DNA of 62,779 bases, filler included, from Bdellovibrionota bacterium (GTDB lineage: Bacteria > Bdellovibrionota > Bdellovibrionia > Bdellovibrionales > JAEYZS01), in the NCBI GenBank assembly GCA_963169515.1. It is 5 parts of 5 records of this genome, joined end to end, with 100 filler letters (N's around TTAATTAATTAA, not from the genome) between each part and the next. Parts side by side here need not be neighbours in the genome. Positions count along the whole stretch, not along the records: positions 1 to 17,852 come from CAUJEF010000032.1; 4 more parts are not named here. The stretch is one strand, 5' to 3'. Shown here in pieces: positions 1 through 62,779 of the stretch. Made by a program: the position numbers and the translations under genes. The first letter of the stretch is position 1; each line of letters begins with the position of its first letter. Under the pieces are notes generated by a model that was given only the letters and a program-made list of their open reading frames with translations, did no database searches and had not been told where the DNA came from.

Positions 1-183
1 TTTTCCCTTATCCCCCGTGGGACTTAGATAAATCGGGAACATACCATAAGCTTCGTTTAATAAAACTATACGATTGTCCAGAGGCAAAATAGAAATAGCT
101 GACCGAAAGAAAGGTCCTGTTGGCGCCGGCTGGACTGCCCGTCAGTTCCCTACAGTAATACAGTGGTTAATTGGGGGGAAAAT

Positions 184-1560
184 ATGAACAAAAACCTAAT
201 TTTGAACATCAGCATTTTTTGTGCACTTATTTTGGTTTTGGCGACAGGCTTTTCAAAAAGGGAAGAAATAAAAAAATATAAAGAAGGCGAGTTTATCGTA
301 AAAATAAATTCGAAAAAATTTGGACGTATTGAAAGCTCCGAGAAATTCATCAGAAATATTTTAGAAGCGCACCTTGGATTTGCTATTAAATCCATAACCC
401 CATTTGTAACGGACGCGCAGTTTGCCGTCGTTAGAATTGATGAACGACAAAACATTATGGACGCGATTTCCATTTTAAATAGCTCTGATGACTTCAGCTA
501 TGCGCAGCCCAATTTCCTATATACATTACAAGACGAATCAACCGGGGGCGCGCCAAATGACGCAGATTTTGCCCAAGCCTGGGGACTAAAAAACATAGGT
601 CAAGCAATTAACAATCTCAAGGGCAAAGAGGGCGCCGATATTGATGTTATGCCGCTTTGGGAAAAAGGAATAGTTGGAAAAAGTGAGATTATTGTTGGCG
701 TCGTAGATACGGGAATCGATGGGACACACCCGGACCTTGTTGATAATTTATTTGTAAATGTGGGCGAGTCTGGCGAGCTGGCAACAAATGGCATAGATGA
801 CGATAAAAACGGATTTGTCGACGACGTGAATGGGTGGAATTTTTTTGCTAAAACAAACAATCCGTTTGATGGACATTCCCACGGGACACACACATCCGGC
901 ACCATTGGCGCCGTCGGAAACAACGGGACAGGCGTTCCTGGTGTGAACTGGAAGGTACGGCTATTGCCGATTAAAATTTTTTCTGACAGTGGCGGCTATG
1001 CCGGCGATGACCAAGTGATTGAAGGCATTAACTACGCAGTTAAAATGGGGGCAAAAGTTCTCAGCAATAGCTGGGGCGGGGGTGGCTATTCGAAAGCTAT
1101 GTTTGAAGCAATTCAAAACGCACAGAAAGCGGGTGTGTTGTTTGTTGCGGCCGCGGGTAACTACACGGACGACAATGACCAGTATTCGTTCTATCCGGCG
1201 GGGTATGATTTGGACAATGTGATTGCCGTTGCTGCAACGACAAACACAGACGATATTGCTTCATATTCAAATTATGGCGCGAAATCTGTCCACGTCGCCG
1301 CCCCTGGCAGTAGCGTGTACAGCACAGTTCCGGCAGGAAAATATGCGTTTAAGAGCGGAACGTCTATGGCGACGCCACACGTTTCTGGTATCGCAGCGCT
1401 GCTGCTTTCTGAGTTTCCAAACACAACGCCCGCAAAGATCAGGGAAACTCTAATCAAATCGAGCGTAGAAGTTCCATCGCTAAAAGACAAGTGTGTTGCC
1501 AATGGTCGCGTTAGTGCGGCAAATGCATACGCGGCACTTGCTAGTGAACAGAAAAACTAA
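184..1560 (+). CDS. Secreted subtilisin-like serine protease (S8) with N-terminal prodomain
   Basis: Catalytic motifs VVDTG, HGTHTSG and GTSMATPHVSG; oxyanion AAGN; DDDKNGFVDD Ca loop; signal peptide. ATG 184 follows a GGGGGG SD (ORF track starts at 163). Confidence 0.93.
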   Translation: MNKNLILNISIFCALILVLATGFSKREEIKKYKEGEFIVKINSKKFGRIESSEKFIRNILEAHLGFAIKSITPFVTDAQFAVVRIDERQNIMDAISILNSSDDFSYAQPNFLYTLQDESTGGAPNDADFAQAWGLKNIGQAINNLKGKEGADIDVMPLWEKGIVGKSEIIVGVVDTGIDGTHPDLVDNLFVNVGESGELATNGIDDDKNGFVDDVNGWNFFAKTNNPFDGHSHGTHTSGTIGAVGNNGTGVPGVNWKVRLLPIKIFSDSGGYAGDDQVIEGINYAVKMGAKVLSNSWGGGGYSKAMFEAIQNAQKAGVLFVAAAGNYTDDNDQYSFYPAGYDLDNVIAVAATTNTDDIASYSNYGAKSVHVAAPGSSVYSTVPAGKYAFKSGTSMATPHVSGIAALLLSEFPNTTPAKIRETLIKSSVEVPSLKDKCVANGRVSAANAYAALASEQKN

Positions 1561-2396
1561 GTTCCGATTGGGTGCCAGACCGTTTTGAATTCTACGAAAT
1601 CGGTAATGGCTTTTAGAGAATCAACATTTTCATATCTGGGCACAACACGCTTCATGTTGGATGTGCCCAATTTTTTTATCTCATAAAGAATTTCTGTGTC
1701 TTCATTCTGACAACTGACAGACCTAATTTCCATGTGGCTACCGATATGTGGATACAGTTCTTTCAAATGACCCGTAAGCAGGTTAATCGCACCCTTCGGA
1801 AGATCTGACGTTGCGAATACCTCGGCCAAGGGTTGTAGTATTGCTGGGCATTCTGGGCCCAACACAACCACAAGGCTATTTCCGCTGGCAGAAACGGACG
1901 CGATATTTGAAACCAGGCGGCCAAAGTCAAAATGGGATTCACAAATCAGGGCAACAATTCCGACAGGGTCTGGCGTTGTGAAGCTGTGATGAGGTCCCGC
2001 CACCGGGTTTACCGCGGCAGACATTTGCTGAAATTTATCTGCAAAGCCAGCGTAGTAAATAAAAGCGTCAATGGCTTCGTCGACTTGTTTATTGGCCTCT
2101 TTATCTGAAATACCCAGGGTATCTTTTAAAAGACCGACGAATTCGTGTCGCTTTCCCTCAGCCATTTCGGCCATTCGATAAAGTATTTGTGCGCGATTGT
2201 ATGCGGTCATGAAGCCCCAGGATTTCTGACCGACTTCCGCAGCTTCAACTGCGGCACGCAGATCTTTTCGGGACGCTTGCGCAATATTTGCATATATTTT
2301 TTCAGAATCATGAAAGTTTATTGGAAATGATCGTCCAGACTCAGATCTTGGAAATTCCCCGCCAATAAATAATTTTATAGTCTTTAAAACTTTCAT
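1557..2396 (-). CDS. Short non-catalytic aldehyde dehydrogenase-family subunit (ALDH16 C-terminal-domain-like)
   Basis: ALDH N-terminal/NAD-fold motifs (LFIGGEFPRSESGR, RAQILYRMAE, DLPKGAINLLTG, KTVWHP) but no ELGG or catalytic Cys segment; ATGA-coupled to the upstream ALDH. Confidence 0.8.
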   Translation of the reverse strand: MKVLKTIKLFIGGEFPRSESGRSFPINFHDSEKIYANIAQASRKDLRAAVEAAEVGQKSWGFMTAYNRAQILYRMAEMAEGKRHEFVGLLKDTLGISDKEANKQVDEAIDAFIYYAGFADKFQQMSAAVNPVAGPHHSFTTPDPVGIVALICESHFDFGRLVSNIASVSASGNSLVVVLGPECPAILQPLAEVFATSDLPKGAINLLTGHLKELYPHIGSHMEIRSVSCQNEDTEILYEIKKLGTSNMKRVVPRYENVDSLKAITDFVEFKTVWHPIGT

Positions 2397-3898
2397 TTGA
2401 TCTCCAAGTATGCAGATAATCCGTGAATTCCGCCTTCGCGGCCAAATCCACTTTCATAGTAGCCACCAAACGGAGCTGTCGGATCAAATTTATTATAGGT
2501 GTTTGCCCACACGACGCCAGCCTTCAGTTTTGAGGCGACCTCATGAACTTTAGATCCCTTTTCAGACCAAATCCCGGCGGCGAGTCCGTAGGGAGTGTCA
2601 TTTGCCTTTGTAATGGCTTCTTGTGGCGTCCTAAATGTTTGAACAGATAAAACGGGGCCAAAAACTTCTACGCGACTAATGGTTGCGGCAGCAGAAACAT
2701 TGTTAAAAAAGCATGGCTTATGAAAATAGCCCTTGCTTGGGAGCCTTGTATTTGGTTCAAAGAAATCGCCCTCAGACTTCCCAACCTCAACGAGTTCCTT
2801 GATTTTTTCCAATTGCTCAAACGAGTTTATGGCGCCGATGTCGGTGTTTTTGTCGAGCGGATCGCCAATTCGAAGTTGCTGCATGCGACGCTTTAATTTT
2901 TTAATGAATACTTCAGATATAGATTCTTCGACCAAAGCTCTTGAGCCTGCACAGCACACGTGCCCTTGATTAAAAAAGATTCCTTGTACGACACCCTCGA
3001 CGGCTTGGTCGAGTGCTGCGTCTTCGAATACAATATTTGCCGATTTTCCGCCAAGCTCTAGAGTGATACGTTTATTTGTCCCTGCTATTGCAGAGGCAAT
3101 CTTTTTTCCCACCTCGGTTGATCCAGTGAAGGCAACTTTGTTCACATCGCCGTGGGAAACAAGGCTTGCCCCCGTCGCACCTGCGCCAGTGATGATGTTC
3201 ACAACTCCGTCCGGGAGCTCAGCTTGCTGAAATATCTCACACAACAGCAAGGCCGTTAGAGGGGTTGTCTCGGCGGGTTTTAAAACAACAGTGTTTCCCG
3301 TCGCTAAGGACGGTGCAATTTTCCATGCGGCCATCAATAGCGGAAAATTCCATGGTATAACCTGTCCCGCGACACCTAAGGCTGAAATTTTTGCCCCAGG
3401 AAATGCGTAATTTAATTTATCCGTCCAGCCGGCATGATAGAAAAAGTGTGCAGCGGCCAATGGGATATCTACATCCCTAGATTCTTTAATAGGTTTTCCG
3501 TTATCCAAGCTTTCCAGGACGGCAAATTCGCGGGCGCGCTCTTGTAGAATGCGTGCAATTCTGTATAAATAACGTCCGCGGTCCTTGGCAGAAATTTTTG
3601 ACCATGTTTTATCGTAAGCATTGCGTGCCGCCTTGACAGCAAGGTCAACATCGTTTGCGCCCGCTTCTGCGACTTCCGACAGGGGTTCGCCTGTGCTGGG
3701 ATTTATGGTTTTAAAATATTTCCCTGCAATTGGTTTTGTGAAGCGACCATTAATAAACAGTTCATATCGAGGTTTGATTTTAACAATAGACTTCGATTCC
3801 GGAGCGGGTGAATATTCGTATTTGAATCCTGATTTGGTTTCAACAACAGTCCCATTTTGGGGAATTTTTGTTTTCTTTTTAGCAGTTGATGTTTCCAA
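2393..3898 (-). CDS. NAD-dependent aldehyde dehydrogenase (acetaldehyde, deoC-linked)
   Basis: IPWNFPL, KPAE, FTGSTEVG, LELGGKS, FFNQGHVCCAGSR (catalytic Cys), EVFGP, PFGG. TTG 3898 follows a GGGGGG SD (alternative GTG 3913). Confidence 0.93.
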   Translation of the reverse strand: METSTAKKKTKIPQNGTVVETKSGFKYEYSPAPESKSIVKIKPRYELFINGRFTKPIAGKYFKTINPSTGEPLSEVAEAGANDVDLAVKAARNAYDKTWSKISAKDRGRYLYRIARILQERAREFAVLESLDNGKPIKESRDVDIPLAAAHFFYHAGWTDKLNYAFPGAKISALGVAGQVIPWNFPLLMAAWKIAPSLATGNTVVLKPAETTPLTALLLCEIFQQAELPDGVVNIITGAGATGASLVSHGDVNKVAFTGSTEVGKKIASAIAGTNKRITLELGGKSANIVFEDAALDQAVEGVVQGIFFNQGHVCCAGSRALVEESISEVFIKKLKRRMQQLRIGDPLDKNTDIGAINSFEQLEKIKELVEVGKSEGDFFEPNTRLPSKGYFHKPCFFNNVSAAATISRVEVFGPVLSVQTFRTPQEAITKANDTPYGLAAGIWSEKGSKVHEVASKLKAGVVWANTYNKFDPTAPFGGYYESGFGREGGIHGLSAYLEIK

Positions 3899-3916
3899 GG
3901 CTCGTCCCCCCACAGG

Positions 3917-4885
3917 TTAGTCCAATGAAAAATAGTGATTGTCGAAGTATCGACCTGTGTATTGTTTCATAATCTGTCTCAGTAAATCATTTAACAGAAC
4001 GCTTGCGCCGAAGCGAAACCATTGTGGCGTAAGCCATTCATTACCAAGAGTCTCTTTTACCATTACCAAATACTGGATCGCCTGTTTTGCAGTTCGAATA
4101 CCTCCGGCGGGCTTCATGCCAACCATACGTCCACGGTCGTCATAAAAATCTTGAATCGCTTGAAGCATAACGAGGGTATTGGCAAGCGTTGCGTTTTCGG
4201 TGGCCTTCCCCGTCGATGTTTTAATAAAATCAGCACCGGCTTCCATCGAAAGCCACGAGGCAAATCGAATTTTATCATAGGTTTGCAGTTCTCCGGTTTC
4301 AAGAATTACTTTCAAATGAGCTTCATCGGAACAGATATCTTTAACTGCTACAACTTCATCAAACACAGTTTGGAAATCGCCGCGCAGAAAGGCGTCGCGG
4401 TTAATCACCATATCAATTTCAGTTGCGCCAAGCTTTATTGCGCGCTTTACGTCCTCAAGCTTTAAGTCTGCGGGCAGCTGTCCCGATGGAAATGCGGTAG
4501 CAACAGAGGCCAGCTCAACGCTTGTTCCACGAAGGTGCTTTGCGGCCGTGGCAATTTGGCTTGGATAAACGCAGACAGCGGCAACAGAGGGTATTGGACG
4601 AATTTTTTTTCCAATCTCTTTTTCGATTTGTTCTACCATTGCTGGCGGCATGGGCCGCAAGGCCTTGCCGCAGAGCTGGCGAACTTTCCCAGGCGTGTCT
4701 GAGCCCTCAAGCGTTGTGAGGTCCACCATACTTAATGCCAAATACAGAGCGTCCAATTTGCTTTCTGTTTTAATGCTTCGTTTGGTAAACGAATTGGCGC
4801 GCTCAGTTGTGCCGACGCGATCAACGGGATAATGGGGAATTGTAATTCTGCCGCCCCCTGGGACTTTGATTTGTGCTGCTGGCAT
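3917..4885 (-). CDS. deoC: Deoxyribose-phosphate aldolase
   Basis: DLTTL, AVCVYP, GATEIDMVI, LKVILETGEL, GADFIKTSTGK, KPAGGIR, RFGAS motifs. Confidence 0.95.
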   Translation of the reverse strand: MPAAQIKVPGGGRITIPHYPVDRVGTTERANSFTKRSIKTESKLDALYLALSMVDLTTLEGSDTPGKVRQLCGKALRPMPPAMVEQIEKEIGKKIRPIPSVAAVCVYPSQIATAAKHLRGTSVELASVATAFPSGQLPADLKLEDVKRAIKLGATEIDMVINRDAFLRGDFQTVFDEVVAVKDICSDEAHLKVILETGELQTYDKIRFASWLSMEAGADFIKTSTGKATENATLANTLVMLQAIQDFYDDRGRMVGMKPAGGIRTAKQAIQYLVMVKETLGNEWLTPQWFRFGASVLLNDLLRQIMKQYTGRYFDNHYFSLD

Positions 4886-5039
4886 AGGTGAATTTTTATA
4901 TCAAATATCGGTCTTAATTTCACTCTAAAAGCGGACACAAAGAATACCTACTAATGGTATTTGAGAAACTTATCGCCTACTATGTGCATGGTTGGTCCCA
5001 TGTCTCTTGGACCGAGACAAAAGGGTCAACCTATAAATT

Positions 5040-5312
5040 TTATTTATAGCAGGCAATTGCGATGTTAAATTGACCATCACAATGCGAAACAAAAGCGCTT
5101 TGGCGATCTTGTCGCGCACAGAAATTATTAAGCTCCTCATCCTGTAGGCAACGGCACAGTTCTGTAAGGGAATAGAAAACGTGTCGCCCAGTGGAACAAT
5201 CAGGGCCATTCATTTCATAAGAATAATTAAAAGAATTGGTTACATTTTCCCCTGCAATTTCATTGCAGGCGCAAAACAGTAGCGGTAGTACGGAAACAAG
5301 CAACTTTTTCAT
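5040..5312 (-). CDS. Small Cys-rich putative lipoprotein
   Basis: MKK + hydrophobic stretch + LFCAC lipobox; GAGGG SD; several mature-region Cys. Confidence 0.7.
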   Translation of the reverse strand: MKKLLVSVLPLLFCACNEIAGENVTNSFNYSYEMNGPDCSTGRHVFYSLTELCRCLQDEELNNFCARQDRQSAFVSHCDGQFNIAIACYK

Positions 5313-5395
5313 TAATCCCTCAAGAGTGCGCGTAATTTAAGCTGATCCGACGGGGCCGCGCAAATGAAATTTCGAGAAAAGAAAAAATGTTCGGC

Positions 5396-6541
5396 TTAAC
5401 GAAGGATCACCGATAAAAGCTCTAAGTGTGTTGTGTGCGGAAATTGATCAAGGGGTTGAATTTCTTTTATTTTCCAGCCATGGGCCTCGAGCTTTTTCAC
5501 GTCTCGAAGATAAGTCAAAACATCACAAGAGATGTAATAAATGGCCTTAAGGGATAAACATTCGGCGGTCAGGCGAGCAAGGTCTTCAAACCCGGTGCGA
5601 GGCGGGTCTAAAACAAGAATCTCTGGGTTTTGGGCGTGCGCCCTGATCTTGCTGAAGCTTTTTTGACTTTCCAAATTTACTGCGACGGCCTCGACATTTG
5701 GAAGCTTTCTTTCCTGAAGGGCCGCGACGGCCTGCTCGCTGATTTCGGTTGCGATAATTTTTTTAAACCCAAGGCTTGCTATGACTTCAGTAAAATTTCC
5801 TGACCCACAAAATAATTCTAGCACGGACTGCTCGCGATCCTGCCGTGAAAGTTGGTCGCGCAGCCAATCCCGCATTCGCAAGTTCTGTTGCGAATTGCCC
5901 TGCAGAAAAGGCCTCCGTTTGTTAATCTGGATATTTTCGAATGAAACGTCCTCGTCTATTTCAAAAAAATTCCAAATATGATCACCCGTCGGTTGCCATC
6001 GTGCATTGGGAAGACTCTGTCTTGCGTTTTGAAGCGTGGTTCTATTTTTTTCTGACAATATAATACAGTCATTTATCGGCGCGATGTCTCTGGATTGGCT
6101 TGAAACAAAGCCAACTTGATTTCCGTCTGTTTTTAACTGCGCACGGTTTCGATAGCCGTATATTTTTTCAGACCCCCAAATGGGGTGTACCGTAAAGTCT
6201 GTGTATTTCAAACTCGTACGCTTGATTTGGTAATCTAAAAATTTTTTCTTGTAAAATAACTGCGAGGAATAATCAGCGATCATCCACGGGCACCCGCCAC
6301 ACTGTCCCCGTTCCCAACCAAGGTGTGGGCAGGGGGCGTCGATTCGGTGCTCGGACTTTCTAAATATTTTTTTAATCTTGGCAAAGCCGTAGCGTCGATC
6401 AGATTCAATGACCTCAAATTCGCCCTCATCGCCGGGCCAAGTGCCTTGAACAAAAAATACAAGACCGTCGGGATGGTCGACAACGCCATAGCCCTTAACG
6501 CTTAGATCTCGAATTTTTCCACTAAAAATCGATCCAACCAT
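5396..6541 (-). CDS. rlmD: RNA m5U methyltransferase, TrmA/RlmD family
   Basis: TRAM-like N-terminus, CPH..CGGC..C Fe-S motif, YRNR, LELFCGSGNF, LDPPR, YISCD, DQFPHTTHLE. ATG 6541 preferred because of the promoter geometry. Confidence 0.85.
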   Translation of the reverse strand: MVGSIFSGKIRDLSVKGYGVVDHPDGLVFFVQGTWPGDEGEFEVIESDRRYGFAKIKKIFRKSEHRIDAPCPHLGWERGQCGGCPWMIADYSSQLFYKKKFLDYQIKRTSLKYTDFTVHPIWGSEKIYGYRNRAQLKTDGNQVGFVSSQSRDIAPINDCIILSEKNRTTLQNARQSLPNARWQPTGDHIWNFFEIDEDVSFENIQINKRRPFLQGNSQQNLRMRDWLRDQLSRQDREQSVLELFCGSGNFTEVIASLGFKKIIATEISEQAVAALQERKLPNVEAVAVNLESQKSFSKIRAHAQNPEILVLDPPRTGFEDLARLTAECLSLKAIYYISCDVLTYLRDVKKLEAHGWKIKEIQPLDQFPHTTHLELLSVILR

Positions 6542-6547
6542 TGGCAC

Positions 6548-6576
6548 GTTATAACGGACCGCTCTCGGTTGGACAA
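6548..6576 (-). promoter_or_regulatory. Sigma70-like promoter giving a leaderless rlmD mRNA
   Basis: TTGTCC-N17-TATAAC-N6-ATG(6541); no SD. Confidence 0.55.
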
Positions 6577-6608
6577 GAACCGTCAATTGCAGTTATGTTT
6601 TACATAGG

Positions 6609-7409
6609 ATGATCACAGTTTTTTTTGCAATACTTATATCATTGAGCGCGAATGCCTACGAGGGGCCTGTGTCGTCGGCAATGGGCGGCTCTGGGCGGTC
6701 CTCGATTATCCCGGGCGAGACCACTCTGAATCCGGCGGCAATTGCCCATATTCGAGGTTATCACGTAACCGCATCTTATCAGGACTACACTTTCGAACCT
6801 ACGGGGAAGGCAGCAATTTTGCGTGCGTCTTTTGTTGATAGCAATGAAGACAATATGGTACCGGCAGCTTTTACCTATGGAAAAAACGCTGAGGATCAGG
6901 AATTTCACCTGGGAGTTTCAAAATTTATATTTAGATCCTTGGCACTGGGAATTGAAATTGAAAGATATATCTCTGATCCAAAGGTGGGCTATCGGCACAT
7001 TGAAAATGATATTTCAATTGGGGCACTGTACGCCATAACGACGGATTGGGGAGTCGGGCTTGTTGGTCGCAATTTATTGCGCACGAATTTGGCGGCTTTG
7101 GATCAATCTGTGGCGATCGCTTCGAGCTATGCGTTTGGTAAAATCGCTCGCGTTCAATTTGACTATTTACTCCCCATGCAAAACAACGATCAAAAAAAAT
7201 CCATCATTATGATGGGCGTAGAGAGCCACTTTGTGCATGAGTTTCCACTTCGAACTGGCTTCCGCCGGGATAACCTAAGGAATACAACCTTTTGGACTGC
7301 CGGCGCGGGCTGGGTGGGGCCGAAGATTGCTCTTAACTATGGCTTTGAAAAGAACGTCAATTCGAGCCGGGAGGCGGGCCACTCTATTGACGTTAGGGTC
7401 TATTTTTAG
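6609..7409 (+). CDS. Outer-membrane beta-barrel protein (PorV/FadL-like N-terminal motif)
   Basis: Signal peptide (ANA), SSAMGG..NPAA motif, alternating beta strands, C-terminal VRVYF. Confidence 0.7.
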   Translation: MITVFFAILISLSANAYEGPVSSAMGGSGRSSIIPGETTLNPAAIAHIRGYHVTASYQDYTFEPTGKAAILRASFVDSNEDNMVPAAFTYGKNAEDQEFHLGVSKFIFRSLALGIEIERYISDPKVGYRHIENDISIGALYAITTDWGVGLVGRNLLRTNLAALDQSVAIASSYAFGKIARVQFDYLLPMQNNDQKKSIIMMGVESHFVHEFPLRTGFRRDNLRNTTFWTAGAGWVGPKIALNYGFEKNVNSSREAGHSIDVRVYF

Positions 7410-7420
7410 TAGAAACTGCA

Positions 7421-7442
7421 CTTGCCGTAGGTAAACGGCGAG
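7421..7442 (+). terminator. Stem-loop after the OMP gene (no U-tract)
   Basis: CTTGCCGT-aggtaa-ACGGCGAG, 8 bp including one G-U pair. Confidence 0.3.
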
Positions 7443-7462
7443 CTGACCATGGGAGATAACGT

Positions 7463-7591
7463 ATGGCATTACCACACAGCCGAACCACTGTAATTCGACA
7501 AAGAAAACAAAAAAGCCGTGGGAAAAAAAGAAAAGTAAAATTGAGAACCGAAGGTTCTACAAAATCTCAAAAAGAACTTTTTCAAGACTAA
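7463..7591 (+). CDS. Uncalled 42-aa highly basic small protein (MALPHSRTTVIRQRKQKSRGKKRKVKLRTEGSTKSQKELFQD)
   Basis: Hand translation: ATG 7463 to TAA 7591; GGGAG SD at 7451-7455; 14 of 42 residues are K/R; fills the intergenic gap and overlaps the tonB stop by 4 nt. Confidence 0.7.
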   Translation: MALPHSRTTVIRQRKQKSRGKKRKVKLRTEGSTKSQKELFQD

Positions 7592-8430
7592 TTCGATCTT
7601 CTCAACTGGCCCGGAGCGGTCGTTGCGGGCTGGGTCAGGCGAAAAATAACGGGCTGTTCATACAGACCTTCGATTCCAGGAAAATATTTCCACTTTCGAT
7701 ATGTTTTAACCGCTTCGTTATCTAAAAACGGAAAGCCAGAGCTTTTTGCAACGGCAACATCTTTTACCAGACCTGCCGAACTAATATTAACGTACAAAAC
7801 AACGGTGCCTTCTTGCCTGCGCAAACGTGACCAATATGGATACGTCGGTTTTGGATTTCCTGCCATGGGCTTTGCTGCCGACGCAGGCATGACGGCGCCA
7901 GTTGGCGTTCCGTACGCGGCAATTTGGGCGGCATTTTGCCCAGGCAATTCAACGGGCGCAACTTGTTCTGCGGACGGAGCCGATGGGGCGGACGTTTCAA
8001 TAGGCGCTTCTTCCTGGGTGGAATCTTCGGGGTTTATTTCAGGCGTTGGTTCTGGAACTGTTTCTGGAACTACTTCTTCGGTTTTTTCTATTTCTGTCGG
8101 CACGTCGCCTGCTTGATCGACAATATCTGATTTGGAAACCTCTGGCGGCGGAAGCGGTGGCTGTGGTGGGGGGACGGTCTTTGGTCTTTTTGGTTTTGGC
8201 TCTGATTTTGCGACCACAGGAATTTTTTCTTTTTCAACGACGTCAATTTCGGTTGTCTTTTGCTCGTCCCCTCGAGGCATTTGATAATTGATATCATAAT
8301 CAACCACTTCGCCTTGTGGAAGCGCGCGATCGAGGGCTAATTTTACAATAAAAAGCCCGAGCCCAACGTGGATAGCAACTGATACTGCAAATGCCCAAGA
8401 AAATCTTCGTTTTTCGCCTTTATGTCTCAT
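7588..8430 (-). CDS. tonB: TonB energy transducer
   Basis: TM helix with SxxxH (SVAIH), Pro/Glu-rich spacer, TonB_C motifs YP..R..QEGTV and SSGFPFLD. Confidence 0.88.
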   Translation of the reverse strand: MRHKGEKRRFSWAFAVSVAIHVGLGLFIVKLALDRALPQGEVVDYDINYQMPRGDEQKTTEIDVVEKEKIPVVAKSEPKPKRPKTVPPPQPPLPPPEVSKSDIVDQAGDVPTEIEKTEEVVPETVPEPTPEINPEDSTQEEAPIETSAPSAPSAEQVAPVELPGQNAAQIAAYGTPTGAVMPASAAKPMAGNPKPTYPYWSRLRRQEGTVVLYVNISSAGLVKDVAVAKSSGFPFLDNEAVKTYRKWKYFPGIEGLYEQPVIFRLTQPATTAPGQLRRSN

Positions 8431-9121
8431 ATTTTGAAATCGCTAAAATTTTTGTTTGATCTATAGGATTATCGGTAATTTCTGTTTTCACTTTGAAAAT
8501 TTCCATAAGCTTTGGATGTTTAAGAATTGTTTCGGTCGAGCCGTCCAAGACCACGCCATTTTGATACAAGACCCAGGTCTGAGAAGTTTTAAAACGCAAG
8601 CACCAGCTTAAGTTGTGGTTTGAAATCACAAAGTGACGTCCTTTTTGAATTTGATTTTGAATAAGGTCTGCAACACGCAAGGAATAATTCCAGTCAAGGT
8701 AAGTAAGCGGCTCATCAAGCAACACAAGGCTTGCCGGATTTGATAAAACAGAAGTCAGCAAAACCCGTTGCAGCTCACCCGACGATAAGTTTTCAATTCG
8801 TCGATTCATTAATTTTTTTGTTCCAAGAACATGTAATACATCATCGCTGTGCCATTTTGATTTATTCCCGTCATACAGCTCAAAAATATCCTGTCCCGTT
8901 ACGCCCGGTTGAATTGTATGTTGGGCCGGCAAGTAAGCACAAGGCTTCGTGTTGACTCGGCCTCCTTTTGTTGGAAGAACGCCAACCAAAGTCTTCATAA
9001 GCGTGGTTTTACCTGTGCCGTTGGGCCCAATCATAAACAATAATGGCGAAGATTGGTTCAGACGCTCAATTTTTAACTTAAAAGAATCATAGCCACATTC
9101 GATATCAATCAGCTGTAGCAT
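8420..9121 (-). CDS. ABC transporter ATPase (BtuD/FecE-like)
   Basis: GPNGTGKTT, LSSGELQR, LLDEP, H-loop. Confidence 0.88.
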   Translation of the reverse strand: MLQLIDIECGYDSFKLKIERLNQSSPLLFMIGPNGTGKTTLMKTLVGVLPTKGGRVNTKPCAYLPAQHTIQPGVTGQDIFELYDGNKSKWHSDDVLHVLGTKKLMNRRIENLSSGELQRVLLTSVLSNPASLVLLDEPLTYLDWNYSLRVADLIQNQIQKGRHFVISNHNLSWCLRFKTSQTWVLYQNGVVLDGSTETILKHPKLMEIFKVKTEITDNPIDQTKILAISKYET

Positions 9122-10091
9122 ATCGAGTCCTCCGAACCATGAGCATCACCAAAATCGGTGCGCCGATAAGTGCCATTATGCTTCCCGATGGCAGTTCTGT
9201 TTCATGACTAAGAATTCTGGCTAAAATATCGGAAACTAAAAACAAACAGGCGCCGATCAATGAAGAAAGCGTCAGTGTAAGCGAATGTCTGCGGGTGCCC
9301 AAGATTAAATAGCTCAAGTGTGGTGAAACCAATCCCACAAAACCAATCAGGCCAGCGATTGCAACACTTCCCGAAGTCAAAACACAAACAGAAACAATGA
9401 CGGTACGTTTGATCAGATTTAGATTTGTACCAAGGCTTGCGGCAATGTCGTCACCCAAAAGCAATCGATCCATATTTTTTTCTTGAAAGCTAAAATATAA
9501 ATAAACACAAAGAAAAATTAAAAATAAGGCTGGCCAACCGACGTCACGCGTGGTTCCCACCTGGCCCATCATCCAATAAACAGCAGTTTGAATTTTTGTT
9601 GGATCAAGCAGTGAAACCAAAAGGGTTACGACCGCTCCACAAAAAAGTGACACCATAATTCCAGCAAGAATCAGGGAACGGCTTTTCATTAACATTTTGC
9701 TGCCCGAGAAATTTAAAATAACTATGGTTACAGCAAAACAGCCGACGAGCGCACCCACGGGGACTCCGATAGCTCCTAGGCCAAAAAAAATTGCAATCAC
9801 TGCGCCAAGGGCGGCCCCTCCAGAGATTCCCAATGTGTAGGGTTCTGCGAGGGGATTGTCCAAAACAGTTTGTAACAAAACACCGGATAAACCGAGCGAC
9901 ATACCAATCGTGATTAAAGCCATGGTGCGTGGTAAACGAAGATCTGAAATGATATATTTTACGGATGGATCAAGGTTTTGATTTGAAAAGTAGGCTAAAA
10001 GATCCTCAAAGCCAACAGCGCTGGATCCCACAGCAAGTGATATTACAGACAAAAGCAAAACAATTGATAAAGCTAGCCAAAGTGTTTTCAA
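9105..10091 (-). CDS. FecCD/BtuC-family ABC permease
   Basis: LRLPR, NPLAEPYTLGISGGA, GLIGFVGLVSPH, LIGAP motifs. Confidence 0.92.
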   Translation of the reverse strand: MKTLWLALSIVLLLSVISLAVGSSAVGFEDLLAYFSNQNLDPSVKYIISDLRLPRTMALITIGMSLGLSGVLLQTVLDNPLAEPYTLGISGGAALGAVIAIFFGLGAIGVPVGALVGCFAVTIVILNFSGSKMLMKSRSLILAGIMVSLFCGAVVTLLVSLLDPTKIQTAVYWMMGQVGTTRDVGWPALFLIFLCVYLYFSFQEKNMDRLLLGDDIAASLGTNLNLIKRTVIVSVCVLTSGSVAIAGLIGFVGLVSPHLSYLILGTRRHSLTLTLSSLIGACLFLVSDILARILSHETELPSGSIMALIGAPILVMLMVRRTRYATAD

Positions 10092-10101
10092 AGTAAACTT
10101 G

Positions 10102-10881
10102 TTATAAACGAGAGCGAACCTGTTGGCAAAAGCTTAAAATTCCGCCAGGCAAACGCGGTCCTAATCGGCTTAATACGTTCGCGTCACCGATAAAGACCGG
10201 TATATTCTTTGATAGGGGGTTCGCTTCCCAGAAGTTTTCAATATTCAGGATCAATGTCTTATTGGGGACATTCCCAACAAAAAGCACAATTTGCGGTTTA
10301 GCTTTGCCAAGGGATTCAATTTGTATTGTCTTATATCCGGGTGTCGTGTCAAAAGCATTTTTAACTCCACATCGCTCAAAACTTTGCGAAATAAAGGTAT
10401 CGCCTCCGGCAAGATAAATTGGGTCGTGGTCGACTTGAATGATCGCGGTTTTACCAATATTTATTTTTTTTACCTTGTCCCAATTTTCGTTCCAGTTTTT
10501 TATTAATGTATTTGCACGCGTCTGTTTATTAAAAAGCCCCCCAAGCTCGGTCAAAATATTTACATAGTCACCAAGGTTTCTCGCGGCATAGGAAAACAGT
10601 GGCGTTTTTGCCTTTTTAAGGCTCGCGACAATTTCTGGGTCGCCTTCGATAAAGGCAAGGACATGGGTGGGCTTTAATTCAATTATTTTTTCAAGGCTTG
10701 GTTTTGAGTAACTGCCAATGGTTTTAATTTTTTTTGCGGCGTCTGGAAAATTTGAAAAGGTCGTTGTGCCGACGATCCTATTTCCCAAATCCAGATCAAA
10801 TAAGATTTCGGTTAGCGTTGGATTCAGGCTTACTATTCGATCATCCGCAAATAAAAAGGACAGGAACAATAAAAAAATCAT
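10102..10881 (-). CDS. Helical-backbone periplasmic binding protein (BtuF-like)
   Basis: RIVSLNPTLTEILFDL, PSLEKIIELKP, SRLGPRL motifs. Confidence 0.85.
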   Translation of the reverse strand: MIFLLFLSFLFADDRIVSLNPTLTEILFDLDLGNRIVGTTTFSNFPDAAKKIKTIGSYSKPSLEKIIELKPTHVLAFIEGDPEIVASLKKAKTPLFSYAARNLGDYVNILTELGGLFNKQTRANTLIKNWNENWDKVKKINIGKTAIIQVDHDPIYLAGGDTFISQSFERCGVKNAFDTTPGYKTIQIESLGKAKPQIVLFVGNVPNKTLILNIENFWEANPLSKNIPVFIGDANVLSRLGPRLPGGILSFCQQVRSRL

Positions 10882-12656
10882 TAAAAAAACCTTTCAAGGC
10901 TGGTGATGAATTGTCGGCCGGGTTCAGGATAACCACTTGTAAAAGTGCGGCTGTTGTCAAAAATATTTTGAACGCTAATCTTTGCCGTCCAATCAGATAA
11001 ACCTATTGTTCTGAAATTTAAATCAAACACATCCCAGGCGCCGGTCGCTTTTGTCTGGGTCAACATATAGCGGTCCCAGTGAGTTTGTACGACTTCAGCT
11101 ATGACGGGACCCAGTTGCGCACCGAAAACCAAACTAAATTTTTGCTTTGGCATTAGGGTCAGAGTGATATCGGGCTGAATATGGGAATAAGAAATTTTTG
11201 TCGACCAGATTTGGTAATTGAGCCCAACGGAAAGATCGGCCCCCCAAAAATTCACATCACTTGCGTTAAAATAACTGCCGGGGCTTCCGCCATCGTATTG
11301 GATAAAATCCCGATATTGGGTTGAATAGACGGCGGCCTCAAGCCCCAAACGTTGCAATAAGTTTGCAGAGCTTAAGCTGCCTTTTTTTCCAAAACCGATT
11401 TCTATTTGATCTGACTTTTCAGGCTTTAGGCTTGGGTTTCCATTAAAAAGAGGGCTTTGAAAAAATTTTTGACTAAAAGATGGATTTCTATATCCTTCAG
11501 AATAAGAAATCCAAGTCTTCATTCCTGGGCGATCTTGTCCTGCAATTAAGGATTTGATCAAAAGGCCTTCGCTTGGCAGATATCGAATTCCAGGAGAAAG
11601 AAAATAATTTTGATCCGGAGAATATTTAAAAATAATGCCGGGCTCGACGCGATTATTAACCAGACGCTTTGTCGTATTGGGTTTATTTTCAAACTCGTCG
11701 TGCATGTAATCTATAAAAAACTCTGCTGAGTGCTGATCTGAAAACGCATTTTTATAAGAAACAGATTCCGCGATTTGACTGCTGTACCATCGCGTTTTCC
11801 CGCTCGCGTCCGTGTTGAAAAACTCATTGAATATCCCTGTCGAACGAAATGATAACAGACCCCGTGCGGAAACATTTTTTTCTAATAACAACGATCCCAG
11901 CAAAGATGTGCGGTCGTAATGGGTCGGATAAGGTAAATCAACGGGCCCCGGCGTTCCCCCAAAACTTTGGCCGTAAATCAAGGTCTCTTTAACAGTGTAA
12001 CTTGAAACCTTGTGCTGACCTGTGATTGTAAAGCGCTGTAAATGGAAGCCATTGGGTTCGCGTTCTTGTTCCTGGCTATTATATTTGTAAGGGAAGTCGC
12101 CATCAATTGAATTTGAAAAACCGGTTATTTGAAGCTTGTGATTTTCAGACTTCAAAATCGGATGGGCGCCATAAATAGATTTTCGACCAAAGCTTCCCAA
12201 CCCGCCGCGAACAACGGCGCGATCATAGGTGTGCGGTATAATGTTGATTGCGCCACCGATAGCGTCTGACCCATAAAGAACCGAAGAGGCCCCCTTCAAA
12301 ACAAAGGTAGAATGTGTTGTTTCCTGTGGAATTAAGAGTGAGCTTGCACCCAATCCATCCATCAAATTAAGCGGAGTCCCGTTGTATAAAAGCAGGGTGC
12401 GTCCATACTCTGACGAACCACGAATGGAAAAATTGGGGGACCCGCCGCTTAGATCGCCGCGGGAGACGACCCCAGAAAATTTGCTTATGCTATCGTACAG
12501 AGATTGGTCGGCAATGGTGTAATCAGAGTAAACCGTTTCGATTGGCCAGGCGTTGGCGCGCTCACTGAAAATGGTTAAGGGTTCGGCCTCAACGATTTCA
12601 ACAGGAAGAACCTCAACGGCGCCAGAAAACTGCATCAGAAATAGCCAGATCAACAT
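10881..12656 (-). CDS. TonB-dependent outer-membrane receptor (BtuB-like)
   Basis: Plug motifs FSIRG and VLKGASSVLYGSDAIGGAINI; NPSLKPEKS; QNIFD..PGR; terminal F. Confidence 0.88.
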   Translation of the reverse strand: MLIWLFLMQFSGAVEVLPVEIVEAEPLTIFSERANAWPIETVYSDYTIADQSLYDSISKFSGVVSRGDLSGGSPNFSIRGSSEYGRTLLLYNGTPLNLMDGLGASSLLIPQETTHSTFVLKGASSVLYGSDAIGGAINIIPHTYDRAVVRGGLGSFGRKSIYGAHPILKSENHKLQITGFSNSIDGDFPYKYNSQEQEREPNGFHLQRFTITGQHKVSSYTVKETLIYGQSFGGTPGPVDLPYPTHYDRTSLLGSLLLEKNVSARGLLSFRSTGIFNEFFNTDASGKTRWYSSQIAESVSYKNAFSDQHSAEFFIDYMHDEFENKPNTTKRLVNNRVEPGIIFKYSPDQNYFLSPGIRYLPSEGLLIKSLIAGQDRPGMKTWISYSEGYRNPSFSQKFFQSPLFNGNPSLKPEKSDQIEIGFGKKGSLSSANLLQRLGLEAAVYSTQYRDFIQYDGGSPGSYFNASDVNFWGADLSVGLNYQIWSTKISYSHIQPDITLTLMPKQKFSLVFGAQLGPVIAEVVQTHWDRYMLTQTKATGAWDVFDLNFRTIGLSDWTAKISVQNIFDNSRTFTSGYPEPGRQFITSLERFF

Positions 12657-12705
12657 ACTACAAGGCTATATTATGCTCGAATTTATATTACAAGGTGTAA
12701 ATGGC

Positions 12706-13824
12706 CTAAGCTTCTGCGGCGCCAGCGTCGGCGAAGCCCTCTCCGCGGACGATCATGTCTGCCAGGACTTTGTGTTCGTCAGAATTAATCGTTTTAAGCG
12801 CAGTTTCCAGGGGGCGAGGGTCTGGGTTGGTCAGCTTTTTTGATTTAAAATCCAGAATTTTTTTGTATCGTTCTTCCATCTCGGATTTAACAATTTTTCC
12901 GTCTCGAATTGCCTTTTCCACTGATTCCAAGCCTACGGGAGGACTGGACGGTTCGTTACAATAAAGTAAAAAATCGGCACCCGCACGCAATGCAAATACC
13001 GGTATATCTGGAACAGAGTATTTTTTTGTTAAAGCTTTCATGTCTAAATCGTCGGTGATAACAAACTGTCGATAGCGATACTCGCCACGTAAAATATCTT
13101 TTAAAAACTTTTGGGACAATGTTACGGGCCAATTGGGATCGATCTCTGGAAACATCATGTGTGCCGTCATGACAAAATCTAGCCGTGCACGAAATGTTTT
13201 TTTAAACGGAATCAGCTCGCGATTGCGAAGAATCTCAAGGCTTGCATTTTCAACAGGCAGATCAAAATGACTGTCCACAATCGTGTTACCGTGACCAGGA
13301 TAATGTTTTGCGCACGGGATGATATCGGATTTAATAAATCCACGAACCAATGCAGAAGCCAGCTTTGCAACAACTTCTGGGTTGCTCCCCAGTGATCGAT
13401 CACCTATCAATTCGTTTTTTGGATTTGAAAGCACATCCACACACGGGGCGAAATTCAAATTGATCCCAAAAGCGCGAAGCTCGTTCCCCATGGCCTCTGT
13501 AAACTTAAACGCCAGGGTTGCAGAATCAATCGCTCCAATTTTTCCAACAGGGGGCCATTCGGTAAAAGGTTTTTTCAGGCGTGCGACTCGCCCGCCCTCC
13601 ATGTCGATAGCAATAAACAGGGGCGCCTTGTCAGGCATTTGATGTCGAAGCGACTGAAGTTCAGTTACAAGCGCGTGAAGTTGTTCAGGGGTTTGAATGT
13701 TTCGACCGAAAAGCGTCACGCCAGAAATATTATTTTTAACAACAAATTGCTTTTCATCGTTAGTTAAAGCGGGACCACTGATCCCTATGAAAAAGTGCTG
13801 TCCACAAACGTTCCTGATCGACAT
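12706..13824 (-). CDS. nagZ: Beta-N-acetylhexosaminidase (GH3)
   Basis: IDMEGGRV, FAPCVDV, KHYPGHG..DSH, MTAH, ITDDLDM. Confidence 0.92.
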   Translation of the reverse strand: MSIRNVCGQHFFIGISGPALTNDEKQFVVKNNISGVTLFGRNIQTPEQLHALVTELQSLRHQMPDKAPLFIAIDMEGGRVARLKKPFTEWPPVGKIGAIDSATLAFKFTEAMGNELRAFGINLNFAPCVDVLSNPKNELIGDRSLGSNPEVVAKLASALVRGFIKSDIIPCAKHYPGHGNTIVDSHFDLPVENASLEILRNRELIPFKKTFRARLDFVMTAHMMFPEIDPNWPVTLSQKFLKDILRGEYRYRQFVITDDLDMKALTKKYSVPDIPVFALRAGADFLLYCNEPSSPPVGLESVEKAIRDGKIVKSEMEERYKKILDFKSKKLTNPDPRPLETALKTINSDEHKVLADMIVRGEGFADAGAAEA

Positions 13825-13920
13825 CCACAGTTCCTTTGGTTTCTGCGCTAGGGTCTTCTTAGAATATAATACCTGAATATATATGTCATGTTATGGCGGT
13901 GGTTGAAACTGGATGTTTTG

Positions 13921-14730
13921 CTAGTTCTTTTTCGGATCAAGACGGTCGCGCAGACCATCTCCGAATAAATTGAATCCGAGGACGAGCAATATAATTGCGA
14001 GTCCAGGGAAAATGCTTATAAATGGTGCCTCGACCAAAAATTTTCTACCCGCATTTAGTAATCCACCCCAGGAAGGTTCCGTCGGCGGCGTGCCCAGGCC
14101 CAGGAAGCTTAGACTTGATTCAGAAATTATGGTGGCTGCCATACCAAAAGATGCTTGAACGACAAGCGGGCCCGTCAGATTGGGCCAAATATGAACCATA
14201 ATTACGCGTAAAGGATTTGCGCCCAAAGAAATTGCAGACTGCACATATTCACGGGTTTTCAAGTGCAAAAATTCTCCGCGCACAAGGCGCGCATAGCCAG
14301 TCCAGCCCGTCACACACATCGCAAAAATCAGATTTTGTATTGACGGACCAAGTACTGCAACCAATGCAATAGCAAGCAAAAAGCCAGGGAATGCATAGAG
14401 CATATCAATGAACCGCATGATCGTTTGGTCGAGTGTACCGCCAAAATATCCGGCAATAGATCCAACAGTTAACCCAATAAAAAGGGATATGGTCACAACA
14501 GTGAATGCAACGGAAATACTGATTCGCGCGCCATAAATAACCTTGGATAAAACGTCAGATCCGTCATTGTCGCTGCCGAACCAGTGGGCGGAAGATGGTG
14601 ACATAAAGCGATCTGGCAGTGATATTTCGCGAGGGTTGTAGGGCGCCAAAATGGGCGCAAAGATTGCCGTAAAAAACATAACAAGGATAATTCCGATTCC
14701 AATATACATTAAAAGATTTTTTTTAGTCAC
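13921..14730 (-). CDS. Peptide/nickel ABC permease, DppC/OppC-like
   Basis: HWFGSD, YGARISI, ESSLSFLGLG, FNLFGDGLRDRLDP. Confidence 0.92.
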   Translation of the reverse strand: MTKKNLLMYIGIGIILVMFFTAIFAPILAPYNPREISLPDRFMSPSSAHWFGSDNDGSDVLSKVIYGARISISVAFTVVTISLFIGLTVGSIAGYFGGTLDQTIMRFIDMLYAFPGFLLAIALVAVLGPSIQNLIFAMCVTGWTGYARLVRGEFLHLKTREYVQSAISLGANPLRVIMVHIWPNLTGPLVVQASFGMAATIISESSLSFLGLGTPPTEPSWGGLLNAGRKFLVEAPFISIFPGLAIILLVLGFNLFGDGLRDRLDPKKN

Positions 14731-15647
14731 GATAACCGCACCTTTGGGTTTGCGACGGCGTAGGCAATGTCTGTCAGAAGGTTCACAAAAACATAGGTTA
14801 GCGAAATAAACAGAACGCAGCCTTGAACCAACGGATAATTTCTTTGTTGGATCGCCGAATAAAATAACGTACCGATTCCGGGCCAGTCAAAGATGGTTTC
14901 GGTGATTATGGTGCCAGTTAACAGGGCGCCAAATTGCAAGCCAACAATTGTAATTATGGGCATCAATGCATTTCGCAAGGCGTGCTTAAAATAAACTACT
15001 CTGGGGGAAAGGCCTTTTGATTGTGCCGTTCGGATGTAATCTTCTTTTTTTACTTCAAGCATTGATGCGCGGGTCATGCGCATCAAAATTGCACTTAATG
15101 CCAGGCCCAAGCTGAAGGCGGGTAAAATTAAATGTTCGATCCCCCCGCGTTCGCTGACAGGCAGCCAATTTAAATGAACGGCAAAAATCAAAATCAGCAT
15201 CGGGCCGAGCCAAAAGCCGGGCATGGACATTCCCAACAGGCCGCCAACAGAAATCAAATTATCCGCCCAACTGTACTGGCGGATCGCCGCAAAAACCCCA
15301 AGCGGAATTCCGATAACAAGAGAGATCAAAATTGCCGCAAATGTCAGTTCTGCTGTTGCAGGAAAACGATTAAAAAATTCTTCGGTTACAGGGCGCTTGC
15401 TTAAAAGTGAGCGCCCCAAGTCCAAGCGAGTCAGATTTTTTAAATACACTGCATACTGCTCACCAAGCGGTCGATCCAACCCAAGATCGGCGCGCAGAGA
15501 ATCTTTATCTTGGACAGAGGCTTGTTCGCCCAACATGATGTCGATGGGGTCGCCTGGGACCAAGTGAATTAAAAGAAATGTAAGCGTTACGACACCAAAT
15601 ACGACCGGAAGCGTGAGCAATAATCTACGTACAATAAAATCTATCAT
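14727..15647 (-). CDS. Peptide/nickel ABC permease, DppB/OppB-like
   Basis: PGDP, LGLDRPL, EAA loop, KHALRNA, ETIFDWPGIG, NPKVR. Confidence 0.92.
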   Translation of the reverse strand: MIDFIVRRLLLTLPVVFGVVTLTFLLIHLVPGDPIDIMLGEQASVQDKDSLRADLGLDRPLGEQYAVYLKNLTRLDLGRSLLSKRPVTEEFFNRFPATAELTFAAILISLVIGIPLGVFAAIRQYSWADNLISVGGLLGMSMPGFWLGPMLILIFAVHLNWLPVSERGGIEHLILPAFSLGLALSAILMRMTRASMLEVKKEDYIRTAQSKGLSPRVVYFKHALRNALMPIITIVGLQFGALLTGTIITETIFDWPGIGTLFYSAIQQRNYPLVQGCVLFISLTYVFVNLLTDIAYAVANPKVRLS

Positions 15648-16624
15648 TGTCCCGGTTTTTTGCTTTCCGTTGGTGGGGGTTTAATCCCCTTTCCAGGCGG
15701 AACGGCCACGCCCGGCGGCAGACCGACGTCGTTTCCTTTGCCCTGGCTCATCTGTTTTTGTTTTTCAGGATTAATGGTCGACGGTGGGGGTTCTTCGGCG
15801 GGAACCAGTTCTTTGATTTGAGCGTCTTTGGTCGACGGAAGTACGGCGGGCTTTTCAAGGGACTTCATGCTCATTGCGTATTTATTGTAAAAAGAATCGC
15901 TTGGCACCTGGGTAAAAACAGAATTTATGGTTTTGTCGCTGCCAGGAAAACCTTTTGTGGCCTCGGCCCGTGTCGAAAGCTCAGTGCGAATTCCCATGAC
16001 GGGCGAACGTGCAGAAAGCATCACGCCGTCTGAGGTAATGCTTGAAATCCATTGATCGCCTTTGAAAGAATTGATTGTTTTAAATGTGTTTTGTCCCAGG
16101 ATGACTTCTTCGTCCTGGATATGAACATTGCCGCCATAAATGGTGCCGTCTTCTTCGGCGATTGCGTTGTAAGAAAAATTTTGATTCTTTTTAATACCCG
16201 ATGGATTTTGCAACATCAAATAAACCAGAAACGAACTGAGCAAAGTCCCTTTCTGCAATTTTTTTTGAATTCTTTCCGATTTTCCATTCGAAACAATGGT
16301 TCCTTCCATTAAGTCTTTTTTAAATGTGGCATCAATGGTCTTTGTGGCGTCGCCCTCTTTATTTGTGAATTGGTAAGAAAGGGGCTTTAGCGTTTGCGAT
16401 GCGATCGCGCTCATGCTTTCGGTTTTGTTTCCACCTAGGGCGTTAAATTTTAAAAAATAAGTGGATCGAAATTGCTTTGATTTTTCTTCGAACTCATAAC
16501 GATGGGCCAGATAACCCATGTGTGCATTGCCAAGGTAAACCTTGTACCAACCCTCTTGCAGAACTTTTGCGGGGGCAGAGAGACTAAAACTCAAGCAAAC
16601 GATGAAAGATAATGCAAATTTCAT
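15644..16624 (-). CDS. Secreted hypothetical beta-rich protein with Pro/Lys-rich tail
   Basis: Signal peptide, GGAG SD, stop overlaps the dppB start (ATGA). Confidence 0.7.
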   Translation of the reverse strand: MKFALSFIVCLSFSLSAPAKVLQEGWYKVYLGNAHMGYLAHRYEFEEKSKQFRSTYFLKFNALGGNKTESMSAIASQTLKPLSYQFTNKEGDATKTIDATFKKDLMEGTIVSNGKSERIQKKLQKGTLLSSFLVYLMLQNPSGIKKNQNFSYNAIAEEDGTIYGGNVHIQDEEVILGQNTFKTINSFKGDQWISSITSDGVMLSARSPVMGIRTELSTRAEATKGFPGSDKTINSVFTQVPSDSFYNKYAMSMKSLEKPAVLPSTKDAQIKELVPAEEPPPSTINPEKQKQMSQGKGNDVGLPPGVAVPPGKGIKPPPTESKKPGQ

Positions 16625-16760
16625 TCGAGGTTCTCCTTGGAAATGGATTACAGTTTCCCTTGAAATCGAGGCTGTGTCAAAAAACGACTTTCGTCTGTGT
16701 CCGATTTCTGGCCTACAGATAGCAACCGCCTAATAATAGAATGATATCTGGTTAAATATT

Positions 16761-17852
16761 ATGGCGCAGCGTGGACTAAGCTTCTTGAAACTATTGCGAA
16801 TCATGCGACCCTTGCGAGTTTTGCGATCCCAAAACGGTCAGATGGCCATTTTTGTCGCATTGATTTTTCAAGTTTTATTTATTCTGTTCGCAATGATCAT
16901 CAACATCAGTCTGATTATCCACGACAAAATAAATCTCCAGAACGCCGTCGACCTTGCCGCCTACTACGGCGCCCAACGCCAAGCCGAAATGCTCAACGCC
17001 ATCGCCCACTCCAACTACCAAATCCGCCAAGCCTGGAAACTGCTGGCCTGGAGAATTCGAGTGCTGGGGGATTTGGGGAATAGGGAGCATCCGTTAAGAG
17101 CAGGTATAGAGGGCGCGCAGATTCAAGAGGTGGGTCGTGACGGGTATCCCGTTGTTTGTATTGCGCACTCTTTTTGGACGATATCGGGCGATAAAGCGAT
17201 GAGCTTGTGCTACGAAAATAATCTTCGGGCCAGGTCATTTACCCCTGCAAAGCAAACGGACTATATCAGTCCTCTTGTGGGTCTTAATGCGATTATCAAT
17301 ATGCAGTCTATAAAGTTGAAGAATATCTTTGAAAAACATTGTGATCGATATGGGCCATTAAGCTACGAAATCTCCGTCCGCTGGCTGGGCGCATATAAAA
17401 TGCAGGTTGCAAAAAGTAAACGACAGATTTTAAAGCTGGCAAATGAGCTTTCAAGATCGCGCGAAGATTTTTTTGATCTTCGCGATGAATCCGTATTGAG
17501 GGGCGTTCGCAAAACGCTTACATTTAATTTAACAAATGCAAATTTTGTTGGGATGTCGCCAGAGGCAGATATCCAGTTTTATAATTCAATGGGCACAATT
17601 CCAACAGAAAACTGGCTGAACGATTTAGCCGTTTTCCCAGATTTCTTTTATGCAGATTTTCATAAATCTCAAGAAGAATGTGTGGGCGAGACAAAGCAGC
17701 TTGTCGCAAATATACCTACATCGTGTGGTCCGGAATGTGACTGGATGAAAAGTATTATTGCAGAACCGCCCAATATCCGAGACGAATTTCATTCGTCAAT
17801 TGGTTACGAAAAAAACCCATGGATTATGGCCTACGTTGGGGTGTCGGCAAAG
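16761..17852 (+). CDS. Tad/Flp pilus TadG-like protein, 3'-truncated at contig end
   Basis: Prepilin-like GQ cleavage then hydrophobic helix (SQNGQMAIFVALIFQ); LQNAVDLAAYYGA Tad motif; runs into the N linker. Confidence 0.75.
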
Positions 17853-17952
17853 NNNNNNNNNNNNNNNNNNNNNNNNNNNNNNNNNNNNNNNNNNNNTTAA
17901 TTAATTAANNNNNNNNNNNNNNNNNNNNNNNNNNNNNNNNNNNNNNNNNNNN
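17853..17952. other. Artificial contig linker
   Basis: N44-TTAATTAATTAA-N44; the core gives stops in all six frames. Confidence 0.97.
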
Positions 17953-18165
17953 GGAGACGAAAGGCTGCGTTATAAAGTCAGAGCCTTTTGGACAGTTGTT
18001 TGAAATAAAATCTTTTAAACTAAACTGCGCCCCTCCGATCCTAACTGGCATTCTTTTTTTCGTCTTGTCTTTTAAAAGAGGCGGCAAATCTAGAATTTCG
18101 ATAGTGGTCGTTTTTAAAGTGATTTTGCCTTCGACATGAGCAATAGCATCAGCTAAACCCTCAAC
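17953..18165 (-). pseudogene. Possible remnant of an XRE/HigA-type antitoxin N-terminus
   Basis: Frame reads VEGLADAIAHVEGKITLKTTTIEILDLPP with no start codon and no HTH afterwards. Confidence 0.35.
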
Positions 18166-19163
18166 TATTGTTCTAAGATATAGTTAACAGGATCCACTGG
18201 GATTCCACCGACGCGAACTTCATAATGCAAGTGAGCTGCGGTTGAACGACCTGTATTGCCGACCGCGCTTAAGACATCACCACGTTTTATTTTTTGGCCG
18301 ACCTGAACGTAGAGCTCAGAGTTGTGGCCATAACGAGTAACCACACCGTAACCATGGTCCACAGATACCAATTTTCCATAGCCTCCATCATAACCTGCAA
18401 AACTTACAACACCGTCAGCAACTGCATATACAGGAGTTCCCAGGGCAGCAGCGATGTCTAAACCTGTGTGCAATGCCATAGCGCCTGTCATTGGTGAAGA
18501 TCGATAGCCGAATGGAGACGTGTACCAACCACGAGTTGGCTTAATAGACGGAGTGGCTCGTAACAAGGATTGCCTTACAGATAATGATTCCCATAATTCG
18601 AGAACACCTTGCTCACGAAGAGCCGCGTGCTTGATCGCACGGTCAAATCGAATTGATAATGAGTGATAACCCCGATCATCTGTACGCGCCAACTCGCCCT
18701 CAGCGCTTTCCAAAAGTGGCTTTGCAAAAAATACGGATTCTTCTTGGTGGGGCATAATCGCAGCCGGATCGCGGCTGATATCATCTGCGGCCTCCAAAGA
18801 TTCTGGGTCACGTGCAATTGGGCCAATTGCAAGTTTAAGAGATCTGTTCTCATCTTTGGTATCTGTAATCAAACGAAGTTTGGTGGTGAAAGAATGAACG
18901 CGGTCTAAAGCGGCCTCAAGGTTTTCTAATTTTCCTTCGATTAAATCGACTTGGTTATGAAGTCGACGATTTTCAACTTTAAGATGTTTTGTTTCCAAAT
19001 CTTGAAAAAGAAGGCCAAAATAATCCACGACTACTGAAGCTAGAAGAATGAATCCAACAAATCCAATTGCGATCAAAGCCTTAACCCATGCGTCAGAAAT
19101 CACAAACCGACGCGTAACGCCTTTTGTGTCTGACATGATCATGAATGTAAACTTTTTACTCAA
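18165..19163 (-). CDS. M23 metallopeptidase (peptidoglycan endopeptidase) with TM anchor and coiled coil
   Basis: HTGLD and HLH zinc motifs, GYGK..DHG, TRYGH. Confidence 0.92.
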   Translation of the reverse strand: MSKKFTFMIMSDTKGVTRRFVISDAWVKALIAIGFVGFILLASVVVDYFGLLFQDLETKHLKVENRRLHNQVDLIEGKLENLEAALDRVHSFTTKLRLITDTKDENRSLKLAIGPIARDPESLEAADDISRDPAAIMPHQEESVFFAKPLLESAEGELARTDDRGYHSLSIRFDRAIKHAALREQGVLELWESLSVRQSLLRATPSIKPTRGWYTSPFGYRSSPMTGAMALHTGLDIAAALGTPVYAVADGVVSFAGYDGGYGKLVSVDHGYGVVTRYGHNSELYVQVGQKIKRGDVLSAVGNTGRSTAAHLHYEVRVGGIPVDPVNYILEQ

Positions 19164-19220
19164 GGTTGAAACTCCAAAGCATTCTTACCGTAACTAAACC
19201 AAAATTTTTTTTGTAAGTCA

Positions 19221-19964
19221 TTATTTTTCCTTATCAAAAACAGAAACAATCATCACTGTAATGTTATCATCCCCGCCAGATTTATTTGCCTCTTCAACAA
19301 GCTTTTGAACTGCAATCTTTGATGGGTTCATATTCACAATTTCGGCAATTTTTTGATCAGAAACGAGACCTGTTAAGCCATCTGAGCACATAATTATCTT
19401 GTCACCAACTGTGGGTCTGCGCTGAATAATGTCGCATTCGACTCGCTTTTCAAAACCTACGCTGCGGGTGATCACGTTTTTTGCAGGAAACGCAGCAGTC
19501 TCAAATTCAGACCAAAGTCCTGCTTTGATTTGTTCATAGATCAAAGAATGATCTTCCGTCATCTGCCACATTTTTCCTTCACGAAATAGGTAAGCTCGGG
19601 AATCGCCAACATTGCCCACGTAGAGCGTTTCGTCACAAAAATAGGTTACAACCAGCGTCGTACCCATCCCACGCAGGTCCATATCCCGCGTTGACGTTTC
19701 ATATATGTTTTGGCTCGCATGACCGAATGCTTTCTGTATAAGTTCCCGTGGTGGGTATTTCTCTTTATCTTCAATCGATTTTTGCACAACTTCTTGAATT
19801 GTTTCGACAGCCAAACGCGACGCAACTTCGCCGCCCTTGTGGCCACCCATTCCGTCAGCCACCATATACAGACCAAGGTCTGCATTTGTCAAAAAAGCAT
19901 CCTGATTTTTTTCACGTTTCAAACCGACGTCGGTTTCTGAATGTACTTCGATCCTAAATCCCAA
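19221..19964 (-). CDS. PP2C-type Ser/Thr phosphatase (Stp1/PrpC)
   Basis: REKNQD, VADGMGG, MGTT, NVGDSRAY, CSDGL, GGDDNIT. Confidence 0.93.
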   Translation of the reverse strand: MGFRIEVHSETDVGLKREKNQDAFLTNADLGLYMVADGMGGHKGGEVASRLAVETIQEVVQKSIEDKEKYPPRELIQKAFGHASQNIYETSTRDMDLRGMGTTLVVTYFCDETLYVGNVGDSRAYLFREGKMWQMTEDHSLIYEQIKAGLWSEFETAAFPAKNVITRSVGFEKRVECDIIQRRPTVGDKIIMCSDGLTGLVSDQKIAEIVNMNPSKIAVQKLVEEANKSGGDDNITVMIVSVFDKEK

Positions 19965-20064
19965 AAAAGCACCCCTGGGGAATGATACCAGTCCCCTAGT
20001 TCTTTCATCGTCATTTCTATTAAAGATATCAATAATTCCCTAAAAAATTCCGAAAACAAATTGG

Positions 20065-20946
20065 ATGAAATTACGTAATATTTTTACAATTGCTTTAATT
20101 GTTTCCTTGCTCCTGCACTTAAGTACTTTTGTGGCTATGAAACTTGCTGAGCTGGAGCCCTCGAATCCAACCAAAGATCCGGACACAATTGAAATTAAAA
20201 TCCTCAGTTCCCAGCCTAATGGGAAGCATATGCAGATTGTTGAACAAAACGCTAAGCCTCTAAACGATGAGCTTTCTGATAAAGCAAAATATTTGAGCCA
20301 ATTTAACCAATCCGTCGTAAATGAAACCAAAGCAAATAATTCAGGCATATTCAAAAATGAAGCTGGGCAAGGGATAACCAAAAAAGGGGCCTCCGAATCT
20401 GCTGATACTAAAAAATCTGCAGTAAAAAAATCAAAAAAGGCCTTTACTGAGAATGGAACAATAACCGTACAGGATAAGTTTGCGCCCAAAATGAATTGGT
20501 CTGATCTTGCAAAAAAAAATGAAGTTCTTGGGGTTCAAAACCCAGGTGATGTTAGTCAAACACCCGATTATCTAAAAAATGTGGACGACGGACCACAAAC
20601 ATTGCTAAACACGCGCGAGTTTGTTTACTATTCATATTTCAATCGCATCAAATCACAAATTCAACAATATTGGGAACCGAAAATAAAAGACAAAGTACGC
20701 GCAATGTTTTTACGCGGTCGCTACATAGCCTCAAACAAAGATCGCATAACAAAATTGCTGATCATTCTCAATGAGAGGGGAACCCTGGTTGGCGTTCAAG
20801 TTATGGGCGAATCTGGCATTGAAGACCTTGACGATGCAGCTGTCGAAGCATTCCGAGCAGCGGCCCCGTTTCCCAACCCTCCTGCAGGAATTGTTGAAAA
20901 GGACGGGAAAATAAAAATTCAATGGGATTTTGTTCTTGAAGTCTAG
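20065..20946 (+). CDS. TonB/TolA C-terminal family protein
   Basis: TM SLLLH, low-complexity spacer, SGIEDLDDAAVEAFRAAAPFPNPP. Confidence 0.8.
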   Translation: MKLRNIFTIALIVSLLLHLSTFVAMKLAELEPSNPTKDPDTIEIKILSSQPNGKHMQIVEQNAKPLNDELSDKAKYLSQFNQSVVNETKANNSGIFKNEAGQGITKKGASESADTKKSAVKKSKKAFTENGTITVQDKFAPKMNWSDLAKKNEVLGVQNPGDVSQTPDYLKNVDDGPQTLLNTREFVYYSYFNRIKSQIQQYWEPKIKDKVRAMFLRGRYIASNKDRITKLLIILNERGTLVGVQVMGESGIEDLDDAAVEAFRAAAPFPNPPAGIVEKDGKIKIQWDFVLEV

Positions 20947-20972
20947 GTTAACTCCAGATCCATGGATTGAGT

Positions 20973-21902
20973 CTACGAATTTGGCCTTTTCGAATTCACA
21001 TTCAAAAGTGGCGGCAAGGCAAAATCGATTTTCTCTTTTTCAAACCGATCTCGAATATTCAACAGTAATTTTTCATGCGCATCCATATACAAATTATAAA
21101 TTGGGCTATGAAAATAATAAACAGCTTCCAAATCAAACGAAAAATCGCCGATTTGAAAAAAATGAACTCGGTCGAGCGTGACATTTTGAAGCTTGCGGAT
21201 TTCCTCTATAACTATGCTTTTTGCTTGTTTGATTTGTTCAATGGACATCCCATAGGCTAAACGCAATCGAAATAATATGCGCCGATCACTCATTCTTTTA
21301 AAATTATGAATACGCGCTTTTAGCAAATCTGAGTTTGAGAAAATCAGCTGTTCCCCCGACAAAGCACGAAGCCGCGTCGTTTTAATACCGATGGATTGTA
21401 CTGTTCCCGAGACATCGCCAACCGTAATAGAATCTCCAATTTCAAATGGCTTATCTAATACAATGGTCAACGACGAAAACAAGTCGCTTAAAATGCTTTG
21501 GCTCGCAAGGGCTACGGCGACACCGCCCACACCCAATCCCGCGATCACCGTTGTAACATTGAACCCCAAAATATCGAGAGCCAACAGAAGTAAAAAAGCA
21601 TACAAGAAAAATTTCGAGAAAAAATTAATTAAATGCCTGCTTGCCTGTGGATGCACCTCTGTTTTTCCAGAAAGATCCAGCAAAAATGTTCGGATAAGTT
21701 CATTACCCCAACGTCCAACTTGAAATACCACAACCAAAAGCGCAAGCTTTCTAACCCAATCCAAATAAGGCTCCGGAACCTTGAAATACCAAGCGGTGGC
21801 CCAAAGGCCCAAAGCCGCCAAAAAATAAACGGAAGTTCTCGCCAAATAAGCTTTCAGTCGTGGATAAAACTTTGTCTTAGATGCTTTAGAAAACAAGCCC
21901 AT
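20973..21902 (-). CDS. mscS: Small-conductance mechanosensitive channel family
   Basis: GLGVGGVAVALASQ, DKPFEIGD, GTVQSIGIKTT, IHNF. Confidence 0.88.
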   Translation of the reverse strand: MGLFSKASKTKFYPRLKAYLARTSVYFLAALGLWATAWYFKVPEPYLDWVRKLALLVVVFQVGRWGNELIRTFLLDLSGKTEVHPQASRHLINFFSKFFLYAFLLLLALDILGFNVTTVIAGLGVGGVAVALASQSILSDLFSSLTIVLDKPFEIGDSITVGDVSGTVQSIGIKTTRLRALSGEQLIFSNSDLLKARIHNFKRMSDRRILFRLRLAYGMSIEQIKQAKSIVIEEIRKLQNVTLDRVHFFQIGDFSFDLEAVYYFHSPIYNLYMDAHEKLLLNIRDRFEKEKIDFALPPLLNVNSKRPNS

Positions 21903-21908
21903 TGTTGG

Positions 21909-21937
21909 ATTATATCGAAAAATCCACCATATGTCTT
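21909..21937 (-). promoter_or_regulatory. Sigma70-like promoter giving a leaderless mscS mRNA
   Basis: AAGACA-N17-TATAAT-N6-ATG(21902); no SD. Confidence 0.5.
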
Positions 21938-22158
21938 CGCTCTCTTTTTCGAGATTCCATCAACTGAAACCCCAATGGTGCAACGGTGGTAACTGCCAAT
22001 TGAATTCGTTGTCCCGGTCTTAAACTGCGGAAAGTTTGATTTGAAACCCTTAAGAGCTCACCTTGAAAATTAACAATAATTTCATTTTGTACCAGCACTT
22101 CCTCAACGGTAGCCCAAACCTTTTGTCCTAATTTTAAAGACTGCAACATAGGCTTCAT
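21910..22158 (-). CDS. Small hypothetical protein, OB-fold-like
   Basis: 82 aa, TAATG-coupled to the upstream gene, beta-rich pattern. Confidence 0.65.
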   Translation of the reverse strand: MKPMLQSLKLGQKVWATVEEVLVQNEIIVNFQGELLRVSNQTFRSLRPGQRIQLAVTTVAPLGFQLMESRKRERRHMVDFSI

Positions 22159-22985
22159 TATTTCAGAATCCCCTTAGAAATTTTGTCCAAGTTTTTAAAT
22201 TCATAAGGCCGAATTACCTTTTTAGGACTTGTGGCTGTCTTTTCTGGTGCAGATTGTTGTCCGCTGACTTCGAATGCAGCTTTTAATGCTGATGGTTCCG
22301 GTGTAACCGGTTTATCGTTAGCGATCACCCATTTTTCTTTGGCTTCGACCACTGCTTTTTTCAAATCATCCACTAACTTTTGATTGGAATCACTATTCAC
22401 CTTTGGGGCTTCAAAAATTTGGCTAATGTCTTTTTCCACAGAGGACGATCTATTTTCAAATACCTGTTCAGATTCAACCCACGCAGGGACCAAATCATTT
22501 GCAAACATAAGCTTATCTTTGTTCACCTTTACAATAAATTCCAGTTCACTCACCGGCAGGTCAATTTTTTCATTGATTTGTTCTGCGCTGTAACCTTTAT
22601 TGGCCATGCGTGCCGCCTGAACGTATTTGCTTACATTTTGACGTTCTGCGTACTCTCCTTTTGGATTGTCACTCGAAAAAATCCTGGCGGCTTCAATGCT
22701 TCTGTCGATTGCATCGTTAACCTTTTGGATGTGATCCTCGACTGCTTGAATTCTATCCTGAACTTGGCGCCCCTTCTGGTCCATTAATGTCGTCAACTGC
22801 TTTACTTGGGCATCTGTTCGATCCGAAAGATCAGAAAGAATAGCAATTTTATTTTCTAGAAGCTGCAACCCTTTGCTTAATCTTGGATCGTCTTTCGGCG
22901 GCCTCCGAAGCTTTACGAACAATATTCCAATCCCACCAAAAAACGCTAAATTCAAAACGATTTGTGCTAAAATCCAACCGCTAAT
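22158..22985 (-). CDS. DUF2802-like membrane-anchored coiled-coil protein, probable ATT start
   Basis: YVQAARMANKGYSAEQI..DLPVSELEFI HTH-like motif; TM helix is complete only from ATT 22985, 5 nt after a GGGGG SD. Confidence 0.7.
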   Translation of the reverse strand: MSGWILAQIVLNLAFFGGIGILFVKLRRPPKDDPRLSKGLQLLENKIAILSDLSDRTDAQVKQLTTLMDQKGRQVQDRIQAVEDHIQKVNDAIDRSIEAARIFSSDNPKGEYAERQNVSKYVQAARMANKGYSAEQINEKIDLPVSELEFIVKVNKDKLMFANDLVPAWVESEQVFENRSSSVEKDISQIFEAPKVNSDSNQKLVDDLKKAVVEAKEKWVIANDKPVTPEPSALKAAFEVSGQQSAPEKTATSPKKVIRPYEFKNLDKISKGILK

Positions 22986-23116
22986 ATGAACCCCCAGGAA
23001 ATAGGTCTAATAAAGCTATTTTAGTATTAGACCACGGGCGTACAAAACTCGGTTATGCAGCAAAAGAAAAAACTTGACCTAGATCCAGGATAATCTTCCA
23101 AACCTTCCACTTAAAA

Positions 23117-24313
23117 CTACGACAATTGACCCAGAAACTTGCCAATTCGATCCACAGCTTCTTTCATTCGCGACGCTTCGATAGCAAAACTTAAGCGCAC
23201 ATAACCTTCGAGGCCGAATTCTATCCCGGGAACACCGACTACTTTTTGATCTTCCAAAAGCATTCGTGAAAAATCTGTGGCATTAGCAATTTTTTTGCCC
23301 TGAAATGTTTTTCCAATTGTTTTTTTAACATTTACCCAAAGGTAAAATGCACCATCAGGGTCGAAAGAAGATATTGCCGTGAGCTTGTTGATTTCCGTTA
23401 AGGCTAAATTCTTCCTCTCTTTTAATTTCAGGCGAGCCATTTTCAGTTCTGCGCCCCCCTCAATAATAGCTTTAACAACTGCTTTTTGTGAAAATCCAGA
23501 TGCACAACTCACCGTTTGGCTTTGATAATTGGACATGGCAGAAATAATCTGCGGCTGGGCCAATGCCCAACCAACGCGCCAACCCGTCATTGAAAATGAC
23601 TTTGCAGCACCGTTGATGTTAATCATTCGATCTTTCAGCTCTGGAGCCACATGGAGCAAATGTGGCGACACTTCTTCATTATTGAATATTAATCGATTGT
23701 AAATATCGTCGCTCAAAATAAGGACCTGTGGATGTTTTAATAAAACTTGGGCTAGGTCTTTATATTCTTCTGCACTGTAAACCGCACCAGTTGGATTCGA
23801 TGGCGAATTGATAATCAAAAGCTTAGTACCTTGGGTTATTGCGCTTTCAAGCTGAGTCGCCGTCATTTTAAATTTTTGTTTTTCTTCACATGGAATAATA
23901 ATAGGCTTTGCATCCAGCATCTCTACCATAGTGGGATAACTCACCCAATATGGTGCCGGAATGATAACCTCATCGCCTGGATCTAAAACGGATTGAAGCG
24001 CCGAAAAGATTGCAAACTTTCCACCGATGGTTACCGTGACCTGGTTTGCCATATAAGAAACTCTGTATTCTTTGGAAGCGCTTTCTGCGATGGCTTTTCG
24101 CAAATCTTCAATTCCATTTGAAGGAACGTATTTCGTAAATCCATCCTCGATCGCCTTTATTGCCTCACGCTTTGCGACTTGAAACGTATCCCAATCGGGC
24201 TCTCCCACCGCAAGTGAAATCACGTCGTGTCCTTGGGCCGCCAGCTCTTTACTTTTTGCTGCCAACGTCAGCGTAGCAGAAGGTTTGATGCTTTGGATTT
24301 TTTTAGACAACAT
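23117..24313 (-). CDS. aspC: Class I PLP aminotransferase (aspartate aminotransferase)
   Basis: GEPD, PYWVSY, NSPSNPTG, SDDIY, KSFSMTGWRVG, RLSFA. Confidence 0.9.
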   Translation of the reverse strand: MLSKKIQSIKPSATLTLAAKSKELAAQGHDVISLAVGEPDWDTFQVAKREAIKAIEDGFTKYVPSNGIEDLRKAIAESASKEYRVSYMANQVTVTIGGKFAIFSALQSVLDPGDEVIIPAPYWVSYPTMVEMLDAKPIIIPCEEKQKFKMTATQLESAITQGTKLLIINSPSNPTGAVYSAEEYKDLAQVLLKHPQVLILSDDIYNRLIFNNEEVSPHLLHVAPELKDRMININGAAKSFSMTGWRVGWALAQPQIISAMSNYQSQTVSCASGFSQKAVVKAIIEGGAELKMARLKLKERKNLALTEINKLTAISSFDPDGAFYLWVNVKKTIGKTFQGKKIANATDFSRMLLEDQKVVGVPGIEFGLEGYVRLSFAIEASRMKEAVDRIGKFLGQLS

Positions 24314-24323
24314 AGAACATCCT

Positions 24324-24803
24324 TTATTTATTGAATTTCTTTTGCACAGCCCTTACAACAGCATCTGGCACAAATTTTGATATGTCCCCACCAAAACTTC
24401 CAACTTCTTTAACCAATGTTGATGAAATAAAGCCCAAATTCGATTGGGTTAACACAAAAAATGTATCTATATTTTTATTTAAAGATTGATTTGTATAAGC
24501 CATATCCATTTCATACTCAAAATCTCGAACGGATCTCAGACCTTTTCCAACCAGATAGCACTTCTTCTTCTCGAGAAAGTCGACTAACAACCCATCCCAA
24601 GACTCAACGGTGATTCCATCATCATAGTCAAAAACGTCTTCGATCATCCTTTTTCGTTCATCGATTGTAAACAGGCTTTTCTTTTGAGGGGTGTTGGCAA
24701 CTAAAACTGTAACTTGATCAAAATTATTTCGAAGTCTTTTTATAACATCGACATGACCATTTGTGATTGGATCAAAGCTACCGGGATAAACAATGTGACG
24801 CAT
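24324..24803 (-). CDS. coaD: Pantetheine-phosphate adenylyltransferase
   Basis: YPGSFDPITNGH, GLR..DFEYE, ISSTLVKE. Confidence 0.96.
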   Translation of the reverse strand: MRHIVYPGSFDPITNGHVDVIKRLRNNFDQVTVLVANTPQKKSLFTIDERKRMIEDVFDYDDGITVESWDGLLVDFLEKKKCYLVGKGLRSVRDFEYEMDMAYTNQSLNKNIDTFFVLTQSNLGFISSTLVKEVGSFGGDISKFVPDAVVRAVQKKFNK

Positions 24804-24815
24804 GAAAACCTTCAG

Positions 24816-25364
24816 CTAGTCATTGCTGGTGAATAATGATAGTATCTTATCACCGAAGGGCCTTCTGTCAATCAAACGCAAAGAATCGTATAGATCTTCC
24901 ATATGTTCTTTCTTTGCTGATTCTATAGCTATAACTGTTCCAGGCTTGAATAGTTTACTTTTAGCCAATTCCTGCAAAACGCTATGGGAAAATTTTTCTG
25001 TAAATGGTGGGTCCACCAAAATAACATCAAAAGGGTCTCCATTGTATTTTTTAATAAAATTAAAAACATCTGATTTTACAACTTTAATTTCATTTTCAAT
25101 TTTTAAAAGCCTTAAATTCTCAAAAATAATTTTCAGGGATTTGGAATGAGACTCTACACATTCAACGTAGGCTGCACCACGGGAATATGCCTCTATAGAC
25201 AGGCTTCCAGTCCCCGCAAACAAATCCAGCACTCGAGCGCCATCAATATCTTGCATTAGAATATTGAATAAGCTTTCCTTTACACGGTCTGTCGTGGGAC
25301 GAATATGGTCGGCTTTGAAACTTACGAGCTGTCGGCCTTTAAACTTACCTGATATGACTCTCAT
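24816..25364 (-). CDS. rsmD: 16S rRNA m2G966 methyltransferase
   Basis: MRVISG, RPTTDRVKESLFN, LDLFAGTG, DPPF. Confidence 0.95.
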   Translation of the reverse strand: MRVISGKFKGRQLVSFKADHIRPTTDRVKESLFNILMQDIDGARVLDLFAGTGSLSIEAYSRGAAYVECVESHSKSLKIIFENLRLLKIENEIKVVKSDVFNFIKKYNGDPFDVILVDPPFTEKFSHSVLQELAKSKLFKPGTVIAIESAKKEHMEDLYDSLRLIDRRPFGDKILSLFTSND

Positions 25365-25741
25365 TTTTTATCAAACAAAGATTTTACGGACTGTTTACTT
25401 TTTTTAGTAGCAACCTCATGAAGAAATCTTTCAATCATCTTGCCTGTTTCTTCCGTCGATTTTTTGAAATGAAGTTCTGCCATGTAGTGTGGCTTTCCAT
25501 CTTTAAACTGAATGTAGATTTTAACGATAATGCTAATTTCATTTAGTGCTGTATTGGCTTCGTCCGGCAAGTTAAATTCAACAGTGACTTTATCCCCAGC
25601 TTTCAAAGATGGGGCGGTCATCTCTATCATGCAACCACGCGACTCAATATAAATGACTTGAGCCTTTAGAATATTCCCGTTCTGAAGGGTGACTTTTGAT
25701 TCAATCGGATATGGTGGCTCAACCTTGTAGTCAAAACTCAC
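25361..25741 (-). CDS. PilZ-like domain protein (degenerate)
   Basis: PilZ-type barrel pattern (IESRG, GDKVTVEFNLP, ELHF) but no RxxxR motif. Confidence 0.5.
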   Translation of the reverse strand: MSFDYKVEPPYPIESKVTLQNGNILKAQVIYIESRGCMIEMTAPSLKAGDKVTVEFNLPDEANTALNEISIIVKIYIQFKDGKPHYMAELHFKKSTEETGKMIERFLHEVATKKSKQSVKSLFDKK

Positions 25742-26085
25742 AAGTTCTCCATCTGCTCTGCTACCGCGTAGATATCATTAAACGGCTTTTGAATAAAGGT
25801 TTCAATACCCAATTTAGTATAAGAACCGACTTCTTCATGCCCAGAGTACGCAGAAATCAATGCAACTTTTGCCCTTCTTTTAGGCCCCATTTCCTTCAAA
25901 ACCTCTATCCCTGTCATACCAGGCATAAGAATATCTAAAATAACAAGATCTGGGTTGAATTCCTTCCATGCCTTTACTGCCGCAACGCCATCCTCTACGG
26001 ACTGGACTATGTGGCCGCGACTTACAAAAATCCGCTCAAGAGCTCGACGAATAAGCATTTCATCATCAGCAATTAATATTTTCAC
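25738..26085 (-). CDS. Single-domain response regulator
   Basis: ILIADDE, LDILMPGMTG, IQKPF. Confidence 0.92.
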   Translation of the reverse strand: MKILIADDEMLIRRALERIFVSRGHIVQSVEDGVAAVKAWKEFNPDLVILDILMPGMTGIEVLKEMGPKRRAKVALISAYSGHEEVGSYTKLGIETFIQKPFNDIYAVAEQMENL

Positions 26086-28061
26086 CTAGTCTCCACCGGT
26101 AACATCACAATGAATGTTGCCCCTTTTCCCGGGACACTCTCAATTGCAATTTTGCCGCCGTACTTTTCAATTATTGACTGACAAACGCTTAAGCCAATAC
26201 CTGTTCCTTCACCCTCTGGCTTTGTTGTATAAAAAGCTTCAAATATTCTTTCGTGTATGGTTGGATCTATCCCTGGCCCAGTATCCTGCACGCTAAAAGT
26301 GGCCGTCCCATTTTTCAGCGCTGTCCGAATGGTTACCGTGCCTGGTTCCTTCATGGCCTGACAAGCATTATTTATTAAATTGAAAATCACCTGTTGCAAT
26401 AAATGTGGCTTTATCCTTACTAAAATATTTTTTTGATACAATATTGTCTTGGTATTGTGATAACGAAGAGCCGTTTTAAGTAACGGCAAGGTCTTCATGA
26501 CAATTTCATTAAGCCCGACTGGCTTTGCTTCGGCCTTTTCATCAGCACTTGAAAATTGCAAAAGATCCGAAATGATATTTTGACATCTCAGTGCAGCTTT
26601 ATCAATTTCTTGTAGATCCTCTACCAATTTTTTAACTTTGCCGTGCTCATGGATTAAAACCTGGCTTACGGAACGAATTCCCGTTAACGGATTATTCAGT
26701 TCATGGGCGATATTCCCGGCCAAAAGCCCTAGCGCCACCATTTTTTCATTCTGAATCATCTTGCCGTACAGTTCCCGTTTTTCTGAAATATCGACATAGT
26801 AATTTACAAAGTTTGTCGGGTGCTGATCTCCGGAAAATTTTACTGGATAGGTGTAAACCTCGAATATTTTGTTGGCCTTCTTGATATTGCTTTTCTGAAG
26901 CTGGCCAGACCTTGCGCTCCATCTAATAAGATTTTGTTCTTCCACTGATAGCACCTTAGAAAAAAAATCAAATGAGCGATTCATTCGTAAAATGTTAAAA
27001 TCGATATCAATGATCGCAATTGGATTTTCCATAGAATCAAAAGTTTTTTCCCACTGCTGTGATTCAAACCTTAGCTTTCGATGTGCCAAACTCCGATCCA
27101 CGGAAAGACTAATAACTTGCAATCGCTCTGTCAAAAAATCTAAGAGCGCTGTGAAGTCTGTTGGGCTTAGGTCATGTTCTAAAAAAATAACCGGGGTAAA
27201 CCGATTTTCACTTTCAAATTTAAAAAGCGGGAATGCAATAATATTTGCAACGGGCCGCCCCATCAATCGCGCCAGAAACTCCTGATCTTCTTTTTGTCCA
27301 TACTGAATATCGATTCGAGTTTTTACTGGCGTATCGATTTCTCTTTCAATTAGCTCGTTTTTTTGAAAGTATTGAAGTACAAATTTGTGGTTTTCTGAAT
27401 AGTAAAGTAAATACAGCGTCGTAATATTGAACTTGGACTGATATTCCTTTTTAAAAAAGATTAAAAGTTCTTCGATGGATTCTGCCTTGTTTAATTCTTG
27501 AATAAAAAAGATTAGATTTTTTATTTGGCTATTCCGTAATTCGACTTCTTTTTTTGATTCAGAAAGACTTTTTGTCCTTTCAAAAACAATTTCTTCTAGA
27601 CGCTCATTTAGAACCGTTAACTGCTTATTCTGTTCACGCACCTGAATGCGCAGATAATCTTGTTGAACCAAGGCAAGATGATGCTGAACTGCTTGATTGA
27701 TATCTGAAATTAATTCTTCGTCATTCCATGGTTTAGTGATAAATCGAAAAACATTAGCCTTGTTGACCGATTCCTCAATAGTTTGGTGATCTAAAAAACC
27801 AGTAAGCAAAATTCGCGTGATAAGAGGAAAAGAAGCCTTTATCTCCTCTAAAAGTTGAATACCTGTCTTTTCTGGCATTCGTTGATCGGCAATAACGACT
27901 GAAAAATTATGTTTCGCAAGGACATCCATTACCCCCAGGGGGTTGTCGATCGTAATAAGTTCGATATTGTGATTTCGAAATAGACGCTTGGCTGTGGAAA
28001 GAACTAGCGGATCGTCATCAATCCACAATACAAAATGTTTGTCATCACCTGTGCCGAACAT
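26082..28061 (-). CDS. Hybrid sensor histidine kinase (N-terminal receiver, coiled coil, PAS-like, HisKA, HATPase)
   Basis: IDDD/ADQRMP/TKPW receiver; IAHELNNPL H-box; N, G1 (DTGPG), F and G2 (GTGIGL) boxes. Confidence 0.92.
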   Translation of the reverse strand: MFGTGDDKHFVLWIDDDPLVLSTAKRLFRNHNIELITIDNPLGVMDVLAKHNFSVVIADQRMPEKTGIQLLEEIKASFPLITRILLTGFLDHQTIEESVNKANVFRFITKPWNDEELISDINQAVQHHLALVQQDYLRIQVREQNKQLTVLNERLEEIVFERTKSLSESKKEVELRNSQIKNLIFFIQELNKAESIEELLIFFKKEYQSKFNITTLYLLYYSENHKFVLQYFQKNELIEREIDTPVKTRIDIQYGQKEDQEFLARLMGRPVANIIAFPLFKFESENRFTPVIFLEHDLSPTDFTALLDFLTERLQVISLSVDRSLAHRKLRFESQQWEKTFDSMENPIAIIDIDFNILRMNRSFDFFSKVLSVEEQNLIRWSARSGQLQKSNIKKANKIFEVYTYPVKFSGDQHPTNFVNYYVDISEKRELYGKMIQNEKMVALGLLAGNIAHELNNPLTGIRSVSQVLIHEHGKVKKLVEDLQEIDKAALRCQNIISDLLQFSSADEKAEAKPVGLNEIVMKTLPLLKTALRYHNTKTILYQKNILVRIKPHLLQQVIFNLINNACQAMKEPGTVTIRTALKNGTATFSVQDTGPGIDPTIHERIFEAFYTTKPEGEGTGIGLSVCQSIIEKYGGKIAIESVPGKGATFIVMLPVETR

Positions 28062-28100
28062 ACAATTAACTGTAGCTTAAGAACGAAAAAAACCCAAAAG

Positions 28101-28694
28101 TTAAATTTTAACCGATGAAATCCAAGCTCTCCAGTTTTGCAGGAAATTCGTAAATTCGTACTCAAGCAGGTCCGAGACCAAAATGTAATCCTTTTTTTGG
28201 AACGCATCATGAGTCTCATGACAGATTTTAAGAAAGCGATCCCGAATAGACTGCCATTCCGTTCCTATAGATGCAGCTTTAGCTGTTTGGACCATATACG
28301 AATTTAAATCCAGCGCCAGCTGTGTTTTTTTAACAGCCCCATCAAATTTTTCCTGGCCCTTACCTTTAAATTCCATCATTCGGAAAAACTCACTGGCCAC
28401 AATGTACTCTTCCTCAAGCGAAGCAAGAATTTCTTTAAGAGACTCTATTGACTCTGCTGTTAATTTTTCTTGGGTATTCGACTTAATAGTCACTTCCTTT
28501 ACAAAATCGATGGTGTTTCCTTGCATTTGATTTTCATGCTTTTCGCTCAAAACCAAGCCGTTTATGGTAATTTCACAAACAAGCTCCCCTCGCTTGCTAA
28601 AAAAACTTTCGATACTTGAAATCAATTCTCCGACATTTTTACAGCCGTTAAACTGGGTTAAGATGTCGTGTTGGGTCCACTTGGTCACTTCCAC
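28101..28694 (-). CDS. Hypothetical protein with a DxxLxxDLLEYE C-terminus (flagellar-modification-locus type)
   Basis: GGAG SD before GTG; C-terminal DYILVSDLLEYE motif. Confidence 0.65.
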   Translation of the reverse strand: MEVTKWTQHDILTQFNGCKNVGELISSIESFFSKRGELVCEITINGLVLSEKHENQMQGNTIDFVKEVTIKSNTQEKLTAESIESLKEILASLEEEYIVASEFFRMMEFKGKGQEKFDGAVKKTQLALDLNSYMVQTAKAASIGTEWQSIRDRFLKICHETHDAFQKKDYILVSDLLEYEFTNFLQNWRAWISSVKI

Positions 28695-30081
28695 TCAAAA
28701 ACTCCTTGTTGGCTTTTTGTATTTTTAAAATAAGGTTTTTAAAAGTTAAATAAAGATTTTGGGTCTTTACCACTGCAGTCATAAAATCAGAGGGTGGAAT
28801 CATAATCTTTTCTGCCTCAAACCAAAATATCAGGGGGCGAAAACGAGTATTTTTTAATGACTCAATTTTCTGTTCTGAAAGATTGATTCTGTCCATTGAG
28901 CTTTGATTGAAGCCCTTTCTAAGAACATTAACCCCACGCTCAAGCTCAAAAACGCAAGCCTTTAAAATATTCAAAATCTGACGATCAATTTCGTTAAGCA
29001 CGGGACACTCGCCAGAAAAATAAATAAGGCGGACAAGGTCAGATTCAAAAGAGGAATTTCTACCAGAGATATACTTGCTTGTCGGGCTTTTTACCTCTAT
29101 CGAATCTTTAACCACCTGTCCATCGTAGAGGCCATAAATGCCATCGGCCACCCGCTCGGCCTTCATTTGAGAGGGATAAGTTTCAAATAAAATTCGGCTT
29201 CCAGAAGATTTGGGGCCGGTCTCCCAATAGTTAACCGTTGCAAAACTTAAGTTCAAAGCTGGTGTCCCCATAAGAGATGCGATTTGGAGAGGGCTGCTAT
29301 CACACCCGGCAAAAACCGAAGCGCTTGCAACGATTTCAAAAGTTTCTTTAAATGTTGTCTTGCCCACAAGGTTATCGACAGAGGGTGTGCGATCTAAAAT
29401 ATATTCCGCCAAACGGATTTCATCCTTATTCCCAATGAGTTTAATCGGAACCTGTTTTTTCACAAGTTGATCTACAACTTCCGACCAAGTATGTATGGGC
29501 AAACATTTTTTGGGGTGACTTGCGCCAAGGTGTATTGCCACATAGCGACCTGTCTGTGATCTTTGAAATAGGGGTTTAAAGTTCCAATCTTCGTTGCATA
29601 GCTCCGTTCCCGCAACCTTTGCAAAGAGATCGCACACGTGAATCTGGTTGGATTCACCAACGCCAGTTTGTGAATAAAAATATTTGCTATACGAATCTGC
29701 GAATGTCGGCGTTCCATCACGAAAGCGAACATATCCACGCTTTGTTTTCGATGATATTTTCGTGGTTAAAAATCCAGAAAAATTAGAAAATGTCAGATTG
29801 ATTACTTGATCAAAGCCTTGTTCTGATAATTGATGTACCAGTGAATTTAATGATTCAACAGAAGCATAAAAGCCACCATCAATCAATGTACGAATGATTT
29901 TTTCGGAATCCAAAGTCCAAATCCTATCAACTTGTGGCAATAACGCAATAGCACTCTCGAATTTCGAGCGCACCAAGATGTGTATCTCACAATCTGGAAA
30001 ATTTCTTTTCAAGGCATGGATCGTAGGCCATGTCTGAAAGATATCCCCAAATCTAGCCAATTGAAGCAAGAGTATCTTCAT
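28648..30081 (-). CDS. Glycosyltransferase family 9 with C-terminal helical extension
   Basis: ILLLQLARFGDI, HLGAS..K, NLVGKT, CDSSPLQIA, ETGP. Confidence 0.85.
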   Translation of the reverse strand: MKILLLQLARFGDIFQTWPTIHALKRNFPDCEIHILVRSKFESAIALLPQVDRIWTLDSEKIIRTLIDGGFYASVESLNSLVHQLSEQGFDQVINLTFSNFSGFLTTKISSKTKRGYVRFRDGTPTFADSYSKYFYSQTGVGESNQIHVCDLFAKVAGTELCNEDWNFKPLFQRSQTGRYVAIHLGASHPKKCLPIHTWSEVVDQLVKKQVPIKLIGNKDEIRLAEYILDRTPSVDNLVGKTTFKETFEIVASASVFAGCDSSPLQIASLMGTPALNLSFATVNYWETGPKSSGSRILFETYPSQMKAERVADGIYGLYDGQVVKDSIEVKSPTSKYISGRNSSFESDLVRLIYFSGECPVLNEIDRQILNILKACVFELERGVNVLRKGFNQSSMDRINLSEQKIESLKNTRFRPLIFWFEAEKIMIPPSDFMTAVVKTQNLYLTFKNLILKIQKANKEFLSGSDQVDPTRHLNPV

Positions 30082-30226
30082 AGGGCAATTGTTCCTTAAT
30101 AAACTCCACAAGCATTTGTATATCTAATAGTTCTTCTGTAATTCCTTTGTCTTTTTTTATAACATCTTCGAGCTTACTCAATTTTACTAAAGTATCTCTG
30201 AGGTGTTCGACAATTTGTTCATCCAT
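30053..30226 (-). CDS. Uncalled 57-aa acidic helical protein (MDEQIVEHLRDTLVKLSKLEDVIKKDKGITEELLDIQMLVEFIKEQLPYEDTLASIG)
   Basis: Hand translation; bridges the gap between the two GT9 genes and overlaps both. Confidence 0.55.
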   Translation of the reverse strand: MDEQIVEHLRDTLVKLSKLEDVIKKDKGITEELLDIQMLVEFIKEQLPYEDTLASIG

Positions 30227-31788
30227 TGCTCAAGCCTTTCAATTTTGAATATGGTTTTTATAATTTCATTCAAAACAACTAAATCGCTTTTCATCGATTC
30301 AAAAATAATATTTAAAGTCTGCGCATTTGAAATCTCACCTATGTCATGGAATCCATGAGCACGAACATGAAAATCACGGATTCCATTTATAATAAAATTA
30401 TCTCTAGGCACACTCTTCAGCATTTGAAATGCAGATCCAGGTAAGCGAGCATCGTCTACCTCTGCTTTCAACTGAACAATCCTGCTGGCCCACTCCTGCT
30501 TATCGCTAATTGCGGACTCAATGTTGCTTATAAAGCCGTGTATATAGTCATGAGGATTCTTCCCCTGCATACTCGCAGATCTACAAAAAGTCATAAGTAT
30601 GTCGTAAACGCTCGATACGTCGAGAGCCAGGGGAATTGCGAGCCAACCAAATTTGTAATCAATGAAGGTCTTGTACAAATCAATATGCTTTTTATATTTT
30701 CGAGCAATATGGTTTAAAGACATAGAGTCACGAGCATAAATACAAGATACTGTCCGCGCTACAAACTGGGGATCCAATTTACTATGACAAATTAGTTTGT
30801 GGTTACAGGCGCTTGAATGATCACATGGCGCACAAGCCTCTTTTGCCTGTAAAATATATGAATTTTTTTTATAAGCTCCCGTGAATTGTGGATGACTACT
30901 GCCCATGCTGAGCTCAACAATTCGCGTATGCGTCGCGGCCGCAATATGCTTAATGCTTGTGTCACCCGTTACGAGAACCTTTGTCTTTCGAAGCAAGCTA
31001 AGGGCTCCTTCAAGACTGCAAATGACAAGATAAACGGGTATCCGCATTTCCTTTAAATTATTGTAAAGCGCGTGGAGATCCTTTTTTTCACTTGGTGCAC
31101 CCACTAACGCTATTTTATGATTGGGGTTGAACTGATGGTAATAATAAATAAATTTCTCGAAATTGCTCAAACCCCAGTTTTTTTTCACGTCATTAGTCAG
31201 TGGTTGTACCACAAGTTGAAAATCAAGATGTCCGACGGTGCCCTTGATCTCTGAAAATCCTTTTTCTGTTTCTCGCAGGGCAATGTGGCGAGGGGATGAA
31301 ATATTTCCCGATCCCGCCATATACAGATCAGAATAATGAATAAGCCCTGCATTTCTAGAAAGCCCATGATCGTTTAAAAAGCGAAAGGCCCCGTTCCCGA
31401 ATTCAGCTTTTTTGTCTTTCCCTATGGACAAACCAAGAGTGTTTGGGCAGCCAACGGCTCCAGCTATATACCCGCTCATCTTGTTATGAGTAAGATTTAT
31501 AACTTGATCATAGTTTTGACTTTTTAAATATGAAATCAATCTTTTCATTGCATCAAAAGCACCGTAATAAGAAACATTTTTGAATCGCAGACACTTTTGC
31601 ATTTTTGTGCGATCAAATCCTATGAATTTATCAACAAAGGGCAACAGCGGTTGGATATTTTTAAATTGAGAGTTAAAAAGAAGATGAACTTCACTTTCGG
31701 GGAAACGATCTTTTAGCGACCTTAATGCTGGCGCTGACAATATTATATCCCCAAGCCGAAGCATTTGCATGACAAGGATCTTGTTCAA
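30187..31788 (-). CDS. Glycosyltransferase family 9 with Cys cluster and C-terminal extension
   Basis: ILVMQMLRLGDI, KNW, TGDTSIKHIAAA, CAPCDHSSAC..C; TTG start overlaps the upstream TGA. Confidence 0.85.
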   Translation of the reverse strand: MNKILVMQMLRLGDIILSAPALRSLKDRFPESEVHLLFNSQFKNIQPLLPFVDKFIGFDRTKMQKCLRFKNVSYYGAFDAMKRLISYLKSQNYDQVINLTHNKMSGYIAGAVGCPNTLGLSIGKDKKAEFGNGAFRFLNDHGLSRNAGLIHYSDLYMAGSGNISSPRHIALRETEKGFSEIKGTVGHLDFQLVVQPLTNDVKKNWGLSNFEKFIYYYHQFNPNHKIALVGAPSEKKDLHALYNNLKEMRIPVYLVICSLEGALSLLRKTKVLVTGDTSIKHIAAATHTRIVELSMGSSHPQFTGAYKKNSYILQAKEACAPCDHSSACNHKLICHSKLDPQFVARTVSCIYARDSMSLNHIARKYKKHIDLYKTFIDYKFGWLAIPLALDVSSVYDILMTFCRSASMQGKNPHDYIHGFISNIESAISDKQEWASRIVQLKAEVDDARLPGSAFQMLKSVPRDNFIINGIRDFHVRAHGFHDIGEISNAQTLNIIFESMKSDLVVLNEIIKTIFKIERLEQWMNKLSNTSEIL

Positions 31789-32420
31789 TGAATGAGCTCC
31801 CCAAGCGAAAGCCATAATAAATCTTCATCAGAAAGATCTACATTTTTTTTCTGGATTAGATGGACAATATCTTTAATTGATTCTTTCCCCGTAAGATTAT
31901 ATTTTTTTTGAAAATCTTGATAATACGGGTTTGTTTGGCCTTTAATTGCACTGATATAGCTTAACCCCTCCGTGCTGCGCCCGAGCAAGAAATCCTCTAT
32001 GTCTTTATAGAACTCTGGATTGTTCGAAAATGAAATCGGATGTACTAATACGCAATACGAAGACTGTTCAACAACGCAGTGAAATGATTCGTAACTTTTT
32101 ATATGGTTAATGCTTGGATTTGAAAGGACCGCGACGCGATCTCCCCAGTCGATAATTTTTTTCTCCAATCCCCTTACAAGGCTTGCCTCACGTTCAACCA
32201 CTGTGATTAATGCTTCCGGTAAGGACTCAAGCAACAGATCAATATGATATCCTCCTCCGATACCGAGCACAAAAATGTGATCGAAGTCGTTCAGTATGTC
32301 TTTGTACGAATCAAACCATTTTTGAGCTTCTTTGATTGGATCCACCATTGAGCAAAGCGAAATTCCATTTAATACAGGAACAGGGTGACCATTTTTAGAA
32401 ACAAGCCATTGGGTAGCCAT
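31785..32420 (-). CDS. Stand-alone Maf (motility accessory factor) N-terminal-like protein
   Basis: NGISLCSMVDPIKEA and VLGIGGGYHI..VVE resemble the Maf N-terminal domain; no GT domain follows. Confidence 0.55.
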   Translation of the reverse strand: MATQWLVSKNGHPVPVLNGISLCSMVDPIKEAQKWFDSYKDILNDFDHIFVLGIGGGYHIDLLLESLPEALITVVEREASLVRGLEKKIIDWGDRVAVLSNPSINHIKSYESFHCVVEQSSYCVLVHPISFSNNPEFYKDIEDFLLGRSTEGLSYISAIKGQTNPYYQDFQKKYNLTGKESIKDIVHLIQKKNVDLSDEDLLWLSLGELIH

Positions 32421-32427
32421 ATCCCCC

Positions 32428-32811
32428 CTAGTTTTCTAATTTCAAATCTAGAATTCTGATCAATTCTTTTGCGGGAGCAAATTCAGGTTGAATATCTAAA
32501 ACCTTGTGCGCCTCGCGAAGCGCATCCGTCCACTGCCCTAACTGGAAATACATACCAGCAAGGGTATATGTCCAATCTGCATTTTGCGGTTCGACTTTTA
32601 GATACCGTTCAACTGCGTCGCGGGCGGGCTCATAATTCATATCTTGAAGGGCCCAGTCCACACAGAATTTAAGTGCAGTTTGATTGTAGATATTAATATC
32701 AATCGCCTTCAGTAGATCACCCCACGCCAGTTGAAAATCCCCACGATCACGGTATATGAGTGCGAGGCCAACCCATGCCTTATCATTAAAAAATTTCAAG
32801 TTAAGATCCTG
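32428..32811 (-). CDS. TPR protein, 5'-truncated at contig end
   Basis: Several TPR-like units (AWVGLALIYRDRGD, WTYTLAGMYFQLGQWTDA); frame is open to the linker. Confidence 0.8.
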   Translation of the reverse strand, partial: QDLNLKFFNDKAWVGLALIYRDRGDFQLAWGDLLKAIDINIYNQTALKFCVDWALQDMNYEPARDAVERYLKVEPQNADWTYTLAGMYFQLGQWTDALREAHKVLDIQPEFAPAKELIRILDLKLEN

Positions 32812-32812
32812 C

Positions 32813-32912
32813 NNNNNNNNNNNNNNNNNNNNNNNNNNNNNNNNNNNNNNNNNNNNTTAATTAATTAANNNNNNNNNNNNNNNNNNNNNNNNNNNNNNNN
32901 NNNNNNNNNNNN
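32813..32912. other. Artificial contig linker
   Basis: N44-TTAATTAATTAA-N44. Confidence 0.97.
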
Positions 32913-32990
32913 TTTTTTACTTATATTTCTGTTTTTTATTTTTTTAATTTTATTGTTTACCTTATACCCTTTCCCCCCCCCCCCCCCCCC
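32913..32990. other. Low-quality contig end (poly-C18 plus T-rich noise), probable sequencing artefact
   Basis: C18 at 32973-32990 (poly-G on the minus strand) next to the contig edge. Confidence 0.7.
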
Positions 32991-32995
32991 TCTTG

Positions 32996-33031
32996 CAAGG
33001 CCTCATGGAAACATGAGGCCTTGTTTTTTTT
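32996..33031 (+). terminator. Intrinsic terminator
   Basis: CAAGGCCTCATG-gaaa-CATGAGGCCTTG (12-bp stem) followed by T8; also lies just past the stop of the minus-strand YkuD gene. Confidence 0.8.
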
Positions 33032-33044
33032 CAGAGGGGATTTG

Positions 33045-34178
33045 TTACCTGAACGCTGGACAGGATTTGTCATTGCACGGGTTTACATACATGAGAGCTT
33101 CCCCCTCAAGACTGTCGACAATTGATTTCGCATCTCTATAGTCGAGACCGAAACAACCCCTTGTGGTGGCATTGTATTCGCTTAAAGAAACTTTTTTACC
33201 GTTATCTAGCGTATCAAAGCTGTGAATGAAAACACCACGCTTAGCCGCATTAGCATTTGTTTTGTCCAAACCACTCAACGTAAGACAATCTTTAAACCGA
33301 GGTCTGCAGCTTGTACCTGTTGAAAAAAAACCATAAGTGCTTAAGTTCGATCCTCTGGGCTGCTGACCGTTATCATATTTAGTAGGGTAACCCCACATCG
33401 GATTTAGCTTATTTTTAAGTCCCGATTCTTCAGCATGTGTAACCTGGTAGGATTCGACCGTTCCGGGCAAGGTGCCCTTAGCTTTATCCCCTTCGAGATT
33501 GATCAGAAAAAACCGTTTTTTATCTGAGTGAATGCGATAGTCAACAACGGCCATGTACTTTTTATTTTTAAATTTACTCCAATTGTTATACAAATAATTC
33601 CAGGCCTTTAAAAATGCATCTCTGGGAATTTTACCCTCTGCTAGTACCTTATTTTTTACAGCAATAAGCATTGCCTCTGACTTCTTTCTTTGCCCAACAC
33701 ATCCCCCGCGGCAGGTGCCTGCCTCTGTCGCCGATTGCGAGGTGGGGGCAGGCCTTTGAACTACTGCCTTTATAGGCGATATGAGCGTTCGATGTTTGGA
33801 GCCAGTGCTACCAGACGAAGACTCTTTAAGTTCACGTGCTGACATATACATATCAATATCATAAAATGATGAGAGCCAGGATTGATTAGAAGGAAGCGCG
33901 TCCAGTTGAACTGACACCAATGCGTTCGGATCAAAAGATCCATAAAAAAGATTGGGATTTTGGAGCGTCAATCGGGTTCCGACGGGGAATTGATATAAAG
34001 AATTATCCATCACCGTTCCCAACGGGCCGAAAGGCATCATGTTTTGGCCCAAAAAAAATGGATTCACCAGCGCCGACCCTTGTGGTGGAAATACCGCAGG
34101 ATAATAAAAATTCCCAAATTGAGAAAATTGCGCAGACGCTGTCAACGTAAATGCCAAAGCATAAGCCACAAGAAACAT
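33045..34178 (-). CDS. Secreted murein L,D-transpeptidase catalytic-domain protein (YkuD_2-like)
   Basis: VVDY..S.KKRFFLINL, VTH, SNLSTYGFF, LSGLDKTNANA..RGVFIH..RGC; signal peptide; GGAGG SD before ATG 34178. Confidence 0.8.
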   Translation of the reverse strand: MFLVAYALAFTLTASAQFSQFGNFYYPAVFPPQGSALVNPFFLGQNMMPFGPLGTVMDNSLYQFPVGTRLTLQNPNLFYGSFDPNALVSVQLDALPSNQSWLSSFYDIDMYMSARELKESSSGSTGSKHRTLISPIKAVVQRPAPTSQSATEAGTCRGGCVGQRKKSEAMLIAVKNKVLAEGKIPRDAFLKAWNYLYNNWSKFKNKKYMAVVDYRIHSDKKRFFLINLEGDKAKGTLPGTVESYQVTHAEESGLKNKLNPMWGYPTKYDNGQQPRGSNLSTYGFFSTGTSCRPRFKDCLTLSGLDKTNANAAKRGVFIHSFDTLDNGKKVSLSEYNATTRGCFGLDYRDAKSIVDSLEGEALMYVNPCNDKSCPAFR

Positions 34179-34303
34179 TATTCCTCCACGTATCCATATC
34201 GGGAAGGCCTCTGCTTTAATCAACAGACTTTGAGCCAAGAAAAACAAGTTGTTTTTCCATTTGAATGTAGAATACAGTTAATGTCTCAAGCTTTGGGGGC
34301 CAA

Positions 34304-36931
34304 ATGAAAAAGATTTTTATCTTATTTTTTGTTCTTATTTCTTGTCAGTCCACTGGAACAAAGCAAATGACCGCGGCTGCTCCCCGCCTGACACAAACCG
34401 AGGCGCAATGGCGACAGTCACGAATTTCAAAAGTTCGATATGAGCCTTTGATTTCTTTGTACGAAAAGTCAAAAAAATATACAGGATCAGTCGCTATCAG
34501 CTTTAGTTTAAACGATAATAAAAATAATATTCCTCTGGATTTTCGAGATGGAAAGGTAAAACGTCTGATCGTCAATAAGACAGACGTAAAAAGCATTATC
34601 CACCATAACGGAAAAATTATACTTCCGAAAGAAACGCTACGTTTAGGTGAAAATGAGCTTGTGGTAGATTTTGAACAAAACTTTACCAATCTGGGTGTTG
34701 GAATTCATAAATTTACGGACCCAATTGATCAAAATGAATATATCTACAGTCAGTTTGAAGCCTATGATGGAAATCGTTTTTTTCCTATGTTTGATCAGCC
34801 GGATTTGAAGGCCACGTTCAATCTTACAATTACCGCCCCGAATTTGTGGGAAGTCGTCAGCACAACACTGCCAAAAAGTGTTTTGAAAGATACAAATGTC
34901 CGGAAGCGATGGATATTTGAAACAACACCGTTAATGAGTACTTATCTTTTGTCGCTACATGCGGGACCATTTCATGTTTGGAAATCACAGTATAAAAATA
35001 TCCCCCTTCGGCTTTTCGTACGGAAAACACTCAGTCGATACGTGCCGTCTAACGATTGGTTTCAACTTACCAAAAACGGGCTTGAGTTTTATGAAAAATA
35101 CTTTGATTATCCCTATCCATTTAAAAAATATGATCAAATTTTAGTGCCTGAATTTAGTTCTGAAGCGATGGAAAATATCGCAGCTGTTACTTTTACAGAA
35201 GACTACATTAAGCGCGGCAAAACAACCCGGGAAGAGCGCCTGCTTATAGCAAACACTTTGCTCCATGAGATGGCGCATATGTGGTTTGGGAACCTTGTCA
35301 CAATGAAATGGTGGAGCGGTCTTTGGCTCAACGAAAGCTTTGCAAGCTATATGGCTTCGCTTGCCCTCGCAAAATCCACGCAATTTGAAGAGGCCTGGCT
35401 TGATTTCCACGAATTTAAGCAATGGGCCTACCACGAAGACCAACTCATCACAACGCATCCAATTGAAGCTTCGGTCCACTCCACAGAGGATGCCTTTTCA
35501 AATTTTGACGGCATCACCTATGCAAAAGGGGCGTCTGTCTTAAAGCAGCTATCGTTTTATCTTGGAGAGCGTGTATTTCAAAAAGGCGTCCAAAGTTATT
35601 TTAAAAAACACCAATACCAAAATACTGAATTGGCAGACTTTATCGGCGCGCTTAGCGAAGCTTCCAATATAAACTTGCAATCCTGGGCCACACTATGGTT
35701 GCAGCAAGAAGGCATTGATCGAGTCTATGCAAAAGCCATTTGTGACGGAGCCGTTTTAAGAGAAGTTTCCCTGGATCTAAAAAGCGACAAGAAAATTAAG
35801 CCCCACAGGCTCGAAATAGCATTGATAAACGAAGACAAAGGAAAACTGAAAGTAACGAATATCGTGTCGTCAGCTTTGATAGGCTCCGAAGTCGCCGTGA
35901 AAGATTTTAAAAATATAGCTTGTCCGATGATGATCTATGCAAACGCAAACGACAATGACTATGTAAAAATTATTTTAGATGAAAACACTGTTAAAATTTT
36001 AAAGACAAACATTGGCCGTATTCATGACGATCACTTGAGACTGATGCTGTGGAATGATTTATGGCAAATGGTATTGGATCAAAAAATGGCCCTATCAGAT
36101 TACGCCGAGATGGTTAAACAAAATTGGGATTTAGAAAAAAATCAAAAGATTTTGAATCAAATTGCGCGTTCAACCGTCGGCCCTGATTCCTCTGTTGCAT
36201 TTTTTTGGCCTGCAAGTACCTCTTCCGAAATAGAACGTCGCACACAGATCATAAGAGATTTTGAAATTCAAATTTACGATAATTTTTTAAAAAGCAAAAC
36301 ACAGGATCTAAAGTTATATTGGTACGATACTTTGGTTCATATTTCAGAAACGCCTGCGGGGTTAAAGCTTTTGGCGAACCTTATCACCAAAGATTCTAGT
36401 GTGTCGTTGGACATTGACAGGCAGTGGGCCGCTTATCTAAAGCTATGCATGTATAACTGGCAGGACATCTCACTCCTAGAGAAAAAATTTTTAGCCAAAG
36501 ATTCTTCTGATCGCGCAAAGAATAATGTGCTTGCCTGCCAGGTGGCCAAGCCCATAGAAGATTCCAAAAAGGATTTTCTAAAAACTGTTTTGAATGAGCC
36601 CGAAAAGTACTCAATGGAGCAATTGAAAAATGTTTTAGGAATGATGTTCCCAAGATCACAAAAGAAATTTAAGCAAGAATTCAAATCGGAAATTTACTCG
36701 TATATCAAGGAGCGTATTCAAAAGAGGGATGAAGAATACCAGGCCCGATTCACATCTTCTTTGGTACCCACCCTGTGTAACGAAGCGGACAATAAAGAGC
36801 TCAAGAATTTCATTGAAGGCAACAAGGCGCTTTCACCGATAGTCTCAAAAGAATTAAAAATCGCATGGCAAGAAGATGAGCGCTGTGTAAAGATTAGCGA
36901 AATGGCTCGCGCCCAAACATTGGTCCAGTAA
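34304..36931 (+). CDS. pepN: Aminopeptidase N (M1), lipoprotein
   Basis: FDQPDLKA, AMEN, HEMAH-X18-E, ITYAKG; lipobox LISC. Confidence 0.92.
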   Translation: MKKIFILFFVLISCQSTGTKQMTAAAPRLTQTEAQWRQSRISKVRYEPLISLYEKSKKYTGSVAISFSLNDNKNNIPLDFRDGKVKRLIVNKTDVKSIIHHNGKIILPKETLRLGENELVVDFEQNFTNLGVGIHKFTDPIDQNEYIYSQFEAYDGNRFFPMFDQPDLKATFNLTITAPNLWEVVSTTLPKSVLKDTNVRKRWIFETTPLMSTYLLSLHAGPFHVWKSQYKNIPLRLFVRKTLSRYVPSNDWFQLTKNGLEFYEKYFDYPYPFKKYDQILVPEFSSEAMENIAAVTFTEDYIKRGKTTREERLLIANTLLHEMAHMWFGNLVTMKWWSGLWLNESFASYMASLALAKSTQFEEAWLDFHEFKQWAYHEDQLITTHPIEASVHSTEDAFSNFDGITYAKGASVLKQLSFYLGERVFQKGVQSYFKKHQYQNTELADFIGALSEASNINLQSWATLWLQQEGIDRVYAKAICDGAVLREVSLDLKSDKKIKPHRLEIALINEDKGKLKVTNIVSSALIGSEVAVKDFKNIACPMMIYANANDNDYVKIILDENTVKILKTNIGRIHDDHLRLMLWNDLWQMVLDQKMALSDYAEMVKQNWDLEKNQKILNQIARSTVGPDSSVAFFWPASTSSEIERRTQIIRDFEIQIYDNFLKSKTQDLKLYWYDTLVHISETPAGLKLLANLITKDSSVSLDIDRQWAAYLKLCMYNWQDISLLEKKFLAKDSSDRAKNNVLACQVAKPIEDSKKDFLKTVLNEPEKYSMEQLKNVLGMMFPRSQKKFKQEFKSEIYSYIKERIQKRDEEYQARFTSSLVPTLCNEADNKELKNFIEGNKALSPIVSKELKIAWQEDERCVKISEMARAQTLVQ

Positions 36932-36933
36932 CA

Positions 36934-36956
36934 TTAAGAGACATTTTTGCCGATAA
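36934..36956 (+). promoter_or_regulatory. Possible sigma28 (FliA)-like promoter
   Basis: Perfect GCCGATAA -10 box at 36949-36956; upstream element spacing is non-canonical. Confidence 0.35.
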
Positions 36957-36972
36957 AGGGGGGAGGAGTCCC

Positions 36973-37899
36973 ATGAACTTTTCCACCTCGGCCACCGCCA
37001 AAAGACAGCCCGATTTATTTAGAAAGTTTTTTGAACTTTCAGAAACGGTTATTATCGGAAAAGAGCGAGAGCTTAAACTGGCGCTCACTTGTTTTCTTGC
37101 GCGAGGACATCTTCTTATCGAAGACCTTCCTGGGATGGGAAAAACTACTTTTGCAATGTTGCTCAGTCAGGTGCTTGGTCTTCGCCTCAGCCGAATCCAA
37201 TTCACAAATGACCTTTTGCCTAGCGACATAATTGGAACCACAATTTTTAATAATAAGACCAATTCGTTTCAATTTCATCAGGGCCCCATATTTGGAGAGC
37301 TTGTATTGGGTGACGAGCTCAATCGTGCAACTCCAAAAACTCAAAGTGCTTTTTTACAGGCAATGGAAGAGCACAAAGTCAGTGTCGACGGCCAAACTTA
37401 TGATTTGCCAAAACCATTTTTCTTAATCGCAACTCAAAATCCCATCAACCAAACTGGAACTTATCCGCTTCCCGAATCTCAGCTAGATCGCTTTATGATG
37501 AGGATTCATCTTGGCTATCCCGACAAAGCAGCTGAAAGAAAAATTTTAATCGCAAAAGATCCACGCAAAAATTTAAATCAAATCAAAGAACTCTTCTCGC
37601 ATCAGGAAATTTTAGAGTTACAAGAGCTCAGCCAAACCCCACACGTAAGTCCCGCACTCCTGGATTATGTACAAGAAATTCTGATATTAAGTCGGCAAAT
37701 GGCTACTCAAGGGTCTGCGGGGCTTTCCCCTCGCGCAGGGCTATTATTAGTACAGGCAGCACGCGCTAGGGCATTCATTGAAGCTCGTGATATGGTGTTG
37801 CCTGAAGACATCCAGGAAGTAGCACCCAGTGTAATGGGGCACCGCCTTTCAGGCACCGAGCACGCACTGGAAATAATCCAAAAAGTCAAAGTTCCATGA
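36973..37899 (+). CDS. MoxR-family AAA+ ATPase
   Basis: GHLLIEDLPGMGKT, RIQFTNDLLPSD, DELNRA, ATQNP, LPESQLDRF. Confidence 0.94.
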   Translation: MNFSTSATAKRQPDLFRKFFELSETVIIGKERELKLALTCFLARGHLLIEDLPGMGKTTFAMLLSQVLGLRLSRIQFTNDLLPSDIIGTTIFNNKTNSFQFHQGPIFGELVLGDELNRATPKTQSAFLQAMEEHKVSVDGQTYDLPKPFFLIATQNPINQTGTYPLPESQLDRFMMRIHLGYPDKAAERKILIAKDPRKNLNQIKELFSHQEILELQELSQTPHVSPALLDYVQEILILSRQMATQGSAGLSPRAGLLLVQAARARAFIEARDMVLPEDIQEVAPSVMGHRLSGTEHALEIIQKVKVP

Positions 37900-38777
37900 A
37901 GTTCGTAACATCGAAATTTTCATGGAGAAATCGAACAATTTATGCAATTCCAAACCGATACGGGGGCGCACTCTTTGGGATGTTTATCGTTTTCATCATG
38001 GCAGGCGCCGCCTATAGTAACAATCTTATTTTCATGATGGGATTTATAATTCTTAGCTTTGCGTTTACGTCGATTTTGCAAACTGCACGCACGATACGAA
38101 ATCTTGAAATTCTATCGGTCAACATTAGCTCTTTAAGTGTTGGCAAAATTTCGACTGGGCAGATTGTTATTCAAAATCCAACAAAATACTATAAGCCCAA
38201 ATTTGAAATCGAATTAAAAGAGTTCAAAGCAAAATTCTCCGTGCCCGAACTGCAGCCACACGAAACTCGATCCATTTCCTTTTCATTCCAACTCCCAAAG
38301 CAACGGGGCCTTTACAATGTAAAGACTATCCGAGCGTCAACAATCTCTCCCTATGGATTATTTAAAGCCTGGATGTACATCAAGGTTCAAGATGTCTTCA
38401 TCGTATATCCCAGTATGTACGGCCGATCTGAGTTGCCACTCGCAATGGACAATTTAGGTGAGGGATTCTCTGGACACAGACAATATGTATCCGGAGATAC
38501 ATATTCTCGGATCGATTGGAAAATATATGCGCGCACAAGAAATATTTTTATAAAAGAATTCAAGGACTCATCTACAAAAAAAGTGGTGATTGATTGGGAC
38601 AAGCTGAAAATTTCAAACTTAGAAGATAGAATCAGTCAAATTGCGCTTTGGGTAGACAAAGCCTGCCAGCTTCACGTCGAGTTTGGCATCAAAATACCGG
38701 GCTATCAATCCCCTATTCAGACAGGGTTACAACACTACCATGAATGTATGAAAGAATTGAGCGTACTAAAACTATGA
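37896..38777 (+). CDS. DUF58 protein
   Basis: N-terminal TM pair, PYGLF, HRQYVSGD..RIDWK..AR; MoxR operon context. Confidence 0.88.
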   Translation: MKFVTSKFSWRNRTIYAIPNRYGGALFGMFIVFIMAGAAYSNNLIFMMGFIILSFAFTSILQTARTIRNLEILSVNISSLSVGKISTGQIVIQNPTKYYKPKFEIELKEFKAKFSVPELQPHETRSISFSFQLPKQRGLYNVKTIRASTISPYGLFKAWMYIKVQDVFIVYPSMYGRSELPLAMDNLGEGFSGHRQYVSGDTYSRIDWKIYARTRNIFIKEFKDSSTKKVVIDWDKLKISNLEDRISQIALWVDKACQLHVEFGIKIPGYQSPIQTGLQHYHECMKELSVLKL

Positions 38778-40687
38778 TACGCAAAGTAGTTTTGTATTTC
38801 TTCCCATTTTATTTCTGGCCGTTCCTAACAGAACTTCCGGCTTGGGTCCTTGCGGTCTCTTTTGTTCTTTGGATTTTCGCACTTATTCAGAGCCACCGTA
38901 CGCTTATCCAAATCAGAAAATGGCAAGTGAACCTTGCTACGGTTATTTTTTCATTTCTCGTGTACAAGGAATTTAAAAGTATTCTTGGCCCGGAAGCTGG
39001 GAGCAGTCTTATTCTTATTTTGTTGGGTTTAAAGCTCCACGAAATTCGAAAACCTGGTGATGTGATGACCGTTCTATTTACCTATATGATCCTCACTATG
39101 AATATATTGTTGTTTTCACAGTCACTGTTCATGACACTTTATGTTTTGCTTTTGATAGGGGTGCTGGTCTATGCATTTATGTTACTGAACGCCCCTGAAA
39201 AAAGCCTCAAACAAATTTGGAAAACAAGCCCAAGGTTTTTTAGCACAGACGCATTATTTGCATTACCCTTATTTCTTTCGATGTTTTTTCTTTTTCCTCG
39301 ATTCAATGTTTCATTTGGCAATTTGCTGGCACCGCCAAAACCGTCTGTAGGATTTTCTGGAAACTTGAATCCAGGCGAAATGGCTAATCTTGCCACATCA
39401 GAAGCAGTTGCTTTCCGAGCCGTTTTCAATGGCAAAAAAGTAAATCCGAAGGAAATGTATTGGCGTGGGCAAGTGCTAACGGTCACAGATGGTTTTGGCT
39501 GGAAAAAGCCGGATTTGCGAGACCCCTTGTATCCAATCGAAGATTTTGCAACCGATGCCGTTTCATACAATATTGTTTTAGAACCAAAATATGAAAAAAC
39601 ACTTTTTGTGCTCGAACACCCCTTGGACGTTTCTTGGACAGATTCTTCGCGCAACCGCATCTACACATACAATGAAAAATATTATGAAACACAGTTTCCA
39701 CTAATTCATAGAAGCTATTACCAAGGGGTTTCTTCCGTGTCTAAGTTGGGCAAAAAAAGCTCAGAAGACGTCAGCGATAATTTGCAACTTCCGACCAGTC
39801 TTTCAAAACAATTTCATCTTGTGGTCGATAAAATAAAAAGTAAAACACCCGAAGAAACTGTTCGCAATGGTCTTAATTATTTTAGAGTAAATCGATTCAG
39901 CTACTCGTTATCTACACCAAAAATGAGATCGATTGACGAATTTCTGTTTAGTTACAAGGAAGGATTCTGCGAGCATTTTGCTTCGGCTTTTGCGGTGATG
40001 ATGAGAGCCGCAGGAATTCCTACCCGCGTTGTTATTGGGTTTCAAGGTGGTGAGTACAATCAATATGGGGACTATATCATTGTAAAAGAAAAGTTTGCCC
40101 ACGCATGGACAGAAGTTTTTTATCAAGATGTCGGTTGGGTGCGCATTGATCCGACTGCGGTCATCAACCAGGTTAGAATTTTCACCGGCCAAGTCGACGC
40201 CCCAGGGACAGAATATAGCCGTAGCGAAATCAATCGTTTATGGATCAAGATGAGCCTGCTCGCAGATTCAATCAACAATGGCTATATGCTCTTCATGATG
40301 AGGTACAACTACAACAAGCAAGTCGAAATACTCAGCCGCCTGGGTATGTCTGATGTGAAACGATGGAAAATGTATTCTGTCCTCTTTGGAATTGGAGCGT
40401 TGTTATTTTTGACCTACCTTTATCTTCAGGCCAGGCCTTCTGTAAAAAACGATCGCCTTACAGAAAGCTATCAGTTCCTTCTGGCGGAACTTGAAAAGCA
40501 CGGGTTTAAAAAAATGCCGCACGAAGGTTCATTTTCTTTTTCAAAAAAAATTCCAGACTTACCCGGCCAAAATTTATTGATCCTCTATACGAAAATTAAA
40601 TATGGCCCACTGATCAATAAGCGTATTCGGAAAAAATTTATCCGAGCTGCACGTAAATACAAATTTGTCCCTGATAGGACCGCTTAG
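38774..40687 (+). CDS. Membrane transglutaminase-like protein (TgpA/DUF3488)
   Basis: Multi-TM N-terminus, FPR, YWRG, GFCEHFA, HAWTEV, RIDPT (Cys-His-Asp triad). Confidence 0.9.
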   Translation: MIRKVVLYFFPFYFWPFLTELPAWVLAVSFVLWIFALIQSHRTLIQIRKWQVNLATVIFSFLVYKEFKSILGPEAGSSLILILLGLKLHEIRKPGDVMTVLFTYMILTMNILLFSQSLFMTLYVLLLIGVLVYAFMLLNAPEKSLKQIWKTSPRFFSTDALFALPLFLSMFFLFPRFNVSFGNLLAPPKPSVGFSGNLNPGEMANLATSEAVAFRAVFNGKKVNPKEMYWRGQVLTVTDGFGWKKPDLRDPLYPIEDFATDAVSYNIVLEPKYEKTLFVLEHPLDVSWTDSSRNRIYTYNEKYYETQFPLIHRSYYQGVSSVSKLGKKSSEDVSDNLQLPTSLSKQFHLVVDKIKSKTPEETVRNGLNYFRVNRFSYSLSTPKMRSIDEFLFSYKEGFCEHFASAFAVMMRAAGIPTRVVIGFQGGEYNQYGDYIIVKEKFAHAWTEVFYQDVGWVRIDPTAVINQVRIFTGQVDAPGTEYSRSEINRLWIKMSLLADSINNGYMLFMMRYNYNKQVEILSRLGMSDVKRWKMYSVLFGIGALLFLTYLYLQARPSVKNDRLTESYQFLLAELEKHGFKKMPHEGSFSFSKKIPDLPGQNLLILYTKIKYGPLINKRIRKKFIRAARKYKFVPDRTA

Positions 40688-41382
40688 GGCAAATCAAACA
40701 ACAGGAATTCGGCACCTGCCGACGCGGCAATGTTGAGCTCAGGCTCCGATTCGACGGCCGCACCATCGCCTGTTTTTAAAGCAGTTCCATTAATTTTAAG
40801 ATCACCACGCACGACCTGAACCCACACACCCCGACCAACTTGAGTCTTGAAATGTATGGTTTCATCTTTCTTCGATTTACCAACATAGACGTTCACATCC
40901 TGATTGATAGAAATTGAATCTGAAACGCCAGTTTTTGAGGCAACAAGCACAAACGATCTTTCGTTTAGCGCACTCTTAAAGGATTTTTGACCGTAGCCAG
41001 GCTTGACGCCTTCCTTTTCTGGCAAAATCCAAATTTGTAATAAGTGCACGGACATATCTTCCCGCGGGTTGAACTCGGAATGTTGGACTCCTGTACCGGC
41101 GCTCATGTGTTGAACTTCATCTGGGTGAATGTGCGCCGTATTTCCCATTGAATCCTTGTGCTGAAGAATTCCTTCCAGAACGTAAGTAATAATTTCCATG
41201 TCTCGGTGGCCGTGGGTCCCAAAGCCCATTCCACTTTCAATAAAGTCTTCATTGATGACCCGAAGGTCCCGAAAGCCCATGAAATTAGAATCATAGTAGT
41301 CCGCAAAGGAAAACGAATGGTGGGTTTTAAGCCAACCATGATTTGCATATCCTCGATCTTCTGATTTTCGAACTTGGATCAT
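40684..41382 (-). CDS. Pirin-family protein (YhhW-like)
   Basis: HSFSFADYYD, GFGTHGHRDMEI, HKDSMG, MSAGTGVQHSE, LQIWI. Confidence 0.93.
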   Translation of the reverse strand: MIQVRKSEDRGYANHGWLKTHHSFSFADYYDSNFMGFRDLRVINEDFIESGMGFGTHGHRDMEIITYVLEGILQHKDSMGNTAHIHPDEVQHMSAGTGVQHSEFNPREDMSVHLLQIWILPEKEGVKPGYGQKSFKSALNERSFVLVASKTGVSDSISINQDVNVYVGKSKKDETIHFKTQVGRGVWVQVVRGDLKINGTALKTGDGAAVESEPELNIAASAGAEFLLFDLP

Positions 41383-41506
41383 TGTTTTGTTATACCGGAT
41401 TTTCATTGATCTGTAGGGTGGAAGTTGTTAAATCTAAGTGTGTATAACGCCACACACCAGGGGCATCTATGAAGTCTCTTCTTGAAAAACCGACATAGGA
41501 CATTGC

Positions 41507-41653
41507 GTGAGCCAAATCCCACACGAACTTATCAATGAAAGCCAAGACGTTGCCCAGACTATTCAGGAAGTTTGGTCCGCCCTTACCCACGAAGAAAAAC
41601 TTGAGAAGTTCAAGGCAATGACTCGCCCGGAGGCTGAAGATCTTTTTATTTCG
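41507..41653 (+). CDS. Probable magnesium transporter MgtE N-terminus, truncated
   Basis: W..L..EEKLEKF..M.R.EAEDLF resembles the MgtE N-domain start; runs into the linker. Confidence 0.5.
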
Positions 41654-41753
41654 NNNNNNNNNNNNNNNNNNNNNNNNNNNNNNNNNNNNNNNNNNNNTTA
41701 ATTAATTAANNNNNNNNNNNNNNNNNNNNNNNNNNNNNNNNNNNNNNNNNNNN
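41654..41753. other. Artificial contig linker
   Basis: N44-TTAATTAATTAA-N44. Confidence 0.97.
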
Positions 41754-41784
41754 GTGCATAAAAGAGAAATATGAAAGGAAAGTT

Positions 41785-42054
41785 ATGGCATTAACTCGTG
41801 AAGAAAAGGCTCAGACCGTTAAAAAATTTCAACGATCAGAATTGGATACAGGTAGCCCAGAAGTTCAAGTTGCGCTTCTCACAACGCGAATCAAAGACAT
41901 TACAGAACATTTTAAAAAACATAAAAAAGATCATCAAGGACGCCGTGGTTTAATGACACTTGTTAATCAAAGACGAAGCCTTCTTGCCTATTTGAAAAAA
42001 GAAGACACAGCAAGATACGCAAAACTCATCAACGATCTTGGTCTACGTAAATAA
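41785..42054 (+). CDS. rpsO: 30S ribosomal protein S15
   Basis: [27 protein letters not shown]. Confidence 0.98.
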
Positions 42055-42083
42055 TTGCACCGATTTAACGAGATAGGAAAAAT

Positions 42084-44177
42084 ATGAAAAAAACAGTAAC
42101 AGTAGACGTCGGTGGAAATACCATTACGTTAGAAACAGGACGTCTTGCAAAGCAAGCCGACGCTTCGGTCTTAGCGACTTGCGGAAATAATATGGTTTTA
42201 GCAACGGTTGTTGCCTCAAACAAAGAATCGGATGCAGATTTTTTTCCACTGACAGTGGAATTCCAGGAAAAATTCTATGCTACGGGAAAAATTCCTGGTG
42301 GCTATTTTAAGCGCGAAGGAAAGCCGACAGAAAATGCGGGATTAACGTCACGATTGATAGACCGTCCAATTCGACCTATGTTTCCGGATGGGTATAATAC
42401 AGAGACCCAGCTGGTTGCGATCGCATTGAGCTCAGACGGACAATTTCCGCTTGAAACTTTGGCAAGCCTAGCGGCTTCAGCGGCTCTTCATATCAGTGAT
42501 TCTCCGTTCAACGGTCCGACAGCCGCAGTTCGCGTAGGCCGTGTTGATGGGCAGTGGATTGCAAATCCAAACGCAAAACAAATGGAGCAATCCGACGTCA
42601 ATATTATGGTTGCGGGGACCAAGGTCGGCCTTTTGATGGTGGAAGGTGAAACGAAGTTTATTACAGAAAAAGATGCTCTGGATGCTCTAAAATTTGCTCA
42701 CAAATCAATATTGCCATTGATCGAAGCTCAAGAGCAGTTAAGAAAAGATACTGGATCAAAACCAAAGCGCGAATTTTCGCCAAAAGTAATTGAAACAACT
42801 ATCCGTGAAAAGGCTGAAAAAATTCTTAAGCCAAAAGTTCACGAAGCGTTGCGAATAAAAGAAAAGGCAAAGCGCTATGATGCTTTGGATGCCGCAAAAG
42901 AAGCGGCGCTAGAAGTTGTGTTGGCTGGCATCCCAGAAGTAGAGCACGAAAAGTTGTCTAAAACCGTCTCATTTTTGTTTGAAGAACAAAAATATAAACA
43001 AGCGCGTGCGATGATTTTGGATGATCAAGTTCGAATTGATGGCCGTAATACGACTCAGATCAGGCCTATTTCGAACGAAGTGGCATTACTCCCCCGTGCG
43101 CATGGCTCGGGGTTATTTACTCGCGGTGAAACACAAGTGTTGGCTGCAGTGACGCTAGGAACGGGCGACGATGAACAAATGATTGACGGCCTTCAAGGGA
43201 CGGTCACAAAACGGTTTTTGCTTCATTATAACTTCCCTCCATTCAGCGTAGGTGAAACAGGCCGTATGGGTGGGCAAAGTCGTCGAGAGATCGGACACGG
43301 AGCCCTTGCAGAGCGTGCATTGGCTGCGATCCTTCCGGACAACGAATTATTTCCATACACGATTCGTGTCGTGGGTGAGGTTCTCGAATCAAACGGCTCA
43401 AGCTCAATGGGTACAGTTTGTTCAGGAATGATGGCGCTATTGGATGCTGGTGTTCCTGTTAAAGGGAATGTCGCGGGTATAGCAATGGGTCTAATCAAAG
43501 AGGGAAACAAAGTTGAGATTCTTTCAGACATCCTGGGTGATGAAGATCATTTGGGTGATATGGATTTCAAAGTTGCAGGAACACGCGAAGGGATTTCTGC
43601 GCTTCAAATGGATATTAAAATTGACAGCGTGAGCTTTGAAATTATGGAAAAGGCGCTAGCCCAAGCAAAGCAAGGTCGTGTGCATATCCTGGGCGAAATG
43701 GAAAAGGTAATGAAAGTTCCTCGCAACCAGTTATCGGAATATGCACCACGAATTGAAACAATTGAGATTAAACCTGAAAAGGTACGCGAAGTGATAGGTG
43801 CCGGGGGCAAGGTAATCAAAGACATTATTCTTCGAACAGGTGTAAAGATTGATATCGAAGATGATGGGACCGTTCATATTGCTTCGACTGATGCGGAAGC
43901 TCGAAAAAAAGCAATTGAAATTATCAAAGGAATAGTTCAGGGAGCAGAAGTTGGAAAAGTCTATAAAGGTACGGTCCAAAAAATTATGGATTTCGGGGCA
44001 TTTGTGGAAGTTATGCCAAATACAGTCGGCCTGTTACATATTTCCGAAATTGCGCATGAACGCCTTCGAAGTGTTTCTGATGTATTGAGTGAGGGCGATC
44101 AGTTGGACGTTAAGGTCCTAGATGTTGATCGCGCAGGGCGAATAAAGCTTTCTCGAAAAGTGTTGTTAGAGAAATAG
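42084..44177 (+). CDS. pnp: Polyribonucleotide nucleotidyltransferase
   Basis: DFFPLTV, RLIDRPIRP, FTRGETQ, EDHLGDMDFKVAG, KH and S1 domains. Confidence 0.98.
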   Translation: MKKTVTVDVGGNTITLETGRLAKQADASVLATCGNNMVLATVVASNKESDADFFPLTVEFQEKFYATGKIPGGYFKREGKPTENAGLTSRLIDRPIRPMFPDGYNTETQLVAIALSSDGQFPLETLASLAASAALHISDSPFNGPTAAVRVGRVDGQWIANPNAKQMEQSDVNIMVAGTKVGLLMVEGETKFITEKDALDALKFAHKSILPLIEAQEQLRKDTGSKPKREFSPKVIETTIREKAEKILKPKVHEALRIKEKAKRYDALDAAKEAALEVVLAGIPEVEHEKLSKTVSFLFEEQKYKQARAMILDDQVRIDGRNTTQIRPISNEVALLPRAHGSGLFTRGETQVLAAVTLGTGDDEQMIDGLQGTVTKRFLLHYNFPPFSVGETGRMGGQSRREIGHGALAERALAAILPDNELFPYTIRVVGEVLESNGSSSMGTVCSGMMALLDAGVPVKGNVAGIAMGLIKEGNKVEILSDILGDEDHLGDMDFKVAGTREGISALQMDIKIDSVSFEIMEKALAQAKQGRVHILGEMEKVMKVPRNQLSEYAPRIETIEIKPEKVREVIGAGGKVIKDIILRTGVKIDIEDDGTVHIASTDAEARKKAIEIIKGIVQGAEVGKVYKGTVQKIMDFGAFVEVMPNTVGLLHISEIAHERLRSVSDVLSEGDQLDVKVLDVDRAGRIKLSRKVLLEK

Positions 44178-44185
44178 AGCCATCT

Positions 44186-45433
44186 GTGCATTTTAAAAAA
44201 AGTGTTCTATCCAACGGTATCACGGTCGTTACAGAGGATCATCCGCACGCTATCGGTTTAACTGCGGGCGTTTGGGTTTGCACTGGTACTCGAGACGAAG
44301 ATCCCGCCAGCATGGGGATATCGCATTTGCTAGAGCACATGGTTTTTAAAGGGACCAAAAAGCGTTCTGCATTTCAACTGGCGAAGGTGATGGAAGCCCG
44401 TGGTGGGGAATTAAATGCCTACACTACTCGAGAATATACTTGTTATTATGCGACTTCTCTAAGCAAAGATATAAAATTAAATTTGGATGTTCTTATGGAC
44501 ATCGTTACTAATGCCACCTTTCCAAAGCACGAATTTGAGAAGGAGAAGCAAGTTGTACTTCAAGAGATTGCAATGAGTAGCGATGATTATGATGAATATG
44601 TTTTTGATGTATTTTTCGAAGAGTGTTATCGCCAACATCCGTTAGGATGGCCGATCCTGGGAACCGAAGAAACTATTGGAAGTATTTCCCGTAAAAATAT
44701 AGTCGATTTTTACAAGACCCGATACCGTGGACACGACCTGATGTTTAGCATTGCCGGTCGAGTAAATCATAATGAAGTATGCGATCTGATTGAATCCTAT
44801 CTGGGGAAAAAAGTTAGAAAATCATTTAAAAAGAAACCGCGATCAAAGCCCAAATATCATGCTTTTACAAAGCTCATCGAAAAAGATATCGAGCAAACCC
44901 ATATTTTGATGGGATTTGAAGCGCCGAGCCTGTCTGCGCCCGACAGATATGAGTCGCATATTTTCAATACGCTGTTAGGTGGCGGAATGACGTCAAAGCT
45001 ATATCAAAGCATCCGTGAACGAAAGGGTTTGGCCTATTCCGTTTATAGTACTCTACTCAACACTACAGATGCGGGATTAAATTTGGTCTATTGCGCCGTT
45101 GATCCAGAGCAAGCGGAAGAGGCGGTCGATATTATTGTGCGCGATCTAAAAAAAATACGCCGTGAAAAAATATCTAAAAGCGAATTGAATTTCTTTAGGA
45201 CTCAAGCCAAAGGTTATTTGGAGCTTTACTCAGATGACATTGAAAACCGAATGAATATTGTAGGACTGAATCAACTCGTATTTGATAAGTATCACACTAT
45301 GGAAGACACTCTGAAAGGATTAGACGCCGTAACAACAGCCTCAATGAGGTCTTATATCGAAAAGTACGTTCGGCCTGATAAGTTTTCCCTATTAGTACTC
45401 GGAAGTAGCGATAATTCCATTTGGATGTTCTAA
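44186..45433 (+). CDS. M16 (pitrilysin) family zinc peptidase
   Basis: HLLEHMVFKGT, NAYT, IRERKGLAY. Confidence 0.93.
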   Translation: MHFKKSVLSNGITVVTEDHPHAIGLTAGVWVCTGTRDEDPASMGISHLLEHMVFKGTKKRSAFQLAKVMEARGGELNAYTTREYTCYYATSLSKDIKLNLDVLMDIVTNATFPKHEFEKEKQVVLQEIAMSSDDYDEYVFDVFFEECYRQHPLGWPILGTEETIGSISRKNIVDFYKTRYRGHDLMFSIAGRVNHNEVCDLIESYLGKKVRKSFKKKPRSKPKYHAFTKLIEKDIEQTHILMGFEAPSLSAPDRYESHIFNTLLGGGMTSKLYQSIRERKGLAYSVYSTLLNTTDAGLNLVYCAVDPEQAEEAVDIIVRDLKKIRREKISKSELNFFRTQAKGYLELYSDDIENRMNIVGLNQLVFDKYHTMEDTLKGLDAVTTASMRSYIEKYVRPDKFSLLVLGSSDNSIWMF

Positions 45434-45434
45434 C

Positions 45435-45466
45435 GGTGCCAGGCACCCGACGTCCGGTGGCCGGAC
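45435..45466. repeat. REP-like palindromic element
   Basis: GGTGCCAGGCACC palindrome plus GTCCGG-tgg-CCGGAC hairpin; resembles the arm at 57923. Confidence 0.55.
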
Positions 45467-45479
45467 AAAAGGAAGTTTT

Positions 45480-45959
45480 ATGGAAAAGGTGACAGTTAAG
45501 GTAAAGAAGTTAGAGCACTTTAAAGGTGAGTTCCCTAAATATGAGACCACGTGGGCAAGTGGGCTGGACGTCCGTGCACAGTTGTCTGGGCAGACTGTAA
45601 TAGTAAAACCACTTGAAAGAGTTCTGGTCCCGACGGGCCTATCTGTTTCGATTCCCGAAGGATACGAAATTCAAGCACGACCACGTAGTGGGCTTGCAAT
45701 AAAAAAAGGCCTTACCCTTTTAAATACTCCAGGTACTATCGACGCTGATTATCGCGGTGAAATTAAAATTATTATCATCAATTTGAGCAATGAACCTGTC
45801 GAAATTCTTGATCAAGATCGGATTGCACAACTTGTGTTGTGCCCTGTAGTTCAAGCGCACCTGGAAGCCGTTTCTAATTTAGAAGAGACATCCCGTGGTG
45901 CGGGTGGCTTTGGTAGCACAGGAGTGTCTGGAGCCGGGTACCCTAAAAATTCTTATTAA
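45480..45959 (+). CDS. dut: dUTP diphosphatase
   Basis: SGLD, RPRSGLA, GTIDADYRGE, RIAQL, RGAGGFGSTG. Confidence 0.97.
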   Translation: MEKVTVKVKKLEHFKGEFPKYETTWASGLDVRAQLSGQTVIVKPLERVLVPTGLSVSIPEGYEIQARPRSGLAIKKGLTLLNTPGTIDADYRGEIKIIIINLSNEPVEILDQDRIAQLVLCPVVQAHLEAVSNLEETSRGAGGFGSTGVSGAGYPKNSY

Positions 45960-46578
45960 TCTCTTCCTCAATTTTATCGACATCGTCGATGTTTTGATTG
46001 TTGTTGAGGTCTTGCGAAGTGGAGCCTTTAAAGTGCAGCTCTTTACGAGATGAACTGATCTGTTGGAAGGCCCACAGAATAAAATAGGCTGTGAAGATCC
46101 CGCCAAAAACCTTGATAATAGATTTTTTTGGCAATTGAAAGTTTTCAACAAATCCGACTGTGAGTAAAATCAAGGTTATGGCAAAGCCGATCAAGTTTAT
46201 CGGGGCAATCAGTGGGCTGAGAATTCTTAAAACAAGAACAGGAATCAGAGCTAAAAACACAAGAGTATAAGTTCGATGAAACGAAATTTGTCGGTTATAG
46301 ATGAATAAAAATAAAAAGTAAAAAAAACATGCACCAAGAAAACAAGTGGCAATGCTGATTAATGGAAGGAAGATAATTTTTCGAACAAATGTTACGGATT
46401 GGCTTGAAAGCAGATCTGAAAGTGCCCCCAATACTATATTGATAACCAACTGTGCGCTGAGCATGGTTGGCCAGCTCCAATCTGGAGCGACCTTCATGCC
46501 TTGAATAGGGTTTGTAAAATAAATTTTAAAATAATTTATGGCGACAACAAATTGATTTTTAAGAGGCAGATCGTTCAT
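45943..46578 (-). CDS. Yip1-like membrane protein
   Basis: About five TM helices, NP motif near the N-terminus. Confidence 0.6.
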   Translation of the reverse strand: MNDLPLKNQFVVAINYFKIYFTNPIQGMKVAPDWSWPTMLSAQLVINIVLGALSDLLSSQSVTFVRKIIFLPLISIATCFLGACFFYFLFLFIYNRQISFHRTYTLVFLALIPVLVLRILSPLIAPINLIGFAITLILLTVGFVENFQLPKKSIIKVFGGIFTAYFILWAFQQISSSRKELHFKGSTSQDLNNNQNIDDVDKIEEEINKNF

Positions 46579-46600
46579 GTTTGTTCTTTGTTAGTAAGAT

Positions 46601-47224
46601 CTATAAATGCCCGTCTATTCGTAATAAAAAGTCGATTGCGCGATTTTCAGGTGAGTCGGAGACAATTGAGTTTTTTGCTCCGACCTCTGCGATAAGGCTT
46701 AATCTTGGCGCTATCTTAGCCTCAAGACCGCCAAAGATAACAGATGCCGGTGTAGTGAAGTTGTCAGAATAGCCCCCACGCTTTTCAAGATGCAAGTAGC
46801 GCGCTGCGAGCCCCGTGCCAATTCGAAATCCAATTAATTGGCTGAAACTGCCTTTGTATAAGACTCTAAGATCAAATTCTTGGATTTCAGTGCTAAAATT
46901 TGCGTGTTTTGCGCGATAATAGTTTGTATACCCGATCTCGGCATTCCATTGCGGAGACATCAAATCCATGCCCAACATTAGACTAAAACCATTTTGATCA
47001 ATGGACGTGTTGATCTGATCGGAGGCAAGACTAAAGGCTGAATGTCCAAACCCGACACCCATGTGAAACATAGTGTTGTCCATGCTGTAACCGGGGGACT
47101 CGGTTTTGAGCTCGGTCTTTGCAGATAACCGAGAGACAATACTTTCATAGTTTTCCTCATCTTCTGCAGCAAAACAGAAAACGGGAATTAAAATCAGGAC
47201 TACAAGTAGCTTTTTCATCTTCAT
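46601..47224 (-). CDS. Outer-membrane beta-barrel protein
   Basis: Signal peptide (CFA), amphipathic beta strands. Confidence 0.65.
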   Translation of the reverse strand: MKMKKLLVVLILIPVFCFAAEDEENYESIVSRLSAKTELKTESPGYSMDNTMFHMGVGFGHSAFSLASDQINTSIDQNGFSLMLGMDLMSPQWNAEIGYTNYYRAKHANFSTEIQEFDLRVLYKGSFSQLIGFRIGTGLAARYLHLEKRGGYSDNFTTPASVIFGGLEAKIAPRLSLIAEVGAKNSIVSDSPENRAIDFLLRIDGHL

Positions 47225-47233
47225 AGTGCTTCC

Positions 47234-47248
47234 ATTTTACTATAGAAT
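47234..47248. promoter_or_regulatory. Back-to-back -10 elements (bidirectional promoter)
   Basis: TAAAAT (minus, 47234-47239) and TAGAAT (plus, 47243-47248) in a 32-bp divergent gap. Confidence 0.45.
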
Positions 47249-47256
47249 GAAGCCAT

Positions 47257-47697
47257 ATGTTCAATAAAAAAGAACAGTTTTTTTGTGCTTTCTGTAGATC
47301 GCGCCGTAAAATATCCCTGAAAAAGAATGTGACGTTTGTCGAGGGGACTTATTGCGTTTTGGCTGCTATATTGCTGTCACTTCTATTTTGGCAGAATTTC
47401 GACGTGCGAATCCTTTTTATTTTTGGAATTTTGCTTGCTATTACAGAGGTGATTTTACAGATGAGGTGGCGTCTTGCGATCTCATGTCCATATTGTGGAT
47501 TTGACCCTGTATTGTACAAAAAAAATAAGGTTCTTACGGCACAAAGGATTAAAAATCATTTGGAGCGTAGGAAAAAAGATCCTCATGCCCTGTTTTCAAA
47601 AAACTTTTACTTGGATCTGCCACGACCGCAAGCACCACCGCCCCCGACGAACATAGGCACAGTAAAAAAAGGCAAAAAACTCGACTTGAGTCTTTAA
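47257..47697 (+). CDS. Hypothetical membrane protein with two CxxC motifs
   Basis: CAFC, two TM helices, CPYC. Confidence 0.7.
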   Translation: MFNKKEQFFCAFCRSRRKISLKKNVTFVEGTYCVLAAILLSLLFWQNFDVRILFIFGILLAITEVILQMRWRLAISCPYCGFDPVLYKKNKVLTAQRIKNHLERRKKDPHALFSKNFYLDLPRPQAPPPPTNIGTVKKGKKLDLSL

Positions 47698-47751
47698 AAA
47701 TTGTCTCAAATTGAGACCTGCGCCCTCCGATAGGATTGTAGGACGTAATCC

Positions 47752-47973
47752 ATGGAGGGAAAGATGTCTGCATACGCAAAAGAGATAAAAAAAATTATTG
47801 TTGGAATCAAAGCTTATGATTCAGAAAAAGTAGAGCAGCTGGATAAGGCCCTAACTTTTGTTGCACAACATGGAACAGAGTCAGATCTTGCAGAAAGTTT
47901 GAGCGAAGTAGAAAAGTTTTTGTACGAAGAGTTATTAAATTACGACGTGGTTGGCAAAAGTAAAACAGCTTGA
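47752..47973 (+). CDS. Small acidic hypothetical protein (start may be 47764)
   Basis: GGAGGG SD before ATG 47764; fills the gap before the GT2 gene. Confidence 0.6.
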   Translation: MEGKMSAYAKEIKKIIVGIKAYDSEKVEQLDKALTFVAQHGTESDLAESLSEVEKFLYEELLNYDVVGKSKTA

Positions 47974-48004
47974 GAGTCTGGGACAACTTTAGTACCCTTC
48001 CGGA

Positions 48005-48718
48005 ATGGATAAGGTACTGGTTGTTATTCCCACCTATAACGAACGTGAGAACGTGCAAAAAATTGCAAATGCCATTCGACAGCAGAGCCTTAGTGTGCAT
48101 ATTTTGTTTGTTGACGATACATCTCCTGATAAAACCTATGAAATCATCCAAGAAATGTCTGAAAATTCATCGGATGTATTCCTGTTGAAAAAAGAAAAAA
48201 AAGGGGGCCTAGGAAGAGCGTATGTTGCAGGCTTCAATTGGGGAATTTCGCGCGGATATACTGTCATGGTAGAAATGGATGCCGACTTTTCCCATCGGCC
48301 TGAGGATCTTTCAAGAATTATTACTGAAGTTAGAGGAAATCCCGGAGTAGATGTTTTTATCGGCTCGCGATATGTGCCCGGGGGAGCCACGCAAAACTGG
48401 AATTGGTATCGAAAATTTATTAGTAAAGGCGGCAGCTTTTATTCCCGTGCAGTTTTGGGGTATCCTATTAATGATTGGACGGGTGGATTTAATGCCTACA
48501 GAAGCCCTGTTTTGCAAGCCATAGGTCTGGAGAACATAAAATCTGAGGGATACAGTTTCCAAATTGAACTAAAATATAGATCTATTAATAAGGGTTTCAA
48601 ATACCTTGAAATTCCCATCATCTTTGAGGAACGGCGTGCGGGAAAGAGTAAAATGTCGTCGAAAATTTTTTTTGAAGCTGTTGCTCGTGTCTGGGCTATT
48701 CGGTTTTCTCGGATCTGA
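48005..48718 (+). CDS. Polyprenol-phosphate mannosyltransferase-like GT2 (Ppm1/DPM1)
   Basis: IPTYNE, VDD.SPD.T, MDADFSH, GSRY, GYSFQIE, R.GKSKM. Confidence 0.9.
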   Translation: MDKVLVVIPTYNERENVQKIANAIRQQSLSVHILFVDDTSPDKTYEIIQEMSENSSDVFLLKKEKKGGLGRAYVAGFNWGISRGYTVMVEMDADFSHRPEDLSRIITEVRGNPGVDVFIGSRYVPGGATQNWNWYRKFISKGGSFYSRAVLGYPINDWTGGFNAYRSPVLQAIGLENIKSEGYSFQIELKYRSINKGFKYLEIPIIFEERRAGKSKMSSKIFFEAVARVWAIRFSRI

Positions 48719-49535
48719 AGCGTGGGCTGCACAAAGTGCTCTCGTCGTAACAGATGGGGCTATCGTTTACAAAAAAGCAGATTTTGATGCACCAATAATT
48801 GGTTATTTTAGAGCTGGAGAAAAGGTTCGCATCTCTGAAAAAACTTTTGGTCCTTTTTATCGTGTGAAATTTAAGCAAGGAATTCTTGGGTACGTTGCGG
48901 ATATTGATGTTGCACCCCAGAAGGATGGAAAGGTATCCGCAAAGCCCGGAAAAGCCAACAAAGGGAAAAAAGCAAAGCAGGCAAAAACAAAATCTTCAAA
49001 GCCGATAGCAAATCGCAGTTTGTTGAATCGCTCACTTTATGGATTGACCGCCGGAATGGTCCAATGGTCTGAGTTGTTTAATCAACGTGAATTTAGTGAT
49101 TCGATGATTTTTTATGGTGCCAAAGCAAGTCTTCCATTCAAATCAATTTTAGACGGCCCTTTCACCCTTGATTTATCTGCAATATTTAGCTTCTCTGCTC
49201 CGAGCTACATTCAACAGGCGAGTACGACGCCCGTTTCGTCTATGATTGCGATCGTAGATGCAAGTATACTCTATACATTTTCGGAAATGATGGGACGACG
49301 TTTGATTTCATATTTTGGAGCAGGCCCCGTTCTGACTTATAACAGTTTCAAGGGAACATTCTCGGCGACATCACTCGACATACTGGAGGTAAAGGTTGGT
49401 GGCGCAGCTGTGCTTGGTGCTGGCTACCAGATTTCACGGCGGCGCTCAGATATGGTCGCAAAAATTGAAGGCCGCTACTACTTTACAGAGTCAAATCAAC
49501 TCGCAATACTTGCCGCATTTCAAGTCGGTCTGTAA
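48672..49535 (+). CDS. SH3b domain plus outer-membrane beta-barrel protein
   Basis: Signal peptide (AWA), SH3b-like VY..ADFDAPIIG...FYRV...GYV, Lys-rich linker, C-terminal beta strands. Confidence 0.65.
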   Translation: MKLLLVSGLFGFLGSEAWAAQSALVVTDGAIVYKKADFDAPIIGYFRAGEKVRISEKTFGPFYRVKFKQGILGYVADIDVAPQKDGKVSAKPGKANKGKKAKQAKTKSSKPIANRSLLNRSLYGLTAGMVQWSELFNQREFSDSMIFYGAKASLPFKSILDGPFTLDLSAIFSFSAPSYIQQASTTPVSSMIAIVDASILYTFSEMMGRRLISYFGAGPVLTYNSFKGTFSATSLDILEVKVGGAAVLGAGYQISRRRSDMVAKIEGRYYFTESNQLAILAAFQVGL

Positions 49536-49602
49536 ATAACGCAGCACATAAATACCTCTAAAAAATGACCGCTCCTCAGGCATAGGCTATAGCTAATGAC
49601 CT

Positions 49603-51354
49603 ATGTCGATTCAATTACTGGATGCTGATACCATCAATCAAATTGCGGCAGGTGAGGTTCTTGAACGCCCGGCTAATTTAGTCAAAGAACTGATAGAAAA
49701 TAGCCTTGATGCAGGCGCAACTCAAATCGACATCGAAATTGATCATGGCGGGCGCTCTTTGAAAGTTTCTGACAATGGAAAGGGTATGTCTGCAAAGGAC
49801 CTAGAGCTGTCCATAGCTAGGCACGCAACGAGTAAAATTAATAAATTTAGTGATTTATGGTCCCTAAATACTTTTGGGTTTCGGGGTGAAGCTTTGGCTT
49901 CGGCATCGGCAGTATCACGAATGACCATCACTTCGCGCCTACAGGGAGAAGGCCATGCGTTCCAATTAAAAAATGAATTTGGAAAAATATCAGCTGTGAT
50001 TTCTGTGGGGGGAGAGCCGGGGACAGAAGTTTTTATTACGAATTTATTTGAAAATGTTCCGGCGCGGTTGAAGTTTTTGAAAACTGATAGTGCAGAAGTT
50101 TCTAACATCTTAAAGTCCATAAGAGCCATGGCGCTTTCGACCCCAACCGTAGGTTTTAAAGTGAGGCAAAATGGCCAAGTGAAGGCGTATTACCCTGTTG
50201 CAAAGGATTTTGTTTCGCGAGCTCAGGATGTTTTAGGTTTCGAAAAGCTCTATGTTGCCAGCAAAAAAATTGATAATTTTGAAGTTGAAATTATTTATTC
50301 GAGTCCGAATGATGTTGCACACTCAAGCCAAAGTATCTGGATATTTGTTCAAGGTCGTTGGATTCAAGATAGGGGCATTGCAAAAGCCATTTTTGACTCC
50401 TATCGAAATCTGCTGATGCATGGGGAATACCCAATTTGTGTTATACATTTAAAATGCAATCCAAACGTGATAGATATCAACATTCACCCAACGAAGTCTC
50501 AGGTGAAATTTCAAAATTCAAGCGATGTTTTCCGCCTGGTTCACGGGACGCTTCGTAGTGAACTTGAAAAAGCACCTTGGCTTGAGCAAGTCTTTAATAA
50601 AGAGCCCACGCGTGAGATTGCTTCTGATTTTACACATTATAATTCAGAAACTTTACAGGATTCTGCGTTTGCCATAACAGCATTCAGACAGAAGAGCATC
50701 GAGGCCTCGCCGATGCTTTCTGGAACTACGCTTCCGACGGCCCAAACTGTCGAGCCAATCCAAATGGAATACTGGGGAAATTTGCAAATCCTAGGTCAAG
50801 CGAATCTGACATATATTTTGGCCCAGTCTCGTCACAGTTTGATTTTGGTCGACCAACATGCAGCCCATGAACGAGTGGTTTTTGAAAAATTATTTAAATC
50901 TTGGAAAGAAAATAAGACTGAAACTCAAAACCTATTGCTTCCACTTCCAATTGTAATGGAGCCGCATTTTATCGAATCCATTTTAAAATTAACGGCCGAA
51001 CTTATGCAAGCGGGAATTCAAATTGAGCGAAGCGGCCCAGACGCGATTTATGTGACAGGAATTCCTGCCATCATCAAAGAATCAGCTGTTGAAAATATTG
51101 TAGAGAAAATAGCGCGAGACTCTCACGAATATGGTGGAAGCTTTGCCATTGAAAAGTCCATAGGTGATATTTTTGCGTCTATGGCGTGTCATTCTGTTGT
51201 TCGAGCAGGACAGGCTTTAAGCAATGACGAAATGAAGGAGCTTTTGGCCCAAATGGATGAATTTCCTTTGTCCAGTTTTTGTCCTCACGGTCGCCCAGTT
51301 TACAAAGAGTATACATTTAATGAATTGGATCGCGAGTTCGGTCGTATCCTATGA
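49603..51354 (+). CDS. mutL: DNA mismatch repair endonuclease MutL
   Basis: IAAGEV, RHATSK, GFRGEAL, DQHAAHER, CPHGRP. Confidence 0.97.
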   Translation: MSIQLLDADTINQIAAGEVLERPANLVKELIENSLDAGATQIDIEIDHGGRSLKVSDNGKGMSAKDLELSIARHATSKINKFSDLWSLNTFGFRGEALASASAVSRMTITSRLQGEGHAFQLKNEFGKISAVISVGGEPGTEVFITNLFENVPARLKFLKTDSAEVSNILKSIRAMALSTPTVGFKVRQNGQVKAYYPVAKDFVSRAQDVLGFEKLYVASKKIDNFEVEIIYSSPNDVAHSSQSIWIFVQGRWIQDRGIAKAIFDSYRNLLMHGEYPICVIHLKCNPNVIDINIHPTKSQVKFQNSSDVFRLVHGTLRSELEKAPWLEQVFNKEPTREIASDFTHYNSETLQDSAFAITAFRQKSIEASPMLSGTTLPTAQTVEPIQMEYWGNLQILGQANLTYILAQSRHSLILVDQHAAHERVVFEKLFKSWKENKTETQNLLLPLPIVMEPHFIESILKLTAELMQAGIQIERSGPDAIYVTGIPAIIKESAVENIVEKIARDSHEYGGSFAIEKSIGDIFASMACHSVVRAGQALSNDEMKELLAQMDEFPLSSFCPHGRPVYKEYTFNELDREFGRIL

Positions 51355-52316
51355 TATCTCAAAATTCAGTTGATTCAGACAAATTTGTTCTTCCGCCCAA
51401 ATCGTCTTTGAAAACAGTTTTTATTCTGGGGGCTACGGCAACGGGAAAATCTTCCTTTGCGATGGAATGTGCTCGCCGCTTTGGCGGCGAAATCCTTAAC
51501 TGCGATAGCATTCAGATGTATAAATCCCTTGATATTGGATCTGCAAAGCCATCTAGAAGTGAAAGGCAATCTATCCCGCACCATCTTGTTGATTTTATAT
51601 CGGAAGGGCAAAGCTACACTGCTGGCCAATTTCGTAGGGATGCGCAAGCGATTCTTCATGGTGCGAGCGTAAGGAAGGTCTCGACAGTGTATATTGTTGG
51701 AGGCAGTGGGTTCTACGTTCAGGCACTTCAAAAAGGCCTATTTGAGATTCCGGATGTTTCTCTTGAAATTAAGAATGCTGTTCGAAACGAATCAATTTCG
51801 AAGCTTTATGCCGAGTTAATAGAAAAAGATCCTGATTATGCGAAGAAAATTAAGCCGCAAGACAGTTATAGGATAGCTCGAGCAATAGAAGTAATTCGGG
51901 AAACGGGCCAAACAATGACCAGTTTTCGCCGCAATTTTCGTCCCGAAGACTTTCCTTATCTTAGTTTGAAAGTGGGGTTGCGGTTATCCAAACAGCAATT
52001 GGTAGAACGGATAAAACAACGTGTTGTTGAAATGCTGGCAAAGGGTTGGGTTGAAGAAACTGAAGCAATCGTAAATAAGGGGTTAGGGGACTGGCCAGCC
52101 CTCAGAAGCGTGGGATACCGGGAATGTGTACAGCGCTTGCGAGGCGAAATTGATGAGACTGCGCTTTCGGATCGCATTGTGCAATCTACGGTTCACTTGG
52201 CCAAAAGACAAAGTACTTGGTTTAGGCGAGATCTGGATATACAGTGGGTCGACCCCAGCCGAGAGCTGGAGTTAGCGTTTAAACAGATAGAGATATTCCT
52301 CGGGAGCCGTGTGTAA
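51351..52316 (+). CDS. miaA: tRNA dimethylallyltransferase
   Basis: GATATGKS, DSIQMY..LDIGSAKP, VGGSGFY, AKRQSTW. Confidence 0.95.
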   Translation: MISQNSVDSDKFVLPPKSSLKTVFILGATATGKSSFAMECARRFGGEILNCDSIQMYKSLDIGSAKPSRSERQSIPHHLVDFISEGQSYTAGQFRRDAQAILHGASVRKVSTVYIVGGSGFYVQALQKGLFEIPDVSLEIKNAVRNESISKLYAELIEKDPDYAKKIKPQDSYRIARAIEVIRETGQTMTSFRRNFRPEDFPYLSLKVGLRLSKQQLVERIKQRVVEMLAKGWVEETEAIVNKGLGDWPALRSVGYRECVQRLRGEIDETALSDRIVQSTVHLAKRQSTWFRRDLDIQWVDPSRELELAFKQIEIFLGSRV

Positions 52317-53182
52317 TGTTGAGTATGACGGGCATTGGCGTTGCCACAGCGAAAGCAAAGGACCTCTCCGCAAACGTGACGGTGAGGGCTGTTAACAGCA
52401 GGTATCTTGATCTTCGTTTGTACCTGCCGGACCAGCTACAGCTTCTAGAGTCTGATGTCCGAAAAATAGTTTCTGAAAAGATGAAGAGGGGAACGGTTTC
52501 TGTTTCAGTTGAACTTGCATCTGATGCAGCGTCAGGCTTGGAAATTGACTTTGAAAAGGCAAAAAAATTTTATGAACAAGCTAAGATCCTTGGGAAAAAA
52601 TTAAAACTGGATACCGATATTACTCTAGATTCTATAGTGAAAACGCCTGATCTCTTCAAAAGTAACTCGCCCGTGCTCTCAGACGCCCAGAAAAAGTTAG
52701 TTGTCGGGGCTGTTGATGAGGCGGTTGATTCTTGCAATAAAGAACGCAAACGAGAAGGGCAGGCAACTCTGGTGTTATTTAAGAGTCTGCTGGCAGATCT
52801 AAAGGATCATATAGAATTTGTTCAAAAACGCGCCCACCCTGAGGGAGCAGAAGTAACAAAAAAGATCTTGGAAAGATTAGAAAAATTGGGACTTAAAGGT
52901 GAGATCGACCCCGGTCGTATTGCACAGGAAGTGGTCATGCAGCTCGAAAAGGCAGATGTTTCCGAAGAGGTAGAACGAATTTTGGAGCACTTGAACGGCA
53001 TGGGGAAGGCCATTCTGTCTACAGATCCCGTTGGGAAAAAACTCGAATTCTATACTCAAGAACTGTTTCGCGAGTTCAATACCGTAGGATCTAAATCACA
53101 GGATGCTGAAGTCACAAAAGTTATGATAGAATCGAAAGTAATAATCGAACGACTTCGAGAACAGGTACAAAACATCGAATGA
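52316..53182 (+). CDS. yicC: YicC/YloC-family endoribonuclease
   Basis: SMTG, VNSRYL, QELFREFNT.GSK, REQVQNIE. Confidence 0.92.
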   Translation: MLSMTGIGVATAKAKDLSANVTVRAVNSRYLDLRLYLPDQLQLLESDVRKIVSEKMKRGTVSVSVELASDAASGLEIDFEKAKKFYEQAKILGKKLKLDTDITLDSIVKTPDLFKSNSPVLSDAQKKLVVGAVDEAVDSCNKERKREGQATLVLFKSLLADLKDHIEFVQKRAHPEGAEVTKKILERLEKLGLKGEIDPGRIAQEVVMQLEKADVSEEVERILEHLNGMGKAILSTDPVGKKLEFYTQELFREFNTVGSKSQDAEVTKVMIESKVIIERLREQVQNIE

Positions 53183-53742
53183 AAACACGTCTTATAGTTG
53201 TGTCGGCGCCGAGTGGCGCAGGAAAAACGTCTTTGTGTGAACGAGCACTGAAAGACTTTTCACTTTTGGAGGACGTGATTACATATACAACGCGGAGTAT
53301 GCGTCCCGGTGAAAAAGAGGGAGAGCCCTACCACTTTGTAGCCCATGAAAATTTTGAAAAGCTAAAAAACGCAGGTTTCTTTATTGAGTGGGCTATTGTT
53401 CACAACAATCAATATGGAACTCCAAAGCATGTGTTTTCTGATGCGTGGGAAAGAAGTAAGCATCTTATTATGGATGTCGATGTTCAAGGGGCCGCGACCT
53501 TGCGCAAGGTTTTTCCTGATGCGACCTTTGTATTTATATTACCCCCGAGCCTTGACGAGCTGCGCAACAGACTTACAAAGCGTGACGGATCAAAGTCCAA
53601 GGACATCGAAGTGAGGCTCAAAAATGCGGAACTTGAACTGAAACACGCAAGTGAGTTTGAGCATAAGATTGTGAATGATAATTTTGATAAAGCCTATGAC
53701 CAATTCAAGAAAATCATTGAAGATTCCCTGATTTATAAGTAA
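53179..53742 (+). CDS. gmk: Guanylate kinase
   Basis: APSGAGKT, TTR..RPGE, YGT, DVQG, PPSL. Confidence 0.96.
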   Translation: MKTRLIVVSAPSGAGKTSLCERALKDFSLLEDVITYTTRSMRPGEKEGEPYHFVAHENFEKLKNAGFFIEWAIVHNNQYGTPKHVFSDAWERSKHLIMDVDVQGAATLRKVFPDATFVFILPPSLDELRNRLTKRDGSKSKDIEVRLKNAELELKHASEFEHKIVNDNFDKAYDQFKKIIEDSLIYK

Positions 53743-53777
53743 TAAAAATAGCTTACCCTTAGCCCCAGGAGGAATGG

Positions 53778-54014
53778 ATGGCTCGAATTACTGTCGAAGA
53801 TTGCCTAGAACAGGTGAACAATCGATTCGCATTGGTGATGTTGGTTGCTAAGCGAGCAAAACATTTGCTTAAAGGGGCCTCTGCCACCGTACAGGCGAAG
53901 GACAACAAGAAAATCGTTCAGGCACTCCGTGAGGTTGCTAAAGGTACTGTGAAATATGACGGGGTTACAGAAGAGGTAGCCATGAGGGACATTCAGGCAG
54001 ATTTGCTTCGCTAA
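53778..54014 (+). CDS. rpoZ: RNA polymerase omega subunit
   Basis: MARITVEDCL, NRF.LV..AKRA, ALRE. Confidence 0.96.
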   Translation: MARITVEDCLEQVNNRFALVMLVAKRAKHLLKGASATVQAKDNKKIVQALREVAKGTVKYDGVTEEVAMRDIQADLLR

Positions 54015-54082
54015 GCTTATGCTTTCACAGGAAATTACCGAATTCTTCTGATGTGTGCTACTTGCGATTGAAGGACTAGGTA

Positions 54083-56293
54083 ATGGCTAAAGCCGCTCTC
54101 CAAGAATCTAAAAATTTAAAACCAATAAAGTCCATTGAAGACCTTCTAGTTCGCATTCAATCCTACTATTCGAACGCTGATTTGGCTTTCATTCGTAAAG
54201 CATATGATTTTTCGGAAAAATGTCATTCAGGGCAAATTCGTCGAAGTGGTGAAGCGTATATTTCACACCCACTTTCAGTGGCGGGGATTCTGACAGATCT
54301 GAACCTAGATTTACCATCAATCGCAACAGGGTTGCTACACGATACTGTTGAGGATACGCACGCAACGCTTGATGAAATTGAAAAACAGTTTGGAAAAGTT
54401 GTGAGCGAGCTTGTGGACGGTGTTACCAAGTTGTCTCAAATGGAGTTTAGAAATACACACGCAAAACAGGGTGAAAATATCCGCAAAATGATTGTGGCAA
54501 TGGGTCGCGATATTCGTGTGATTCTCGTCAAACTTGCGGATCGCCTGCACAATATGCGGACGCTTAATCATATGCCTTACGAAAAACAGTCCCGAATTGC
54601 TCAAGAGACCTTGGATATCTATGCACCGCTGGCGCATCGGCTTGGTTTGAATGAATGGAAAATTGAGCTTGAAGATTTGAGTATGCGCTATCTAAAGCCA
54701 GATATTTATTATGATCTTGCAGAAAAAGTCGCTAAGAAAAAGAAAGAGCGCGAAGCTTACATTGAAAAGGTAAAAAACATTTTGCGAGATAAATTGGGCG
54801 AAGCAAATATAAAATGTGAAATTTCAGGTCGACCTAAAAATCTATTCTCGATTTATAAAAAGATGCAGACTCGGAATATTGGGTTTGATCAGGTCCATGA
54901 TATTCTTGCGTTTCGAATCATGGTCGAAAATTTGGCCCAGTGCTATGAGGCGCTTGGAATTGTACATTCGCTATACAGACCCATTCCGGGACGATTCAAA
55001 GACTACATCGCAATGGCCAAGGCCAACAATTATCAGAGCTTGCACACCACCGTGATCGGACCGGACGCGGAGCGGGTAGAAATCCAAATTCGTACCCAAC
55101 AAATGCACGAAATCGCAGAGCGCGGAATTGCGGCCCATTGGAACTATAAAGAGGGCGGGACTGCGGACGCGACTGGAATTAATAAGTTTAATTGGCTTAA
55201 AGATCTTGTGACAGCCCATCAGCAGACAAATGATTCGAATGAATTTTTAGAGAGCATTAAAACTGAGTTATTTGAATCTGAAATATATGTTTTTACGCCT
55301 AAAGGTGACGTATTCGAACTGCCAGAAGGTGCCACCCCGTTGGATTTGGCCTACACCATTCACACAGATCTGGGGCATATGACCATCGGTGCAAAAGTGG
55401 ATGGAAAAATTGTTCCCTTGAGACATGCCTTGAAAAACGGTGATACGGTTGAGATTCTATCTTCAAAAACCCAAAAACCATCTAAGGACTGGTTAAAGTT
55501 TTGCATCACCAACAGAGCAAAATCTAAAATTCGTGCATTCATTCGCATTGAAGAGCGAAAACGTTCGATTGAAATTGGAAAAGAACTTGTTGAGAAGGAA
55601 TTCAGAAGCAAGGCTTTGAGTACTCAAAAAATATTTAAAGATGAGAGCTCAGAAGAAGTGCAAAAGTTATTGAAGGCAATGAAGGTTGCAAACCTCGAAG
55701 ATATGTATCTGCAGTTGGGATTTGGAAAGTTATTAGCCTCACAGATTTCTGAGTTCATTGCGCCCAACGCAAAAGCAACGGGTGAGCCTGAGGTGCCAAC
55801 ATTTCTCAGTAAGGTTATTAAAAGTGTAGTGAATAAACGCAGAAAATCTGGGTCCATGATTGAAGTTGATGGCATGGCTGACCTTCTGGTGCGTTTTGCA
55901 AAGTGCTGCAACCCAATTCCTGGCGATTCAATAATTGGATTTATTTCAAGGGGACGTGGCGTGACGGTTCATACGGCCACTTGTCCGAAGGCCTATGCCG
56001 TAGATGTTGAAAGACGGGTTGACGTTGCGTGGAATTCATCGGTGGACACGGCCCGAACAACAAAAATCCGCGTAGTTTCAAACGATGCCCCAGGCTTGTT
56101 AAAGATGATGTCAGAGGCCTTTGCTACTCAGGGCGTAAATATCAACAACGCAAAAATAAGGACAAACAAAGACCACAAAGCGATTTGTATTTTTGAAGTT
56201 TCTGTTAAAGACGTAAGACAATTATTGGATGTGATAAAGAATCTTCAGAAAATCAAAGGTGTCATTCAAGTGGATCGAGTAACACAAGCCTGA
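54083..56293 (+). CDS. relA: Bifunctional (p)ppGpp synthetase/hydrolase
   Basis: Intact HD hydrolase (LLHDTVED), RFKDYI, YQSLHT, EIQIRT, TGS, CC and ACT domains. Confidence 0.95.
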   Translation: MAKAALQESKNLKPIKSIEDLLVRIQSYYSNADLAFIRKAYDFSEKCHSGQIRRSGEAYISHPLSVAGILTDLNLDLPSIATGLLHDTVEDTHATLDEIEKQFGKVVSELVDGVTKLSQMEFRNTHAKQGENIRKMIVAMGRDIRVILVKLADRLHNMRTLNHMPYEKQSRIAQETLDIYAPLAHRLGLNEWKIELEDLSMRYLKPDIYYDLAEKVAKKKKEREAYIEKVKNILRDKLGEANIKCEISGRPKNLFSIYKKMQTRNIGFDQVHDILAFRIMVENLAQCYEALGIVHSLYRPIPGRFKDYIAMAKANNYQSLHTTVIGPDAERVEIQIRTQQMHEIAERGIAAHWNYKEGGTADATGINKFNWLKDLVTAHQQTNDSNEFLESIKTELFESEIYVFTPKGDVFELPEGATPLDLAYTIHTDLGHMTIGAKVDGKIVPLRHALKNGDTVEILSSKTQKPSKDWLKFCITNRAKSKIRAFIRIEERKRSIEIGKELVEKEFRSKALSTQKIFKDESSEEVQKLLKAMKVANLEDMYLQLGFGKLLASQISEFIAPNAKATGEPEVPTFLSKVIKSVVNKRRKSGSMIEVDGMADLLVRFAKCCNPIPGDSIIGFISRGRGVTVHTATCPKAYAVDVERRVDVAWNSSVDTARTTKIRVVSNDAPGLLKMMSEAFATQGVNINNAKIRTNKDHKAICIFEVSVKDVRQLLDVIKNLQKIKGVIQVDRVTQA

Positions 56294-56399
56294 TTACTGC
56301 CCCAACGTCCCCAAGACTATAGATCTGAAAATAAATCCGTACTCCCCGGTGGTCCCGCTTTCAATGATGCTTAATACGATATTCACAGAGGGGGGCAGC

Positions 56400-57917
56400 G
56401 TGAGGACAATCTTAATTTCCTTTCTATTATTTTCATTCAATGTATTTGCAGGGACTGAAAACCTAAAAATTTCTCCAAATGGAATCGTATTTTCAAAAAG
56501 TGCAGCTTTTTCGAAAATTAGTGTTCCTGGTTTTGAACTTTCAAAAAAGGTTGGTGCGCCAGAAGTTCCAGTGAAAAGCTGGCTTCTAGTTGGAAAGCCG
56601 ACTGACATTCAAGTTCGTATGAGCATCACCAAAACATTAAACATACAAAACTTGAAGCCATTTCCTACGCAACCGCAAGATTGCCGATGTGAAACAAAAG
56701 AAAAAAAGGCGTTTCAATACAATCGAGCCGCGTATGAGCAAAATCAGCCGTTTGAGCTTTCCTATGTTGGAGCGTTCCGAGGAACTCCAATTACTCGGTT
56801 AGATGTCTATATGGCTTCCTATGATTCAAGCAATAATTCGACACGTTTTTTGACAGATGTGACTGTCGACTATTCGGCCGAAGAGTATGATTTAAAAGCC
56901 GGAAGTTATACAGACTACCTTATTGTTGCCACTGAAAAATATGCAAATGGAACCAAAGCTTTTGGCGATTGGAAAAAATCTCTTGGTTACACTGTATATA
57001 CAGAAACTGTAAAATCAGCGACAAGTTTGGATGCGATTGCAGCTTTGATTAGAAAATACTACACCGAAAAGGGCATAGACTTCGTGATTCTTGTTGGTGA
57101 TGAAACAGAAATCCCAATGTACAGGGTTTCAACGTCGGGCAGCAGCGACACCCCATCAGATTTGCAATATTATACGATGGACGGTGCGGGTGATAATGTT
57201 GCTGATATGTTCAGTGGCCGTATTGTTGCGACAAGTGAAGCAGATGTTGCAGCTCGTTTGGATAAAGCAATTGAATACGATAAAAAGACTTATAAAAACG
57301 CAATGGGTTTGGAACAAATGATTGGCGTTGCTTCAAACGAAGGTTCCGGTCCGTCAGACAACGAATATATTCTGAGCATAGAAAAGGCTTTTAAAGACGC
57401 TTGGAACATAAGCTCTACCCATTATTATCAGAATAATGCGGATTCAACTGCAGATAATTTAACAAAAAGTTTTTCTGAAGGTGCTTTGTGGATGTTCTAC
57501 CTTGGACATGGTTCAGGGACAAGCTGGCCGAGCCTGCAACAGCCTTATTCAGTTAGCAATATTCCGGCTATGAGCAACCGTGATTCTGTAAAATCAGTAA
57601 TCATTGACGTTGCGTGCATGAATGGAAAATTGAAGCGGGGATACCTTGGCACTTCATTTTCAGCAGTTTCAAATGAAAACGCCTGGGGGGCTGCCGGATA
57701 TTACGGTGGTAGCGTGAATATTTCGTGGCATCCGCCGGCTGTTATGGCTCGGGGTATTGCATTTGAACACACTAAAAATAAATATCGTCATTTAGGTGAG
57801 GCACTTCTTGCGGGTCAATTGTACTTGGCGGCTAACTGGAACGACCAAGAAGATGTCGTTGATAATTACGAGTGGTATCATCTACAAGGCGATCCAGGAA
57901 TGCTAATCGGCGAATAG
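56400..57917 (+). CDS. Peptidase C25 (gingipain-like) cysteine protease
   Basis: Propeptide GAPEVP, FVILVGD, SD..Y, GR, YLGHG (His), VACMNG (Cys), LGEA, LQGDP; GTG 56400 after a GGGGG SD; signal peptide. Confidence 0.85.
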   Translation: MRTILISFLLFSFNVFAGTENLKISPNGIVFSKSAAFSKISVPGFELSKKVGAPEVPVKSWLLVGKPTDIQVRMSITKTLNIQNLKPFPTQPQDCRCETKEKKAFQYNRAAYEQNQPFELSYVGAFRGTPITRLDVYMASYDSSNNSTRFLTDVTVDYSAEEYDLKAGSYTDYLIVATEKYANGTKAFGDWKKSLGYTVYTETVKSATSLDAIAALIRKYYTEKGIDFVILVGDETEIPMYRVSTSGSSDTPSDLQYYTMDGAGDNVADMFSGRIVATSEADVAARLDKAIEYDKKTYKNAMGLEQMIGVASNEGSGPSDNEYILSIEKAFKDAWNISSTHYYQNNADSTADNLTKSFSEGALWMFYLGHGSGTSWPSLQQPYSVSNIPAMSNRDSVKSVIIDVACMNGKLKRGYLGTSFSAVSNENAWGAAGYYGGSVNISWHPPAVMARGIAFEHTKNKYRHLGEALLAGQLYLAANWNDQEDVVDNYEWYHLQGDPGMLIGE

Positions 57918-57922
57918 ATAAG

Positions 57923-57971
57923 GGTGCCAGACACCGAGCGTCCGAATTACGGACGCTCGGTGTCTGGCACC
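57923..57971. repeat. Perfect 22-bp inverted repeat built from REP-like units; may act as terminator
   Basis: GGTGCCAGACACCGAGCGTCCG-aatta-CGGACGCTCGGTGTCTGGCACC. Confidence 0.8.
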
Positions 57972-58149
57972 TTAACTGTGGGAAACTTCATAAAAAAATC
58001 ATGATGCGTAAAATCAATATACAGTGATTTCAATATGTTACATATTTTTTAGCTTGAGAAACTTTGGTCTAGTCCGATATACTATATACATCTAGAACTC
58101 CAATAACCAGCTGTGGGATAGTTAGCGGATGGATTAGAAGGAGTAATAT

Positions 58150-58380
58150 ATGGCACGCGAAAAGAGACATTATTTTAGGCGATGCCATGTCTGTAATGAC
58201 GTGACTAGTTCGCAAAGTCCCGTCCAATACTGTGAGCACTGTGGGAAGGCGATTGCGGCTTATTGTTATTTTAATGAGCAAGACGTGATTGTAGCAAGCG
58301 ACGATAAGGAAAGGCCGCGCTATAAGGGCGCTCAGGTGATTCCTATTGTGGGACTCTCCGCATACTGGGGAATGTTCTAA
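58150..58380 (+). CDS. Small zinc-ribbon-like hypothetical protein
   Basis: CHVC..CEHC; AAGGAG SD. Confidence 0.75.
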   Translation: MAREKRHYFRRCHVCNDVTSSQSPVQYCEHCGKAIAAYCYFNEQDVIVASDDKERPRYKGAQVIPIVGLSAYWGMF

Positions 58381-58383
58381 TTA

Positions 58384-58413
58384 TTGCCCTCGGCTTGTAG
58401 CCGAGGGTAAAGT
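58384..58413 (+). promoter_or_regulatory. Sigma70-like leaderless promoter overlapping a 9-bp hairpin
   Basis: TTGCCC-N18-TAAAGT-N6-ATG(58420); CCCTCGGCT-tgt-AGCCGAGGG at 58387-58407. Confidence 0.45.
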
Positions 58414-58419
58414 ATCTTC

Positions 58420-59640
58420 ATGACAATCACATTGAAAGACATCCAAAACGCACGCGAGGTGATTAAAGGGTATGTGAAGAATACAGATTTGGATCGTTCA
58501 CGAAGCTGCTCAAGCCTTGTTGGTTCAGATGTCTATCTTAAATTTGAAAATTTACAGGTCACAGGAAGCTTCAAAATCCGGGGAGCAACAAATAAGATCC
58601 ATTCGCTTAGCCCAGATGAAAGAGCGAGGGGCGTTGTTGCAAGCTCTGCAGGGAACCATGCTCAAGGTGTGGCCTTAGCGGCAAAGATATTCGGAGTTCG
58701 TGCAAAAATCGTAATGCCAGTCAATGCCCCCATGGTAAAAGTTGAAGCGACTCGGGCTTATGGGGCCGAAGTCGTTCTCCATGGAAATTATTATGATGAA
58801 TGTTATCAGTACGCGCTAGAATTAGAAAAAAAAGAGGGCCTAGTTTGTGTTCATCCTTATAACGATCCTAAAGTCATTGCGGGACAAGGAACTGTTGGTA
58901 TTGAAGTCCTGGAACGTGTTTCAAACCTGGATTCAATCGTTGTTCCAATTGGCGGCGGGGGCCTAATTAGTGGTATTGCAACAGCAGCCAAGGCGATGAA
59001 TCCAAAATGCAGAGTGATCGGTGCCGTAGCGACAGGCGCACCAGCCATGTATGATTCTTTTAAAAAAGGTAAAGTTATTAACTACGACAAAACCGTTTCT
59101 ACGATTGCAGATGGCGTTGCAGTTAAAAAAGTAACCGAGGAAATTTTTAATTCCTATATTTCAAAAATTGTGGACGATATTGTAACGGTCACAGATGACG
59201 AGATTGCCGAGAGTATGGTTTTTTTGATGGAGCGAAGTAAATCCATAGTTGAAGGAGCCGGAGCAATGTCTTTGGCGGCGGCACAAAAACTAAAATCTTC
59301 CTTAGGGAAAAAAACCAGTCTGATCGTTTCGGGCGGAAACATAGACATGAATGTTATTGCAAAGGTAATCGAGCGTGGTTTAAAAAAGGGCGGTCGTTTG
59401 ACCCGCGTTCATGTTGCCGTCCCTGACAAACCAGGCGTTTTGCGAGACCTGACCCAAATTATTGCAGAGTCTCGGGTAAATATTATTCAGGTGATCCATG
59501 ACCGTACGCTTGAAGGTCTTTACATTGGAGAGACTGCTATCGAGTTTGTTCTTGAAACAAATGGTTGGGCCCACATTGAAGAATTGGAAAAAAAGCTTGC
59601 TGCTAAGGGACGCATTATTAAAAGTACGGTCAAAGCATGA
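58420..59640 (+). CDS. ilvA: Threonine ammonia-lyase with ACT domain
   Basis: ENLQVTGSFKIRGA, SAGNHAQG, GGGGLISG, SGGNID, PDKPG. Confidence 0.93.
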   Translation: MTITLKDIQNAREVIKGYVKNTDLDRSRSCSSLVGSDVYLKFENLQVTGSFKIRGATNKIHSLSPDERARGVVASSAGNHAQGVALAAKIFGVRAKIVMPVNAPMVKVEATRAYGAEVVLHGNYYDECYQYALELEKKEGLVCVHPYNDPKVIAGQGTVGIEVLERVSNLDSIVVPIGGGGLISGIATAAKAMNPKCRVIGAVATGAPAMYDSFKKGKVINYDKTVSTIADGVAVKKVTEEIFNSYISKIVDDIVTVTDDEIAESMVFLMERSKSIVEGAGAMSLAAAQKLKSSLGKKTSLIVSGGNIDMNVIAKVIERGLKKGGRLTRVHVAVPDKPGVLRDLTQIIAESRVNIIQVIHDRTLEGLYIGETAIEFVLETNGWAHIEELEKKLAAKGRIIKSTVKA

Positions 59641-59749
59641 TTAAGATTTCCGATTCTATTCTTAATCTAAAGCCATATCTCCCCGGGAAATCCATAGAAG
59701 AAGTGCGGCGTGAATACGGTTTAACGGACATTGTAAAGCTTGCGAGCAA
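59637..59749 (+). CDS. hisC: Histidinol-phosphate aminotransferase N-terminus, truncated (not in the ORF track)
   Basis: Hand translation MIKISDSILNLKPYLPGKSIEEVRREYGLTDIVKLAS; ATGA-coupled to ilvA. Confidence 0.85.
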
Positions 59750-59849
59750 NNNNNNNNNNNNNNNNNNNNNNNNNNNNNNNNNNNNNNNNNNNNTTAATTA
59801 ATTAANNNNNNNNNNNNNNNNNNNNNNNNNNNNNNNNNNNNNNNNNNNN
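59750..59849. other. Artificial contig linker
   Basis: N44-TTAATTAATTAA-N44. Confidence 0.97.
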
Positions 59850-60707
59850 AAGCATCCCGACAGAAACAAAAAACACGGCGCCAAACAAATCACGGACAGG
59901 TTTTGTCAGCTGAATAATTCGTTCGGACTCACGGGTTTCAGACAAGATAGATCCCATTAAAAAGGCTCCAAAAGCTGCTGAGAATCCAGCATTTGATGCT
60001 AGAACCACCATCAGAAGACAAAGACCAAGCGACACAACAAGAAGTGTTTCCTCATCCAAGACCTTGCGCATATAATTAACAAATGTTGGAATCAGAAAAA
60101 TTCCAGAAACAAGCCACAGGATGAGAAAGAAAAACATTTTCATCCCAGCGTAGATAAGCTCAGCACCTTCGACTGTTTTTGTAACAGCAAAGGTTGTTAA
60201 TATAACCAAGAGCAAAATAGCTACAAGGTCTTCGACAACAAGAATCCCATAAACGGAACTTACAAATTTCCTTCCCCTGATCCTTAATTCTTCAAATGAC
60301 TTCATGATAACTGAAGTCGATGAGATAGACACAATTCCTGCAAGGAAAAAGCTATTTACGTTTCCCCAGCCTAACAGCTGGCCTGTGAAAAACCCGAGCC
60401 CGAACATTATTGGGAGCTCGGTGAATGCAGTTACGGTTGCGCTCCCCCCCACATTCATTAACTTTTTAATACTAAATTCCAACCCCAAAGAGAAAAGGAG
60501 AAATATTACCCCTATTTCTGCCCAAGTTTTAACACTGTTCGCATCTGTGATGCTGAAGAAATAAGGGAAGGATGGGCCAATTAAAAATCCAGCAATGATG
60601 TAGCCAAAAATTATGGGTTGCTTAAGGAACTTAAAGAGAACTGTGATCACCCCGGCGGCAATAAGTATAAGTGATAAATCATGTACAAGATCTGGCAGAT
60701 GATTCAT
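59850..60707 (-). CDS. CPA2 cation:proton antiporter, 3'-truncated
   Basis: QP...GYIIAG, EIGVIFLLFSLGLEFS, SISST, ILVVED, RDLFGAVFFVSVG. Confidence 0.92.
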
Positions 60708-60713
60708 AATTAA

Positions 60714-60742
60714 ATTCTCTATGAAATGCGCATTACTGACAA
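60714..60742 (-). promoter_or_regulatory. Sigma70-like leaderless promoter
   Basis: TTGTCA-N17-GAGAAT-N6-ATG(60707); no SD. Confidence 0.5.
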
Positions 60743-60803
60743 GCGAAGAGTACTCCCTGGGTTTCCCAAATTACCCCATGAATTTGTTTATGCGCGGATA
60801 GCT

Positions 60804-61394
60804 TTAGACTTTTGTTTTAAAAATGTAATCCCAGAGTGGATTAGAAACTCCATACAACTTTCCATCCGTACGAAAATGGTGCTTCATATGGTTGTGCTGT
60901 AGGGCTTTCATTGGGCCTGTCTGATAGCGCCCAAAGTGAGTGAAGAAATGAACATAATCATAGCAAAGATAGCCAACAAGAAACCCAGCATAAAATGGAT
61001 TTGCGAGATCTGTTCCCAAGACAAGCGAAAACAGACCATAAAACAGCGAGGCCAGCAGAATCGCAGGCACGGGCGGCATCAGAAGTCTGCGTTGATCGTC
61101 CGGGTCATCATGATGGATTCCGTGAATTAGAAAAATAAATCGTTCTCCCGCCTTCGTGTTGGGAACGTAGTGAAACATATATCGGTGCAGTAAGTACTCT
61201 GCCAGTGTCCATACAAACAGACCGCTCGCAAATAGACTTATCGTTACCGAAACACCGAGGTGCGCCCCAAGGTATAAACAATACGCTATTACCGGCCCCC
61301 AGATTGCAATCGGCATAATCGGGTGGACGTATGTCATCACCTCAAGAACAGGGTTTTTGAATAATCGAATGTTTTTCCCAGGTTTTAGTGTCAC
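60804..61394 (-). CDS. Fatty acid hydroxylase (FA2H/Scs7-like, sterol desaturase superfamily)
   Basis: EYLLHRYMFH, HGIHH..P.D..RLLMPP, YDYVH...H, HMKHH, YGVS..WD. Confidence 0.88.
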   Translation of the reverse strand: MTLKPGKNIRLFKNPVLEVMTYVHPIMPIAIWGPVIAYCLYLGAHLGVSVTISLFASGLFVWTLAEYLLHRYMFHYVPNTKAGERFIFLIHGIHHDDPDDQRRLLMPPVPAILLASLFYGLFSLVLGTDLANPFYAGFLVGYLCYDYVHFFTHFGRYQTGPMKALQHNHMKHHFRTDGKLYGVSNPLWDYIFKTKV

Positions 61395-61466
61395 CGCGCT
61401 TGCCTTGTATATGATGCGCTAAAATATATTGAGCATTGGTGGGTGCCAAGTCATGATGCAGCTAGG

Positions 61467-61958
61467 CTAAGCATCGATTTCAGAAAAGCACTTCAAATCG
61501 AGAACGGAAAGATCAATAACCTTTTCCAGGCAGTCGATTGAAAAATTAATCATCATTTCTAATTTTTCAATTCGTTTCGCTTCGAATTCGGAAACGTCGT
61601 TCAGTTCCTTTAGCTCATGAAATTCTGTGCGAATTTGCCGAAGCATTTTTAATTCCCGCTCGCGTAGAATATTACAAATAACATTGATCACTTCGCCATT
61701 GGCGGCGTATTTTTTTATTTTAACTGTGCCCTTGATTTCTTGAACGATTTTGAAATCAAGAAGATCTTTGAGCGTTAAACTGATCAGAGCTTTTGAGACA
61801 TTTAGGCGCTGAATGAGATGTTGGGCTGTGATCGGCTGGGACGACAAATAGATGTGGGTCCATACTTGACCGTGGATTTTTTTGAATCCCCAGTACTGCA
61901 TGAATTGACCGACTTGGTCGCTCAAATCGTTTAAGCGTGACAGTTGTTCGTTATTCAT
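61467..61958 (-). CDS. GbsR/MarR-family transcriptional regulator
   Basis: WGF..IHGQVW..IYLS..P, wHTH VSKALIS..LKDL. Confidence 0.8.
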   Translation of the reverse strand: MNNEQLSRLNDLSDQVGQFMQYWGFKKIHGQVWTHIYLSSQPITAQHLIQRLNVSKALISLTLKDLLDFKIVQEIKGTVKIKKYAANGEVINVICNILRERELKMLRQIRTEFHELKELNDVSEFEAKRIEKLEMMINFSIDCLEKVIDLSVLDLKCFSEIDA

Positions 61959-62257
61959 TTGGTTTCTCTCATCAACCTAATCTGTTTATTTTGCAGAGTA
62001 AAGAGATTTAATATGAAGCTCTTCAAGTGTTTTTTCTGCGCAGAGGGAATGAATGGTTTTTCCTGTTACGTTTATGGAATCATAAACTTTGGGGGCGGAT
62101 GCAATCACACGTGCATTACAATGTTGCCTCTGTTCCAATTTTCAACCCAGGTCTTTCGTCACAGATCTAAAGTGCCTCGATCCGATGTACAGCTTTGCCA
62201 CAGAATTGAATTGGCTTGAAGATGGACCTTGTACGATAATTGCAAAGGACCTTCCTT

Positions 62258-62704
62258 ATGATCTTGTACATATTTGTATTTTTCTTTTATGGTTTTGCGG
62301 CCAATGCAAATTTGTGCAACGACCTGTTCCAGGCTGATGTCAAAAATTTTTTAGAAGAGCTCCCAGATCTTCGTGTCGTAGAAATTAATGGTCTAAAATT
62401 TTATATCAATCCACGAGGTTTGGAAGCTTGGCTTTTTGTGAAGGATACCCCAGAGGAAGTAGCTATTCAGCGTGAAAAAATCATAAATGCTTCGGCACGA
62501 ATTCGAGATGGTCGGACCGTTTTCAGGGAAAAGCTGATCGATATGTCACGAGAAGATATTTGGATGGAATCATTTGAGGGTATGGATGTCTTAGGTTTAA
62601 TGCGCTTTCCTCTAAAATCGAATGGGCTTGAAAATACAGATAATATGATCTTGTATGATTATTTAGCTCGGCTGGCTAATGAAATTCACGGGATAGTCAG
62701 ATGA
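62258..62704 (+). CDS. Secreted hypothetical protein
   Basis: Signal peptide ending ANA followed by NLCNDLF; the ORF track begins at 62240. Confidence 0.55.
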   Translation: MILYIFVFFFYGFAANANLCNDLFQADVKNFLEELPDLRVVEINGLKFYINPRGLEAWLFVKDTPEEVAIQREKIINASARIRDGRTVFREKLIDMSREDIWMESFEGMDVLGLMRFPLKSNGLENTDNMILYDYLARLANEIHGIVR

Positions 62705-62779
62705 ATATAGTGTCCAAAATTCCTTCGGGTTTTGTTTGATCTAAATGATGGGCAACAAGGCTCGCCGACCATGGCGGCA

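Follow-up and report, generated by a model that had tools for sequence, protein, structure and literature searches.

We propose that a 42-residue basic protein encoded on a Bdellovibrionota contig represents a new family of lineage-specific structural ribosomal proteins (hereafter, family X). We consider this candidate assignment probable, and a ribosomal role in a wider sense, which includes looser binding to the ribosome, likely. Family X is a translated, widely conserved, unnamed gene family. Its gene is conserved in single copy, and the Bdellovibrio bacteriovorus orthologue, Bd3769, is made and tracks the ribosomal proteins, so that the product is likely an unnamed ribosomal protein. The initial annotation, made from the sequence alone, had suggested a hidden ribosome-associated or nucleoid protein. 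Indirect evidence from translation, time course, transcript level and gene neighbours favors the ribosomal half of that suggestion, and the nucleoid half is weakened by five nucleoid proteins with different profiles. The word "hidden" is apt for the function but not for the annotation, since orthologues are listed as hypothetical in NCBI and UniProt.

The gene lies on contig C32 of the window, by which we mean the whole stretch of DNA analyzed (positions 1–62779; contigs C32, C34, C36, C37 and C50). The contigs are joined by N linkers at 17853, 32813, 41654 and 59750, and adjacency across these linkers is artificial. The features around the gene are collected in Table 1.

Table 1 Features at the family X locus, in window coordinates.
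Feature	Position	Strand	Evidence or remark
42-aa basic-protein gene (family X)	7463-7591	+	Translation, conservation; orthologue of B. bacteriovorus Bd3769/Q6MGZ6
Shine-Dalgarno GGGAG	7451-7455	+	7 nt 5' of the family X ATG
TonB-family gene	7588-8430	-	Convergent; TonB_C match; stop overlaps family X stop by 4 nt
266-aa outer-membrane beta-barrel-like gene	6609-7409	+	Upstream of family X; weak PorV/PorQ match
Predicted -35 TTGACG	7387-7392	+	Within the last codons of the barrel gene; putative promoter element
Predicted -10 TAGAAA	7410-7415	+	17 nt after the -35, right after the barrel stop; without -7 T; putative promoter element

The family X stop codon (TAA) occupies 7589–7591, and 53 nt separate the stop of the barrel gene from the family X start. 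Retranslation returned the same 14 K/R to 3 D/E that had been counted initially (8 K + 6 R versus 1 D + 2 E; pI 11.7; GRAVY -1.51), and the Shine-Dalgarno sequence and the tail-to-tail overlap with tonB were likewise as first described. Among 40 distinct order-level loci, internal stops occurred in none in the family X frame and in 20–37 in each of the other five frames. Conservation at codon positions 1, 2 and 3 was 0.76, 0.80 and 0.54, and a Shine-Dalgarno-like word preceded 57 of 60 homologues. The low dN/dS that the initial annotation had proposed as a check was found, with values of 0.03–0.20 in the seven of ten pairs that had both types of change; pairs were left out where Nd was 0 or the sequences were identical, L013/L025 differing by one synonymous and no non-synonymous change. 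The 42-aa ORF is a real, conserved gene under purifying selection. The TonB gene was not a conserved neighbor across all loci and is considered no part of family X function.

With the single 42-aa query, a match was found in 59 of 61 related genomes, nearly always once and at full length; the cut-off (E<=1) was loose, and later profile searches agreed. A 19-sequence profile retrieved 144 cluster representatives at E<=1e-3, and a profile of 140 family X sequences (A3) matched, in single copy, 158 of the 201 sampled Bdellovibrionota genomes, the single-copy conservation that had also been proposed as a check. Two of these matches were inspected and are not the gene (G072 and G183), and two are weak and uninspected (G127 and G165). 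The positive control, uL30, matched 190 of the same genomes. Outside families f17, f26 and f29, family X was present as a single copy in 155 of 161 sampled genomes of the phylum, and five of the six misses were genomes no more than 78% complete. In family f17 it was missing from 31 of 32 genomes, the one weak match not being the gene, and the A3 profile did not find it in families f26 and f29 of the 201-genome sample. One complete genome (G065, 100%; family f18) had no match, although eight of nine members of its family carry the gene. Oligoflexales also carry family X, and its named orthologues are hypothetical proteins of Bdellovibrio, Halobacteriovorax and Bacteriovorax. In another 100%-complete genome, loss of 1 nt from a stretch of A's has shifted the reading frame of the gene (L289; G207:C1:3639329-3639453), the promoter and Shine-Dalgarno sequence being intact; this may be a sequencing error or a real loss. 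Three f26 genomes of 1.6–1.8 Mb (G095, G102 and G109; L209-L211) have no detectable uL30 or family X, and they are the only ones among the 201 with bS22.

Family X extends to two further phyla. It was present in 66 of 121 genomes of a Myxococcota sample (the phylum of a Polyangia record; 63 at E<1e-4) and, in a Desulfobacterota-type phylum (that of a Syntrophorhabdaceae record), in 16 of the 151 genomes sampled, and was not found in about half of the former sample and most of the latter. Nine of the 16 matches were strong; the other seven, four of them uninspected, have a divergent form that shares the N-terminal half and aligns to A3 with an hhalign probability of 95%. The profile searches thereby recovered the family to which the initial annotation had pointed, one shared by Bdellovibrionota and Myxococcota and marked by a G..RK...G[ST]T core. 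A broader profile was run on 68 genomes, of which 67 had given no convincing match before; it returned five weak, uninspected rows, the best of which (E 9e-4) does not start at Met. Loci L160-L174 were dropped because they matched only the unrelated tail of P0145. No family X match was found in phages or plasmids, and no fusion to longer proteins was found in a search that is weak evidence. Several records titled Enterobacterales or Klebsiella (L071, L072, L077, L102 and others) carry homologues and contexts of Myxococcota type, and their titles are probably wrong.

Among the 140 sequences of A3, M1, S3, R12, G20, R23, K24, G31 and T33 are at least 90% conserved, the core is without gaps, the median net charge is +11, and length ranges from 36 to 67 residues. 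The protein has no hydrophobic core, as noted initially; AlphaFold nonetheless predicts helices from the alignment of 140 (mean pLDDT 88), with one helix at residues 6–18, a break at Gly20, a second helix at 21–30, and then a G-[ST]-T turn and a short helix at 36–40. The predicted fold of family X is a bent helix hinged at the near-invariant Gly20. Searches with the model returned no match in Foldseek and only generic helices in VIA (best Z 3.0). The C-terminal part is lineage-specific. Two subfamilies (L226-L237, L207, L255, L258 and L259) keep the N-terminal 24–28 residues and carry a long helix-like tail in place of the G-[ST]-T-P tail, and in all seven Myxococcota genomes with both bS22 and family X the match covers the N-terminal part only.

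Database searches gave the family no name. Pfam, NCBIfam and PDB made no assignment for any of the 140 members, and 20 further look-ups of family members returned only "hypothetical" or no name. A single-sequence search, of a kind that is nearly blind here, gave one 90%-identical match and no PDB match. PDB profile searches returned chance rows only, and a match to a designed protein in the PDB was rejected as a summed-repeat artefact (best domain E 6.2). In the ESM Atlas only unnamed clusters scored >=0.9; the named neighbors (DUF6800, 0.83; bL32, 0.78–0.79; COX24_C, 0.78) lay below the lead threshold. The literature covered, chiefly open-access, contained no description of family X under its accessions or as Bd3769, nor in connection with ribosome structures of these taxa, lineage-specific ribosomal proteins or Myxococcus small proteins.

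Cryo-EM has revealed a class of small, basic proteins that fill pockets in rRNA (PMC5876184, PMC10618245, 10.64898/2026.07.03.736309), and family X shares several traits of such lineage-specific proteins. It is small and strongly basic with little globular core; it is single-copy, near-universal in its lineage and under purifying selection, with losses in f17, f26 and f29; and, in the proteome data used here, Bd3769 is translated and co-varies with ribosomal proteins, as do RNA polymerase subunits. Judged by sequence profiles, family X belongs to no named ribosomal-protein family tested. According to the portions of PMC5876184 used here, bL37 (NF047428) is likewise tiny, basic, solitary-type and lineage-specific, has an N-terminal helix, and came to light only when cryo-EM showed it in an rRNA pocket; it differs in having 24 residues against 36–67 and in being described as restricted to actinobacteria. 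Three of the 140 members gave faint scores against the bL37 profile (best E 0.28; cut-off 30 bits, which none reached), the bL37 HMM matched the family X gene in none of six genomes at E<=10, and no bL37 sequence was found in the five actinobacterial genomes in which they were sought for a profile-profile test.

The bS22/mS38 proteins (PF08213, COX24_C) resemble family X as short, very basic bent helices, as described in part of PMC10618245, and the COX24_C profile shows no similarity to it (hhalign probability 0.2%). All 158 own-phylum genomes with a family X match lacked bS22, and three f26 genomes without family X had it; in Myxococcota the two were partly complementary (bS22 in 7 of 63 genomes with family X versus 22 of 58 others). 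Strict replacement of bS22 by family X was rejected because both genes co-occur in those seven Myxococcota genomes and in 9 of the 16 Desulfobacterota-type genomes with family X, the anti-correlation being only partial. Like the predicted family X, the Borrelia uL30 N-terminal extension is a bent helix of about 40 residues, lodged in a pocket of the rRNA (PMC10618245), and chloroplast cL38 is described as a short filler of the 23S-5S cleft (10.64898/2026.07.03.736309); family X itself gave no sequence match in PDB or Pfam. Genomes without family X had no long uL30 frame (62–84 aa), and there is therefore no complementarity to back the 23S-5S cleft as its site. The protein bS24 is described as cyanobacterial, the portions of 10.64898/2026.07.03.736309 used here making no mention of Bdellovibrio or Myxococc-. 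Also small, basic and rRNA-embedded are bL34, bTHX and eL29. Family X as bL34 (PF00468) was rejected, with no profile match and a separate true bL34 on contig C67 of its own genome; the bTHX HMM (PF17070) gave nothing over the cut-off, and the eL29 HMM (PF01779) did not match the family X gene in six genomes. Family X may resemble eL29 in residue spacing. The initial statement that the protein matches none of the known tiny basic ribosomal proteins was borne out by negative profile tests against bL34, bTHX, bL37, bS22 and eL29.

The protein encoded at one B. bacteriovorus locus (L018) is letter for letter Q6MGZ6 (Bd3769). With three unique peptides in the life-cycle proteome (PMC12546842, supplementary file 3), Bd3769 is translated, and the absence of translation that the initial annotation had named as counting against its reading does not hold for this orthologue. 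In the rows of that data set used here, its 11-point profile followed the ribosomal-protein median (from 49 of 52 ribosomal-protein rows; r 0.87, rmsd 0.089), lowest in attack phase and peaking at 3 h of growth; 18 of the 49 ribosomal proteins lay further than Bd3769 from their own median, which places it within the ribosomal range. None of 99 control rows, which were contiguous table parts and not a random draw from the 2,195 proteins, reached its r or rmsd (0/68 in parts 67 and 69; 0/31 in part 50), and one, Bd2087, equalled it on step correlation. Bd2087 (Q6MLC5), an uncharacterized protein, has a profile near that of Bd3769 (r 0.94, rmsd 0.089). The 23 nearest of 117 profiles were all those of ribosomal proteins, and bL35 and bL31, added later, lay at rmsd 0.053 and 0.075. 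Of 18 housekeeping proteins chosen by hand, six equalled Bd3769 in r, four in rmsd and RpoA in all three measures, with RpoC, RpoD and EF-G1 passing on rmsd; a ribosomal-like profile marks gene-expression machinery in general. The Bd3769 transcript stood at 1106 RPKM (PMC10627809, supplementary file 9), compared with 311–4090 RPKM for 16 ribosomal-protein genes compared from the RNA sheet, and was 3.9-fold and 20-fold above the adjacent locus tags (286 and 55). It occupied row 3421 of roughly 3,570–3,600 ascending rows, at about the 95th–96th percentile. RNA-seq contigs cover one orthologous locus but give neither level nor strand, and were given no weight here.

The upstream barrel gene appears to carry, within its 3' end, a sigma70-type promoter that drives family X, a candidate housekeeping promoter suggested by its conservation in sequence. 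The [VIL]-D pairs at the -35 position were coded TTGAC in 36 of 36 cases; at other positions of these barrel genes only 3 of 99 such pairs were, and across the own genome 8.4% of 7893. A TA directly followed the barrel stop in 38 of 40 loci, whereas in the own genome this held for 6.3% of 1608 long ORFs; it lay at a spacing from the TTGAC hexamer of exactly 17 nt; by eye, two loci whose barrel stop is shifted by one codon keep the spacing, which brings the arrangement to 39 of 40. The barrel gene was the same-strand upstream neighbor in 40 of 40 order-level loci, a synteny that we attribute to the predicted promoter inside it. A generic promoter scan of 7300–7750 returned 0 sites because it demands a -7 T, which by eye was present in only 4 of 40 predicted -10 hexamers. 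Genome-wide, TTGAC-N18-TA was not enriched (139 occurrences versus 166–239 for other gaps), and the evidence for the promoter is therefore conservation and not the match. Of these 139 matches, 27 precede an ORF led by a Shine-Dalgarno sequence and two of those have TAGAAA, one at the family X gene and one at rplM, which has the same TTGAC-17-TAGAAA arrangement. In Rhodobacter sphaeroides such promoters without the -7 T, including rRNA, rpsM and rpsL promoters, are activated by CarD, as reported in part of PMC7703639. The barrel protein matched PorV/PorQ at E 1.3e-5, below the cut-off, and its homologues mostly end in F/L/W.

In three lineages a neighbor of family X is rplC, efp or relA. At L065, family X lies 18 nt after a lone same-strand rplC and tail-to-tail with efp; at L246 and L248 it lies 25 nt before efp on the same strand; and at Polyangia loci it follows just after relA/spoT, also on the same strand. 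Neighbor identities were confirmed at L065, L246, L123, L125 and L132. About a dozen other contexts are not translation genes (including the barrel gene, metK, surE, coaBC-like, pilB and tatD-like genes), so that the support from neighbors is modest.

Family X might instead be a factor that joins the ribosome only transiently or at less than 1:1, to help assembly or modulate translation; this would account for several of these observations but is unlikely. Two proteome findings count against a structural protein and fit such a factor. The mean log2 abundance of Bd3769 (5.45) was below that of all 49 ribosomal proteins (minimum 6.40) in the PMC12546842 data, where the cause may be a poor yield of tryptic peptides or a sub-stoichiometric protein, and the LFQ sheet of PMC10627809 does not list it, although bL35, bL32, bS20 and bS21 are present there; the relA/spoT and efp neighbors in some lineages and the patchy loss of the gene point the same way. 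Family X, however, shows neither a globular domain nor a motif known from such factors, its transcript is within the ribosomal-protein range, and the growth peak and attack-phase minimum argue against a hibernation factor. That RpoA, RpoC and RpoD also track the ribosomal median, and that a basic helix suits any RNA or DNA binder, would be consistent with a small protein that serves, as subunit or cofactor, some other nucleic-acid machine coupled to growth (RNA polymerase, RNase P, SRP or a tRNA-related complex). This we regard as quite improbable, given that direct comparison with Bd3769 put RpoA (rmsd 0.103, r 0.75) at a greater distance than many of the ribosomal proteins (0.053–0.09) and that no conserved neighborhood with such genes was seen.

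The size and charge of the protein, and the unusual chromatin proteins used by this group of organisms (PMC10627809, in part), also recall a protamine-like protein that condenses the nucleoid, for example the compact attack-phase chromosome. We consider this very improbable. Bd3769 is at its minimum in attack phase and its maximum at 3 h of growth, and in the rows compared it lacks a nucleoid-type abundance over the life cycle, with the histone Bd0055 anti-correlated (r -0.91) and the HU and IHF proteins different (r 0.28–0.67, rmsd 0.12–1.15); position-specific conservation and a fixed core length would suit a defined pocket better than generic coating of DNA. A partnership with the upstream outer-membrane barrel or with TonB has next to no probability. 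The constant barrel neighbor in the order-level loci speaks for it, but this linkage can be accounted for by the promoter motif in the barrel gene, neighbors in other classes and phyla are unrelated, the 42-aa sequence has no signal peptide or hydrophobic segment, and the transcript far exceeds those of the genes adjacent to Bd3769.

As a structural ribosomal protein, family X would place its Gly-hinged bent helix in an rRNA pocket, where it would neutralize and brace rRNA, and its synthesis, from a putative housekeeping promoter of its own, would keep pace with that of the other ribosomal proteins; ribosome binding and a 1:1 stoichiometry are what we infer. The pocket may tentatively be sought in a 50S cleft such as the one at H39-H42/H89/5S, which other lineages fill with unrelated bent-helix proteins, although this is less likely than not; on the 30S, the bS22/eL41 pocket is a rather unlikely site, and there is about an even chance that the site is another one. 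More speculative, and doubtful as a whole, is that Bdellovibrionota, Myxococcota and some Desulfobacterota-type lineages have inherited family X as a core ribosomal protein, whose bent helix evolved independently and fills a functional-center pocket (e.g., the bL37 pocket beside the peptidyl-transferase center), and that it is needed for growth and linked to rRNA synthesis via a CarD-type promoter in the barrel-gene end. The proteins bL37, bS22, bL38 and bS24 were all found by cryo-EM as unexplained density; family X would be a ribosomal protein predicted in advance, with a named gene, Bd3769, in a culturable and genetically tractable predator. Should the proposal hold, three phyla would share a ribosomal protein family new to science, annotation pipelines would have left a single-copy marker as "hypothetical", and a natural presence/absence series would be at hand for asking what such fillers do.

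Two further groups of genes lie on the minus strand of the window. At 7588–12656, tonB is in one run with genes for an ABC ATPase, a permease and a binding protein and with an ORF resembling a TonB-dependent receptor, by eye a cobalamin/iron uptake cluster, tonB being the profile-tested member. At 1557–4885, a deoxyribose-phosphate-aldolase-like ORF is followed by two aldehyde-dehydrogenase-like ORFs, as judged by eye from the translations.
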